Below are positions 1 to 61,918 of a stretch of DNA of 61,918 nt, piece by piece. How positions within the stretch are numbered: position 1 is the stretch's first letter; each line of letters starts with the position of its first letter. Below the pieces are notes generated by a model, which made no database searches, was not told where the DNA came from, and worked only from the letters and a program-made list of their open reading frames with translations. The position numbers and the translations under genes were made by a program. Location of the stretch: the NCBI GenBank assembly GCA_020721975.1, contig DYLR01000001.1:1-61918 (forward strand), read 5' to 3'. The stretch is from Blastopirellula marina. GTDB taxonomy: Bacteria > Planctomycetota > Phycisphaerae > Sedimentisphaerales > UBA12454.

Positions 1-327
1 AAGCCCGCCGATAATCGGATTTCCCGGCGAAAACGAAATGCTGTATCCGAACAAAACCCATTGAAGACTCAACAGACACAGCACAATCATGCACTGCATC
101 AGGATACTTAGCACGTTTTTACGCCTGACAAGGCCGCCATAAAAGAAGGCAAGCCCCGGCGTCATAAACATAACCAGTGCGGTACTGATGAGCATCCATG
201 CCGTATCACCACTGTCAACTGTGGCGGCAGGCATTCCTTCGACTCGCGATGTACCGCAAAAATATGCCAGTACAACTGTTGCGAGAATCCCTGCAAATCC
301 TGCTTTTCTGGTACATTTGGCAATCAA
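1..327 (-). CDS. amt: Ammonium transporter (Amt family), N-terminal part. The gene continues past the window start.
   Basis: Reverse translation gives ...DSGDTAWMLISTALVMFMTPGLAFFYGGLVRRKNVLSILMQC..., the conserved Amt TM1-TM2 signature. A TTG start at 325-327 has AGGAGA 6 nt upstream. It is missing from the ORF track because it is truncated. Confidence 0.8.
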   Translation of the reverse strand, partial: MIAKCTRKAGFAGILATVVLAYFCGTSRVEGMPAATVDSGDTAWMLISTALVMFMTPGLAFFYGGLVRRKNVLSILMQCMIVLCLLSLQWVLFGYSISFSPGNPIIGGL

Positions 328-676
328 TTTTTGTCTCCTAAAAAATACTGAATCAAAAAAAGGGTTCAATATTTAACGTGAACCTCAACCCTACACCGGC
401 AGTTAATTGCTTAATCCTGAAATAACAATATTTGTGCCAGATAGCTTAACAGGATTTTTTGAGCATAACCGATTGAATTTTAAGGAGTTATGAAAAAAAT
501 AAAAATGTGCGATATGAAAAATATATTTCAAAATTGTATTTTTTAACAATCATAAATACAAAATTGTATGTTTCGGTTTTAAGCATACTATTATTTCAAC
601 GCATTTATCATTACCGTGGTCTCCAATTATTTGCTAAAATTTATATAGGAAAAAACCTTGATAATCGGGGGAAAAT

Positions 677-2062
677 ATGCAACCCAAAAGAAATCGCAAA
701 GGCATAGCCGTGGTGATGGCGCTTTTATTTTTGGCGTTGTTCACCTCGCTGGCGGCGGCGTTTGTATCTTTGTCCAGCGGAGCTTTGCAAATAACGGCAA
801 ATTACCACAAGGCATCCAGCGCCAAATCGGCGGCTGAAAGCGGCGCAGAGGTAATACGCTACTGGCTGAACAGGGTCTCGCTGCCCGGTACAACGACTTC
901 AGGCCAGTTATTTTCTTCAATAGCAACTTCGCTGCAAAATGATTTAACCGCCAATAGTATCTCAAATATCACAATTGCCAGCGACGGTTCGATGATAACT
1001 ATCGGCGATGTTGTTTTGAATACGGCATATAACCAGCATTTCTCTGCGACAATCACTCAATATGATTTAGATACCTTACAGCTTGAAGTAGTCGGCACAT
1101 CCGACAATTTCCGCAAGGGAATCCGCGTATTTTACGATCTCTCGGAGCGGGGACACTCGGTCTTTGATTATGGTGTGGCAACACGCGGGCCTTTGTCGCT
1201 CACCGGAAATGTCGAGCTGGAGGGCATAAATCTTGCAGTTGAATCGAGCGTGTACATTGAAAGCGAAAATTCCTATACAGCCCTTACGATTATTGGGAAC
1301 TCTCATATTGCCGGCGATGTGAGTGTGGCCAATCAGTATGCCTCGGTTGTTCTCCAGGGCAGTAAGGCAGGCATCGGCGGCGAAACGGGGCAGGCGGCGA
1401 TAGATAATCATGTCAACTTCGGCGTTGACCCGACGGAATTTCCAACGCCAACGCCGGATATATTTGAACAGTATGTACAAACCACCATTGACAGCACATA
1501 CGATTTTGCAGCTAACGCAACTTATGATAATATCCGCATTCCTGCAAATCTCAATCCGCATTTTACCGGCAATGTCAATCTAAGAGGCGTTGTTTATATA
1601 AAGACGCCGAACGTCGTTACATTCAGCGGAAATGTCGATTTGACAGGTGTAATTGTGGGGGATGGGGATGTATCCGACAATTCGGCTGCGAACAGTATTA
1701 TTATAACGGGCAATGTTTCCAGCCGGGCCTCGAGCGAGCTGCCTGACGAGCCTCAATTTGAAGGATTAAAAGACAAAAACGGCACTTTTATCGTTGCTCC
1801 GGGTTTTGCTCTGGCATTCGGGGGTAATTTCAATATGTCCAACGGCGCTATTGCAGGCAATGGCATAACGTTTTTCGGCAATGCCGGCGGTACCGTACAT
1901 GGCTCAATAATCAATTACAGCGATGCTGTAATGACGATAAACGGCAACAGCGACCTGTATTTTAACCGGAGCGGCTGCGACATTGTGCCTGCCGGTTTTG
2001 TGCCTGATATAGTATTAGAATATAATGCCCGGTCTTATGAAGAGTTTATACCCCAGGGATAA
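677..2062 (+). CDS. PilX-N-like (minor pseudopilin-type) protein with a repetitive beta-helix-like C-terminal region. Function unknown.
   Basis: 461-aa ORF. The N-terminus KGIAVVMALLFLALFTSLAAAFVSLSSGALQITANYHKASSAKSAAESGAEV resembles PilX_N/GspK-type segments. GNxxLxG-type motifs recur (GNVELEG, GNSHIAGDVSV, GNVNLRG, GNVDLTG, GNFNMSNG). Confidence 0.55.
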   Translation: MQPKRNRKGIAVVMALLFLALFTSLAAAFVSLSSGALQITANYHKASSAKSAAESGAEVIRYWLNRVSLPGTTTSGQLFSSIATSLQNDLTANSISNITIASDGSMITIGDVVLNTAYNQHFSATITQYDLDTLQLEVVGTSDNFRKGIRVFYDLSERGHSVFDYGVATRGPLSLTGNVELEGINLAVESSVYIESENSYTALTIIGNSHIAGDVSVANQYASVVLQGSKAGIGGETGQAAIDNHVNFGVDPTEFPTPTPDIFEQYVQTTIDSTYDFAANATYDNIRIPANLNPHFTGNVNLRGVVYIKTPNVVTFSGNVDLTGVIVGDGDVSDNSAANSIIITGNVSSRASSELPDEPQFEGLKDKNGTFIVAPGFALAFGGNFNMSNGAIAGNGITFFGNAGGTVHGSIINYSDAVMTINGNSDLYFNRSGCDIVPAGFVPDIVLEYNARSYEEFIPQG

Positions 2063-2063
2063 A

Positions 2064-3323
2064 TTACAGGCGTTTGGACAAGACCGAGGTTTCATATTTT
2101 TCAATTTCTTTGAGCCAGATGCTGCCGGCGGGAACATTATTCTTCATGCAGTAATAATCCCACACCGCTGCAAACGGCAGGCTTTTTAACTCTTCAAGGA
2201 CGGCAAGCCGTTGGGTGTAATTTTTTTCAAGCTCCAGTTTTTTGAGTTTTTCCGCAGGCTCAAGCAATGCAAACAAAAGAGCCTTGAGCATATTCCGCGA
2301 ACCGATAACCCATGCGGCGATGCGGTTTATGGCCGCGTCGAAAAAGTCAAGCCCGATATGTATCCTGTCCAAAGCATTTGAACGCACTATTTCCTGGGCG
2401 ATTGCCAGCAGTTCGTCATTCAATATCACCACGTGGTCGCTGTCCCATCGGACGGGTCTGCTTACGTGCAGCAGCAGTCCGGGTACGAATTGCAGTACGG
2501 ATGAAATCTTATCGGCAATGGATTCGGTCGGATGGAAATGCCCGGCGTCAAGACACAATAATTTCTGTCTTGACGCTGCATAGCCCATATAAAATTCGTG
2601 CGAGCCGACGGTATAACTTTCGACGCCTATGCCGAACAATTTTGACTCAACTGCGTCAAGCTCGTAAGTTTTGTCGAATTTCCCGGCGAAAATTTCATCA
2701 AGCGACTGCACAAGTCTTTCACGCGGTGCGGTGCGGTCAACGGGAATATCCTTGTAGCCGTCGGGAATCCAGACGTTCATAACAGAGGTCGAGCCGAGCT
2801 GCCTGCCCATTTCGGCGGTAATTTTTCTGCATGCTGTGCCGTGTTCAATCCAGAATTTGCGAACCGCCCTGTCGGGATGGCTTAACGTAAAACCGTCGGC
2901 TGCGAGCGGATGGGAAAAATATGTCGGGTTGAAATCCAGCCCAAGACCGTTTGTCTTTGCCCAGTCAATCCAGCTTTGAAAGTGTTCGACCGTTATTTCG
3001 TTGCGGTCAACCTTTTTGCCGCTGTGGTCAAGATAAATTGCGTGAAGATTCAGCCTGTGTTTGCCCGGAATCATACTAAGGGCTTTTTCAATGTCCATTC
3101 TCAGCTCGGCAATATTTCGAGCCTTGCCGGGATAATTTCCGGTGGCCTGAATGCCGCCGCCGAGCTGTTGGTCCGTATTTTCAAAGCCGCCTACATCGTC
3201 GCCCTGCCAGCAGTGCAGAGATATCGGTATTTTTGCAAGAGCGGCGATTGCCTTTTGAGTATCTACACCTATTTCGGCATAACTTTGCCTGGCAAGTTCG
3301 TAAGACTGTTCAATACGATTCAT
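2064..3323 (-). CDS. rhaA: L-rhamnose isomerase
   Basis: 419 aa, collinear with E. coli RhaA as recalled: [62 protein letters not shown]. Confidence 0.93.
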
Positions 3324-3333
3324 GATAAAATCC

Positions 3334-4416
3334 TTATATTTGTTTACTGCGGTACGATTCTGCTTCCCAGTTTTCGATAAACAATCTTGCGTCCTCGGTC
3401 ATAAAATCGACGCCGCCGAAAGCCTCGGCAAACTTTTTCACAAGGGCGGCATCCTGTGCAAATTCAAGAGCTATTTCCGCCCTTCGCTGTGTCCGGCCGA
3501 TGCCGAACACCACATTGTCGAACACCGCCACTGGCGGCCGGCGTCCGTATTTGCTGTTGTATTCGCCGATTTTTTGCGTTGTCGGTTCGCCAATAAACGG
3601 ATGTGAGCCGGCATATAAAATATGATCCGGCGAAATCGGCCCGTCGGCTAAATCAAAAAGACCGCCCGCCTTCAAAAAGCAATCGCCGAGCGCTTCCCTG
3701 ATTTTTCTTTCAGCAGCGGCTAATACATTTGCATCCGGCAGCGGCATAATTTTTAAATCCTTCGTGATTCCCGCTTTTTTATATTGTTCGGCAAGTTTAT
3801 TAAAGATTTCCCTGAACATACCGCGGATTTCCTGTTTTGTATCGCCGGCGACAAATACGCCGTGATTTTTCAGGAATATCACAGACGGCTCTTTCCCGAA
3901 TTTTTCGGTATAGCCGGCAATTTTTTTGTGTATGTGCATGCAAAGGGTATATCCGGGATTGACATAATCCAGCCAAATCGCATTTGGGAAAAGTTCCTCG
4001 CATACCTTTGCCCCGTTTTTCGCGCACGTCATTCCGTTCACGAGTGCCGGGTGATTGTGAATTACAAACACTGCCTTGAGCAGGTTATGCAGCGGCGCCT
4101 CGACTGAAGCACGTCCGCTGCCCGCGGATAAAACCGCATCAGCCATTATTTTTGCAATCATCTGTTCTCTTGCCGCAGAATCTTCCGGCGGCCTGACGGA
4201 GTACAAGGCGGAAATTTTCTTCCTGTCTAAAGCGACAAACGTTTCCGGCGCAAGCCCGGACAGAGTTGTGCCGGAGGGTTTGACCCAGAGCGTATCGTGA
4301 TTTTTAACGGAAGTATTTCCGCCGCCGCCGCGAACATAATCCGTAGTGCCGAACTCATGCGAAAGTTCCGTTATATCGTTCAGCAGTTGTTGGATATCGG
4401 GTTTGAGTTTCATCAT
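3334..4416 (-). CDS. Class II aldolase, rhamnulose-1-phosphate aldolase of the YuxG/RhaE N-terminal-domain type
   Basis: Motifs GGGGNTSVK...[18 protein letters not shown], and a C-terminal ENWEAESYR as in the aldolase half of bifunctional RhaEW. ATGATG at 4416 has an AAAGG SD-like site. The ORF-track TTG at 4452 would overlap rhaB by 26 nt. Confidence 0.8.
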
Positions 4417-4426
4417 TAAAAAGCCT

Positions 4427-5902
4427 TTAATCAGAGCCTGGAAATTTTTCAATATATTTTTGCCACTGTGCGGTGTTCTGCGGATTGTATTTTTTTAGTT
4501 CAAAAGACCCGGCAACAGTTTTTCGCCCCTGCGAAATCGAGTTTATTTGTCCTGCTGCCATGGCCTGTATAATAACATTGCCAAGAACCGTAGCCTCGAT
4601 GGGCCCTGCCAAAACTTTTTTCCCTGTTGCATCGGCTGCGAACTGATTTAACATTTCATTTTGGCTGCCGCCGCCGACAATATGCAATACTTCGATTTTT
4701 TTGCCGGTGAGCTTTTCGAGCTTATTTATGACGTTATGATATTTCACCGCCAGCGATTCAAGAATTACGCGAGCCATCTGCCCTTTGTCATTTATGGTCT
4801 GTTGGCCGGTTGAATTAAGGTAATTATTGATTTTTTCGGGCATATTTCCTATGCCGAGAAATTCAGGCATATCGACATTCAGCCATGCCCGAAACGGTTC
4901 GGAACAGGCGGCCAATTGGGCAATTTGCGGATAACTCAGCTCGCTTCCCTGCAAAGCCCATTGTCTGCGGCATTGCTGAAGCAGCCAAAGTCCCATTATA
5001 TTTTTCAGCAGGCGAATTGTGTTATTCACGCCGCCTTCATTTGTAAAGCTGTACTTAAAAGATATTTTGTTAATCACAGGCTTTGGAATTTCCACTCCCA
5101 GCAGACTCCATGTGCCGCTTGAAAGATATGCCCAGGAGCTTTTTTCGTCGGCAGGCGTCGCCGTAACCGCACAGGCCGTGTCATGGCATCCAACGGCAAT
5201 GATGGGTATTTGCAGGCAGCCCATTTCGTCGGCCAGTTCCTTTTTGAGCAAACCCATTTTCGCACCGGGCTGAATAATATCGGGGAAAATGCCTTTCGGC
5301 AGGTCGAACTTTCCGATGATTTCGTCCGACCAGCAGCCGCTGTTCATGTCCAAAAGCTGCGAGGTGCTGGCGATTGTATATTCCGCTGAAATATTTCCGC
5401 ACAGCATGTACGCCATTAAATTTGGCATAAAAAGCAGTTTTGAGGCCTTTTTGAGCAGTTCGGGCTTTTGGTTTTTATACGCAATCAGCTGAAACAGGCT
5501 GTTGATTTGCATAAGCTGGATGCCGGTTGCGGCATAAACTTTATTTTCAGGCATGATTTTAAAAGCCTGTGCGAATGATTCGCCGGTTCGGCTGTCGCGG
5601 TAATGATAAGGATTTTCAAGCAATTCGCCATTGGCGTCAATCAATCCGAAATCCACGCCCCAGGTGTCTATACCGATGCTCTGAATATTTTTTTGAACGG
5701 CAACGGTTTTCCTTATCCCCAGTTTTATCTGGTTCATCTGGTTGTTAAAGTCCCAGTGCAGTTCGCCGTTTTTTTCAACCGGCGTATTTGCGAAGCGGTG
5801 CATTTCCTGAAACGATAATTTTTGTCCTTCAAGTGTTGCAAGCATCACTCTGCCGCTTTCCGCCCCCATATCAACGGCAATATAATATTTCTTGTCAGAC
5901 AT
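4427..5902 (-). CDS. rhaB: Rhamnulokinase (FGGY family)
   Basis: 491 aa. Motifs AVDMGAESGRVML, IDTWGVDFGL, YLSSGTWSLLG, LKNIMGLWLLQ and HIVGGGSQNEMLNQ parallel E. coli RhaB. Confidence 0.9.
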   Translation of the reverse strand: MSDKKYYIAVDMGAESGRVMLATLEGQKLSFQEMHRFANTPVEKNGELHWDFNNQMNQIKLGIRKTVAVQKNIQSIGIDTWGVDFGLIDANGELLENPYHYRDSRTGESFAQAFKIMPENKVYAATGIQLMQINSLFQLIAYKNQKPELLKKASKLLFMPNLMAYMLCGNISAEYTIASTSQLLDMNSGCWSDEIIGKFDLPKGIFPDIIQPGAKMGLLKKELADEMGCLQIPIIAVGCHDTACAVTATPADEKSSWAYLSSGTWSLLGVEIPKPVINKISFKYSFTNEGGVNNTIRLLKNIMGLWLLQQCRRQWALQGSELSYPQIAQLAACSEPFRAWLNVDMPEFLGIGNMPEKINNYLNSTGQQTINDKGQMARVILESLAVKYHNVINKLEKLTGKKIEVLHIVGGGSQNEMLNQFAADATGKKVLAGPIEATVLGNVIIQAMAAGQINSISQGRKTVAGSFELKKYNPQNTAQWQKYIEKFPGSD

Positions 5903-5912
5903 AGGATTTTCC

Positions 5913-7598
5913 CTAACAACAGATTATTTTCAATAATTCCTTTTCTGCCTGTTTTGTCCACAGGCCGTCGATAATTTTATCCGATACGGCGGGATAATGT
6001 TTTCGCATTTCCGCAAGCGGTATCAGCGGCATATTTACAATCTGCGGATATACGATAATTTTGCCGGACATTGTTCGGTTTTCAACGGCACGTATTCCGT
6101 CGATTGCGCCGGCTATTCCGCTGACGGCGTCAACGGACAAATTGGTATCTAATTGGCCGCAGACGGCCTTTTGCAATACCACCTTCATATCCGAAAGGCT
6201 CGACCCGCTTGTGCCGAACATAAAACAGCGATTTTCAATATATCTGTCAAGGTCAACCGGATGTTTAACATTTGCAGGTATGCCTGCGAAAATGTTTATC
6301 AGTGTTTCGGGCATGCTGTTTTTAATCGACCCTGCCACCAAATCCGCCACCGGAGCCATTATCGCAAAATATCTGAACTTTTCAACAGGCGATTTTTTTT
6401 GCGGGTTGACGAATTTTATATCAACGCGGTTTTTTTGTGCGATGTTTTTGACCTTCTGCTCAAGAACGCCGAGTCTTGCGTCGTCAAAATCACAGGCGGC
6501 AATTGAAAGCTTTTCCACTCCGCTGCAAATCACTCTAATAGTGTGCATTTGTCCCATTGGCCCGGCTGCGCCGATTATATTTACCTTATCGCCCGGGCGC
6601 AGTTCGCCTGTTTGCGGGATGTTCCTGTAAGACTGTGCGGCACTGGCGGCGGTTGTGCCTGTCCATCGCGTGCCGCCGTAATGTACTCTGCCGACGCCGA
6701 CGGAGACCTCGCCTCCGATATTTTTGCCGGCAAGAACAATGTTTATAATACCGCCTGCGGCAAGTTTATCATTCAATATTTCAATTACCTGCTTTTTACA
6801 GCCGAAATAAATTATGTCGTCAAAATTTTCGTTCGGCAAATCGCCGACAGAATCGGCATTTATTATTTTAACGCCTGTTCGAGTTATTTTATTGAGCTGT
6901 GATTGGTCGCAGCAGACGGCGGTAATATTTGCCGGTATGTTGTTTGCAGTGAAACATTCTTCAAGGCCGATGATTTCATATCCGCCCTCGGCGACCACAA
7001 GCGTTCTGCCGCCGGACAAAATATGATTTCTTTCCCTGCTGATGTATGAACTTTCCACGCAAGCCCACGGCTCAACCAGAGCTATTGCCGACGCGCTGAG
7101 TTTATCGTCAACCGGAATTAAAAGGCTCTCGCCGCTGTGCGGCTCGACAAACACCCGTTCGTCAAGCAAAACATACTGCTGAAGTGCGCCTTCAAAATTA
7201 TAACCGAAGGCCGCATTTGACGCCGCTGTTTTAAGCCAGCGGTAATCGGTCTGCACAAGAACCCGCTGGCCGGGCTTGTGATATTTTACTTTTTCCCCGA
7301 CCGCAACGATAACACAGCACGCTTCATGGCCGGGTACGCCCGGCTTTTTATTGGGACAATACGACGGAATTTCGTCAAGTATTTTACTGTCAATCCCCGA
7401 AACTATAGGCGTTTTTCTTGCATGTGAATCAAATTGTTTGAGCAGTTTCAAATCTGAAAAACACAAACCGACCGCTTCAACTTTTGCAAGAACCTGATGT
7501 GGGCCGGGCTGATGAATTTCCTTTTGGGAATTGACTATCATTTTGTCCGGGCCTGTAAGCTGAACGGCATGCTGTGTCTGTGGAATTTCTGGAATCAT
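5913..7598 (-). CDS. Atypically long medium-chain (Zn-ADH-like) dehydrogenase/reductase
   Basis: 561 aa. It has a GroES-like N-domain (VGLCFSDL, PGHEACCVIVAVG), an extra roughly 145-aa segment, then a Rossmann fold (NIIGAAGPMGQMH) and an MDR C-terminal end (GKIIVYP). Confidence 0.7.
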   Translation of the reverse strand: MIPEIPQTQHAVQLTGPDKMIVNSQKEIHQPGPHQVLAKVEAVGLCFSDLKLLKQFDSHARKTPIVSGIDSKILDEIPSYCPNKKPGVPGHEACCVIVAVGEKVKYHKPGQRVLVQTDYRWLKTAASNAAFGYNFEGALQQYVLLDERVFVEPHSGESLLIPVDDKLSASAIALVEPWACVESSYISRERNHILSGGRTLVVAEGGYEIIGLEECFTANNIPANITAVCCDQSQLNKITRTGVKIINADSVGDLPNENFDDIIYFGCKKQVIEILNDKLAAGGIINIVLAGKNIGGEVSVGVGRVHYGGTRWTGTTAASAAQSYRNIPQTGELRPGDKVNIIGAAGPMGQMHTIRVICSGVEKLSIAACDFDDARLGVLEQKVKNIAQKNRVDIKFVNPQKKSPVEKFRYFAIMAPVADLVAGSIKNSMPETLINIFAGIPANVKHPVDLDRYIENRCFMFGTSGSSLSDMKVVLQKAVCGQLDTNLSVDAVSGIAGAIDGIRAVENRTMSGKIIVYPQIVNMPLIPLAEMRKHYPAVSDKIIDGLWTKQAEKELLKIICC

Positions 7599-7607
7599 TA
7601 AATTTCC

Positions 7608-8702
7608 TTAATGCAGCATTATCTGGCCGCCTGTAACCGGAACGGCCTGTCCTGTCTCGTATTTCTGTTCAATCAGATAATATATTGCCTTCATTACATC
7701 AGCCGTTGTGCAGCCCCGCTTCATCGGCACTTTATCTTCATAAGCTTTGCGGACATCCTGAATATTTTTGGCGCCCGGGACCTTTCCTGTCCGCAGGTAC
7801 TGCACAAACAAACCGTTTTGCGGGTCCGACCACAGCGGCCCGTCGAAAAAATTGCCCGGGCATATCGAATTGACTTTAATGCCGTCGCCGACAAGCTCCA
7901 GCGCAAAAGACTGCGTAAGGCCTATTCCGCCGAATTTGCTGCCTGCGTAAGCAAAATTCATATTTGAGCCGACAAGCCCGGATTTAGAGTTTATCTGAAT
8001 AATATCACTCACATAAGATGAGTCGGTTTTGTGCTGCAAAGCGAGTATCTTTGCCGCGGCCTGTGTGCAAAGATAATACCCTTTGTAATTGACGGCGGTT
8101 ACAAAATCAAAGTCTTTTTCCGTCTGCGTTTTGACGCTGCCGGCCTTAAGCACCCCGGCATTGGAAATCAAAATATCGAAACCGCCGAAGAGTTTTACAA
8201 CTTCATCAAACCCCTGTCTTACAGATTGTCCGTCTGCGACATTTACGCCGAGCGCAAAAGCCCTGCCTGCGCCATAACTGCGGCAGAGTGTGTCGGCCTG
8301 GATTTGCGCCTGCTGTTTATTTATATCGGCCAGAAATACAAACGCTCCCTGTGAAAGCAAATCCTCGGCAATTTCAAGACCGAAGCCCTGTGCTGCACCT
8401 GTAACTACCGCTACTTTGCCGGACACTTTGCCAGACAAACCGGCCGACAGCGGCAAAACATCAAATCGGCCAACTCCTTTAATAAATATTGCTTTTATAT
8501 CGCTCGTTTTTTGACCGACAGCTTTTTTGATTGTGTTGATTATTATTTCGCAGTCTTTTTGCAGGGGCAGCTCAATTGTCAGACAATTGTTTTGGTCGGA
8601 TGATGCCGGATTGTATCGTATCATCGCCGAGTTTTCGCCCTGTCTGAAAATCATTCTCAGTACGGGCGATATATCGTTAATCGAAACTGCCATATCGGAC
8701 AT
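7608..8702 (-). CDS. Short-chain dehydrogenase of the sorbitol-6-phosphate-DH/RhaW-like subfamily, with a roughly 100-aa N-terminal extension
   Basis: Motifs VAVVTGAAQGFG, NAG, INSKSGLVGSNMNFAYAGSKFGGIGLTQS, KVPMKRGC, VTGGQIM. The first roughly 100 residues carry no motif I recognise. Confidence 0.8.
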   Translation of the reverse strand: MSDMAVSINDISPVLRMIFRQGENSAMIRYNPASSDQNNCLTIELPLQKDCEIIINTIKKAVGQKTSDIKAIFIKGVGRFDVLPLSAGLSGKVSGKVAVVTGAAQGFGLEIAEDLLSQGAFVFLADINKQQAQIQADTLCRSYGAGRAFALGVNVADGQSVRQGFDEVVKLFGGFDILISNAGVLKAGSVKTQTEKDFDFVTAVNYKGYYLCTQAAAKILALQHKTDSSYVSDIIQINSKSGLVGSNMNFAYAGSKFGGIGLTQSFALELVGDGIKVNSICPGNFFDGPLWSDPQNGLFVQYLRTGKVPGAKNIQDVRKAYEDKVPMKRGCTTADVMKAIYYLIEQKYETGQAVPVTGGQIMLH

Positions 8703-8707
8703 ATAAT

Positions 8708-10135
8708 TTAAACCTTTTCAACTTCGGCGACCACTTTGACAATTTTTTTGGGCGGCAAATGCAATGCGGCATTAAATGTATCTTCTGCGGCTTCCTTTAC
8801 CGCTTCAGAAATCGTCGGATGCGCGAAAATCATCCCGGCCAGGTCTTTTGTCGAGGCCTTAACGCCAATCATTGCTGTCGCCGATTCGATAATCTCAGTT
8901 GCGTTATGGCCGATTATATGCACGCCGAGCAGGGCATTATCGTCAAGTCCGCGAATAACCTTCACAAATCCGGTTTCTTCGCCGACCGCCATTGCCTTGC
9001 CAAGATAACCAATTGGAAACTGGCCGATTGCCACAGGTATTTGTTTTTCCTTTGCCTGTCTGCTCGTAATGCCCACTGATGCAATTTCAGGAAAAGTATA
9101 TACCGCACTCGGCACAGGGAGCTTGTATTCCTTATTATGCCCCAGTGCGTTTTCAACAGCCGTTTCGCCCTGCGCACTTGCGGCATGAGCAAGCAGACAT
9201 TTGCCGTTGGCATCGCCGATACAATAAACATTACCGGCAGCAGTCTGCATCCTGTCATTGACCCTGATAAAACCTCTGTCGGTTACAAGGGAAATTTTTT
9301 CAAGCCCCAAATCCTGCGTATTTGGTTTTCGGCCTGTTGCAACCAGAACTTTATCAACCTCTACTTGTTTGCCGTTGCCAATCACAACGCTCACGGCGTT
9401 ATTTTTTAACTCCATCGACTCGACTTTTGTGCCGGTAAAAATATTTATTTTTCTCTTTTTAAATATGTCTGCTATAGTCAGCCCCAGTTCTGTTTCCATT
9501 TCAGGCAGCAGAGCGGGCATCATTTCGACAATCGTAACTTCAATGCCGAACTGTGCCATCATACATGCAAATTCACAGCCGATAACGCCTCCGCCGACAA
9601 TAAGCAGCCGTTTTGGAAGTTGTTTCCAGTGCAGAGACTCGTCAGATGTGCAGATGAATTCCCTGTCGCCCGGCCGGAACGGAATCGTTGAAGGCGCTGA
9701 ACCTGCGGCGATGATGATATTATCTGCGGTGATTTGCTGTATTTTGCCGTGCGAATCCTGAAGAGTCAATTTGCCCTGCGATTCAAATTTCGCCTGTGCC
9801 TGATATAATTTTACCTTTCTCGAATCGAACAAACTCCTGATTCCGCCGCGAAGTCTGGCAAGCACCCTGTCTTTTCGCTGCTGAATAGCTGTCCAGTCGA
9901 AATCGACAGAGCCGGAAATTCTTACGCCCAGAGCATCGGCGTGTTTTATTTTATGCAGCAGTTCTGCCGAGGCAAGCAAAGCCTTTGACGGTATGCAGCC
10001 GTAATTCAGACACGTTCCGCCAAGCAGGTGTTTTTCGACGACCGCGGTTGTCGCGCCCATTTGAGCGGCTCTCAGGGCCGCCACATATCCGCCCGGACCG
10101 GCGCCTATAATTGCTATCTGAAAATGCTCCGACAT
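8708..10135 (-). CDS. lpd: Dihydrolipoyl dehydrogenase (E3)
   Basis: 475 aa. Motifs IIGAGPGGYVAALRAAQMG, redox disulfide GGTCLNYGCIPSK, and C-terminal HAHPTISEA. Confidence 0.93.
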   Translation of the reverse strand: MSEHFQIAIIGAGPGGYVAALRAAQMGATTAVVEKHLLGGTCLNYGCIPSKALLASAELLHKIKHADALGVRISGSVDFDWTAIQQRKDRVLARLRGGIRSLFDSRKVKLYQAQAKFESQGKLTLQDSHGKIQQITADNIIIAAGSAPSTIPFRPGDREFICTSDESLHWKQLPKRLLIVGGGVIGCEFACMMAQFGIEVTIVEMMPALLPEMETELGLTIADIFKKRKINIFTGTKVESMELKNNAVSVVIGNGKQVEVDKVLVATGRKPNTQDLGLEKISLVTDRGFIRVNDRMQTAAGNVYCIGDANGKCLLAHAASAQGETAVENALGHNKEYKLPVPSAVYTFPEIASVGITSRQAKEKQIPVAIGQFPIGYLGKAMAVGEETGFVKVIRGLDDNALLGVHIIGHNATEIIESATAMIGVKASTKDLAGMIFAHPTISEAVKEAAEDTFNAALHLPPKKIVKVVAEVEKV

Positions 10136-10141
10136 AATTAT

Positions 10142-11623
10142 TTACTCGACAAGCTGCCCCGGATCTTCAAGGAGTCCTTTAAGAGTCTGTAAAAATTTCG
10201 CCGCCGCTACCCCGTCAATTACCCTGTGGTCAACGCTCAATGTAAGCGTCATCAGACGGGTCGGTCTTATTGCGCCGTTTTCAACTTTTATATCCTCGCG
10301 AATTGCGCCGACCGCCAGTATCGCCGACTGCGGCGGATTTATTATCGCGCTGAATTCCTCAATGCCGAACATTCCAAGATTGGTAATTGTAAATACGCCC
10401 CTGCCCATGCCTTCAATTTTGCCTTTGCGGGCGTTTTCGATAACCACCCTGCTTTGGCTGCAAAGGGCGTCAAATTTCATTTTGTCGGCGTTAAGAATTG
10501 TCGGCACAACAAGCCCGTCGTCCAGCCCGACCGCAACGCCGATATTAACCTCGGCTGATTCGACAATCCCATCCTCCTTATATTGACTGCGAAATCCGGG
10601 ATGCTGCCTTATCGCTTTGGCACAGGCTAAAACCACAAAATCATTCACCGTGCAGGCGAACTTTTGTTTTGTCTGTTTATAAAGATCAAACAGTTTTTGC
10701 GCCTCGACCGTCAGCTTGATATAAAAGTGCGGAATGTTCTGTTTTGAAAAGGCAAGATTTTGAGCTATCGCCTTGCGCATTTTACTCATCGGCAGTGTTT
10801 TAGGCCCGGCTGAAACAGCAGCGATATTTTCCAAATCGCCGGTAACTATTCGTCCCTGCGGCCCCGAACCTGTACCGAGTGCGGAAATGTCGATTCCCTT
10901 TTGCTCGGCAAGTTTTCTCGCTGCCGGCGAAATTCTTTTTCTTGCTGCATTAAAATCTTCCACGACCGCAGTTTCAGTCGCTTTTGTTTGCTGAACTGAT
11001 GCAGCCTGCGGCTGAGCCCTGACCTGGCCGATTTGAGCCGACCCGGCCGTATCGCCCGCAAGATATGCGTCAATATCAACGCCTTGGTCGGCTATATATG
11101 CCACCGGTGTTTTCACCGGTACTATCTGTCCGACCTGCGCGACTATTTTTGCCAGCCTGCCGGAATCAACCGCCTCAACCTCGATATTCGCCTTGTCGGT
11201 TTCAATTTCAAATATAATTTGTCCAACAGTAATCATATCGCCCGGCTTGACACGCCATGAAAGAATTGTACCCTCTTCCATTGTCTGCCCGGCCTGAGGC
11301 ATAAGAATCGGTATTACTTTAGCATCGGATGATTTTGGTAAATTTCCCATTTTGTCGCTCTTGTTTAAAGTGGTTTCACTATTATCCGTCGAATCGTATG
11401 CAACTGCAAATGGTTCTTCTATGCTAAATATGATTCCACGGGGTTTAAGCATCTTTATCGCTGCGAAATCCTGCGGTGATTCAATCTGCCATATATCAGA
11501 ACCCACAGAAACGGTACAAATTCGCTCAGCACGCTTCAGAGGCAACTCTTCTCCGGCCTGCCAGTCAATTATAACCGCATTGTAAAGTGCGCGAGTTTGC
11601 TTTGGTAATTTAAGATTATACAT
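10142..11623 (-). CDS. Dihydrolipoamide acyltransferase (E2) with one canonical lipoyl domain plus an N-terminal degenerate lipoyl-like domain
   Basis: Lipoyl motif IFEIETDKANIEVEA, PSBD motif ISPAARKLAEQKGIDI, catalytic motif LSVDHRVIDG. The ATG at 11623 is the likely start. The ORF-track TTG at 11686 lies in AT-rich promoter-like DNA. Confidence 0.88.
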   Translation of the reverse strand: MYNLKLPKQTRALYNAVIIDWQAGEELPLKRAERICTVSVGSDIWQIESPQDFAAIKMLKPRGIIFSIEEPFAVAYDSTDNSETTLNKSDKMGNLPKSSDAKVIPILMPQAGQTMEEGTILSWRVKPGDMITVGQIIFEIETDKANIEVEAVDSGRLAKIVAQVGQIVPVKTPVAYIADQGVDIDAYLAGDTAGSAQIGQVRAQPQAASVQQTKATETAVVEDFNAARKRISPAARKLAEQKGIDISALGTGSGPQGRIVTGDLENIAAVSAGPKTLPMSKMRKAIAQNLAFSKQNIPHFYIKLTVEAQKLFDLYKQTKQKFACTVNDFVVLACAKAIRQHPGFRSQYKEDGIVESAEVNIGVAVGLDDGLVVPTILNADKMKFDALCSQSRVVIENARKGKIEGMGRGVFTITNLGMFGIEEFSAIINPPQSAILAVGAIREDIKVENGAIRPTRLMTLTLSVDHRVIDGVAAAKFLQTLKGLLEDPGQLVE

Positions 11624-11742
11624 ATCTTCTAATAAAGACCGAATCCTTATATTTTCAAAAATACTATAAATTCTTTCATAAATCAAGCATTATTTTGCAA
11701 AATTATATTGAATTTTATGATTATAACTGATAAAATATAGAA

Positions 11743-12528
11743 ATGCTTTCGATAATGAATGAAAGAAGAGAAAAGATTCTTGCCTTTGCTTATAAGCATG
11801 GGCATGTGTCGGTGAAGGAGCTTTCCGAAACACTCGGCGTCTCAGAGGCTACGGTTCGCCGGGATTTGCATACCATTGCAACCGAGGGGCTTTTGGAACT
11901 CAATCACGGAGGAGCATCGGTCGTCAAAAATTCGGATTATTCGTTCATATCCAAATCCATGCGCAACGTCGAGGCCAAAAGAGTTATTGCCGCACTGGCA
12001 GCCGAGCTGGTCGGCGACGGCGACCAGATATTTCTCGATTCCGGCACAACCTGTTTTGAAATGGCCAAACATCTCCGAAGCAAAAAAAGTCTTTCCATCA
12101 TCGTCAATTCTGTCCGTACCGCCCAGGAGCTTCAGGCTCCGGGTCTTAATGTCCTGATGCTCGGCGGCCAGTACAGACCAGATAGAATGGATACCGTCGG
12201 ACCGATAGCCTATGAAACTCTCAATCGCCTGCGCGGCTTTGTTGCATTTCTCGGCACGGACGGTATATGCAGGGAATTCGGCTTTACCGCGATAGATATT
12301 GAAAGCGCGCATATTTTCGGCCTTGCCGTGCGGAATTCCAGAGAATCAATACTGCTGGCCGACAGCAGCAAGTTCGACAGCCCTGCTCTCTATAAGATTA
12401 CCGACATTCATTCTGTCTCCACATTGATTACTGAAAAATTGCCGTCGGAAAACTGGCAGCAGTTTTTTGAAAGCAACGGAATAAAAATAATTTGTCCTGA
12501 AACTGAAAATATAAATCTGAAAAATTAA
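11743..12528 (+). CDS. DeoR/GlpR-family transcriptional regulator
   Basis: The N-terminal HTH is VSVKELSETLGVSEATVRRDLHTIATEGLL, followed by a DeoR C-terminal sugar-phosphate sensor-like domain. It is divergent from E2 and sits 11 nt upstream of E1. Confidence 0.9.
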   Translation: MLSIMNERREKILAFAYKHGHVSVKELSETLGVSEATVRRDLHTIATEGLLELNHGGASVVKNSDYSFISKSMRNVEAKRVIAALAAELVGDGDQIFLDSGTTCFEMAKHLRSKKSLSIIVNSVRTAQELQAPGLNVLMLGGQYRPDRMDTVGPIAYETLNRLRGFVAFLGTDGICREFGFTAIDIESAHIFGLAVRNSRESILLADSSKFDSPALYKITDIHSVSTLITEKLPSENWQQFFESNGIKIICPETENINLKN

Positions 12529-12539
12529 GAGAAGAACTA

Positions 12540-15011
12540 ATGCCAAAATCACAATTTATATCTCCGCAAACCGTTCGTAAGCCTGGTTTTATTGAATTTA
12601 AGCCTGTGCCGGTCAATCAGTATAATAAAACCGTTTCACAGGAACTGCAACGTTATAAGCCCGAAGATATGATTCGCATTCAGCGGGATATGATGATTTG
12701 CCGGATGTTTGAAACCATGCTCAATGAAATCAAACTTCGCGGCTCATGGAACGGCATTGAATATACGCACAACGGCCCTGCGCATCTTTCGCTCGGTCAG
12801 GAAGCCTCTGCTGTCGGTCAGGCATTTCATTTGAACATAGACGACCACATCTACGGCAGCCACAGAAGCCACAGCGAAATTTTGGCAAAGGGACTTTCTG
12901 CAATTCAAAAACTCGACGACCAGACGTTGATGAGCATAATGAAAAATTATTTTGACGGCAAATGTCTGTCGATTGTTGAAAAGGATGCACAGGGAGGCGT
13001 AAAAGACCTGGCCATCGATTTTCTTATTTACGGCACGCTTGCGGAAATATTTGGCCGCAGGGCAGGTTTCAATAAAGGCATGGGCGGCTCAATGCACGCA
13101 TTCTTTCCGCCTTTCGGCATATACCCCAATAACGCCATTGTCGGCGGCAGCGGCGATATAGCCGTCGGAGCAGCTTTATTTAAAAAACTAAATCAAAAGC
13201 CCGGCATAATCATCGCAAATATCGGTGACGCATCCAGCGCGTGCGGCCCGGTGTGGGAGGGCATTTGCTTTGCCACGATGGACCAGTTTAAAAAACTGTG
13301 GGAAAAACCATACAAAGGCGGACTGCCGATAATTATTAATTTCGTCAATAATTTCTACGGCATGGGCGGTCAGCCTTTCGGCGAAACAATGGGCTTTGAA
13401 ATCCTCGCCCGTCTCGGCGCAGGCATAAACCCCGAACAGATGCACAGCGAAAGAGTTGACGGCTATAATCCGCTTGCCGTGGCCGATGCTATCCTGCGAA
13501 AAAGACAAATCATTGAAAAAGGCAACGGCCCGGTTCTGCTGGATACTATTACGTATCGTTACAGCGGACATTCGCCGTCCGACCAGAACAGCTATCGAGA
13601 CAAGGAAGAAATCGACGCATGGAAGCAGTACGACCCTATTGAAACATTTGCAAAAAGTCTCGTCGAAGCAAAGGTCTGCGACCAAAACGTTATTGACAAA
13701 ATTCACAAAAAAATCGAATCGCTGATGATAAAGGCCTGCCGAAAGGCGGTTGACCTGACTATTTCGCCGCGGGAAGACCTGAAAAAAGTTAATTGCCTGC
13801 TCGAAAAGACAATGCTGTCCAATCAGAAAATCGAGTCGCTGGACACAAAACGCAAATGCGAAACGCTGCTTGCAAGACAGGATAATCCGAGGATTAAGAG
13901 TTTCGCCTCGAAAAGCCGCTCGGCTTTCGATGAGACCGGCCTGCGACTCAAGGATTCACGCTGTTTAGGCATAAGAGACGCCATTTTTGAGGCCATTCTC
14001 GACTATTTTTATATTGACCCGACATTAGTTGCTTATGGCGAAGAAAACCGCGACTGGGGCGGAGCGTTCGCAGTTTACAGAGGTCTTACCGAGGCACTGC
14101 CGTACCATCGCCTTTTCAATTCGCCCATTTCCGAGGGAGCGATTATCGGCACGGCTGTCGGCTATGCGCTTGAAGGCGGCAGGGTTATACCGGAGCTGAT
14201 GTACTGCGATTTTATGGGCAGAGCAGGCGATGAAATTTTCAACCAGCTTTCCAAATGGCAGTCGATGAGCGGCGGCCTTTTGAAAATGCCGGTTGTCGTC
14301 CGTGTTTCGGTAGGCAGCAAATACGGCGCGCAGCACAGCCAGGACTGGACTTCGATTTGTGCGCATATTCCAGGGCTTAAAGTAGTGTTTCCCGCAACGC
14401 CTTATGACGCAAAAGGTCTGATGTACTCGGCGCTGAACGGCACAGACCCCGTGATATTTTTTGAAAGTCAGCGGCTGTACGGCCAGCCGGAGGAATTCGT
14501 AAATGGCGGCATACCCGAAGGCCGTTATGAAGTGCCGATTGGCGAACCGGTAATTCGCACACAGGGCAAAGACCTGACGATACTTACAATCGGTGCGACG
14601 TTATACCGGGCAATAACTGCGGCTAAGGAAATGCAGGAAAAGTACGGCGTATTGTGCGAAATAATTGATGCTCGCAGCCTTGTGCCGTTCAATTATGAAC
14701 TCGTTTTGAGTTCGGTGAAAAAAACACATAAGATTCTTCTGGCATCGGACGCCTGCGAACGCGGCAGTTTCCTGCATACGATGGCTTCAAATATTACACA
14801 GATGGCCTTTGATGAACTGGATGCGCCGCCTGCGGTGGTCGGCGCACGCAACTGGATTACTCCGCCTGATGAAATCGAAGACGCCTTTTTCCCATATCCG
14901 ACCGATATTCTTGATGCAGTGCATACGCATATCATGCCGCTGAAAGGCTATTCGGTAAAACGTGAAAATTCCGTTGCCGACCTGATTCGCCGCAGCCAAC
15001 TTGGAATTTAA
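12540..15011 (+). CDS. TPP-dependent 2-oxoacid/acetoin dehydrogenase E1 component, fused alpha and beta subunits
   Basis: 823 aa. The alpha part has GMGGSMH and IGDASSACGPVWEG...NNFYGMGG. The beta part has ENRDWGGAFAVYRGL, NSPISEGAIIG and ARSLVPFNYE. Confidence 0.88.
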   Translation: MPKSQFISPQTVRKPGFIEFKPVPVNQYNKTVSQELQRYKPEDMIRIQRDMMICRMFETMLNEIKLRGSWNGIEYTHNGPAHLSLGQEASAVGQAFHLNIDDHIYGSHRSHSEILAKGLSAIQKLDDQTLMSIMKNYFDGKCLSIVEKDAQGGVKDLAIDFLIYGTLAEIFGRRAGFNKGMGGSMHAFFPPFGIYPNNAIVGGSGDIAVGAALFKKLNQKPGIIIANIGDASSACGPVWEGICFATMDQFKKLWEKPYKGGLPIIINFVNNFYGMGGQPFGETMGFEILARLGAGINPEQMHSERVDGYNPLAVADAILRKRQIIEKGNGPVLLDTITYRYSGHSPSDQNSYRDKEEIDAWKQYDPIETFAKSLVEAKVCDQNVIDKIHKKIESLMIKACRKAVDLTISPREDLKKVNCLLEKTMLSNQKIESLDTKRKCETLLARQDNPRIKSFASKSRSAFDETGLRLKDSRCLGIRDAIFEAILDYFYIDPTLVAYGEENRDWGGAFAVYRGLTEALPYHRLFNSPISEGAIIGTAVGYALEGGRVIPELMYCDFMGRAGDEIFNQLSKWQSMSGGLLKMPVVVRVSVGSKYGAQHSQDWTSICAHIPGLKVVFPATPYDAKGLMYSALNGTDPVIFFESQRLYGQPEEFVNGGIPEGRYEVPIGEPVIRTQGKDLTILTIGATLYRAITAAKEMQEKYGVLCEIIDARSLVPFNYELVLSSVKKTHKILLASDACERGSFLHTMASNITQMAFDELDAPPAVVGARNWITPPDEIEDAFFPYPTDILDAVHTHIMPLKGYSVKRENSVADLIRRSQLGI

Positions 15012-15121
15012 TCCGGCTTTAAATATTGCAAATAATCGGTTGAAAAATAAAAGCCGCCACTGGCACAGAAAGGGTTATGATAGTGCGATTATCGCCTGCC
15101 ATACGAACGCAACTTGTGTAA

Positions 15122-15195
<74 letters not shown>

Positions 15196-15244
15196 ATAAA
15201 TATTCAAATTCTACAAAAGAAGAATATAACTATTCAACAATCAA

Positions 15245-15664
15245 TTATCGCAGATGCCGCAAAATTTTTTCGGTTATCTGCTGCAATTCGCCGGAACCAT
15301 ATTTAAATGCCGGCCAGCTATTAAAAACGCCATCGCTGTGCTTTCGCGGTATTATATGAAAATGAACATGATTTACCAGCTGCCCGGCTGCTCTGCCGTT
15401 ATTGCACAACACATTATAGCCGTCTGCTTCCATAGCGCCATAAACCGCAGCGGCTATTTTGGGCAAAACTTCAGCAACAGAACTAAGCACGTCAGCCGGA
15501 CATTCATGCACCATTTGATAATGGCTTTTGGGAATCACAAGCGTATGTCCGCTGCTTACCGGGCCGATATCGAGAAAGGCCAGCACATTTTTATTTTCAT
15601 ATATTTTTGCAGACGGAATTTCGCCGGAAACAATTTTGCAAAAAATACAGTCCTGTCCGTTCAT
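15245..15664 (-). CDS. HIT-family (histidine triad) nucleotide hydrolase
   Basis: Motifs CIFCKIVSGEIPS...GHTLVIPK...NHVHFHIIPR (HxHxHxx motif). Confidence 0.9.
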   Translation of the reverse strand: MNGQDCIFCKIVSGEIPSAKIYENKNVLAFLDIGPVSSGHTLVIPKSHYQMVHECPADVLSSVAEVLPKIAAAVYGAMEADGYNVLCNNGRAAGQLVNHVHFHIIPRKHSDGVFNSWPAFKYGSGELQQITEKILRHLR

Positions 15665-15678
15665 TTTGTTAAAATCTC

Positions 15679-16155
15679 TTATTTATCCGTCTTTGGCTTT
15701 GAAGCCTCGCCCTTTTTTTTCTTTGCGGGCTGCTGCTCTTTGCTGGCTTTGGTTTCATTGCCTACAAACTGCATCAAAACAAGCCGGCCATTATCGCCGA
15801 GGCGGGTATTTGAAAGTTTTATAATCCTTGTGTATCCGCCTTTTCTGTCGATATACCGCGGGCCGATTTCGCTGAACAGTTTACCGATAATTGTGCCTTT
15901 CTTTTCAAGCACGCCGTCTTTTTCAACAAGAATATCCCTGTCATTAAGCAATGCCACAGCACGCCTGCGAGAGGCCAGATCGCCTTTGCGGGCCAAAGTT
16001 ACGAGCTTTTCAACAAAGCTTTTTACGTGTTTCGCCTTTGGCAAAGTGGTAGAAATAGTTTCGTGTTCAATCAGCGACTGCGCAAGATTTCTGCGCAAGG
16101 CGATTCTGTGTTCGCTGGTTCTGTTTAATTGTCCGCCTGCTACTTTATGGCGCAT
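15679..16155 (-). CDS. rplQ: 50S ribosomal protein L17 with a Lys-rich C-terminal tail
   Basis: MRHKVAGGQLNRTSEHRIALRRNLAQSLIEHE... Located directly after rpoA. Confidence 0.95.
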   Translation of the reverse strand: MRHKVAGGQLNRTSEHRIALRRNLAQSLIEHETISTTLPKAKHVKSFVEKLVTLARKGDLASRRRAVALLNDRDILVEKDGVLEKKGTIIGKLFSEIGPRYIDRKGGYTRIIKLSNTRLGDNGRLVLMQFVGNETKASKEQQPAKKKKGEASKPKTDK

Positions 16156-16187
16156 AGTTAAAATCCCGTCGTAAATCAGAATAAAAT

Positions 16188-17189
16188 TTAATCAATACCG
16201 GTCATACCGAGCGAAAGCCCCATATCCTCGAGCTTTCTGGTAATCTCGCGCAGCGTGGTTTTGCCGAAGCTGCGGAGTTTCAGAAGGTCCGCATCGGTCA
16301 TTTTAACAAGCTGTTTGACCGTTTCAATATTACTGGCCTCGAGGCAATTGCTTGCCCGTACGCTAAGTTCCATTTCCTGAATGGGCATAAGAAGCTTGGC
16401 TTTGAGATCGTCGTTCAAATCGGGCTTTGCCGTCTCTTCCATGGAAACTTCTTCGTCAACGGTCTGCTCGCCCATTTCAAAATACTGCACGAACGGATTC
16501 GTATGTTTGCGGAGAATTTTCCCGGCTTCCACAAGAGCCATCTCCGGAGTAATCGTGCCGTCCGTCCATATTTCCAAAATCAGCCTGTCGTAGTTGGTGC
16601 GCTGGCCAACGCGAGTGTCTTCCGTTTTATACCTTACCCTGCGAACAGGCGAAAAAGCTGCATCGATTTCAATACGACCGATTTCCTGGTCAAATCTGTC
16701 CGCTTCGGCGAGTCTTTCGGCAACGGGCGAATAGCCCCTGCCGTTTTCGACTTCCATTTCCATTTCAAACCTGATGTCGCGCGTCAGCGTAGCAAGGACA
16801 TTATCCTTGTTGATAATTTCAATCGTCGGGGGACATTGAATCTGGCCGGCCTTTAGTTCGCCGGCTTTTTCAGAGCAAATCCGAACAGTCTTTTTTCCCT
16901 CGCAGGTCTTGCGAATTATAAGACTTTTAACATTAAGCACGATATTTGTAACATCTTCCACCACACCGTCAAGGCTTGTGAACTCATGGTCTGCGCCGGT
17001 GATTTTGATTGACGTAACCGCCGCTCCTTCCAGAGAAGACAGCAGCACCCGTCTCAAAGAGTTTCCTATCGTTGTGCCGAAGCCTCTCTCGAAAGGCTCA
17101 ATATAAAACCGTCCATAGTTTTCCGTTGATACGGCTTTGTCCCGTTCAACTCTTGTGGGCAATTCCAGCCCTCTCCAGTTTATTCGCAT
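16188..17189 (-). CDS. rpoA: DNA-directed RNA polymerase alpha subunit
   Basis: 333 aa. Has GFGTTIGNSLRRVLLSS and a C-terminal domain SVRASNCL...LREI. Alpha-operon position. Confidence 0.95.
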   Translation of the reverse strand: MRINWRGLELPTRVERDKAVSTENYGRFYIEPFERGFGTTIGNSLRRVLLSSLEGAAVTSIKITGADHEFTSLDGVVEDVTNIVLNVKSLIIRKTCEGKKTVRICSEKAGELKAGQIQCPPTIEIINKDNVLATLTRDIRFEMEMEVENGRGYSPVAERLAEADRFDQEIGRIEIDAAFSPVRRVRYKTEDTRVGQRTNYDRLILEIWTDGTITPEMALVEAGKILRKHTNPFVQYFEMGEQTVDEEVSMEETAKPDLNDDLKAKLLMPIQEMELSVRASNCLEASNIETVKQLVKMTDADLLKLRSFGKTTLREITRKLEDMGLSLGMTGID

Positions 17190-17279
17190 ATTACGGCCTC
17201 CAAAAAATACCGGGCGTTCTCAGCGGCCAACCTGCCGGCCGGCGGCAAAATCTTCCGCTATCTGCTGCCCGTTCGGTTA

Positions 17280-17915
17280 TTATCTCGAACAAAATTCTAT
17301 TACCAGCTGTTCTTCCACCGGCAGTTGTACATCCTGCCGACTCGGCATAGCCACAACGGTGGCCATAGGCGTATCGGGGTCGAGCTGAAGCCACGGCTGT
17401 GCCGTAAAACTCGTATTGGTGGCCAACTGGTCCTTGATTCGCTTTTTGCTTTTTTCCGCGTTTTTGAGCGTTATTTTATCGCCGATACTTACCGCAAAAT
17501 CCGGAATATCAACCTTGCGTCCGTTTACATAAATATGGCCGTGAGCGATAATCTGACGGGCCGCTTTCCGCGACGGTGCAAAGTTCAGTTTATAAACCAC
17601 GTTGTCGAGTCTGCGTTCCAGCAGCATCAGCAGCGTTTCTCCGGTATTGCCTTTTATCCGCTCGGCCTTTGAAACATACCGCATAAACTGCTTTTCAGCC
17701 ACGCCGTAATACCGTTTGACCTTTTGTTTTTCCCGCAGACGAACGGCGTAATCACTGCCGCGGCCGCGATGCCAGCCGTGCTGGCCGGGAGCAAGACCTG
17801 CCCGCTGTTTTTTCTCGACGGGGCATTTTGCGGTCTCACAGCGAACGCCCTTCAGCATCAGCTTCATGCCTTCGCGCCGGCACAGTCTGCAGTTTGGACG
17901 AAGATAACGACTCAT
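17280..17915 (-). CDS. rpsD: 30S ribosomal protein S4
   Basis: MSRYLRPNCRLCRREGMKL... with an S4 RNA-binding domain RLDNVVY. Confidence 0.95.
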   Translation of the reverse strand: MSRYLRPNCRLCRREGMKLMLKGVRCETAKCPVEKKQRAGLAPGQHGWHRGRGSDYAVRLREKQKVKRYYGVAEKQFMRYVSKAERIKGNTGETLLMLLERRLDNVVYKLNFAPSRKAARQIIAHGHIYVNGRKVDIPDFAVSIGDKITLKNAEKSKKRIKDQLATNTSFTAQPWLQLDPDTPMATVVAMPSRQDVQLPVEEQLVIEFCSR

Positions 17916-17965
17916 TATATTTTACCTCTAAAGCTCTATCAGAAAACAGTAAATCAAAATTTTCC

Positions 17966-18346
17966 CTATACTCTTCTTTTCTTGGGCGGTCTGCATCCAT
18001 TGTGCGGAATCGGGGTAACATCTTCAATTGAGGCTATCCGCAGGCCTGCCGCCTGAATGGCGGATATGGCCGATTCTCTGCCGCCTCCGGGGCCTTTGAC
18101 CCTTACTTCCACCTCCCGGACTCCGAACCGCTTTGCAGTGTTTGCACACTTTTCAGAAGCTCTCTGAGCGGCAAAGGGGGTGCTTTTTCGAGAGCCTTTA
18201 AAACCCACCGTGCCGCTGGAGTCCCTGCAAATCGTATCGCCCTGCTGATCGGTAATCGTAATAATGGTATTGTTGAACGACGCCCTGATGTGTACGATTG
18301 CCTTTGCAACGTTTTTAACACTTTTTTTCTTGCTTACCTTTGCCAT
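17966..18346 (-). CDS. rpsK: 30S ribosomal protein S11
   Basis: Motifs [48 protein letters not shown]. Confidence 0.95.
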
Positions 18347-18371
18347 TTAATTCCACGCCTTTTTTAATAAG

Positions 18372-18758
18372 CTATCCACGCATTTCCTTAACGCTCTGTT
18401 TGCCGGCAACCGTTTTCCGTTTGCCCTTCCTTGTTCGGGCATTGCTTTGTGTCTGCTGGCCGCGAACAGGCAGACCCTTTCTGTGCCGTACGCCGCGATA
18501 ACAGCCGATTTCCTTAAGACGCAAAATGTCCTGTGAAACGCGTCTGCGGAGCTGGCCTTCGACAGCATAATCGCGGTCGATGGTCTGGGCTATTTTTGTT
18601 ACTTCTTCTTCGCTGAGCTTTCCGGCCCTGATATTCATATCTATTCCCAGCTCGGTGAGTATCTTTCTGGCGGAAAACTGCCCGATGCCGTGAATATAAG
18701 TAAGGGCTATCCAAATCGGTTTTTCATTCGGAACGTCTACACCAACAATACGAGGCAT
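18372..18758 (-). CDS. rpsM: 30S ribosomal protein S13
   Basis: [26 protein letters not shown]... The start is taken at the MPRI Met, 5 codons inside the ORF-track start. Confidence 0.93.
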
Positions 18759-18790
18759 TATTTTATCCCTCAAAACTCACAAAAAATCGC

Positions 18791-18907
18791 TCAACCCTGC
18801 TTTTGCTTGTGGCGGGGGTTGGACGAGCAAATTATACGCACAACGCCCTTGCGCCGCACAAGTTTGCAGTTTTCACATATTCTCTTTACGCTGCTTCTGA
18901 CTTTCAT
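18791..18907 (-). CDS. rpmJ: 50S ribosomal protein L36
   Basis: Hand-translated 38 aa: [38 protein letters not shown]. Too short for the ORF track. Confidence 0.93.
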
Positions 18908-18966
18908 AATTCAACCTTCACATAAAAACGGTTTTCACCGTTGTTTTTAAGTCTGCGGCAGTAATT

Positions 18967-19182
18967 TTAGTTCCTTAGAACTATTCTGCCTTTTGTCAAA
19001 TCATAAGGCGACATTTCTATAGTTACCGTATCCCCGGCCAGAATGCGTATAAAGTGCATTCTCATCTTGCCGGAAACATGGGCTATTATGCGATGTCCGT
19101 TTTCAAGTTCCACTCTGAACATCGCATTCGGCAAAGCCTCAAGCACCTTGCCCTGAATTCTTATCGCATCTTGCTTCGGCAT
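18967..19182 (-). CDS. infA: Translation initiation factor IF-1
   Basis: [51 protein letters not shown] (S1-like fold signature). Confidence 0.95.
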
Positions 19183-19222
19183 AGCCTTTTGCATTTATAT
19201 ACAAGCCGCACAACCTGTGCGG

Positions 19223-20011
19223 TTAATTCCCGGCCGGTTTTGTAAGCACTTCACAGCCGTCGGCCGTAATGACTATCGTATGCTCATAATGAGCCGAACA
19301 TTTGCCGTCGGATGTAACCACCGTCCAGCCGTCGCGTAGCGTGCGGACCCGGGAACTGCCCATGTTTACCATAGGCTCAATCGCCATAATCATACCTTCC
19401 CTGAGTATTATATCGCTCCTGAGCAGCTCATCGCTTACAAAATTCGGAATTTTCGGGTCTTCATGCATCTGTCTGCCGATGCCGTGGCCGACAAAATCCG
19501 TTACCACTGAAAAGCCCGCTGATTCGGCGGCATCCTGCATTTTCGCTGCTATCGTACTCCATCTGACACACGGCCTTGCCCCTGCTATCGCTATTTCGAG
19601 CATATTTTCCGTTACAGTCATCAGTTTTTTACGCTGGGCGTCAACCTCGCCTATCGCAACGGTAATGGCCGCATCGGCACAATAGCCGTCTTTTCTTGCG
19701 CCGTAATCTATACTCAGCATATCGCCCTGTTTGAGCCTTACCTTGTCCGACGGTATGCCGTGAACTACCTGCTCATTTATCGACGTGCATATCACACCCG
19801 GAAAGGGTCTGGCGGCATAAGGACTTTCAACGCCCTTAAAAAGCGCCTCGGCGCCTGCGGCCAAAGCAATCTGTTCGGCAATCTGGTTTAAGTAAGCCGT
19901 GCTTACTCCGGGCATTGCCGCCTCTTTAAGTTTTAAAAGAACCTCGGCTACAACCTCGCCGGCTTTTTTGACAAGTTCAATCTCTCTGCGACTTCTTAAT
20001 ATCACAGCCAT
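19223..20011 (-). CDS. map: Methionine aminopeptidase type I
   Basis: REIELVKKAGEVV...VCTSINEQVVHGIP...FVGHGIG...AHYEHTIVIT. The start MAVILRS at 20011 is 1 nt from the adk stop. Confidence 0.92.
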   Translation of the reverse strand: MAVILRSRREIELVKKAGEVVAEVLLKLKEAAMPGVSTAYLNQIAEQIALAAGAEALFKGVESPYAARPFPGVICTSINEQVVHGIPSDKVRLKQGDMLSIDYGARKDGYCADAAITVAIGEVDAQRKKLMTVTENMLEIAIAGARPCVRWSTIAAKMQDAAESAGFSVVTDFVGHGIGRQMHEDPKIPNFVSDELLRSDIILREGMIMAIEPMVNMGSSRVRTLRDGWTVVTSDGKCSAHYEHTIVITADGCEVLTKPAGN

Positions 20012-20012
20012 T

Positions 20013-20666
20013 TTAAGCCGCCAGCGAAGCCAGTTTATTAAATACGGCCCTGGTAACATCATCAACAGCGCCGTCCGCTCTGACGTCAAATACCGTCGCC
20101 TTTACAGACTTATAATATCCCACCACAGCAGCGGTCTGCTTATGATACGCACCGAGACGATTGGCCACAACTTCCGGCTTATCATCATCGCGCTGTACAA
20201 GCTTCGTATCAATGCAATTATCACACCAGCCCTGCCTTTTGGGCTTCAATGTCTCAATATGATAAACAGCTCCGCATTTCGGACAACTTCGCCGGCCGGT
20301 AATTCTCGTCGCCACTATTTTATCATCAACCTGAAGGTCAATAACGGCGTCTATTTTTTTGCCCTGTGATTTAAGGGCATCGTCAAGCCGGGCAGCCTGA
20401 ACCGTTGTCCGTGGAAAACCGTCAAGTACGCAATTCCAGCCGGCATCGGCGATTGCTGCGACCATCATTTCAATAATAAGTTCGTCAGGCACAAGCGCGC
20501 CGCTGTCCATATATTGCTGTGCCTTTTTGCCGAGTTCCGTACCGGCAGCTCTTTCGCTTCGAAGTATATCGCCGCTTGAAAGATGCCTTAATTTATACTT
20601 GTCAATGATCCGCTTGCACTGCGTACCCTTGCCCGCACCAGGCGGTCCCAGCAAAACCAGTATCAT
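20013..20666 (-). CDS. adk: Adenylate kinase (zinc-lid type)
   Basis: MILVLLGPPGAGKGTQC P-loop. Lid has CPKCGAVYH...CDNC. Confidence 0.95.
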   Translation of the reverse strand: MILVLLGPPGAGKGTQCKRIIDKYKLRHLSSGDILRSERAAGTELGKKAQQYMDSGALVPDELIIEMMVAAIADAGWNCVLDGFPRTTVQAARLDDALKSQGKKIDAVIDLQVDDKIVATRITGRRSCPKCGAVYHIETLKPKRQGWCDNCIDTKLVQRDDDKPEVVANRLGAYHKQTAAVVGYYKSVKATVFDVRADGAVDDVTRAVFNKLASLAA

Positions 20667-22018
20667 CTGAAAGCTCCTCTGATTCTGCCGGACTGACTGA
20701 AACCTTCGTAGTTTCTCATCAGAAGGTTTGATTCTATCCTCTGCACCAAATCAAGCGAAACGCTCACAACAATAAGCAGACCCGTGCCGCCGAAAAACGA
20801 CGCCACACGCCAGTCTATATTCAATCCGGGCATCTGTGCGATTACCGTCGGCACCACCGCAATAATCGCAAGGAAAATCGCTCCGTAAAATGTTATTCTC
20901 ATCATAACGGTTTCAAGATACTCGGCTGTTCTTTCGCCCGGACGCAGACCCGGAATAAACGAGCCGGAGTTCCGCAGATTTTTCGCCATTTCCTTGGGCT
21001 GAAACTGTATGGCCGTCCAGAAATACGAGAACAAAATTATAAGAATTATTTCCAGCACGTTATATATGTACGACCCGGGCATAAATGCCCCGTAAATATC
21101 GGCGACCATTCTGCTGTTGGGGAAAAAGTTTACAAGCTGGCCTGCAAGAATCGGCGGAAACTGCATAAGACTCGATGCAAAAATAATCGGCATCACGCCG
21201 CCGTGATTGACTCGCAAAGGCAGATAATGCCTTGCTCCCCCGTATATCCGCCGGCCCCGCATCTGCTTGGCCTGCTGAATTGGTATCCTGCGCTGTCCCT
21301 GTGTAATAAGTATGGCCCCGGCCACGACAAACACAAAAGCCGCGGCAAGAAATATCAGCTTGGCCGGACCATAACCGCCCTCGGCGCTGCCGAAACGCAG
21401 CGAGGCGTTCTGAAACACGCCTACCGCCGTGCCGGGCATACGAGAGATAATGCCCGCCATAATCAGCAGACTTATCCCGTTGCCGATGCCGTATTCGTCT
21501 ATCTGTTCGCCCAGCCACATCAGAAAAATCGTTCCCGCCGTCATACCGATAACGCCCATTATCACGGCATAGCCTTCCATTCCGTCATAGGCAAACTGTG
21601 TTGACATTTTTACAATCGCCATTGCCTGAATAATACACACCGGAACGGTCAGATAGCGGGTATATTCCTGTATTTTCTTGTAGCCGGTCTGGCCTTCTTC
21701 CTTGAGTTTTTTCAGCGCAGGCCATACCTCCGCAAGCAGCATCAGAATAATTGAAGCCGTAATATAAGGCATAATACCCAGGCCGAACAATGAGCTTCGG
21801 GTCATACTGCCGCCGCTGAGCATCTGCAGATGCTCCATTGCCCTGGCCAGCGGGCTGTCGGTGTCGCGCGATGCGGCTGCGCCCATCATTTTCTGTACGT
21901 CAACCCCCGGGCAGGTAATGTGCATACCAAGTCTCGATATCGCCAGCAGCGCGATAGTAAACAGGATTTTGTTTCTCAAATCCGGTATTTTGAAAATGCT
22001 CACTACTGTTCTAAACAT
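20663..22018 (-). CDS. secY: Preprotein translocase subunit SecY
   Basis: 451-aa polytopic membrane protein. Has LFGLGIMPYITASII. spc-operon position. Confidence 0.95.
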   Translation of the reverse strand: MFRTVVSIFKIPDLRNKILFTIALLAISRLGMHITCPGVDVQKMMGAAASRDTDSPLARAMEHLQMLSGGSMTRSSLFGLGIMPYITASIILMLLAEVWPALKKLKEEGQTGYKKIQEYTRYLTVPVCIIQAMAIVKMSTQFAYDGMEGYAVIMGVIGMTAGTIFLMWLGEQIDEYGIGNGISLLIMAGIISRMPGTAVGVFQNASLRFGSAEGGYGPAKLIFLAAAFVFVVAGAILITQGQRRIPIQQAKQMRGRRIYGGARHYLPLRVNHGGVMPIIFASSLMQFPPILAGQLVNFFPNSRMVADIYGAFMPGSYIYNVLEIILIILFSYFWTAIQFQPKEMAKNLRNSGSFIPGLRPGERTAEYLETVMMRITFYGAIFLAIIAVVPTVIAQMPGLNIDWRVASFFGGTGLLIVVSVSLDLVQRIESNLLMRNYEGFSQSGRIRGAFR

Positions 22019-22039
22019 CAGACTGCTCCGCTGGATATC

Positions 22040-22486
22040 CTATGCCACGTTTTTTACCGTTCCTCCGCAGCCGATTATTTTACTCTCGGCGGCTTTGCTG
22101 AACTTATGCACGGCAACGTCGAGCTTTTTGGTCAGATCTCCGTCGCCGAGAATTTTGACTTTGCTGCTGAGACTGTCGATAAGGCCGGCTTTGTAGAGGC
22201 ACTGCACATCCACAACAGAACCGTCGTCGAACTTATCGAGCTGTGAAACGTTCACTATTTCATATCGCCTGGTAAACTGATTATTGTTGAAGCCGCGTTT
22301 GGGCAGCCTTCTGAACAGCGGCATTTGACCGCCTTCATAGGCCAGCTTTCCGCCTGCACCGGCCCTGCTCAAAGAGCCTTTTGTGCCTCGTCCGCAGGTT
22401 TTACCCATGCCGCCGGCAGTTCCGCGACCGACCCTTTTGCGTCTCTTATGTTTACCCACGATTGCCGTTATCTCGTGATTCTGCAT
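22040..22486 (-). CDS. rplO: 50S ribosomal protein L15
   Basis: KRRKRVGRGTAGGMGKTCGRGTKG... Sits 6 nt after rpsE with no L30 gene in between. Confidence 0.95.
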   Translation of the reverse strand: MQNHEITAIVGKHKRRKRVGRGTAGGMGKTCGRGTKGSLSRAGAGGKLAYEGGQMPLFRRLPKRGFNNNQFTRRYEIVNVSQLDKFDDGSVVDVQCLYKAGLIDSLSSKVKILGDGDLTKKLDVAVHKFSKAAESKIIGCGGTVKNVA

Positions 22487-22492
22487 ACCGAC

Positions 22493-23014
22493 TCACCACC
22501 TTTTTACCATTTCAACCGGAACGCCGCGAACAGTCTGTATCTGTTCTTTTGTCTTAAGACTTACAAGACCGTCCATTGTAGCCTTTGCCACGTTTTTGGT
22601 TGAAGTGCTTCCGTAAACCTTGGTCAATACATTACGAACGCCGGCAAGCTCAAGGATTGCCCGTGCCGAGGAACCGGCTATTACGCCTGTGCCGGGCGAT
22701 GCGGGCAGCATCTTGATTGACGTTGCACGGCACTTGCCCAATACTTCGTGCGGAATCGTCTCTCCGGACAAACATATCTTTTGAAGATTTTTCTTGGCGT
22801 CCTTTATAGCCTTTTCGACCGCCATAGGCACTTCGCGCGCCTTGGCGTAACCGATTCCAACCGTTCCGCTGCGGTCGCCCACGGCAACCATAGCGGCAAA
22901 ACTGAACCGGCGACCGCCCTTTACCACTTTGGCACAGCGAAAGACCTTGATTACCGCATCCGCCAGCGCCCCTTCTTCACTACTATGATCTGATTTAATT
23001 GCTTCTTCAGCCAT
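22493..23014 (-). CDS. rpsE: 30S ribosomal protein S5
   Basis: Motifs VKVFRCAKVVKGGRRFSFAAMVAVGD, GTGVIAG. Confidence 0.95.
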   Translation of the reverse strand: MAEEAIKSDHSSEEGALADAVIKVFRCAKVVKGGRRFSFAAMVAVGDRSGTVGIGYAKAREVPMAVEKAIKDAKKNLQKICLSGETIPHEVLGKCRATSIKMLPASPGTGVIAGSSARAILELAGVRNVLTKVYGSTSTKNVAKATMDGLVSLKTKEQIQTVRGVPVEMVKRW

Positions 23015-23031
23015 TTTATCTCCAGCGATTC

Positions 23032-23394
23032 TTAAAATGCCAGTCCTGCTTCACGTGCCGCATCGGCCAGAGCCTTTATCCTGCCGTGATATTTATAACC
23101 GCTGCGGTCAAAACAAACCGCCTTTATGCCGACCTGCTGAGCCTGTTTGGCTATCTCGACGCCGACCGCTTTGGCGGCTGCGATATTACAGCCGTGTTCT
23201 ATATGCAGCCGCAGCGAACTGGCTGCGGCAAGCGTTACGCCGGCAGTATCATCGATAACCTGGGCATAAATATATTTGTTAGAGCGGAACACGCTGAGCC
23301 TGGGTCTTTCGGACGTACCGAAGACATTCTTGCGCGACCGCCATTTGCGTCTTTGTCTGCCTTGCTGAATTCTTTCAATCTGCATAACAACCAC
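23032..23394 (-). CDS. rplR: 50S ribosomal protein L18
   Basis: Motifs [39 protein letters not shown]. Confidence 0.95.
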
Positions 23395-23415
23395 TCAAAA
23401 TTATATAAAGCCCGA

Positions 23416-23991
23416 TTAAGCCGCGCCTGCCGCAAAGGCCTTGCCGACCTTGCGGATTACATGCTCATCGGCATATCTGATGCCTTTGCCCTGATAGGGT
23501 TCGGGCGGACGAATTTTTCTGACAGTTGCGGCGAACTGGCCGAGTTCTTCCTTATTGTAGCCGCTGAGAGTAAATTCCGCCGGCACTTCATTACCCTTGG
23601 TCGCCGGCACGGTAATGGTCGCCTTGACGCTCTTGGGTATCTGCAGTTGTATCGGGTTGCAGTAGCCTATCTGGAAAATCAGTTTGCCGCCCTGTTCTTT
23701 TACGTTATATCCCGTGCCGTAAATGAGCATTTTTCTTTCAAAGCCCCTGCTTACTCCGACAATCATATTTTTTATCAGCGCACGCATTGTGCCGTGCAGC
23801 GATTTGTGCCGTGAGCTGTCGGCAAAAGCGTTTTCAAGAATAATCTTACTGCCGTCCAGGCGTACATTTATATCCGGATGCACCTGCATCTCAAGATTGC
23901 CTTTGGTTCCGGAGACTTTGACTTTGCGTCCGCTGATTTCAACCTTCACGCCGGAAGGCACTTCAACCGGTTTTTTACCTATACGACTCAT
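23416..23991 (-). CDS. rplF: 50S ribosomal protein L6
   Basis: MSRIGKKPVEVPSGVKVEISG..., PEPYQGKGIRY. Confidence 0.95.
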   Translation of the reverse strand: MSRIGKKPVEVPSGVKVEISGRKVKVSGTKGNLEMQVHPDINVRLDGSKIILENAFADSSRHKSLHGTMRALIKNMIVGVSRGFERKMLIYGTGYNVKEQGGKLIFQIGYCNPIQLQIPKSVKATITVPATKGNEVPAEFTLSGYNKEELGQFAATVRKIRPPEPYQGKGIRYADEHVIRKVGKAFAAGAA

Positions 23992-23992
23992 T

Positions 23993-24391
23993 TTAATTCA
24001 CCGTGCAAAGAATCTCGCCGCCAATGTTTTCCTGGCGGCATTTTCTGTCGGTCATCACGCCTCTGCTTGTGCTTACTATCACAACGCCCATACCGTTGAG
24101 AACTACCGGCATTGACCTGGCGGGGCTGTAAATTCGCCGGCCCGGTTTCGATTCGCGCTTTATTTCATTTATCACACTGCTGCCATCTTTGGCATATTTC
24201 AGCGCGATTCTCAGCAAATCCTGTTTGACGGCGGTTTCAATTCTGTCGAAATCGGCGATGTAGCCCTCTTCCCTCAGAACGCCCGCTATGCCCTGACAAA
24301 CTCCTGTAGCCCTGACAAACACATGAGTTTTGCCAGTCGCGGCTGCATTGCGAATTCTTGTAAGCATATCAGCTATCGGATCACCGTGCAT
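23993..24391 (-). CDS. rpsH: 30S ribosomal protein S8
   Basis: DPIADMLTRIRNA..., IVSTSRGVMTD. Confidence 0.95.
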   Translation of the reverse strand: MHGDPIADMLTRIRNAAATGKTHVFVRATGVCQGIAGVLREEGYIADFDRIETAVKQDLLRIALKYAKDGSSVINEIKRESKPGRRIYSPARSMPVVLNGMGVVIVSTSRGVMTDRKCRQENIGGEILCTVN

Positions 24392-24445
24392 ATCTTTATG
24401 TCCTGATTACAAACCCTTAATTTATTTCCATACGACAGACTTATT

Positions 24446-24631
24446 TTACCAGCTTGCCTTTTTCATACCCGGAATCTTGCCTTCGTTGGCCAAAATTCTC
24501 AAACAAAGCCTGCAAATTTTGAACTTTCTATAAACCGCCCTGCTGCGGCCGCATATCTGGCAGCGTGTGTACGCTCTGACCTTGAATTTCGGTTTCTTTT
24601 TAGCCTTGTTTACCAGCGCTTTGGTGGACAT
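24446..24631 (-). CDS. rpsZ: 30S ribosomal protein S14, zinc-binding type Z
   Basis: 61 aa with [20 protein letters not shown] (CxxC...CxxC). Confidence 0.95.
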
Positions 24632-24637
24632 TAAAAA

Positions 24638-25177
24638 TTACTCCCTGAAAGGCATACCAAACAGCCTTAGCATTTCACGAGCCTCGGCGTCGGTTCCGGC
24701 CGAAGTAACAAACGTTATATTCATACCCTGAGTTGACTCGATTTTTGTCGGGTCGATTTCGGGAAATACGCTTTGTTCGGACAACCCCATCGAATAATTG
24801 CCCCTGCCGTCAAATCCCTTCGGGTTTAATCCGCGAAAGTCCTTGACTCTCGGAATAGCCAGGTTGATGAGCCTGTCCATAAATTCATACATTCTCTCGC
24901 CGCGAAGCGTAACTTTAAGCCCGGTGTTCATACCCTGGCGCACCTTAAAATTGGATACGCTTTTTTTGGCCTTGCAGACCAGCGGTTTCTGGCCGGAAAT
25001 CATCATCAAATCGTTCATTGCAGCGTCAAAGTATTTGTTATCCACAACCGCTTTGCCGACACCCATCGATATAACCACCTTTTTCATCGCAGGCACGGCC
25101 ATAGGACTTTTGTATTTAAACTTTTCCTGAAGCGACTGCCTGATTTTGGATTTATATAAGTCTTTCAAGCGTGCCAT
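24638..25177 (-). CDS. rplE: 50S ribosomal protein L5
   Basis: MARLKDLYKSKI..., GRGNYSMGLSEQSVFPEI. Confidence 0.95.
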   Translation of the reverse strand: MARLKDLYKSKIRQSLQEKFKYKSPMAVPAMKKVVISMGVGKAVVDNKYFDAAMNDLMMISGQKPLVCKAKKSVSNFKVRQGMNTGLKVTLRGERMYEFMDRLINLAIPRVKDFRGLNPKGFDGRGNYSMGLSEQSVFPEIDPTKIESTQGMNITFVTSAGTDAEAREMLRLFGMPFRE

Positions 25178-25180
25178 TTT

Positions 25181-25519
25181 TTACCTCTTGACTACTCCAA
25201 GCTCGGCGCCGTCGAGGGTGATGCGTTTTTTTACGCCTTTGCCGTCAACGACAAATTTTACCCGTGTGCCTTTGCCGGTCTTCGGATTTACCGCAAGCAC
25301 ATTGCTTATGTGTATCGACTGCTCGACCTGAATACGGCCGCCCTGGGGATATTTCCTTGAAGGACGGACATGTTTATATCTTCGATTGACGCCCTCGACC
25401 ACAACACGGTCCTTATCGGTTATAACGCGAAGCACCCTGCCGGTTTTGCCCTTGTCTGAACCGGCTATTACCTCAACCATGTCGTCTTTTTTAATATGTC
25501 TGGCCATTTTTCTCTTCAA
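25181..25519 (-). CDS. rplX: 50S ribosomal protein L24
   Basis: KOW motif HIKKDDMVEVIAGSDKGKTGRVL. Confidence 0.93.
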   Translation of the reverse strand: MKRKMARHIKKDDMVEVIAGSDKGKTGRVLRVITDKDRVVVEGVNRRYKHVRPSRKYPQGGRIQVEQSIHISNVLAVNPKTGKGTRVKFVVDGKGVKKRITLDGAELGVVKR

Positions 25520-25525
25520 CGCCTC

Positions 25526-25915
25526 TTACACAACTTCACTTGCCAAAGAAATAATCTTCATAAAGTTCTTTTCTCTTAATTCTCTCGGAACAGCGCCGAA
25601 TATGCGCGTACCTATCGGCTCGCCTTCGGGGTTAATGATGACCGCCGCATTTTTGTCGAATCGGACATAGCTGCCGTCGGGCCTGCGAACCGGAGCCTTT
25701 GTGCGAACTATAACGCAGCGATGCACCTTTTTGCGGTCCAGCTGACAGCTGGGAAGGGTCTTTTTTATCGCCACACAGACAATATCGCCGATTGTCGCCG
25801 TCGGCAGACTCGGCTTGCCGAGGCGATAAACATCGCGCCCAAGCACCTTGATGCACATTGCCTCTTTTGCGCCGCTGTTATCGGCTATTTCCAACATTGT
25901 TTGAAGCTGAACCAC
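25526..25915 (-). CDS. rplN: 50S ribosomal protein L14
   Basis: [19 protein letters not shown]..., [28 protein letters not shown]. Confidence 0.95.
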
Positions 25916-25954
25916 TGTATAAACCTTTCTTAATCCGTCGAAAACAAACTATCT

Positions 25955-26227
25955 TCAATCTGCCGCTGCTTTTGCCTTTGTTATTATCTTTGTCAGCCGC
26001 CAGCTTTTGGTTTTGCTTATCGGTCTGCACTCGGTAATCTCAACCATATCGCCGATGCCGGCCTGATTGGTTTCGTCATGCACTCCAAACCGCGTGCAGC
26101 GGGAAATATATTTGCCGTACATCGGATGTTTGACCTTATAATCAAGCTCCACTTTAATGCTCTTGTCGCCGCTGCGGCTTACAACCACGCCGCGAACCAC
26201 TTTTCTTTGCGTTCTGACGTTTTCCAT
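25955..26227 (-). CDS. rpsQ: 30S ribosomal protein S17
   Basis: VVRGVVVSRSGDKSIKVELDYKVKHPMYGKY..., WRLTKI. Confidence 0.95.
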   Translation of the reverse strand: MENVRTQRKVVRGVVVSRSGDKSIKVELDYKVKHPMYGKYISRCTRFGVHDETNQAGIGDMVEITECRPISKTKSWRLTKIITKAKAAAD

Positions 26228-26433
26228 TATTTCTTACCGGCCTTTAACTGGCTTTCCCTGATAATCGTTTTGATACGCGCTATATCCCGCTTTGTATTCA
26301 ATATCTGCTTGCTGTTCTCAAGTTTTTCCGTATTAGCCTGAGTGCGCAGCTCATAAAGTTTTTTTTTCAGCCTGACCAGTTCAATATTCCATTCGTCAGG
26401 CCGCATTTCTCTTATCTGCGATGCCTTTAACAT
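26227..26433 (-). CDS. rpmC: 50S ribosomal protein L29
   Basis: 68 aa. LKASQIREM..LVRLKKKLYELR. Lies between rplP and rpsQ. Confidence 0.9.
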   Translation of the reverse strand: MLKASQIREMRPDEWNIELVRLKKKLYELRTQANTEKLENSKQILNTKRDIARIKTIIRESQLKAGKK

Positions 26434-26440
26434 TCTTCAC

Positions 26441-26863
26441 CTATCCTATAACATGCCTGCGATTTACAAATCTGCACCGCACCGGCATTTTGTGTGCGAT
26501 TCTCGAAAGGGCCTGTTTTGCAAGGGCCTCATCCACACCGCCAATCTCGAACATAACCGTGCCTGTCTTAACGCACGCAACCCACTGCTCGACTTCCGCT
26601 TTTCCCTTACCCATTCTGGTCTCCAGCGGCTTTTTGGTAATGGATTTGTGCGGAAATATACGTATATAAAGCTTTCCGACCCTTTGCAGATAATTGCTGG
26701 CAGCAACTCTGCTGGCCTCTATCTGTCTGCCGGTAACCCAGCTTGTTTCAAGAGCCTGCAAACCGTAATCGCCGAATGCCACATAGTTCATCCGGCTGGC
26801 GCCGCCGCGCATTTTGCCGCGCTGACTCTTGCGGTATTTAACTCTTTTCGGCATTAAAGCCAT
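26441..26863 (-). CDS. rplP: 50S ribosomal protein L16
   Basis: MPKRVKYRKSQRGKMRG..., RMGKGKAEVEQWVA. Confidence 0.95.
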   Translation of the reverse strand: MALMPKRVKYRKSQRGKMRGGASRMNYVAFGDYGLQALETSWVTGRQIEASRVAASNYLQRVGKLYIRIFPHKSITKKPLETRMGKGKAEVEQWVACVKTGTVMFEIGGVDEALAKQALSRIAHKMPVRCRFVNRRHVIG

Positions 26864-26899
26864 TGTTCAATCCTCTCGAAAATTAAAACACGCCCGCTT

Positions 26900-27688
26900 C
26901 TACGACTTTTCACTGCTGCCCGATACGGACGATTCCGATTGTGTCTGCAGGGCAACCGTCTTGTCCGAACCGCCGGCAACATTCGACTTGCGGGCCATTC
27001 TGCGGGCCCTGCGATGACCCATTTTGCTCACCGATTCGGGGTCTATTTGTTCGCCGAACTTGCCCCTGTAAATCCAGACCTTTATGCCGACAGCGCCATA
27101 AGTCGTAAACGCCGTAGCTGCGGCGTAATCAACGTCGGCGTCGAGCGTCTGCATCGGAATACTGCCTGTCTTTTGTGTTTCGGAACGTGCAAGTTCCGCT
27201 CCGCCGAGCCGGCCCGAACAGGTGATTTTAACGCCCTTTGCGCCGGCCTGTATGGCCTGTTCGCATTGCTGTTTCATAACTCTGCGAAACGAGGCGCGTT
27301 TTTTAATCTGTTCCGCAATAGCTTCGGCGACCAATCTTGCATCAAGTGAGGCTTCCTTTATCTCGATAACATTGATGGTCACTTTACGATTAATCAGCGT
27401 TTCAAGCTCTTCACGCAACTTGTCAATTTCTGCTCCGCGAGGACCTATTACCATGCCGGGCCTTGCGGTGTACAGCGTAACCTTGACCTCATTGCGGGTC
27501 CTTGCTATCTCGACCCTGCTGATGGCCGCAAACGGCGGCTGGCGATTAAATTTCCTGTCGATATATTCGCGCAAATGATAATCCTCGACGAGCATTTCGC
27601 CGAAGCTGTCCTTGGGAGCATACCAGGTGCTTAACCAGGGACGGGTTATGCCTGTTCTGAATCCAATCGGTTGTACCTTTTGTCCCAT
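26900..27688 (-). CDS. rpsC: 30S ribosomal protein S3 with a C-terminal extension
   Basis: MGQKVQPIGFRTGI.., KH domain GPRGAEIDKLR, and GRLGGAE. Confidence 0.95.
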   Translation of the reverse strand: MGQKVQPIGFRTGITRPWLSTWYAPKDSFGEMLVEDYHLREYIDRKFNRQPPFAAISRVEIARTRNEVKVTLYTARPGMVIGPRGAEIDKLREELETLINRKVTINVIEIKEASLDARLVAEAIAEQIKKRASFRRVMKQQCEQAIQAGAKGVKITCSGRLGGAELARSETQKTGSIPMQTLDADVDYAAATAFTTYGAVGIKVWIYRGKFGEQIDPESVSKMGHRRARRMARKSNVAGGSDKTVALQTQSESSVSGSSEKS

Positions 27689-28254
27689 TAATCACCTCGC
27701 TTGTTTATCTTTTCAGCAACGCTGATATAAATATGACTGGCAAGTTTTTGAATACGGTGAGCCCTGCCTCTGTCTTTGGCTCTGTACCGTTTCGTGCCGA
27801 CCCGTATGCCTGCACCGTTGACACGGGCTTGTTTAACATACAGATTTTCAACATCGGCAGCCGCCTCGTCCGCACAGGCTATTGCGCTTTTGAGCGTCTT
27901 TTCAATAAAATAAGACGCCCGTTTGCGTGTGAATTTCAGAATATCCATAGCTTTCTGCACATCCCGTCCGGCAATCAGCGCCGCAACAAGCTGTACCTTG
28001 CGCGGAGCCATCGGCGCATATCTTATCGACGAATCCCACTGGCTGAGCTGACTGGCCTGCATATTTAAGACAGTCGCCAGTTTTTCAATATCCTCGCTTT
28101 GCGGAATCGGCTTTATCAGCCCCCGCTGCCAGTTTTTCAGTGCAGCCTGAGCATCCTTCTGCTTCAAACCTGTGCGGACTATATGTCCGGCTATCTGCTC
28201 CTGCGAAAGTCCGCTTGCCTCTATTGCACTTTTAAGTCTCTGTGAATTTATCAT
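27688..28254 (-). CDS. rplV: 50S ribosomal protein L22 carrying a roughly 75-aa N-terminal XRE-like helix-turn-helix extension
   Basis: The L22 core starts near residue 77 (IRYAPMAPRKVQLVAALIAGRDV...RAKDRGRAHRI). Residues 1-70 read RLKSAIEASGLSQEQIAGHI...NWQRGLIKPIPQSEDIEKLATVLNMQASQL, like a Cro/C1-type HTH. An internal Met64 is an alternative start. Confidence 0.85.
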   Translation of the reverse strand: MINSQRLKSAIEASGLSQEQIAGHIVRTGLKQKDAQAALKNWQRGLIKPIPQSEDIEKLATVLNMQASQLSQWDSSIRYAPMAPRKVQLVAALIAGRDVQKAMDILKFTRKRASYFIEKTLKSAIACADEAAADVENLYVKQARVNGAGIRVGTKRYRAKDRGRAHRIQKLASHIYISVAEKINKRGD

Positions 28255-28257
28255 TTT

Positions 28258-28290
28258 CTACATACTACCTACTACATACTACATACTATA
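28258..28290. repeat. Heptanucleotide tandem repeat (CTACATA, 4.7 units) between rpsS and rplV
   Basis: CTACATA CTACCTA CTACATA CTACATA CTATA. On the coding (minus) strand this places TAG every 7 nt. Confidence 0.9.
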
Positions 28291-28294
28291 ACCA

Positions 28295-28579
28295 TTACGC
28301 CGGGGTCACTGCCTCTGCCCTGTTGCTGGAATGGCCTCTGAAGGTTCGCGTGAGGGAAAACTCGCCGAGTTTGTGTCCAACCATATCTTCCGTCACAAAA
28401 ACCTTGTGAAACATCTTGCCGTTGTGAACCATGAAAGTATGGCCCACAAATTCCGGCACTATAGTGCTGCGCCTTGCCCAGGTTTTTATCGGTTCTTTGT
28501 ATCCGGTCTGATTCTGTTTGATGACCTTGTTAATGAGCTTTTCATCAACAAACGGACCTTTTTTTAACGATCGACTCAT
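28295..28579 (-). CDS. rpsS: 30S ribosomal protein S19
   Basis: [15 protein letters not shown]..., [19 protein letters not shown]. Confidence 0.95.
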
Positions 28580-28623
28580 CTATTACCTCATCAAATATTC
28601 TCTCTGATTCAAAGAGAATTTTT

Positions 28624-29475
28624 TTACAGCATAATTTGTAATCCTCTGTTGCTTCTTCGTCTGCGAATAATTCGCTTACTGCCGACTTTTCTGGGATTTC
28701 TTGTCTTGCCGCCCTTGGCCAGAACACCTGTCGGCGAACACGGATGACGACCGCCATTTGCCCGGCCTTCGCCTCCGCCCATCGGATGAGCTACGGGATT
28801 TTGCGCCTTGCCGCGAACATGACCTCTGCGACCAATATGTCTTGTACGGCCGGCCTTGCCTATTGTTATATTCTGATGGTCGGGGTTGCTCAGAATGCCA
28901 ATGGTTGCCCGACATTCCTTGCGAACCATTCTCATTTCGCCGCTGGGCAGTACTATTGTCGCCCAGTCGCCTTCCTTGGCCATAAGCCTTGCTGCGCCGC
29001 CGGCGGTACGAACCAGTTTGCCGCCCTGGCCGGCCGTCATTTCGATATTATGTATCTCTATGCCCACCGGGATTGCCGACAGGGGCATCGCGTTGCCGGG
29101 TCTCGGCTCAACTTCATTGCCGCTGATTACCGTATCGCCGACTTTAATGCCCTGGGGGGCAAGAATATAGCTCTTCTGGCCGTCGGTATATTCTACCAGC
29201 GAAATAAAGCAGTTGCGGTTGGGGTCGTATTCGACCGTTTTGACTTCCGCAGGCATATCGACCTTGCTGCGCTTAAAATCAATCATACGGTAAATTCGTC
29301 TTGCCCCGCCGCCGCGAAAACGGCTTGTCGTAAAACCCTGATGATTGCGGCCGCCGCTTTTACCAATGCGGAAACACAGCGTCTTTTCACGACTGTCGGT
29401 TGTAAGCTCGGCATAATCGTTGACCGATGCGTTTCTGCGTGCGGCGCTTGTTCTTTTATATATTTTTATACCCAT
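28624..29475 (-). CDS. rplB: 50S ribosomal protein L2
   Basis: 283 aa. GRNHQGFTTSRFRGGG, VRGKAQNPVAHPMGGGEG. Confidence 0.95.
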   Translation of the reverse strand: MGIKIYKRTSAARRNASVNDYAELTTDSREKTLCFRIGKSGGRNHQGFTTSRFRGGGARRIYRMIDFKRSKVDMPAEVKTVEYDPNRNCFISLVEYTDGQKSYILAPQGIKVGDTVISGNEVEPRPGNAMPLSAIPVGIEIHNIEMTAGQGGKLVRTAGGAARLMAKEGDWATIVLPSGEMRMVRKECRATIGILSNPDHQNITIGKAGRTRHIGRRGHVRGKAQNPVAHPMGGGEGRANGGRHPCSPTGVLAKGGKTRNPRKVGSKRIIRRRRSNRGLQIML

Positions 29476-29508
29476 TTTTAATTCCTGTCCGACCGCCGGT
29501 CGTTCTAA

Positions 29509-29793
29509 CTAAAATAAATCAATATGATAGTCCGGCTTTAACACCACAACAGCCTTTTTCCATGCCGGGGTATGTCCGTAAAACATGCCGCGGCGACGAG
29601 GTTTGCCCCTGCGGTTGGCCGTGCGGACTTCATCAACCTTTACGTTATAAAGACGCTCAACTGCGTTTTTAATCTGTATCTTGTTGGCTTTGCGGTGAAC
29701 CTCAAACGAATACGCACTTTTTGTCGAGGCAAAGTGCGTGCTTTGCTCGGTTATCAACGGCCTTATTACTATGCTGTAATCATCTAACTTCAT
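29509..29793 (-). CDS. rplW: 50S ribosomal protein L23
   Basis: IRPLITEQST..., KIQIKNAVERLYNVKV. Confidence 0.93.
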   Translation of the reverse strand: MKLDDYSIVIRPLITEQSTHFASTKSAYSFEVHRKANKIQIKNAVERLYNVKVDEVRTANRRGKPRRRGMFYGHTPAWKKAVVVLKPDYHIDLF

Positions 29794-29808
29794 TTTCGCA
29801 CCAGCCCG

Positions 29809-30441
29809 TTAAGCCTTGTTTTTGTTCATATCAACGACAGCCGCGAAGGCGTCTTTGGTAAAAAGTATTTTTTTTCGGCTGCATATATCCGCAGCATTCA
29901 AATCGGCCACCGGCATCAGAGCCGTCCGCGGCACGTTCCGCACCGATTTCCAGACGTTTTCGTCCCTTGTCGATGTTGCAACCAGACAACTTTTGTTTAT
30001 CCCCAGATTATCCAGTATCTTGGCAAAATCCTTTGTCTTCGGCGCCGCGAATTTCAGTTCGTCAATCACAACAACATCGGCGCTTTGAAGCTTCGCCAGA
30101 ATCGCCGAATTAGTCGCCAGTCTGCGCTGCTTTTGCGGCATATCCTGACGAAAGTCCCGCATCTGCTTGGCGTGTGCCATACCGCCGCCGCGCCGAATAT
30201 TGGTCCTTACCGTACCGGCCCTGGCGTTGCCCGTGCCTTTCTGGCGATACAGCTTGCGTGTTGAGCCTTCAACCATACCGCGGCTTTTTGTCGTTGCCGT
30301 GCCGACCCGCCTGTTGGCGTGATACATCACCAGCGCCTGTTTCAGAAGAGCCGTGCGAACCTTGCCGCCAAAAACTGACTCATCAACGCTGAACGTTTCG
30401 ACCTGCTGACCCTGTCTGTTATAAACGGCTAAATCTATCAT
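29809..30441 (-). CDS. rplD: 50S ribosomal protein L4
   Basis: KSRGMVEGSTRKLYRQKGTGNARAG..R...RRGGG. Confidence 0.95.
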   Translation of the reverse strand: MIDLAVYNRQGQQVETFSVDESVFGGKVRTALLKQALVMYHANRRVGTATTKSRGMVEGSTRKLYRQKGTGNARAGTVRTNIRRGGGMAHAKQMRDFRQDMPQKQRRLATNSAILAKLQSADVVVIDELKFAAPKTKDFAKILDNLGINKSCLVATSTRDENVWKSVRNVPRTALMPVADLNAADICSRKKILFTKDAFAAVVDMNKNKA

Positions 30442-30485
30442 TATATACTCTCAAAACCTGTTCAAGTCTGACCAAATGAATAATA

Positions 30486-31133
30486 TCAACCGACCGCGCT
30501 TTTGCCCGCCTTTACAATGACATAGCCGCCGTTGGGACCGGCAATTGCGCCTTTGATAACCAAAAGATTATTTTCCGCATCCACGCTGATAAGCTTATGA
30601 TTTTTTGTCGTAACCGTGCTGTGTCCCATGTGACCGGACATGCGCTTGCCCTTCTTGATATTTCCGCCGTGACCACGGTCGGTGCCGTGGCCGGACTGCG
30701 AACCGGGGGCCCTGTGTTTTCGCTCCGTTCCATGCGAGGCGGGAAAACCGCCGAAGGCATGTCGCTTCATCGTGCCGGCAAAACCCTTGCCTTTGCTGGT
30801 TCCAACAACATCGACTGTCTTTACTCCTTCAAAGCCCGCAACGGTTATCGCGTCCCCTGGTTTGCACTGCGGCTGTTTATCATTGAGCCGCCATTCGCGA
30901 ACAAACCGCTTTGCCATAGCGCCGGCTTTTTTAGCGTGACCTTCGGCAGGCTTTTTAACTCTCGAAGGTTTTACATCCTCAAAACCCATCTGTACGGCAT
31001 TATATCCGTCGCTCTGTGTGGTCTTGACCTGCAAAACGGTACAGGGGCCGGCCTGCACGACTGTTACCGGACAAATCCGTCCGTTCTCGTCATAAACCTG
31101 AGTCATTCCTATTTTTTTGCCCAGCAGCATCAT
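30486..31133 (-). CDS. rplC: 50S ribosomal protein L3
   Basis: LLGKKIGMTQVYDENG..PVTV., GKGFAGTMKRH.F.G. Confidence 0.95.
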   Translation of the reverse strand: MMLLGKKIGMTQVYDENGRICPVTVVQAGPCTVLQVKTTQSDGYNAVQMGFEDVKPSRVKKPAEGHAKKAGAMAKRFVREWRLNDKQPQCKPGDAITVAGFEGVKTVDVVGTSKGKGFAGTMKRHAFGGFPASHGTERKHRAPGSQSGHGTDRGHGGNIKKGKRMSGHMGHSTVTTKNHKLISVDAENNLLVIKGAIAGPNGGYVIVKAGKSAVG

Positions 31134-31210
31134 TTGTATTGCTACCTCTTAAACAATTATGCAAAAAAAACGCAATATCCTGATTTGTCGGACATTACGT
31201 CTTTGTATTC

Positions 31211-31525
31211 CTATGCCTTAATTTTAACGAACACTCCGGCAGGCACTACAAGCCTGTTGAGGGCCTCGACGGTGCGTGCGTTGGCTTCAAATATATCTAT
31301 TACACGTTTGTGAGTGCGCATCTCAAACTGCTCCCGGCTTTTTTTGTCAACGTGCGGACTGCGCAGCACGGTATATCTTTCCACGCGGGTAGGCAGCGGT
31401 ATCGGACCGCTTACACGGGCGTTGGTCCGGCGGGCCTGCTCGACAATTTCTTTGGCCGATGCGTCCAGCGACCGCGTATCGTATGCTTCCATTCTGATTC
31501 TGATTCTTTCTGTTTCTATTGCCAT
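31211..31525 (-). CDS. rpsJ: 30S ribosomal protein S10
   Basis: [14 protein letters not shown]...[29 protein letters not shown]. Confidence 0.95.
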
Positions 31526-31845
31526 CTTTTTCTGCTCAAAATGTCAATCAGCCCTTCAGGGCAGGCAAAACTTCTTCGCCCGTTTTATTTACCAAAAAAA
31601 TTCAAACAATTCCCCCCGTCAGACTGTCGGACAGCCTGAATTAACGCCGATAAAGCTCAGCGCTCAAAAAATTAGAAAAAACGCGTTAACCAACCTGATG
31701 CCCGGACAACTTAGTCCCGGCCTTCATCCCTGAAAAGCACATATCTTCGGATATGTAGATTCAGCCCAACTCGGAACGCACGGTTTCCTTACCATGCTCG
31801 CTGCGGCTGGTGAATCAAACCTTATAACACAATAATCGACCTGCG

Positions 31846-33921
31846 TCAATAGTCTGCCAGAATTTTTTTTGCAATTTGTTCCGGAACCCGTTCATAAGTA
31901 CACGGCTCCATTGAAAAAGTACCCCTTCCCGCCGTTGCCCCGCGCAGTTCACTGGAATAACCAAACATCTCGGCAAGCGGCACTTTGGAGTCAATTACTC
32001 GCATATTCCCGTGAAAATATGTATTCGTTACCATTCCGCGTTTGGCAATAATATTGCCCTGAACAGCTCCATAATTAGCATCAGGCACGATTATTTGTAC
32101 CTTCATTATCGGCTCAAGCAATACAAGACCGCCTTTTTGCAGGGCATCTTTTATAGCAATCCCGGCAGCCTGTTCAAAAGCCAGCTCCGATGAGTCAACC
32201 TGATGATATGAGCCGTCCAGTAAAGTAACTTTAATTCCGACAACGGGATAACCGGTCAAAAAACCAGAACTTAAAGCATCACGAACACCCGTTTCAACTG
32301 CCGGAATGTATTCACGAGGTATTGAACCGCCTATAATAGCATCAACAAATTCAATTTCATCTTTATAATGTCCGGTTTCATCTATGAGCGGTTCTATCCT
32401 GATAACCACGTGGCCGTACTGGCCGCGCCCGCCGGTCTGACGAATAAATTTACCCTCCTGCTCAACAGGAATAGTAATAGCCTCTTTATAGGCTACACGA
32501 GGTTTACCCACTTTAACATCCACTTTAAGGTCGCGGACAAGTCTGTGCTGAAGAATTTCAAGATGCAGCTCGCCCATTCCGCTGATTATGGTCTGGCCGG
32601 TTTCGCTATCCTGCTTAGTATGGAAAGTCGGATCTTCCTTGCGAAGGATTGCCAAAGCCTCCGACAGTCTGACCCTGTCGGCAGCGGTTTTGGGTTCAAT
32701 CGACATATCCATAACCGTTTTGGGGAATTCGATACTTGCAAGTGTCACAGGATGTTTTGTATCGCAAAGCGTATCTCCGGTGTAAACGCTCCTTGGGCCA
32801 ATGCACGCAACGATACTGCCGGCCTGTGCCGAGTCCAGTATTTCCCTGTTATTGGCGTGCATCTCAAAAATTCTTGTGATGTTTTCCTTTGTTCCCCTGC
32901 CGGCGTTCAACACTCTGGAACTGCTCTTTAGAACTCCCTGATAAATCCGCACAAAATATAAATCGCTGTGTTTGTCATTGACAATTTTGAAGGCAAGCCC
33001 GACAAATGGTTTGTCGGGATCACAGCTTACATGTATTTCTTTTTCCTTGTTTTGGGGGTCGTGGCCGACTATTACAGGTTTATCCAGCGGCGACGGCAGA
33101 TAACTGCAAATGCCGTCAAGCAGCCTCTGTACACCTATGTACCGCAAAGCCGAACCTACAAAAACAGGATTCAGCTTATTGGCCAGCGTGCCTTTGCGAA
33201 TCGCTCTGACAACAAGCTGCTGTTCAACCGGCTCGTCATGTACGTATCTTTTCATCAGGTCTTCATCAAACTCGGCTGCAAGTTCAATCATATCATGCCG
33301 CCATTTAGCAGCGTATTGTTTGAGATCATCCGGTATCTCACGATGCTCAAAACTTGCGCCGAGTTCCTCGGTCTGATAATAGACCGCCTTTTCATCTATC
33401 AAATCGATGATACCCTCAAATGTATTCGCCTCGCCGATGGGAATCTGTACGGTTATCGGCGTTGCAAGCAGTTTGTCGCAAATACTGCTGATGCACATTT
33501 CAAAGTCCGCACCGACCTTGTCCATTTTGTTAATGAAGCACAATACCGGCAGATTATATTTTTTGCCCTGCCTCCAGACCGTTTCGCTTTGAGCCTGTAC
33601 TCCCTCGCTTGCATCGAAGACGGCAACTGCTCCGTCAAGCACACGGAGCGACCTTTCCACCTCAGCGGTAAAATCGACATGTCCCGGCGTATCAATGAGG
33701 TTTATCGTATGGTCTTTCCAGGGACAGGTTGTCGCTGCGCTGGTGATGGTAATGCCGCGTTCCTGTTCTTCCTGAAGATAATCCATCACGGCTGTGCCTT
33801 CATGCACCTCGCCCATTTTATACGTTTTGCCGGTATAATACAGGATGCGCTCCGATACCGTGGTCTTGCCGGCATCAATATGCGCCATTATTCCAATATT
33901 TCGTATCTTTGATAAATCCAT
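31846..33921 (-). CDS. fusA: Elongation factor G
   Basis: MDLSKIRNIGIMAHIDAGKTT...DTPGHVDF. The start is set at the Met that does not overlap rpsG. The ORF track extends to 34008. Confidence 0.94.
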   Translation of the reverse strand: MDLSKIRNIGIMAHIDAGKTTVSERILYYTGKTYKMGEVHEGTAVMDYLQEEQERGITITSAATTCPWKDHTINLIDTPGHVDFTAEVERSLRVLDGAVAVFDASEGVQAQSETVWRQGKKYNLPVLCFINKMDKVGADFEMCISSICDKLLATPITVQIPIGEANTFEGIIDLIDEKAVYYQTEELGASFEHREIPDDLKQYAAKWRHDMIELAAEFDEDLMKRYVHDEPVEQQLVVRAIRKGTLANKLNPVFVGSALRYIGVQRLLDGICSYLPSPLDKPVIVGHDPQNKEKEIHVSCDPDKPFVGLAFKIVNDKHSDLYFVRIYQGVLKSSSRVLNAGRGTKENITRIFEMHANNREILDSAQAGSIVACIGPRSVYTGDTLCDTKHPVTLASIEFPKTVMDMSIEPKTAADRVRLSEALAILRKEDPTFHTKQDSETGQTIISGMGELHLEILQHRLVRDLKVDVKVGKPRVAYKEAITIPVEQEGKFIRQTGGRGQYGHVVIRIEPLIDETGHYKDEIEFVDAIIGGSIPREYIPAVETGVRDALSSGFLTGYPVVGIKVTLLDGSYHQVDSSELAFEQAAGIAIKDALQKGGLVLLEPIMKVQIIVPDANYGAVQGNIIAKRGMVTNTYFHGNMRVIDSKVPLAEMFGYSSELRGATAGRGTFSMEPCTYERVPEQIAKKILADY

Positions 33922-34001
33922 AAAATTTATTTCGTACGATGTGCGAAAAAAAACTGCCATAACTAAAACAACATCAGTTATGGCAGTCGAACTATCTAAT
34001 C

Positions 34002-34475
34002 TTACCACGCAAAATGTGCAAATGCCTTATTGGCTTCTGCCATACGGTGCACATTTTCACGGGTTGTCATTGCGCCGCCTTCTTTGTTATAGGCTTCCAT
34101 CAGCTCGGACGCCAGTCTGTCGCTCATTGCCTTGCCTTTTTTGGCGCGGGCAGATGCAAGTATCCATCGAAAAGCCAGCGACTGCTGTCTTTTAGGTTTC
34201 ACCGCCATTGGAACCTGATAACTTGCTCCGCCAACCCGCTTGGAGCGGACCTCAAGCTGCGGCTTGACGTTATTAACCGCAGTCTCGAATACCTCCAGCG
34301 GCGGCACATCTTTTATCTTCTCGACAATAATATCCATTGCGTCGTAGAAGATCCCCTGGACAACGCTTTTTTTGCCGTCCCACATCATAGCGTTAATGAA
34401 TTTTGAAACCAGTTTAGAATTAAATTTCGGGTCCGGTTTCTGAAATTCGTATGAAGCTGTAAACTTTTTCGCCAT
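34002..34475 (-). CDS. rpsG: 30S ribosomal protein S7
   Basis: Motifs [36 protein letters not shown]. Confidence 0.95.
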
Positions 34476-34565
34476 ATTTCACCTTTTTATAATCGCAGAT
34501 TGCACAGATTTACGCCGATTTAAACTTCATATATTCCATACGGCCGGCGCAATCTGTGATTTGTT

Positions 34566-34931
34566 TTACGCCTTCTTTGCGCCGTATTTGCTTCGGCCCT
34601 GCTTGCGGTTTTTCACGCCCGCGGTGTCGAGAATGCCGCGGATAATATGGTAGCGCACGCCCGGAAGGTCGCGTACCCTGCCGCCGCGAATCATAACCGT
34701 GCTGTGTTCCTGCAGGTTGTGATCGATGCCGGGAATATAGGCTGTTACTTCCGTACCGTTGGTGAGCCTTACACGGGCGATTTTCCGAAGAGCCGAGTTG
34801 GGCTTTTTGGGAGTCTGAGTTCTAACAATCAGACATACGCCCCGCTTTTGCGGACTGCCGCTGATATCGGAAATGCGTTTCTTTCCTTTTTTGCTTCTTC
34901 CTTTTCTTACTAACTGATTGATTGTCGGCAT
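34566..34931 (-). CDS. rpsL: 30S ribosomal protein S12
   Basis: [12 protein letters not shown]..., [24 protein letters not shown]. Confidence 0.96.
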
Positions 34932-35012
34932 ATTATTTTACCTGTAAAATTAAAATTTAACGGCCACAAATTAACACTATTTTTTTGAAATCTGTAATCT
35001 TAAATCTCTTTT

Positions 35013-35037
35013 GTCAGCCCCGCGATTTATTCGCGGG
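35013..35037. repeat. REP-like module: TCAGCC word plus an 8-bp GC hairpin (CCCCGCGA tttat TCGCGGGG)
   Basis: Perfect 8-bp stem in the rpoC-rpsL spacer. The same module occurs at 56442-56466 and, degenerate, at 57838-57862. The shared flank ctgtaatctt is present at 34991 and 57791. Confidence 0.8.
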
Positions 35038-35062
35038 GTTTATCTTCAATCCAAATCCAAAA

Positions 35063-39340
<4,278 letters not shown>

Positions 39341-39369
39341 TCACTCCACAAATGGAAAATAGAAAATTG

Positions 39370-42300
39370 TCATAATCCCTTCATTGCCGCCGCAGGTGCG
39401 CCGAGTTTCCGTTTTTCAAGCTGAATGTTCAGGCCCAGCCCGCGAATTTCACTGCACAAAACATCAAATGATATGGGCGTACCAGCCTCAAGCGTGTTTT
39501 CGCCCTTTACCATTGACTCGTAAATTTTTGTACGGCCTTCAATATCGTCGCTTTTTACCGTAAGCAGTTCCTGGAGAGTATAAGCCGCTCCGTAAGCCTC
39601 CAAAGCCCAGACTTCCATTTCGCCGAACCTCTGGCCGCCGGTGCGGGCCTTGCCGCCCAAAGGCTGCTGGGTAATCAGACTGTACGGACCGGTCGAGCGG
39701 GCGTGTATTTTGTCGTCAACAAGATGATGCAGTTTCATCATATAGATGTAACCTACCGTTGCTTCCTGCTCAAAAGGTTCGCCTGTCCTGCCGTCGTAAA
39801 GTTTGGTCTTCAGCGATTTTGGAATCTGAACAAACAGCTCTTCCGCAGGAGGTGCTGTCTTTGTGCTTTCAAGCTCGTCCATACGTTTGCGGACATGGGC
39901 ATTGGCTTCTTCGGTAATCTGAATTATTTCCTTTTCAGTTGCTCCGGAAAACACAGGCGTAATCGCATGGAAACCAAGCACCTTTGCCGCCCAGCCGAGA
40001 TGCGTCTCAAGAATCTGTCCGACGTTCATACGGCTCGGTACGCCCAGAGGATTCAGACAGACATCTATTGGAGTACCGTCTTCAAGATACGGCATATCTT
40101 CCTGCGGCAGAATTCTTGCTATTACACCCTTGTTGCCGTGTCGGCCTGCCATCTTGTCGCCCATTGACAGCGTGCGCTTTGTGGCAACATATACCTTGAC
40201 CATCTCCAGCACGCCTGCCGGCAGTTCGTCGCCGTGTTTCATCTTTTCGATTTGCCGCTTGCCGGCCTGGCGCTCGCGCTCAATTCTCGGCATAAATTCC
40301 GAGACGATTTTTGCCGCCTGGTCGCGGCAATCGGCAGGCTTTATCCAGTCAACACTGAAATTGCTTATCTGCTCAAGAAGAACATCCACATCCTCGCTGG
40401 CGCCGACTTTCTGGCGGGTGGCCGGGTCGACAATGGTAATCCTGAACTGCTCGCAAATCTTATCTATCATCTGCTTAAAAATCGTACACTGTTTTTGCAG
40501 AGACTGCTGTTCAACATCCTTCATCTGCTGCTTATGTTTGCGTTTTTGTTCTTCGGTGCCTGTGCCGTGGCGGGTAAAACGCTTTGTCTTTATAACCACG
40601 CCGTTATAACCTGCCGGAACTTCCAGCGAATCATTTTTAACATCTTCGCCGGCCCTGCCGAATATCGCGTGCAGCAGCTTTTCCTCGGGCGTAAGCTCGG
40701 TTTTGCTCTTTGGAGACACCTTGCCGACGAGAATATCACCCGGCTCAACCCTGGTTCCTTCGCGAACAATGCCTTCCTCATCGAGATTTCTCAGCGCCTT
40801 TTCGCCGACGTTGGGAATATCTCTCGTAAATTCCTCGCGTCCAAGTTTTGTCTCGCGAACTTCAACGCTGAACTCGTCTATATGTATGCTGGTAAATACA
40901 TCGTCTCTGACAAGTCTTTCGCTTATGAGAATCGCATCCTCAAAATTGAATCCGTCAAACGGCACAAACGCCGCGAGTACATTTTTGCCGAGAGCAAAAA
41001 TGCCGTTGCTGGTGCCGCCGCCGTCGGCGATAATGTCGCCCTTTTGAACTTTCTGACCGAGTTTTACTATCGGCTCCTGATTGAGACACGTTCTTTCATT
41101 TAATCCGACAAATTTTTCCAGGATGTATTCGTCAGTGTCGTCGATAATTATATGCTTTGCATCAACTGCGGTAACTGTGCCGCTTCTGTTTGCACGGATA
41201 ACCATCGACGAATTTTTAGCCACTTCCACTTCCATACCCGTGCCCACAAGAGGCCCTTCCGATTTAACCAGAGGCACGGCCTGACGCATCATATTGGAAC
41301 CCATCAGCGCACGGTTGGCGTCGTCGTGTTCAAGGAACGGAATACACGCTGCCGATACGCCGATTATCTGCTTGGGAGAAATATCGACGTAATTGACTTC
41401 TTTACTGTCAACCTGGGCCAGTTCGCCGAATTTCCTGGCCAACACCATACCGTCGCGCAGCTTATTAGTGCCGTATTCTATCGCCCCAGGCGGGGCAAAG
41501 ATAACGTCCATTTCCTCATCCGCGCGCAGATATTTTACCTGTCCGGTGAGTTTGCCGTCTTTTACCTCGCGGTAAGGCGTAAGCAAAAAGCCGTAATCAT
41601 CGACTTTGGCAAAAATGCTCAATGATGCGATAAGGCCGATATTCGTGCCTTCAGGCGTTTCAATCGGACAGATTCTGCCGTAATGACTGATATGAACGTC
41701 GCGGACCTCAAAGCCCGCACGCTTTCTGTTCAAACCGCCGGGGCCTAAGGCCGAAAGTCTTCTTTCATGGGTAAGCTGACTTAAACCGTTGGTCTGGTCA
41801 ACCACCTGACTAAGCTCGCCCCGGCCGAAGAAATACTCGATGCTGCTTGAAACGCTTTTGCTGTTGACAAGGTCTGCGATACGGGCAACCTGGTCGGGGT
41901 CTTTCATGCTCATGCGTTCCTGCACGGTTCGGCGCAGTTTCAGCAGCCCCTTGCGTATTTCGTCGGATGCAAGTTCGTCTATCGTACGCAGACGCCTGTT
42001 GCCCAGGTGGTCGATGTCGTCCACCTGACCTTCATTATTGCGCAGATTAAGGATGTACTGTATAATGCCGACGAAATCCTCAAGCCGCAGCGCCATATCG
42101 TTTTCATCAACATTTTGATTAAACTTTCTGTTGATGCGGAACCGTCCGACTTTGCCGAGACGATAGCGATTGGTGTCGAAGAACTTTTCATGGAACAGCG
42201 TTTTGGCTTTTTCAAGATTCGGCGGATTGCCGGGACGCAGCCTTGCATAAAGTTTCAAAAGAGCCGTTTCGTGATTTTCGCAGTCATCGTCGGCCACGGT

Positions 42301-43140
42301 GTTAAGTATCAGCATATCACGCGGATTTGCTACAACCTCGATTTGGTCAAGGCTGCTTGCCTGTATCTGTCCGACTCTGTCGCCAAGCTGGGTGCCTGCC
42401 TCGACAAATATTTCGCCCGACCCTGTATCAACTATCTGTCCGACAGCCCACATATTGGGCTTAAGTTTATCGACGGGCATCATTTTGGTTTCATAGAAAT
42501 GCCGCAAAATGCTTTCGGTTGTACCGAATTTTTCGTCCATCGCCCGAAGGAACATTGTGGCCGGTATCTTGCTCGACTGGTCGATTCTGACCACAAGCTG
42601 GTCCTTTTTGGTAACGGCTATTTCAATCCAGCTTCCGCGTTCCGGTATAATTCTGCCGCCGTGCAGAACTCTGTCGCCTTCCTTGCTTTCAATAAGAAAG
42701 TCAACGCCCGGCGAGCGGTGGAGCTGATTGACAATGACGCGTTCGGCTCCATTAATAATAAACTCGCCGCCGCCTATCATAACCGGTATTTCGCCCAGAT
42801 AAACGGCCTGTTCGGACATATCCTGGCCGTCCTTGCGGACAAGTCTGCAATGTATTTTCAGCGGATAGCCGTAGGTAAGCCTCAGCTGTCTGCATTCGGT
42901 TGGATTATATCGCGGGGGGTCAAGCTCATAACCCATATATTCGAGGTGCATAGACCTGTCGTAGCTTTCGATTGGAAATATCTCCCGCATCAGTCCTTCA
43001 AGCCCCGTCGGCTCCCTGCGGTCATACGGCACGTCAATCTGCAGAAAACGCGCATAGCTCCTGCGCTGTACCTCGATAAGATCGGGTACTTCAATTGCAT
43101 CCGGCATCTTGCCGAAATCGCGATAGACTGGTGAAATCAT
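39370..43140 (-). CDS. rpoB: DNA-directed RNA polymerase beta subunit
   Basis: 1256 aa. Motifs [57 protein letters not shown]. Confidence 0.97.
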
Positions 43141-43174
43141 CGCACACTCCCGAAATAAAACAAACCGAGTTAAA

Positions 43175-43585
43175 TTATTTAAGCTCTACCGTGGCGCCTG
43201 CGCCTTCAAGTTTCTTTTTGGCCTCTTCAGCCTGAGCCTTTGGCGCGTTTTCAAGCACTGTCTTCGGGGCGCCTTCAACAAGGTCTTTGGCTTCCTTCAG
43301 CCCTAAATTTGTCAATGCCCTTACTTCCTTGATAATAGCAATCTTTTTGTCTGCCGCTGCAGCCTTAAGTATTACATTAAAGCTGGTCTTTTCCTCAGCG
43401 GCAGCCGCTGCTGCTCCGCCGCCCGCGGCGGGACCTGCAACCATAACCGCACCGCCTGCGGCAGGTTCAATACCATGTACTTCTTTAAGATAATCGCCGA
43501 GTTCCTTGGCCTGCATCAGCGTCAAAGCCACTATCTTGTCGCCGAGTTCCTTCACAATTGCCGACCATTCTTTGTTTTCCGACAT
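43175..43585 (-). CDS. rplL: 50S ribosomal protein L7/L12
   Basis: Ala-rich hinge, then C-terminal domain [24 protein letters not shown]. Confidence 0.95.
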
Positions 43586-43727
43586 TTTATCAACTCCAGA
43601 TTTTCAACTGTTTTTCAGTAGCCGAATCTACGCCGATTCGTTTAATCCTCGCGGTGCAACCTCAAAACAAATAATAATTTTCAACCCTGTCAATTTCGCT
43701 GCGGCCTTTGCAAACTTTCGGTCGATT

Positions 43728-44258
43728 TTATGCAGCCGCCTTTTCCAGTTTTTCAACAAGCGATTTTATGCAGCCTGCGATATTTCCGGCAGGAGCGGCA
43801 ATCGCCCCGGCCAGGCGTTTGCCCGGCGACATTGCAAGCATCGGCACTTCGCCGAGCAGTTCGGCCCTGCTCTTCATCTTGGACAACTCTTTGGCCGCCT
43901 GTGCATCAAGAACAGTGCCGTCAAGATATGCGCCGCTGAACTGTATGGAATCGAATTTACCGGTCCAGGTTATAAGTTCCTTGGCCGCATCCACCAGGCT
44001 GTCGCCGCCCCAGATTACCGTACGCGGCCCTGCTGCGAACAGGTCCGCTGCGTTTTTCATACCCAGCGCAAGCAGCGCTATCCGCATGGCCGAGTTTTTG
44101 ACCGTCATCATGTGAATGCCTTTTTGCTTCAGCGCACCGCGCATCCTGTTGTTGTTAATGCCGTCCAGACCGCTTATTGACACAACAATAAATTCACCGA
44201 CTTGCTGAAAATCCTTCTTCAGACTTTCTACCATCAGGTTCTTTACATATTTACTCAT
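43728..44258 (-). CDS. rplJ: 50S ribosomal protein L10
   Basis: 176 aa directly upstream of rplL. Has MRGALKQKGIHMMTVKNS. Confidence 0.9.
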   Translation of the reverse strand: MSKYVKNLMVESLKKDFQQVGEFIVVSISGLDGINNNRMRGALKQKGIHMMTVKNSAMRIALLALGMKNAADLFAAGPRTVIWGGDSLVDAAKELITWTGKFDSIQFSGAYLDGTVLDAQAAKELSKMKSRAELLGEVPMLAMSPGKRLAGAIAAPAGNIAGCIKSLVEKLEKAAA

Positions 44259-44296
44259 AATATCTGCCTTTATCCTTCTATATTAGGATGTTATTG

Positions 44297-44992
44297 TTAC
44301 TGCACTTCCCCAACATCAACCAGCACCGACGGACTCATCGTTGCCGATAAAGCTACTTTTTTAATATAAGTACCCTTTGCACTGGTCGGTTTGAGCTTTT
44401 TGATGTTGGCTATAAACGCCGAGATATTATCGCAAAGCTGCTTTTCGTCAAAACTCTGCTTTCCGACAACCGCATGAACATTGCCGTTGGCGTCGTTGCG
44501 AAACTCAACCTTGCCTGCTGCAAATTCCTTCACAGCCGTTGCCAAATCCGCCGTTACAGTGCCGTTCTTCGGCGATGGCATTTTACCCTGCGGGCCGAGA
44601 ACCTTGCCGAGTTTGCCGACCTTGCCCATCAGTTTCGGATGAGCAATTGCCACATCAAAATCAGTCCATCCGCCGGCAACCTTCTGCACCAGTTCGTCGC
44701 CGCCGACATCCGATGCCCCGGCTTCCTTTGCCGCGGCTGCTTCGGAATCGTCGCAAAAGACGATGACCTTCTTGCTTTTGCCGATACCGTGCGGCAGAGA
44801 TATTGTGCCGCGAATGAGCTGATCGCTTTGTTTGGGGTCGATGCCCAGATGCATCGCTATTTCAATGCTCTGGTCAAATTTTACCCTGCTGAATGACTTG
44901 AGTTTTTTTACCGCCTCGGCCAGCGGTACCGCCTGAGGTTTCAGCCCTTTGGCGTCCTTGTCATACCTTTTACTATGCAATATTTTTGCCAT
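44297..44992 (-). CDS. rplA: 50S ribosomal protein L1
   Basis: MAKILHSKRY..., FDQSIEIAMHLGIDPK, GTISLPHG. The start is taken at the second MAK Met, where the ORF track gives 45046. Confidence 0.93.
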   Translation of the reverse strand: MAKILHSKRYDKDAKGLKPQAVPLAEAVKKLKSFSRVKFDQSIEIAMHLGIDPKQSDQLIRGTISLPHGIGKSKKVIVFCDDSEAAAAKEAGASDVGGDELVQKVAGGWTDFDVAIAHPKLMGKVGKLGKVLGPQGKMPSPKNGTVTADLATAVKEFAAGKVEFRNDANGNVHAVVGKQSFDEKQLCDNISAFIANIKKLKPTSAKGTYIKKVALSATMSPSVLVDVGEVQ

Positions 44993-45151
44993 AACCAGTA
45001 CTCCGCGAAAAAATATTATTCTTCGCTCCCACTTTGATTTCGCCACAAACGAAACCGGCCGTGGTCAGCTGCAAATAAACCTGAAACTAAAAATTCAAAA
45101 GGAAATTTACTTTTTATTTTTTATTTATAGCTTTTACTTTTAACTTTTTAC

Positions 45152-45580
45152 TTATCCTTCAACTACTTCGATTCCCATCGACCTTGCGGTACCTTCGATG
45201 ATTTTGCCGGCCTGGTCAATATCATGGGCGTTAAGGTCTTTTATTTTTGTCTGGGCTATTTTTTTTATCTGGCTTTTGGTTACCTTGCCGACCTTATTTG
45301 TGTTTGGTTCGCCAGAACCTTTTTCAAGACCCGCCTCTTTCAGCAGCAGTACGGCAGCCGGCGGACTTTTGATAATGAAATCAAAAGACCTGTCGGCATA
45401 AACCGAAATTTCCACCGGCACAATCATACCGTTATAACTTGCCGTGGCAGCGTTGAACTGCTGAACAAACTGACCGATGTTTACGCCGTGCTGACCGAGA
45501 GCCGGACCAATAGGCGGAGCAGGCGTGGCTTTGCCGCCCGGCGCCTGTAATTTAATCTTTGTCTTTAATTCCTTGGCCAT
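45152..45580 (-). CDS. rplK: 50S ribosomal protein L11
   Basis: [35 protein letters not shown]... The start is taken at MAKE, where the ORF track gives 45643. Confidence 0.94.
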
Positions 45581-45645
45581 TATCAACCTCAATATATAAA
45601 AACACGCCCGCTTTGCCGCCGATTGTCGAACGGCTGCAGGCAAGC

Positions 45646-46191
45646 TTAAATTTTCTCTATCTGCCAGTATTCTATATCCAGCGGCGTGCTGCGACCAAAT
45701 ATGGTAACAATCACCCTCACAATGCCGCGTTCCTGATCAATTTCCTCTACCGTGCCTTCAAAGTTTTCAAATGCGCCTTCTCGTATCTTGACAAGGTCGC
45801 CTTTTCGAAACTCGACCTTCAGACCTGCCGAGGTTTCTTCAGGTTTTTCGGCCTCGACAAGCATCTTGGCTACATCGGTATCCCTCATCGGCGTGGGAAT
45901 ACCGTCGGTGCTGACAAAATCGCCTACGCCGAGCGTTTCTTTTATCAAAAACCAGGCCTTGTCGTTTATCTTGCCGTTTTCGTCGGCCTGCAGCTCCATA
46001 AAAACATAGCCCGGATAAAGTTTACGTTTAAGCACCCGCTGCTTGCCGGAACGAATGCGTTTGACCTGTTCGGACGGTACAAGAACCCGCCCGATAAAAT
46101 CCTGCATGTTTTCGAGCTTTACCTTGCGGTCAAGTGATTCCTTGACCTGCTCTTCCTTGTTTGACGCCACTCTTAATACGTACCACTGCAT
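45646..46191 (-). CDS. nusG: Transcription termination/antitermination factor NusG
   Basis: [16 protein letters not shown]..., KOW region [21 protein letters not shown]. Confidence 0.95.
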
Positions 46192-46244
46192 CGTTATTCA
46201 CCAGGCTGCGCCGATATAATTCGTTCGGCAGGTTTTCCCGAGCT

Positions 46245-46643
46245 TCATATCCCCAGAACATTCATGAAGAACAGATTAAAAACAAAGTCCATAAATCCGA
46301 GCATACACGCAAGCGATATTACCGTTATGATAACCACGGCAGTCGATATAATTATTTCGCGTCTGCTTGCAAAACTGACTTTTTTCAACTCGCCTTCCGA
46401 TGCGATAATAAAGTCTGAAAACGAGGGCTTGTTAAAAAATATATACACAAGCAGGGTCGCAGCCGCGAAAACCGCCAGCGGCACAACCGCCCGCACCCAC
46501 TGCACCAGTGCATAGCTGCCGGACATATCGCTTAACCGCAGATACAGCCGATAACAGCCGACGGCAACAATTACCTCGATGCCGACGGCCACCCACAGCC
46601 TGGTGTTCTTTGCCTGACCCCATTTATATTTTTGCAAAAACAT
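46245..46643 (-). CDS. secE: Preprotein translocase subunit SecE (three-TM form)
   Basis: C-terminal SEGELKKVSFASRREIIISTAVVIITV... is the SecE signature. Lies between tRNA-Trp and nusG. Confidence 0.88.
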   Translation of the reverse strand: MFLQKYKWGQAKNTRLWVAVGIEVIVAVGCYRLYLRLSDMSGSYALVQWVRAVVPLAVFAAATLLVYIFFNKPSFSDFIIASEGELKKVSFASRREIIISTAVVIITVISLACMLGFMDFVFNLFFMNVLGI

Positions 46644-46672
46644 CCGTAAACCTCTTCAAAATCGAACAAAAG

Positions 46673-46745
<73 letters not shown>

Positions 46746-46783
46746 ATTTACTTGCCCGCCGCAGACGGAAGAGCTTTGGGTAC

Positions 46784-46951
46784 TTATTTGCGTCTTATCT
46801 TATGCACCGTGTGCTTGCGCTGGCGGCTGCAATATTTGTTCAATTCCAGCTTGGGCGTACCTTTGGCGACATTGACTTCAAGCCTGTAATTTCTCTCGCC
46901 GCAGTCTTTACACTCCAGCCAAACATATTCTCTTTTCTTGGATTTTGCCAT
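46784..46951 (-). CDS. rpmG: 50S ribosomal protein L33
   Basis: Hand-translated 55 aa: MAKSKKREYVWLECKDCGERNYRLEVNVAKGTPKLELNKYCSRQRKHTVHKIRRK. Too short for the ORF track. Confidence 0.92.
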   Translation of the reverse strand: MAKSKKREYVWLECKDCGERNYRLEVNVAKGTPKLELNKYCSRQRKHTVHKIRRK

Positions 46952-47034
46952 AAACTCTCTTTCCGGAACGTTCAGTCATCACACCGAAAAATGCCGCTAA
47001 CTGTCTGTGCCATACACTGTCCGGCAAAAACAAA

Positions 47035-48249
47035 TCAGGCAAGAATCTTAATCACCACACCGGCGCCGACAGTCTTGCCGCCTTCGCGGATAGCGAAACG
47101 CAGGCCTTCTTCCATAGCGATTGGCGCGATAATCTCGACTTCCATAGCAATGTTATCGCCCGGCATGCACATCTCGGCGGGCTTGCCTTCACGGCTCTTA
47201 ATCGCCAGAACCCCACCGGTTACGTCGGTTGTACGGAAATAAAACTGAGGTTTGTAGCCTGCGAAAAACGGGCTGTGACGACCGCCTTCGTCTTTCGTCA
47301 GCACGTAAACTTCCGCAACAAATTTGGTATGCGGGGTAATGCTGCCGGGCTTTGCGACAACCTGGCCGCGCTCGAGTTCCTGCTTTTCAACACCTCGCAA
47401 AAGCAAACCAACATTATCGCCGGCCTGGCCTTCATCGAGAGTTTTGTTAAACATTTCAACGCCTGTAACAGTGGTTTTGCGGGTTTCCTTGCTCAGACCG
47501 ACGATTTCAACTTCATCGCCCACATGGACTATGCCGCGCTCGATACGGCCTGTGCCGACCGTGCCGCGCCCCTTAATGCTGAACACGTCTTCGACCGGCA
47601 TAAGAAACGGCTGGTCAACAGCTCTTTTTGGTACAGATATATACGCATCAACCGCAGCAACCAGATCATCAATGCACTTGCAGGCCGCGTTGTCCTTACC
47701 TTCGGATTCCATAGCCTTCAGCGCAGAGCCGCGGATAATCGGTATCTCATCGCCCGGGAATTCATATTTGCTCAAAAGCTCCCGCAATTCCATTTCGACC
47801 AGCTCAATCAGTTCAGGGTCGTCAACCTGGTCGATTTTATTCAGAAAAACCACGATTCTCGGTACGTTCACCTGACGGGCAAGCAGAATATGTTCGCGAG
47901 TCTGAGGCATTGGGCCGTCGCTGGCGGCCACAACCAGTATCGCTCCGTCCATTTGAGCGGCGCCGGTAATCATATTCTTGATATAGTCGGCGTGCCCCGG
48001 GCAGTCAACGTGTGCATAGTGGCGGTTTGCGCTTTCATACTCAACGTGTGCGGTATTAATGGTAATGCCGCGTTCCTTTTCTTCGGGGGCATTGTCAATT
48101 TCATCATACTTCTTGACTGTGCCCTTGCCGTTCTTGACCGCCATACGCATGGTAATCGCTGCCGTCAAAGTGGTCTTGCCGTGGTCAATGTGCCCAATCG
48201 TTCCGACGTTCACGTGCGGTTTTGTTCTTTCAAATACGCCTTTTGCCAT
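47035..48249 (-). CDS. tuf: Elongation factor Tu
   Basis: 404 aa. [33 protein letters not shown]. Confidence 0.97.
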
Positions 48250-48348
48250 CTGTCAATAACCTCCACTATGTTTTTAACAAGTGATTTCCTTAAACGTTTT
48301 ATTAAAAAAACAACATTTACCTTTTATTTCTTAACACTATTGCATTTA

Positions 48349-48421
<73 letters not shown>

Positions 48422-48654
48422 GGCCGCATAATAACATGTAAAACAGCAATAATTGCGCTGCCGACTCAAACTTTTGCCATGGGCGTCAACAATGCAGACA
48501 GTATCTCTACACCACATTGCGCACAAGGGCAAAGCCGCAAGTATACAGACTCAAATAAAAATTTCAAACCCTAAATAAAAATTTTAATAAAAATTTACAG
48601 CTTTCCTGTGAAAATTACACAGAAAATGTCCACAACTCACGCCCGATAATATAC

Positions 48655-48683
48655 TTGCATTCAATTTTAACATCCTGCATAAT
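48655..48683 (+). promoter_or_regulatory. Candidate sigma70-type promoter for the ferritin-like gene
   Basis: TTGCAT, a 17-nt spacer, then CATAAT, about 110 nt upstream of the ATG at 48795. Pattern match only. Confidence 0.3.
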
Positions 48684-48794
48684 ATTTGACATCTTTCTAT
48701 CCGGTTGAGCAGAATGATTGTAGGGATTATAGATTGATGTAATCTCTAATTTTGTCTAAAAGTTTATAACCTTTTTTTTGACAGGAGTTTAACT

Positions 48795-49298
48795 ATGGGT
48801 ACAAAGGCTGTAGAAATCCTCGGAATGGATGCAAAGGTACTGCTTGACCTGCTGAACAGGGCATATTGCGATGAATGGCTGGCCTATTACCAGTACTGGA
48901 TTGGGGCGAAAATCATCAAAGGGCCCATGAAAGATGCCGTTATGGCCGAGCTTGAACTGCACGCTACTGAAGAATTAGCTCACGCCCTGCTGCTTACCCA
49001 TCGAATTATTCAGCTCGGCGGCACGCCGGTAACCGAACCGAAAGACTGGTATAAATTTACAAATTGCGGCTACGACGCCCCAACCGACCCTTACGTCTAT
49101 AAAATCCTCCAGCAGAACATCAAAGGCGAGCAGTGCGCAATAACCACATATAACAAGCTGCTGGAAAAAACCCGCACCGCAGACCCGGTTACTTATAATA
49201 TAGTACTGGGAATCCTTCAGCAGGAAGTCGAACACGAAGAAGACCTCCAGGCACTGCTTGAGGATTTGGACCTGCTGGTCGCAAAAGAAACGAAATAG
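48795..49298 (+). CDS. Ferritin-like diiron protein (bacterioferritin / Dps-like family)
   Basis: 167-aa four-helix-bundle pattern with E...ExxH pairs (ELELHATEELAH, QQEVEHEED). GGAG SD 8 nt upstream. Confidence 0.8.
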   Translation: MGTKAVEILGMDAKVLLDLLNRAYCDEWLAYYQYWIGAKIIKGPMKDAVMAELELHATEELAHALLLTHRIIQLGGTPVTEPKDWYKFTNCGYDAPTDPYVYKILQQNIKGEQCAITTYNKLLEKTRTADPVTYNIVLGILQQEVEHEEDLQALLEDLDLLVAKETK

Positions 49299-49406
49299 GG
49301 TATAGGGTGTAGGCATTTAATATCGTACATTGTTTAGCCGCCGTCGGCACGACGGCGTATGTGTTAGCCCCATGAATAAATCGGGGGGCTAACTACACCC
49401 TATACC
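49299..49406. repeat. Nested palindromic element: a 14-bp outer inverted repeat enclosing two REP-like hairpins. Probable terminator of the ferritin-like gene.
   Basis: GGTATAGGGTGTAG (49299-49312) pairs with CTACACCCTATACC (49393-49406). The inner hairpins are CGCCGTCG-gca-CGACGGCG (49339-49357) and GTTAGCCCC-13nt-GGGGCTAAC (49363-49393). It is followed by ATTTTTACTTT. Confidence 0.75.
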
Positions 49407-49426
49407 ATTTTTACTTTCCTTGTGTC

Positions 49427-50101
49427 ATGGACAGACAGAGATTTGCAAAATGGAGTTTGTGTGCAGTTCTTTTGCTGTGCGCCTCTGCGGAGTCGTCGGT
49501 AATCCGCACTGAAAAATATTTCTCTGTGCCGATTCCCGCTGCAGGTACGAAAGGCATAATGTCGCCTGCCGTTATTTTCGTTCCCAATCACGGCAGACTG
49601 CTCGATATAAACATCACAATTGACATTACTCACAGCTGCATTTTTGACCTTGAGCTGTATTTAGTTGGTCCCGGCAGCTCCCGGCTGTGCCTGAATTACT
49701 ATGCTTACAGCGAGTTTTTCCGTGCCGCCGATTATCGTATGACCAAATTCGACGACGAATCGCGCGTGCCGGTTTCGCAGCGGCAGCCTTATTTCACGGG
49801 CGTTTATCAGCCTCGCGGCGGGCGGCTGGCTGTTTTCGACGGCATCGACCCTTACGGAAACTGGCGGCTGGAAATTTACGACAACATCATCGGCGACGCA
49901 GGAAAACTCAATTACGTACAACTTGAAATGACTGTTAATCCCGAACCGGCAACGATAATGTTCTTCTTTATTTCCATATTCCGGCTTGGTATTTCCAAAC
50001 AGAAAAAATATTATCAAACTTTGAAATATATGCCTGTTCGCGCCAAAATCAAAAATCCGCCAGGCAAAAATCATTTTCAAATATCTCGTTCGCGCTTATG
50101 A
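49427..50101 (+). CDS. Secreted proprotein-convertase P-domain-only protein with a PEP-CTERM-like sorting signal
   Basis: Signal peptide MDRQRFAKWSLCAVLLLCASA. P-domain pattern INITIDITHSCIFDLELYLVGPGSS...FDDES...FTGVYQP...FDG.DPYGNWRLEIYDN..GDAGKLN. C-terminal NPEPATIMFFFISIFRLGISKQKK. Confidence 0.75.
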   Translation: MDRQRFAKWSLCAVLLLCASAESSVIRTEKYFSVPIPAAGTKGIMSPAVIFVPNHGRLLDINITIDITHSCIFDLELYLVGPGSSRLCLNYYAYSEFFRAADYRMTKFDDESRVPVSQRQPYFTGVYQPRGGRLAVFDGIDPYGNWRLEIYDNIIGDAGKLNYVQLEMTVNPEPATIMFFFISIFRLGISKQKKYYQTLKYMPVRAKIKNPPGKNHFQISRSRL

Positions 50102-50293
50102 CAAACTGTATCTGCCGGCATACGTATGTTCCGGATTAACTATATACAGATATTAGACGCTGAAAGTTTGATTACTAACCCAAAATTCCGAACGATACAG
50201 ACTATTTCATCGTACCACTTCAAGGTTGCACTGCGCAGCCAAAACAGATATATTCTTGTTGTATAAAATTCGGTCATAAAACAAAGGGATTGA

Positions 50294-51478
50294 TTGATAA
50301 TGAGACAAATCGGCAAAAATATTTACTCCGTTGGTGCGGTGGACTGGGTTCGCAGATTATTCGACGAACTTATCCCCCTGCCCGACGGCACAAGCTACAA
50401 TTCATATCTTGTTAAAGGTTCAAAGGCAACCGCACTGATTGACGGCGTAGACCCGGCCAGGCACGAAGACCTGCTCGAAAACATAATCGACAGCGAAATT
50501 ACAAACCTCGATTACATTATCTGTAATCACGCCGAACAGGATCACAGCGGAGCAATCGAAGACCTGGCAGTGTTGTACCCCCAGGCAAAGGTCGTTACCA
50601 ACGAAAAGTGCAAAGGCTTTTTGATGGATTTGCTCGATTTAACACAGGATCGTTTCAAAGTTATTGAAGACGGCGAAACGCTTTCTCTGGGCAACAAAAC
50701 ACTGAAGTTTATCTTTACGCCATGGGTTCACTGGCCGGAGACAATGTGTACATATTTAGTCGAGGATAAAATACTTTTCAGTTGTGATTTTTTCGGCTCG
50801 CATCTGGCAACGGCGGAACTTTTCGTCAAAAATGAACAGGCGGTCTATGAGCCGGCCAAGCGGTATTACGCGGAAATTATGATGCCCTTCCGCAGCAATA
50901 TTGAAAAGAACATTGCGAAAGTTACTGCTGAAAAGATTGAAATGATTGCACCGAGCCATGGGCCGATTTATCAGAACCCGCAATTCATAATTAATTGTTA
51001 TAAAGACTGGGGTGCGGATAAATTTGTCAACCGCGTGATGATTCCTTTTGTTTCAATGCATGAAAGCACGGCGGTTATGGTGTATTATTTTGCAAAGGCT
51101 CTTATGCAGCGAAATGTTGAGGTAAAACTTTTCAATATGTCATCGGCTGACGTCGGGCAACTTGCGATAACGCTTGTTGATACGCCGACGCTGATAGTCG
51201 GTTCGCCTCAGGTGCTTGGCGGTGCGCATCCTGCTGTGGCAAACGCAGTGTTTCTTGCGAATGCGCTGCGGCCTAAAACCAAATTCGCAGGCATAATCGG
51301 CTCTTACGGCTGGGGCGGCAAAATGGTCGAGCAGATTAAGGGTATGATGGAGCATTTCAAGGCCGAATTATTTGAGCCGGTGATTGCCAAAGGTCTGCCC
51401 AAAAACGACGACTACAAAAACCTTGATTTGCTTGCAGATAAAATTGTTGAAAAACACAAAGCGCTGGGAATTGCGTAA
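50294..51478 (+). CDS. Flavodiiron protein (class A; rubredoxin:oxygen/NO oxidoreductase type)
   Basis: Metallo-beta-lactamase domain with NHAEQDHSG, plus a C-terminal flavodoxin-like domain. About 394 aa. The ATG at 50300 is an alternative start. Confidence 0.88.
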   Translation: MIMRQIGKNIYSVGAVDWVRRLFDELIPLPDGTSYNSYLVKGSKATALIDGVDPARHEDLLENIIDSEITNLDYIICNHAEQDHSGAIEDLAVLYPQAKVVTNEKCKGFLMDLLDLTQDRFKVIEDGETLSLGNKTLKFIFTPWVHWPETMCTYLVEDKILFSCDFFGSHLATAELFVKNEQAVYEPAKRYYAEIMMPFRSNIEKNIAKVTAEKIEMIAPSHGPIYQNPQFIINCYKDWGADKFVNRVMIPFVSMHESTAVMVYYFAKALMQRNVEVKLFNMSSADVGQLAITLVDTPTLIVGSPQVLGGAHPAVANAVFLANALRPKTKFAGIIGSYGWGGKMVEQIKGMMEHFKAELFEPVIAKGLPKNDDYKNLDLLADKIVEKHKALGIA

Positions 51479-51508
51479 ATCTGACACAAATTTTGAAAGG
51501 ATACAGAT

Positions 51509-51883
51509 ATGGCACAAAAAGCTGAAATTTACAAATGTATGTCCTGCGGTATAATAGTCGAGGTTCTCGACGGAGGCGGCGGAACGCTGGTCTGCTGCGG
51601 GCAGGATATGAAGCTGTTCCGCGAAAACACCGTTGACGCGGCAAAGGAAAAGCATGTGCCGGTACTCGAAAAAATTCCAGGCGGATGGAAAGTCAAAGTC
51701 GGGTCGGTCGAGCATCCGATGGAGACCAAGCACTATATCGAATGGATTGAACTGCAGGCCGACGGAAAATCTTACAAACAGTTCCTCCAGCCCGGAATGA
51801 AACCCGAAGCGACGTTTATGGTCGAGGGTAAATCGGTAATTGCCCGCGAATACTGCAATATTCACGGCCTGTGGAAAGGATAA
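51509..51883 (+). CDS. dfx: Desulfoferrodoxin (2Fe superoxide reductase)
   Basis: N-terminal desulforedoxin site CMSCG...VCCG. Centre II ligands EKHVP, VEHPM, KHYIEW, YCNIHG. Confidence 0.92.
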
Positions 51884-51888
51884 CGCTG

Positions 51889-52377
51889 ATGAGCGAACAA
51901 TTCAGCATTGTCGAGATTTTCGAAATGGCCGAGCAGATTGAACGCAACGGCGCAAATTTTTATCGCAAAGCCGCGGATATTACTTCCAACAAGACAATAC
52001 GGTCGTTGCTGAAAACGCTGGCTGATACGGAAGACGAACACGAAAAATTGTTTTTGAAAATGCGCGACCGTTATGCCCGGCAAAATGAACCGCATGTGTT
52101 CGACCCCGATAATGAGACCGCGGCATATTTAAAAGGCATAGCATCCAGCAGCGGCTGGGAAGGCAAGGTCGCACCGGCTATTGAATTGCGCGGCAATGAA
52201 ACCGTCGGCCGGATACTCACCGCTGCAATACAGGCAGAGAAAGATTCTATTTCGTTTTATCTCGGCATAAAAAACGCCATCAGTTCCGAGCAGGACAGGC
52301 AAATAATCGACAAAATAATAAAGGAAGAAATGGGACACGTGAGCATACTGCAAAAACAGATGGCACAGTGGAGTTAA
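51889..52377 (+). CDS. Rubrerythrin-like diiron (ferritin-like) protein lacking the rubredoxin domain
   Basis: EMAEQIERNGANFY, TEDEHEKLF, AIQAEKDSISFY and KEEMGHVSIL form two E...ExxH pairs. The start is set at MSEQ, after the dfx stop. Confidence 0.82.
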   Translation: MSEQFSIVEIFEMAEQIERNGANFYRKAADITSNKTIRSLLKTLADTEDEHEKLFLKMRDRYARQNEPHVFDPDNETAAYLKGIASSSGWEGKVAPAIELRGNETVGRILTAAIQAEKDSISFYLGIKNAISSEQDRQIIDKIIKEEMGHVSILQKQMAQWS

Positions 52378-52420
52378 AGCAGTGGGAAAATTGCGTTGCG
52401 TGTAAAAGAACGGAGATTTT

Positions 52421-52582
52421 ATGAAAAAATATCGTTGTACGATGTGCGATTATATTTATGACCCTGCTGCCGGCGACCCGGCCAACGGCGTCGACCCGGG
52501 AACCGCCTTTGAAGACCTGCCGGACGACTGGACGTGCCCGGACTGCGGCGCAACAAAGGATTCCTTCGAGCCGGTAAGATAG
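52421..52582 (+). CDS. Rubredoxin
   Basis: Hand-translated 53 aa: [53 protein letters not shown], with two CxxC pairs. GGAG SD upstream. Too short for the ORF track. Confidence 0.93.
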
Positions 52583-52635
52583 AAAATACAAAGCACGAAA
52601 TCGTTTTGGTTTATAGTCGTTGGTATATTGAAGAA

Positions 52636-52810
52636 AATATCCAACATCCAAACTAATTCCCAATGCCCAATTTTTCAATGACCAGAAAATGCCCAAATAT
52701 TTTAGTGACCAATATTCCGGCGAAAGCCTTTTGGATATTGGTAATTGAAAATTCTTTGGTCATTCGGATTTGGTCATTGGTCATTAAATGGATGTTGTGT
52801 TATTGGATGG
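52636..52810. repeat. Roughly 175-bp imperfect palindrome built from strand-asymmetric words (left arm G-poor, right arm nearly C-free), centred on GGC-GAAA-GCC
   Basis: The left arm is aatatccaacatccaaactaattcccaatgcccaa...gaccaatattcc and the right arm is ggatattggtaattg...ttggtcattggtcattaaatggatgttgtgttattggatgg. It lies in the rubredoxin-rnfD spacer. Confidence 0.7.
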
Positions 52811-52840
52811 TTCTTATTTGTCCGGGGTTATTGGATATTT

Positions 52841-53890
52841 ATGTCCGGCGAGCAGAAAGCTAAATCTCCTGTGCTTCGCAGGCAGCCTGTTATAAGGCGG
52901 GTTCTGGCGGCGCTTATCCCCTGCATTGCCGGTGCGGTGTATTTTTTCGGCTGGCGATGTCTGGCAATGATAGTAGTCGCTTCGGCAGCGGGTTTTATTA
53001 CCGAGTATATTTTCTGCCGGATGCGCAAAGAACCTGTGAGCGAGGCTGTTTTTGTTACGGCGTGGCTGTTTGCGCTGATTATGCCTGCAAGCTGTCCATG
53101 GCATGTGCTGGTAATTGGGGTGGTCTTTGCCGTGATGTTCGGCAAGGAAGTATTCGGCGGCTTCGGCAGAAATATTTTTAACCCTGCAATTGTAGGCAGG
53201 GCTTTCGTTTATATTTGTTTTCCGGTAGCTTTAACGGCGGCCTGGCCGCAGGCGGCAGGCGGCCTGTTCGGCGCACTTGGCAAATGGCAAAGCTGGTCCG
53301 GTCCGCAGGCGATAACCGGCGCGTCGGTAATGGCGAATATCAAGGCAGGTAAAATTATCATTTCCTCCGACAAAACCGCGGCTGATACGATTCCGTTTGA
53401 TATTAAAGCCGGTCAAATCATTCAGGTAAGTCCCGGTGCAATATTCAAAGGTTTGGCTCTTGGCCGGGTTGAAGGCACAATGGGCGTTACCAGTGTTGTG
53501 CTTATCTGCATTGGGGGGGTATATCTTTTTATTACCAAAACGGCAAGCCGTGCGACAATCCTTTCGATGATAATTACTTATGCCGTGTTGAATCAAACAC
53601 TATATATGGCCGGTGTGAAACCGGTGGCGCCTGCGTGGGCTGGTCTGATGAGCGGCGGTTTCCTTTTCGGCGTTTTCTTTATGGCAACCGACCCTGTAAG
53701 TTCGCCCCGCACAACCGAGGGCAAAATTATTTACGCAATAATAATAGCAATCTGCACGCTGGTTATTCGTAATTTTTCAATCTTCAACGGCGGGCTGATG
53801 TTTTCGATACTCATAGGAAATATGTTCGCGCCGATAATCGACATCGCCGTGAAAAACATAAAAAATCGAAACATCACGGAAACTGCGTAA
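52841..53890 (+). CDS. RnfD/NqrB-family membrane flavoprotein homologue with no other Rnf/Nqr subunits nearby
   Basis: GGFGRNIFNPAIVGRAF, FFMATDPVSSPRT, and a flavinylation-like site QAITGAS. The start is taken at MSGEQK, where the ORF track gives 52745. Confidence 0.8.
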   Translation: MSGEQKAKSPVLRRQPVIRRVLAALIPCIAGAVYFFGWRCLAMIVVASAAGFITEYIFCRMRKEPVSEAVFVTAWLFALIMPASCPWHVLVIGVVFAVMFGKEVFGGFGRNIFNPAIVGRAFVYICFPVALTAAWPQAAGGLFGALGKWQSWSGPQAITGASVMANIKAGKIIISSDKTAADTIPFDIKAGQIIQVSPGAIFKGLALGRVEGTMGVTSVVLICIGGVYLFITKTASRATILSMIITYAVLNQTLYMAGVKPVAPAWAGLMSGGFLFGVFFMATDPVSSPRTTEGKIIYAIIIAICTLVIRNFSIFNGGLMFSILIGNMFAPIIDIAVKNIKNRNITETA

Positions 53891-53961
53891 AACGTGTCTT
53901 ACGGATTTCAAAAAAATCAGCACAATCAGCGTAATCCGTGATTAAAGTTGATTCGCGGCTG

Positions 53962-54543
53962 TTAAAACGAATTGAAATGAGTTATCGACTCAACCGTGCG
54001 TTTAGGCACATGCAGCACATCATTTTCATCAAGCCTGTACTTGGTATTGTGGTCACTGCAGTCGTCCATCACGGGGGATTCGTCAGGCACACCTAATGCA
54101 ATAACCGAATCAATCGTAAAATTATCAGGCACCTGCAGAATATTTCGTACTTCATCCCTGTTCACCGAGCCGAGCCAGCACGAGCCTATGCCCATAGCAT
54201 GCGCGGCAATAAGTATATTTTCAATCGCAGCGGCGGCGTCAGCTGCGGCAGATTCGTATTTTTTAATTTCATTGTCGGCAAGCACGACAATATAAGCGGT
54301 CGGCTCCTGATGCGGGGCAGGGTTTCTTCTCGGCCTTACATGCCCCGCCCAGGCAAGACAGGCGAAAATACGCTTACAAATCTGCGGCTCATCGACGATT
54401 ACATATTCAATCGCCTGAAAATTGCCGCCCGCCGGCGATCGTCTTGCGCAGTCAATCAGCTCCAGCAGCTTCGCACGTTCAATTCGCGTCTGTTTGAATC
54501 GTCTTATCGTCCTGCGTGATTTAATTGCTTCAATCGCGTCCAT
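53962..54543 (-). CDS. Nitroreductase-family flavoenzyme
   Basis: AIKSRRTIRRFK..., ARRSPAGGNFQ, and a C-terminal region typical of the NfsB/NADH-oxidase fold. Confidence 0.85.
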   Translation of the reverse strand: MDAIEAIKSRRTIRRFKQTRIERAKLLELIDCARRSPAGGNFQAIEYVIVDEPQICKRIFACLAWAGHVRPRRNPAPHQEPTAYIVVLADNEIKKYESAAADAAAAIENILIAAHAMGIGSCWLGSVNRDEVRNILQVPDNFTIDSVIALGVPDESPVMDDCSDHNTKYRLDENDVLHVPKRTVESITHFNSF

Positions 54544-56338
54544 TTACATCAACAGGTAAATTCGCGTCGGACACAATTGCGGCAGCTGTTTGCGTCCAGT
54601 CCGCAAGCCGTTTTTCCCATATCGGACGTTTCGGCGGATATTTAACAGACTGTAATTTGGCGGCTGCTGCCGATATCCTGCCGGCGTCCTGCACCGTATT
54701 AAAATAAGCGTCAATAACCGAAGATGTTGCTTCGTCAATATCGCCGCCTGCAAGCTGGGCCGTGAGCATATCCGCTGCTGCGCCGAATTTGCCGCCATGA
54801 AGATAAACATCGAGCAAATCGGCTGCATACAGCTTTTTTTCATTTGCATCGGCCTGCTCGACAAGCGAACCGAGATACCTGGCCGCCTGTTCATAGTCCT
54901 TTGATTGCTTATAGGCAACGGCCAGCTCTATCGTTATTTGCTTTTTAAGGTCGCTCGACGGCGACTCGGAGGTCTTTTTCTCGGCAAGCTCAAGAGCATT
55001 GCGAACAAGCACAAGGTCTTGTTCTGTTCCCTCAGCAGAAAGCCTTTTCGCCCAGCTCATCAAAACAGGCGCAGGACACTTCTGAAAGACCTTGAGCATA
55101 CCGCCTGCGGCATTTTTACGGATTTCCATACTCGCGGCGTTCATCCGCAAATGATTGAGCCATTCCATATCGGATGCTTCGCCGTAAGATGCGGCCAGGT
55201 CAACAAGATTTCGCTGAATTATTTCGCTCTTCGTGTCCCAGAAACCCCTTTCCACAAGCAGTTTGTAGCCGCTGACAGGGTCGATGTTTATCAGCCCCAC
55301 TGCCGCCGCTTCCACCAGAGTTTTATGAACCTCTCCCAGAGCCGATACGAAAATATCATCAAACAGCTCGGTCGCAACGGCTCTGTAATAACTGTCGTTG
55401 CCGCAAAGTCTGCTCATTTCGTCAAGCAGTTTCGCACGATATTCAACGGTATTGTCCTGCCGCTGATAACGTTTTGCCAAAAGTTCGAAATATGCCCTGC
55501 CGAGTTTTTCGTCCAGGCCGTCCTTGAGCAGAAGTTTGCGAATGACCTCCGCACCAATAAGACTTTTTTCCGGCTCATTGCTGTCAAGATACACAGACGC
55601 CGCGTCAAGAGCCTCGATACGGATTTCCGGCGAAATATTGTAAGACGAGCCGGCGCTGGATGCATACCCGCCGACCTGACCAATGGCCGCAAGAAGCTCT
55701 ATACGCACCGCAGGGTCGCTTTCGCAGCGGAACTGCTCTATAAGTTTTTGAGATGAGTCGATTTTCACAAGCAGGGCAAGCAGTCTGGACGTGGCAAGTC
55801 TTATCTGACCGTTACGGTCGCAAACAAGACTCTTCAGCGGCTCGCCGAGCGCTTCCACAGGCACATCAGTTCCACTGTTGCGCCAGGCATCAACTTTGTT
55901 CAGCGACCACAATTTAACGTCGTCCTGCTGTGAGGCAAGACACTCAAGCAAAAATGCCAGACGCGAATCATCGCCGGCAAGCCCCGCGTAAATCCTGTCA
56001 AGGGCGTCAAGATAACGCTGCTGTGCGGCTGCAAGTGCGGCCTCCAGGTCGGCTATGCGTTTTTCCAGCTCGGCAAGCCGCCTGCCGGGCGTTTCTTCGC
56101 CGCTGGTTTCCTCCACCGGGGTTTTAGCGGAAGAATTATCCGCAGCGCTCATAACTTCCAGAATAATCCCCTCTGCAGGAACAGTATGTATATTTGCATC
56201 CGGCCAGGCTGAAACCTCCGCGTTAGTAATCTGATGCTGACCATTCAACCACTCGTCTGTGCCTAAACTCACAGCCGAAAGGTTCAACAGCAGACCAAGA
56301 CCTGCCAAAATCACCTTGCTAAAATTAAATTTCGCCAT
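54530..56338 (-). CDS. Secreted protein with a coiled coil and HEAT/TPR-like helical repeats. Function unknown.
   Basis: Signal peptide MAKFNFSKVILAGLGLLLNLSAVSLG, a coiled coil RRLAELEKRIADLEAALAAAQQRYL, and a helical-repeat remainder. It overlaps the nitroreductase start by 14 nt. Confidence 0.6.
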   Translation of the reverse strand: MAKFNFSKVILAGLGLLLNLSAVSLGTDEWLNGQHQITNAEVSAWPDANIHTVPAEGIILEVMSAADNSSAKTPVEETSGEETPGRRLAELEKRIADLEAALAAAQQRYLDALDRIYAGLAGDDSRLAFLLECLASQQDDVKLWSLNKVDAWRNSGTDVPVEALGEPLKSLVCDRNGQIRLATSRLLALLVKIDSSQKLIEQFRCESDPAVRIELLAAIGQVGGYASSAGSSYNISPEIRIEALDAASVYLDSNEPEKSLIGAEVIRKLLLKDGLDEKLGRAYFELLAKRYQRQDNTVEYRAKLLDEMSRLCGNDSYYRAVATELFDDIFVSALGEVHKTLVEAAAVGLINIDPVSGYKLLVERGFWDTKSEIIQRNLVDLAASYGEASDMEWLNHLRMNAASMEIRKNAAGGMLKVFQKCPAPVLMSWAKRLSAEGTEQDLVLVRNALELAEKKTSESPSSDLKKQITIELAVAYKQSKDYEQAARYLGSLVEQADANEKKLYAADLLDVYLHGGKFGAAADMLTAQLAGGDIDEATSSVIDAYFNTVQDAGRISAAAAKLQSVKYPPKRPIWEKRLADWTQTAAAIVSDANLPVDVNGRD

Positions 56339-56441
56339 TTTTAACCAAAAAACAGGATAAATAACCGCGTTCAGTTATTATAAACACTGTGCAAGACTGC
56401 ACAACAACAAAAAAAATGCAAAAAACAATTTTTTGTAACCG

Positions 56442-56528
56442 TTAGCCCCGCGATTTATTCGCGGGGTCATTGTTTAGCCGCCGTCGGCACGACGGCGAAT
56501 CTTTTAGCCTGCCGGCCAGTCCGGCAGG
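56442..56528. repeat. Array of three REP-like modules, each TTAGCC plus a different perfect 8-bp GC hairpin
   Basis: TTAG-CCCCGCGA/tttat/TCGCGGGG (56442-66); TTAGC-CGCCGTCG/gca/CGACGGCG (56474-97); TTAG-CCTGCCGG/ccagt/CCGGCAGG (56504-28). Confidence 0.85.
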
Positions 56529-56551
56529 TTTCTTCCTCGCAGGCCATATAT

Positions 56552-56610
56552 GCGTATCTCGTGAAGCGTGAAGCGGAATACGAGATACGCTTCACGAACA
56601 ACGCTTCACG
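56552..56610. promoter_or_regulatory. Mutually exclusive hairpin set (candidate RNA switch or complex terminator) downstream of murG
   Basis: An 11-bp stem GCGTATCTCGT (56552-62) / ACGAGATACGC (56580-90) competes with two CGTGAAGCG copies (56560-68, 56567-75) pairing to two CGCTTCACG copies (56588-96, 56602-10). Confidence 0.5.
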
Positions 56611-56664
56611 TTTCTGCGGGCGTCGGGGCTGCATTCACGCGACTGTTCCCTTTATAAATTCCCG

Positions 56665-57783
56665 TTATTTTTTTATCTGTCGCTCCCGCGCTATCTGTAC
56701 AATTATTGACGCTATTGTCATAGCGGCGTTTTTGACGGCGATTTTTTCACAGTTCCGGCTCATTTGCAGCAGCTTCTCATCGTTTGTCATCAGGCCGGAC
56801 AATACGGGCCAAAGAGCGCGGGCGGTCTTTTCCGTATCGCATAAATCGTCAACAATTTCACAGCAGCCCGCCTCGACCAGCACCTCCGCATTAAGCCGCT
56901 GATGATTATCCTTATGATAAGGATAAGGCAGACATATACAGGGCGTACCCGTCGCGGCATATTCAGCCACACTCATCGCCCCCGCCCTGCCGATAACCAG
57001 CTCGGCCGCCGCCAGCAGCGATGCCTTGTCGTCATAATAACTTAAAACTTTATGCTTGATTTTTACATTGGCGTAAAGCGACGACACGCCGTCATAATGT
57101 GCCACGCCTGCAATATGGACAATCTGCCACTGACCGGCAAAACCTTCGAGTTTTTCCAGCAGATACGCCACCGTGTTGTTTATATTCACGGCTCCGCCGC
57201 TGCCGCCGTCAACCAGCAAAGTTTTCTTTCTCGAATCAAGCCCCAGCTCAGCAATGACCGCCTGCGGATGCGGCTGGTCAAAAATTTTCCGCAGCGGAGC
57301 ACCGGTTATCATCACTTTACGTTTACGCCGGCCAAAATGTTTTCGCGTAATCTCGAACTGTGCAAAAATAATCCTCGCATATCGGGCAAGAGCCTTGTTA
57401 GCCTTGCCCGGCACGGAATCAACATTTATCATGACTACCGGCACTGACCGCCGATGCGCTATTTTCGCGGGAGCAAACGATACAAATCCGCCCACTCCCA
57501 CCATAACGCCGCCGTCCGGAGTGATTTCAACAGATGCAAGTCTGCGGCTTTTGAAATAGGATGTGTAAAATTTCAAAATCCCTTTGGGTGTGGCGATAAA
57601 CGGTTCCTGCGGCAGCGGCACATAAATAAATTTGCTCTTGGCAAGTATTGCCGAATCCAAGGCCCGGTTGCTGCAAAAAAAGGTAATTTGCGCCTGCTCG
57701 TCGAGTTCTCTGATTCGTTCTGCCACCGCAATGGCCGGGTAAATATGTCCGCCGGTCCCGCCGCCGGCAAAATAATATTTCAT
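56665..57783 (-). CDS. murG: UDP-N-acetylglucosamine:lipid I N-acetylglucosaminyltransferase MurG
   Basis: MKYYFAGGGTGGHIYPAIAVAE..., GGSGGA, and a C-terminal GT28 domain. No other dcw genes are adjacent. Confidence 0.9.
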   Translation of the reverse strand: MKYYFAGGGTGGHIYPAIAVAERIRELDEQAQITFFCSNRALDSAILAKSKFIYVPLPQEPFIATPKGILKFYTSYFKSRRLASVEITPDGGVMVGVGGFVSFAPAKIAHRRSVPVVMINVDSVPGKANKALARYARIIFAQFEITRKHFGRRKRKVMITGAPLRKIFDQPHPQAVIAELGLDSRKKTLLVDGGSGGAVNINNTVAYLLEKLEGFAGQWQIVHIAGVAHYDGVSSLYANVKIKHKVLSYYDDKASLLAAAELVIGRAGAMSVAEYAATGTPCICLPYPYHKDNHQRLNAEVLVEAGCCEIVDDLCDTEKTARALWPVLSGLMTNDEKLLQMSRNCEKIAVKNAAMTIASIIVQIARERQIKK

Positions 57784-57807
57784 TTATGCTCTGTAATCTT
57801 TCTTTGT

Positions 57808-57862
57808 TTAGCCGCCGTCGCCGCGCCGGCGTATTCGTCAGCCCCACGATTTATTCGCGAGG
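57808..57862. repeat. Degenerate pair of REP-like modules (TTAGCC hairpin plus TCAGCC hairpin) upstream of murG
   Basis: ttagccgccgtcgccgcgccggcg (7 of 8 stem pairs) and tcagccccacgatttattcgcgagg (6 of 8 stem pairs). Same words and flanks as at 35013 and 56442. Confidence 0.7.
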
Positions 57863-58249
57863 TTTATTTTAGTCTTTTTGAAAGCCTATGTCGAGCAGTT
57901 CTTTGTTTGACGGCGGGATATTGTGGGGGGCGTAAAATGTATAGGCTCCCCGTCTGGCCTGCGGGGAGCCTTAACTGCCGCGAAACTTCACCAGTATTAT
58001 TATGTGTGTTTTCGCGAACAGAATGCGAGCGGGCGTAGATGGAATATAATAGGGAAAAGCTGTCGGAAATGTTTTTAGGTTCGGCTGTCCGTGCCGGCGG
58101 GTTTTTGTGCCGTACCGCCATATTTTCAAAACCTTCAAATCCCCAAAACACATTACATTATATGACCGCCCTGCCGCCCGTCAAATAAATTTTACCCAGT
58201 TTCATGGATTAACACGGGTTTTTTTGAAATGGATTTTGTTATTTTGAAT

Positions 58250-58279
58250 TTGGTTATTAAATGGATGTTGTGTTATTGG
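58250..58279. repeat. 30-nt copy (1 mismatch) of the C-free word block also found at 52777-52806
   Basis: ttggtTattaaatggatgttgtgttattgg compared with ttggtCattaaatggatgttgtgttattgg. Confidence 0.85.
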
Positions 58280-58324
58280 TTAATTGGATGTTTATATCCC
58301 CTATACCCACTATTAATCCGGCTG

Positions 58325-59269
58325 TTATGTATCTATTTCTCTTAAACCGAGTCGGGCTGCTATGGCGTCAAATTCATCGAGAGAATAGAACTCTATTATG
58401 ATTTTTCCGCGTTTACCCCCTTTATCAGTATTGATAATGACCTTTGTGCCGAGTTCTGATCTAATGCGATTTTCAAGGTCTAAAATGTGGCTTGGTTTAA
58501 TATTTCCTATTATTTTATCGGACTTTTGTGGTTCAAGTTGCTGACGGACAAGCCTTTCGACTTCTCGTACGCTAAGTCGCCCTGCCATTGCTCTATGTGC
58601 AAGTTTCCTCCTTAATTCATCTGTTGGCAGGGCTAAAATTGCCCTTGCGTGTCCCATATCGAGTTGTTCATCGATGAGCATTTGTTGTATTTCGCCGGGA
58701 AGGCTCAACAGCCGCAGGTAATTAGCTATGACCGACCTGTCTTCGCCGAGTCTTTGAGCAGCATCAGCCTGCGTTAGATCGAATTTGTCGAGATATTCCT
58801 GGTAGGCCTTTGCCCTTTCGAGAGGATTTAGGTCGGCTCGATGAATGTTCTCGACAAGTGCCAGTTCGAGCATCTCGCTGTCATCCGCCTGCCTAATAAG
58901 GGCAGGCACATCCGACAGGCCTGCCATTTTTGCCGCCCGAAGTCTTCTTTCGCCTGCAATAAGCTCATAAACCTCCCCTGTCTTGCGGACAATCAGCGGC
59001 TGAATCACGCCGTTTGCCTTTATTGATTCGGAAAGGTCGTTCAAATCCTGATTTTTCCATATCTTTCGCGGCTGATACGGATTTGGCTGAATCCGGTCTA
59101 TAGGCAACTGTCTCAACGATTCATGAACAATATGGTCCGGCGGGAATACACCTTCTTGCGATGTTAAAGGCTCAACCTGTGCTGCGGACTCGGCAGGGAG
59201 GGTAAATGGCCCAATCAGAGACTGAAGCCCCCTGCCAAGATGCCTCGGCTTTTCTTTCTTGTCCGTCAT
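58325..59269 (-). CDS. parB: Chromosome partitioning protein ParB/Spo0J (no adjacent parA)
   Basis: HLGRGLQSLI, the ParB box YELIAGERRLRAAKMAGL, and the HTH region. Confidence 0.92.
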   Translation of the reverse strand: MTDKKEKPRHLGRGLQSLIGPFTLPAESAAQVEPLTSQEGVFPPDHIVHESLRQLPIDRIQPNPYQPRKIWKNQDLNDLSESIKANGVIQPLIVRKTGEVYELIAGERRLRAAKMAGLSDVPALIRQADDSEMLELALVENIHRADLNPLERAKAYQEYLDKFDLTQADAAQRLGEDRSVIANYLRLLSLPGEIQQMLIDEQLDMGHARAILALPTDELRRKLAHRAMAGRLSVREVERLVRQQLEPQKSDKIIGNIKPSHILDLENRIRSELGTKVIINTDKGGKRGKIIIEFYSLDEFDAIAARLGLREIDT

Positions 59270-59405
59270 AAAACCTCCATGTAATCAATTAAAATTTAAT
59301 GTTGAGCAAGTTATAACCATATTTTCCAACTATTTCAATAGACAAAACCAAAAAGGCGAAAATATATCCGTACAATAGTGGGCAACAAGGCAGGGCAGTA
59401 AAAAA

Positions 59406-59421
59406 TGTTTCACGTGAAACA
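59406..59421. promoter_or_regulatory. parS centromere site (perfect 16-bp palindrome)
   Basis: TGTTTCACGTGAAACA matches the canonical parS consensus, 137 nt upstream of the parB start. Confidence 0.85.
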
Positions 59422-59438
59422 TTTTTGCCGGAGAACTT

Positions 59439-59510
59439 AAAAAAAAGCAAAGCAGGGGGGCGGAAAGAAAAGAATAAAAAAAGCAAAGCAGGGGGCAGGA
59501 AAAAAAGAAT
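59439..59510. repeat. Two tandem units of about 36 bp between the two parS sites
   Basis: aaaaaaaagcaaagcaggggggcggaaagaaaagaat / aaaaaaagcaaagcagggggcaggaaaaaaagaat. Confidence 0.85.
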
Positions 59511-59547
59511 GAACAGAATCAACCATCACTGCCAATACTGAAAAAAT

Positions 59548-59563
59548 TGTTTCACGTGAAACA
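59548..59563. promoter_or_regulatory. Second perfect parS site
   Basis: TGTTTCACGTGAAACA, 142 bp from the first site. Confidence 0.85.
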
Positions 59564-59588
59564 ATTAAGGTGATTATAGAGCCGTATA

Positions 59589-59597
59589 TGCTATAAT
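59589..59597 (+). promoter_or_regulatory. Candidate extended -10 promoter (TGcTATAAT) for the redoxin lipoprotein gene
   Basis: Matches TGnTATAAT exactly, 163 nt upstream of the ATG at 59760. Pattern match only. Confidence 0.3.
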
Positions 59598-59625
59598 GTT
59601 TACGAAGACAGTAATTTAATCGCAT

Positions 59626-59665
59626 ATTGCGCTGATTTTTATTTTGATTCGTTAATCAGCGCAAT
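59626..59665. promoter_or_regulatory. Perfect 12-bp inverted repeat (operator or leader hairpin)
   Basis: ATTGCGCTGATT, a 16-nt spacer, then AATCAGCGCAAT, between the candidate -10 and the 59760 gene. Confidence 0.45.
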
Positions 59666-59759
59666 CCGCGATAAAATATTGTATTATTTTGGAACTGATA
59701 ATAATATTATTTGTCCAACGGAATGGCAAACGAGAAAAAATTTTTGAAAGGGATTAAAA

Positions 59760-60545
59760 ATGAAGCGGAGTTTGATTGGTTTACTAATAATTTTTGCGGC
59801 AACGGCAATCATAATGGTCGGCTGCAAAAAATCGGCGCCGGCGGAAGCTGAAAAGCCTAATTCGGTTTCATCGACAGCAAACGGGCCTGCAGAACAACAA
59901 ATGCAAAAGCAGGTTGACCGCGATGGTCACACGCCTGCCAATGTCGAAAATATACAAACGCCGGACGGCAGGGCGGTAGTGGATGAGCTTCAAAAAATAA
60001 TCGAGGCTCTGCCCGAGAAAATCGTCGGACAAAAAGCCCCGGACTTTACGCTGAAAAATCTTGACGGCAATGATGTGAGTCTGAAGGACTTTGCAGGGAA
60101 AATAGTTGTCCTTGAATGGTTTAATTACGAATGTCCGTTTGTGCGTGCGCATTATACGATGGACCCGAACTATACTATGAAGAACCTCACGGCCAAATAT
60201 CCCGATGTTGTGTGGCTGAGCATTAACAGCACAGCTCATCAGGAGCTTGAAAAGAATCGCCGCTGGGCGAGTATGCACAAGCTGTCGTGGCAGATACTTG
60301 AGGATATTGACGGCAGAGTCGGCAGGGCGTACGGAGCAAAGACCACACCGCAGATGTACGTGATTGACAATACGGGTACGGTGGTTTATCAGGGAGCGAT
60401 TGACAATGCGCCGCTCGGCAAGGTCGAGCCTGCCGGAGCTGAAAAGATAAATTATGTTGACAACGCGCTTACCGAGGTTATCGCAGGCAAGCCGGTGGCC
60501 GTGCCTTATACGAAATCTTACGGCTGCAGCGTAAAATATAAATAG
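59760..60545 (+). CDS. Thioredoxin-fold (redoxin/AhpC-TSA-like) lipoprotein
   Basis: Lipobox IIMVGC. Redoxin pattern APDFTLKNLDGNDVSLKDFAGKIVVLEWFNYECPFV...TTPQMYVID. Confidence 0.75.
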   Translation: MKRSLIGLLIIFAATAIIMVGCKKSAPAEAEKPNSVSSTANGPAEQQMQKQVDRDGHTPANVENIQTPDGRAVVDELQKIIEALPEKIVGQKAPDFTLKNLDGNDVSLKDFAGKIVVLEWFNYECPFVRAHYTMDPNYTMKNLTAKYPDVVWLSINSTAHQELEKNRRWASMHKLSWQILEDIDGRVGRAYGAKTTPQMYVIDNTGTVVYQGAIDNAPLGKVEPAGAEKINYVDNALTEVIAGKPVAVPYTKSYGCSVKYK

Positions 60546-60628
60546 AGATAAAGTTAGTCAAGGCAGTAAAACAACAGGGGCGGTTCAATACCGCCCTTTT
60601 ATTTTGATTATAAGGCCTGTTCGGGGGG

Positions 60629-61768
60629 TTATAGTTTCTTTTCGTAAATTTGCTGTTCCCAGCGGGCGATTTCGTCGAGTCGTTCAATTATATTCAGGTG
60701 CTGTGTGCAGGCCTCTTCGCATCGCCGGCAGTGCAGACAATCCTTTGCTTGTGCCGGCACATCGACAAGTATTCCATAAATTTTCTGCTCGGCGAGTTCT
60801 TTAATCATTTTTTCATCACTGCGGTCTTGCAGCAGTTTGTCGTTATAAAACTGCATATAGGCGGCTATGGGGATTTTTTTCGGACAGCTTTTCATGCAGT
60901 ATCCGCAGCCGGTACAGAGCGAATTGAGATTTTCGCTTATGTGCGCCCGTATCTCGTTGATTTGTTTTTCATCAAGCGCTCTGCATTCATCGGCGCATCG
61001 GCAGGCCATATCGATTTGTTCCCGTCTGGAAAATCCGTTCAGTGCAACCGTAATCTGCGGACAGCCGATTAAAAATTCCAGCGCCGCCTGCGTGGGACTT
61101 TGCCCCGGCCCGGCGAGAAAGCCGAGTTGTTTTTCATATTTCGGGATAATACCGCCCGCCAGCGGATTCATAGCCACAACACCTATTCCCGCCCGGTATG
61201 CAGCCTGTGCGCCTGACCAGCGATACGGAAAATTCAGAATATTCATCCCAATCAAAATGCCGTCGAAACAGCCCTCATCGACGATGGTTTCAATTTCTTC
61301 GCCGCGAAGATGTGTCGATACGACAATATGATCGAGCCTGCCCTGTTGTTTGCACTTTAATAATCCTTCATACTGTCCGCCTTTTTGCATAGCCAGCCGA
61401 TATTGTTTCATTGAGCGTATGCACCAGACATAGTAGAAATCAATTTTATCGACATTCAGCCGCTTGAGCGATTTTTCGACCGCAGCGACAGCCTTTTCCG
61501 CAGTATCATTGGTTTCAGGAAAGCCTTTTGTGCAGATATAGACCTTGTCGCGCTGCCGGGCGAGCTGTTTTAAGGCAATGCCGAAAATATCTTCGCTTTT
61601 GTCGTCGCAGTACAGCGGTGCAGTATCGAAAAAATTTATGCCCTTGTCGAACGCGTATCGGACAAGTTCGGCATTTTTATTAAGCGAGCAGGTCATATCG
61701 AACCTCATCCCGCCAAACCCGACAGCCGAGACCTTCTTGCCTGTTTGGCCGTAAGTTTTGTAAATCAT
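60629..61768 (-). CDS. Aldo/keto reductase fused to a C-terminal 4Fe-4S cluster-binding domain
   Basis: AKR N-terminus YKTYGQTGKKVSAVGFGGMRF..FDTAPLY. C-terminal CTGCGYCMKSCP and CLHCRRCEEAC. The start is taken at MIYKTYG. Confidence 0.82.
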   Translation of the reverse strand: MIYKTYGQTGKKVSAVGFGGMRFDMTCSLNKNAELVRYAFDKGINFFDTAPLYCDDKSEDIFGIALKQLARQRDKVYICTKGFPETNDTAEKAVAAVEKSLKRLNVDKIDFYYVWCIRSMKQYRLAMQKGGQYEGLLKCKQQGRLDHIVVSTHLRGEEIETIVDEGCFDGILIGMNILNFPYRWSGAQAAYRAGIGVVAMNPLAGGIIPKYEKQLGFLAGPGQSPTQAALEFLIGCPQITVALNGFSRREQIDMACRCADECRALDEKQINEIRAHISENLNSLCTGCGYCMKSCPKKIPIAAYMQFYNDKLLQDRSDEKMIKELAEQKIYGILVDVPAQAKDCLHCRRCEEACTQHLNIIERLDEIARWEQQIYEKKL

Positions 61769-61918
61769 ACGAAATATAATAACACCCAATAATTAAATCC
61801 GAAACTCGAAATCCGAAACAATATCGAATAATATTCAAAACTAAAATGCTCAAAACAAAAACCTAATATTACAGCGCAATTAACAATTTGGGAAGTTATA
61901 TAACCTGTTTAGCAATAA

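Follow-up and report, generated by a model that had tools for sequence, protein, structure and literature searches.

The rplV gene of the window, by which we mean the whole stretch of 61,918 nucleotides analysed here, encodes a ribosomal protein uL22 that starts well ahead of the canonical uL22 core, and the question is what these additional N-terminal residues are and what they would do on the ribosome. uL22, which typically counts 110-130 amino acids in Bacteria, is one of the best conserved proteins of all. It forms part of the lining of the nascent-chain tunnel and is a macrolide-resistance locus, and the first enzymes to act on any newly made protein dock on it. An earlier note on this DNA had proposed an in-frame fusion of an XRE/Cro-like helix-turn-helix (HTH) domain with the N-terminal end of uL22, the two being translated together. 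This proposal is supported by the conservation of the extension in relatives, the alignment of its start codon, the selection acting on it, the Pfam matches of its homologues and an AlphaFold2 (AF2) model with its matches in the PDB. We conclude that the HTH-uL22 carries an XRE-type domain as a ribosomal-protein extension specific to its lineage.

Structure of the rplV gene and choice of the start codon

The gene is flanked by rpsS and rpsC, and the region has the following features:

27688..28254, minus strand: rplV, complete open reading frame for the HTH-uL22, 188 amino acids plus stop (ORF listing and Pfam)
28252..28254, minus strand: ATG start codon of rplV, the first possible start in frame, aligned with the starts of all same-order homologues
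28295..28579, minus strand: rpsS (uS19), upstream neighbour of rplV
28255..28294, minus strand: rpsS-rplV spacer of 40 nt, a TAG-rich heptamer run without a good Shine-Dalgarno (SD) sequence
26900..27688, minus strand: rpsC (uS3), downstream neighbour, whose ATG overlaps the rplV stop codon by 1 nt
27718..28026, minus strand: canonical uL22 core (Ribosomal_L22, residues 77-179), tunnel beta-hairpin included (Pfam and superposition of solved chains)

The core is recognised by Pfam over residues 77-179 (E 7e-26, 90.8 bits vs a cut-off of 28). It is preceded by about 76 codons (28027-28254), which confirms that the frame is open for about 75 codons upstream of the L22 core, as the earlier note had read it; the peptide quoted there corresponds to residues 6-73 of the 188-residue product. 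Only one sense codon separates the upstream in-frame stop from the ATG at 28254, which is therefore the first possible start. Three other in-frame starts are present, a TTG at codon 30, an ATG at codon 65 (window 28062) and an ATG at codon 82, and no SD-like sequence was found upstream of any of them. The internal start that had been named Met64 is in fact Met65, and initiation at this codon would open a gap of approximately 230 nt after rpsS. The SD ahead of the ATG at 28254 is weak in the window. The spacer at 28255-28294 consists there of a run of TAGTATG-like heptamers, and the relatives have at this place a gap of about 12 nt with the sequence AAGGTGA.

Conservation and selection on the extension

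The extension was sought by six-frame search in 41 genomes of the order Sedimentisphaerales (the window's own and 40 related genomes, from 21 genera and 8 families). All 41 have both the extension and its start codon, with matches running from query residue 1 to approximately 181, so that the comparison of rplV lengths across relatives gives the long form throughout the order. At each retrieved locus the frame opens at an ATG aligned exactly with that of the window, and in many relatives the SD-like AAGGTGA is placed 5-8 nt upstream of it. Such a conservation of a 75-residue stretch, from an aligned ATG and in every genome sampled, is far beyond chance. When the 25 closest pairs were compared by the Nei-Gojobori method, dN/dS was 0.02-0.29 for the extension vs 0-0.14 for the core, and pairwise identities within the order average 56% and 74%, respectively. 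These values indicate that the extension is coding and under purifying selection, somewhat less constrained than the core; upstream codons free of such selection, which would have spoken against the domain, are not what is observed.

The same data bear on the possibility that no real domain exists, translation starting from Met65 or later and the upstream frame being an untranslated leader that is open by chance. The weak SD before the ATG at 28254 in the window genome and the 122-residue form given by the NCBI pipeline in one relative would agree with such a leader. It can nevertheless hardly be credited, since the column comparison places a Val at the position of Met65 in nearly all relatives, this Met has no SD upstream, the frame is open from the same aligned ATG in the 41 genomes, the dN/dS of the extension is that of a constrained sequence and a confident fold is predicted for it (see below). 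Initiation at the internal Met, raised earlier as the result that would undo the domain, is thus contradicted both by the lack of conservation of Met65 and by the alignment of the ATG at 28254 with the starts of the relatives.

Public annotation describes the protein as '50S ribosomal protein L22', with PF00237 as the only precomputed Pfam domain. The NCBI records MCA9282546.1 and MCB9842633.1, from Phycisphaeraceae and Phycisphaerales MAGs, give a 122-residue '50S ribosomal protein L22', while other gene callers give 184 residues for members of the same 90% cluster. The automatic choice of the start codon appears to cut off the HTH domain in these 122-residue records. A full-text literature search returned no description of an HTH on uL22, nor any of a Phycisphaerae ribosome.

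Predicted fold of the N-terminal domain

Three features were delimited within the extension:

28039..28254, minus strand: predicted XRE/Cro-like five-helix domain, residues 1-72 (AF2, Foldseek, VIA, Pfam of homologues, dN/dS)
28162..28182, minus strand: extended 7-residue loop, residues 25-31 (I-V-R-T-G-L-K), replacing the tight HTH turn (DSSP of the model, column counts, Pfam HTH_31 alignment)
28126..28161, minus strand: helix 3, residues 32-43, counterpart of the recognition helix (column counts)

The window's own sequence stays below the Pfam thresholds, with HTH_31 at 17.5 bits vs a cut-off of 27 and with HTH_31, HTH_3 and HTH_19 all sub-threshold (E 0.005-0.013). When 28 homologues were scanned singly, HTH_31 was found in 11 of them (best E 2.2e-8), P22_Cro in 11 and HTH_3 in 9 (best E 1.4e-5). 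The AF2 model of the domain, built on the 28-sequence alignment, has a pLDDT of 85.3 and five helices (residues 4-14, 18-24, 32-43, 53-62 and 67-70). The best 50 PDB matches given by Foldseek for this model all contain an XRE/Cro/cI-type domain (TM 0.6-0.72, probability 1.0), among them C.Csp231I, C.AhdI, P22 c2, SinR, lambda cI, DdrO and the XRE-like N-domains of HppE and MPnS. VIA-align gives Z values of 8.2-10.1 over 61-70 residues against C.Csp231I, CylR2, SinR, P22 c2 and 434 Cro. Residues 1-72 are therefore predicted with confidence to adopt the XRE/Cro/cI (lambda-repressor-like) fold, and the HMM search and structure prediction that the earlier note had called for end in HTH matches of the homologues and a confident five-helix model, not in the absence of an HTH fold.

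The proposal that the extension follows the layout of HTH_XRE domains holds with two qualifications. From helix 3 on, the domain keeps the XRE pattern, (L/I)-(K/R)-N-W-x-x-G-x-x-x-P ... D-(I/V)-E-x-L-A-x-x-L-G-V; the 7-residue loop between helices 2 and 3 is non-canonical and, as said, the window sequence lies below the Pfam cut-offs. In a textbook HTH, a tight turn of 3-4 residues joins helix 2 to the recognition helix. The model has the end of helix 2 at residue 24 and the start of helix 3 at residue 32, which leaves no tight turn, and the HTH_31 alignment spreads 64 residues over 56 profile positions, i.e. about 8 extra residues in the window sequence. This loop is itself conserved, R27 being conserved and G29 near-invariant. 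Among the 28 homologues, W42 and P49 never vary, N41 is kept in 27, A35, A38 and G45 are near-invariant and position 40 is K or R. The domain is basic in 27/28 homologues (mean net charge +5.3, mean pI 9.75), with conserved basic positions 6, 12, 27, 40, 44, 48 and 52 in helix 3 and the flanking loops. When aligned to the 434 repressor, N41 would stand at the position of the base-contacting Q33, and the positions of Q28 and Q29 of the same repressor are presumably those that are variable or alanine in the uL22 domain.

XRE/Cro/cI-type HTH domains bind DNA in a sequence-specific manner, in most cases as dimers on palindromic operators. The window domain has in common with them (C.Csp231I, C.AhdI, SinR, CylR2, P22 c2, 434 Cro; HTH_3, HTH_31, HTH_19) the five-helix fold and the sequence pattern from helix 3 onward. 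It differs from them by its fusion to a ribosomal protein without an oligomerisation or sensor domain, by the 7-residue loop instead of the tight turn together with a longer helix 3, and by variable or alanine residues where the beginning of helix 3 would read bases. Another point of comparison is provided by the phosphonate enzymes HppE, HEPD and MPnS, which are among the top structural matches and also carry an XRE-like N-domain on an unrelated protein, with a structural use rather than that of a repressor; they are enzyme subunits, not ribosomal proteins, and their likeness to the uL22 domain is structural.

At the sequence level, the profile of the domain gave only weak matches among PDB sequences, the best being the N-terminal region of TniQ (E 0.005), and no standalone or split relative (proteins of 34-142 residues) was found at E <= 1e-3 by profile search among 5.8 billion proteins. 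A protein-cluster search returned only planctomycete uL22 clusters of 181-184 residues. A word-indexed search with residues 1-76 alone returned the protein itself only, which reflects a limit of sensitivity and not an isolation of the domain.

Distribution of the domain in the Phycisphaerae

The profile of the domain was searched in 201 genomes of the class and matched in 36 of them. It is present in every sampled family of the Sedimentisphaerales (f2, f6, f7, f8 and f1, the family of the window) and also in two further families, f10 (9/9) and f109 (1/1). In the 17 other families of Phycisphaerae the profile search found no domain (for example 0/26 in f94, 0/22 in f95, 0/27 in f97 and 0/27 in f99). 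One further profile match lies in a 497-residue frame and was discarded as spurious. In ten genomes taken from ten of the 17 lacking families, uL22 is short, with frames of 112-167 residues, a Met immediately ahead of the core and a distance of just 28-76 nt between rpsS and the core. A long uL22 was not found in five genomes of other Planctomycetota classes, where the open frames of 124-160 residues are too short. The domain is thus not class-wide and belongs to two separate clades of Phycisphaerae, being in both an in-frame addition kept across the clade, from the order (41/41) to f10 (9/9) and f109 (1/1).

Two trees were built, one from the flanking proteins together with the uL22 core and one from the flanking proteins alone (uL2, uS19, uS3 and uL16). 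In both, the bearers fall in two separated clades, the Sedimentisphaerales (starred support) on the one hand and f10 with f109 on the other, the latter pair being nested, with a support of 100, beside f9 and f11, which lack the extension. With the flanking proteins alone, the AU test rejects the grouping of all bearers in one clade (delta lnL 129, p 3.8e-5). With the uL22 core alone, a single bearer clade is not rejected (AU p 0.43). No core residue was found that is common to both bearing clades and absent from the others, all the differences being specific to the Sedimentisphaerales. Two histories are compatible with these results: (i) a single origin followed by lateral replacement of rplV; and (ii) an old single origin followed by at least 6 losses. 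Given this patchy distribution, rplV may be a core ribosomal gene that was replaced laterally.

Proposed role on the ribosome

A six-frame search of the 1.65-Mb assembly gave one uL22 match, the rplV located between rpsS and rpsC. As this is the only uL22 gene of the genome, every 50S subunit should carry the extra domain, and we infer that the long uL22 is incorporated in each of them unless the domain is cleaved off. For a whole order of environmentally abundant anaerobic planctomycetes, of which cultured members exist, and for a second clade, this would place a transcription-factor-type domain on the uL22 of every ribosome.

The canonical part of the protein is an ordinary uL22. Chains of uL22 from solved 70S structures fit the window core with an rmsd of 1.2-1.4 A over approximately 113 columns and a TM by target of about 0.9 or more. 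The bacterial uL22 family (PF00237; e.g. L22 of Thermus thermophilus, 1bxe) has in common with the window protein this core (residues 77-181), the position between rpsS and rpsC and the single copy; the window protein differs by its extra N-terminal domain and its 188 residues. In the 50 best solved uL22 chains, mitochondrial and chloroplast forms included, about 110-120 columns are aligned (TM by query approximately 0.55) and residues 1-75 are covered in none of them.

The globular domain of uL22 lies on the solvent side of the 50S subunit beside the tunnel exit (PMC5071890, PMC9099147). In the full-length AF2 model (pLDDT 90.4, pTM 0.80), helix 5 continues straight into strand beta1 of the core, which suggests a fixed two-domain arrangement. 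The position of uL22, the location of the extra domain directly before beta1 and its predicted packing against the core lead us to propose that the extra domain would be a module fixed permanently to the ribosome surface close to the exit. The invariant K/R-N-W motif on helix 3 and the basic flanking loops, found in both clades, would fit one fixed nucleic-acid partner, most likely a neighbouring helix of the 23S rRNA, gripped via the old DNA-binding face. Taken together with the parts established above, we consider it probable that the rplV product is a two-domain uL22 whose N-terminal domain acts as an rRNA-contacting module of the ribosome surface near the tunnel exit. This reading is favoured by the uniform basic charge of the domain, by the invariance of the recognition-helix face in two anciently separated clades, by the fact that standalone relatives were not detected and by the precedent of the uL22 extensions of organelles, which are bound to the ribosome (PMC5694952).

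The uL22c of the spinach chloroplast is almost double the size of the E. coli protein (PMC5071890, PMC5694952), and its plastid-specific domain is located on the ribosome near the 3' end of the 23S rRNA, together with uL13c and bL21c (PMC5694952). Organellar uL22c and uL22m thus have in common with the window protein a lineage-specific extra domain that stays on the ribosome surface. They differ in that their extensions are not reported as HTH and in that rRNA changes are seen alongside (loss of H98), whereas no rRNA indel linked to the domain is seen here (see below). If the domain contacts rRNA, it would be a clean natural case of a DNA-binding fold recruited as a structural element of the bacterial ribosome; if it binds something else, it would point to a clade-specific control of co-translational events.

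The fold and Pfam kinship of the domain are also those of DNA-binding repressors. Together with its basic charge and with the N41 that would occupy the Q33 position of the 434 repressor, they could indicate that a free HTH-uL22 binds an operator or an mRNA leader and exerts a feedback on gene expression, or that the domain tethers the ribosome to the nucleoid. The autoregulation of operons by ribosomal proteins is well established in general, and L4 autoregulates the S10 operon in E. coli. We nonetheless hold this regulator to be quite unlikely: the tight turn is replaced by a 7-residue loop, and at the beginning of helix 3, where XRE repressors read bases, the residues vary and are in many cases alanine. 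In addition, the face does not vary between two clades that separated deeply, which one would expect of a universal target such as rRNA more than of an operator. We know of no operator for the HTH-uL22. An extra-ribosomal autoregulatory role, which had been envisaged earlier, is thus less likely than a ribosome-bound one. Very unlikely too, and slightly more so in our estimate, is a working nucleic-acid-binding HTH present on every ribosome and gripping DNA or mRNA at the exit face, where it would serve as a tether to the nucleoid or to transcripts, or would act as a repressor when uL22 is free, the HTH-rplV having spread laterally for that function.

The packing of the two domains could also be understood as an intramolecular aid to assembly, the N-terminal domain shielding or chaperoning the very basic uL22 core and its hairpin before they join the pre-50S particle, with no role or a flexible position in the mature subunit. 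The full-length AF2 model does set the domain against the core (pTM 0.80), and its loss or absence in many sister families shows that it is dispensable for the function of uL22 as such. A basic domain would be a poor shield for a basic protein, however, and an assembly aid would not account for how strongly the residues on the surface of helix 3 are conserved, which makes this explanation highly improbable.

Search for changes correlated with the domain

Changes accompanying the domain were searched in the neighbouring components of the ribosome. The 23S rRNAs of five extension-bearing genomes, five extension-lacking genomes and E. coli were aligned, and the only indels found to track the domain measure 1 nt (near E. 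coli 846) and 2 nt (near 1519-1520). The region of H98 varies without pattern between bearing and lacking genomes. With no larger domain-linked indel, no obvious change of the rRNA is compensated or bound by the domain. Compensation for the loss of the neighbouring protein bL32 was considered and rejected, PF01783 being found in 198 of the 201 genomes of the class.

Peptide deformylase (PDF) and methionine aminopeptidase (MAP) have their primary docking site on uL22, which surrounds the tunnel exit (PMC5071890, PMC9099147). A possible added effect of the domain would be a reshaped docking region for these two enzymes on uL22. The C-terminal helix of PDF was compared in the nine genomes whose gene was matched by the motif filter (four with and five without the domain; the gene of G369 was missed), and no difference was seen, 28-38 residues following the HExDH motif in bearing and lacking genomes. 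The presence of bL32 throughout the class and the similarity of the PDF helix mean that no change in a partner marks a functional consequence of the domain.

These data also bear on the hypothesis of a protein-docking platform, in which the domain would make no contact with the rRNA; at the tunnel exit it would instead provide, in these clades only, a landing pad or a shield for a biogenesis, membrane or targeting, hibernation or assembly factor. In favour of such a platform, uL22 is the primary site of PDF and MAP and one of the four proteins around the exit (PMC5071890, PMC9099147); XRE-type domains often mediate protein contacts, and the lack of a 23S indel tracking the domain is also in its favour. 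We judge it unlikely, because no candidate partner was found, the C-terminal helix of PDF is alike in lineages with and without the domain, and the uniform basic charge and conserved recognition-helix face suit a nucleic acid better.

Several features unrelated to the distribution of the HTH domain, or specific to one lineage, were noticed in these alignments. The 23S rRNA of one Sedimentisphaerales genome contains approximately 290 extra nt at E. coli positions ~1801-1900 (390 nt, where the ten remaining sequences have about 100); each of its two rRNA copies is approximately 3170 nt long, and the insert could be an intervening sequence or an intron. Domain III is shortened relative to E. coli (~1401-1600) in all sampled Phycisphaerae, where the 1401-1500 bin counts 26-88 nt; family f10 is the most shortened (26 nt), and the shortening is unrelated to the presence of the HTH domain. 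Finally, the tunnel beta-hairpin of the Sedimentisphaerales uL22 carries a 3-residue insertion (27796-27810, minus strand, residues ~149-153), reading G-A-G-I-R-V-G-T-K-R where the other Phycisphaerae, the second HTH-bearing clade included, have G-P-x-I-K-R, and this insertion falls in the region that forms the constriction of the tunnel.
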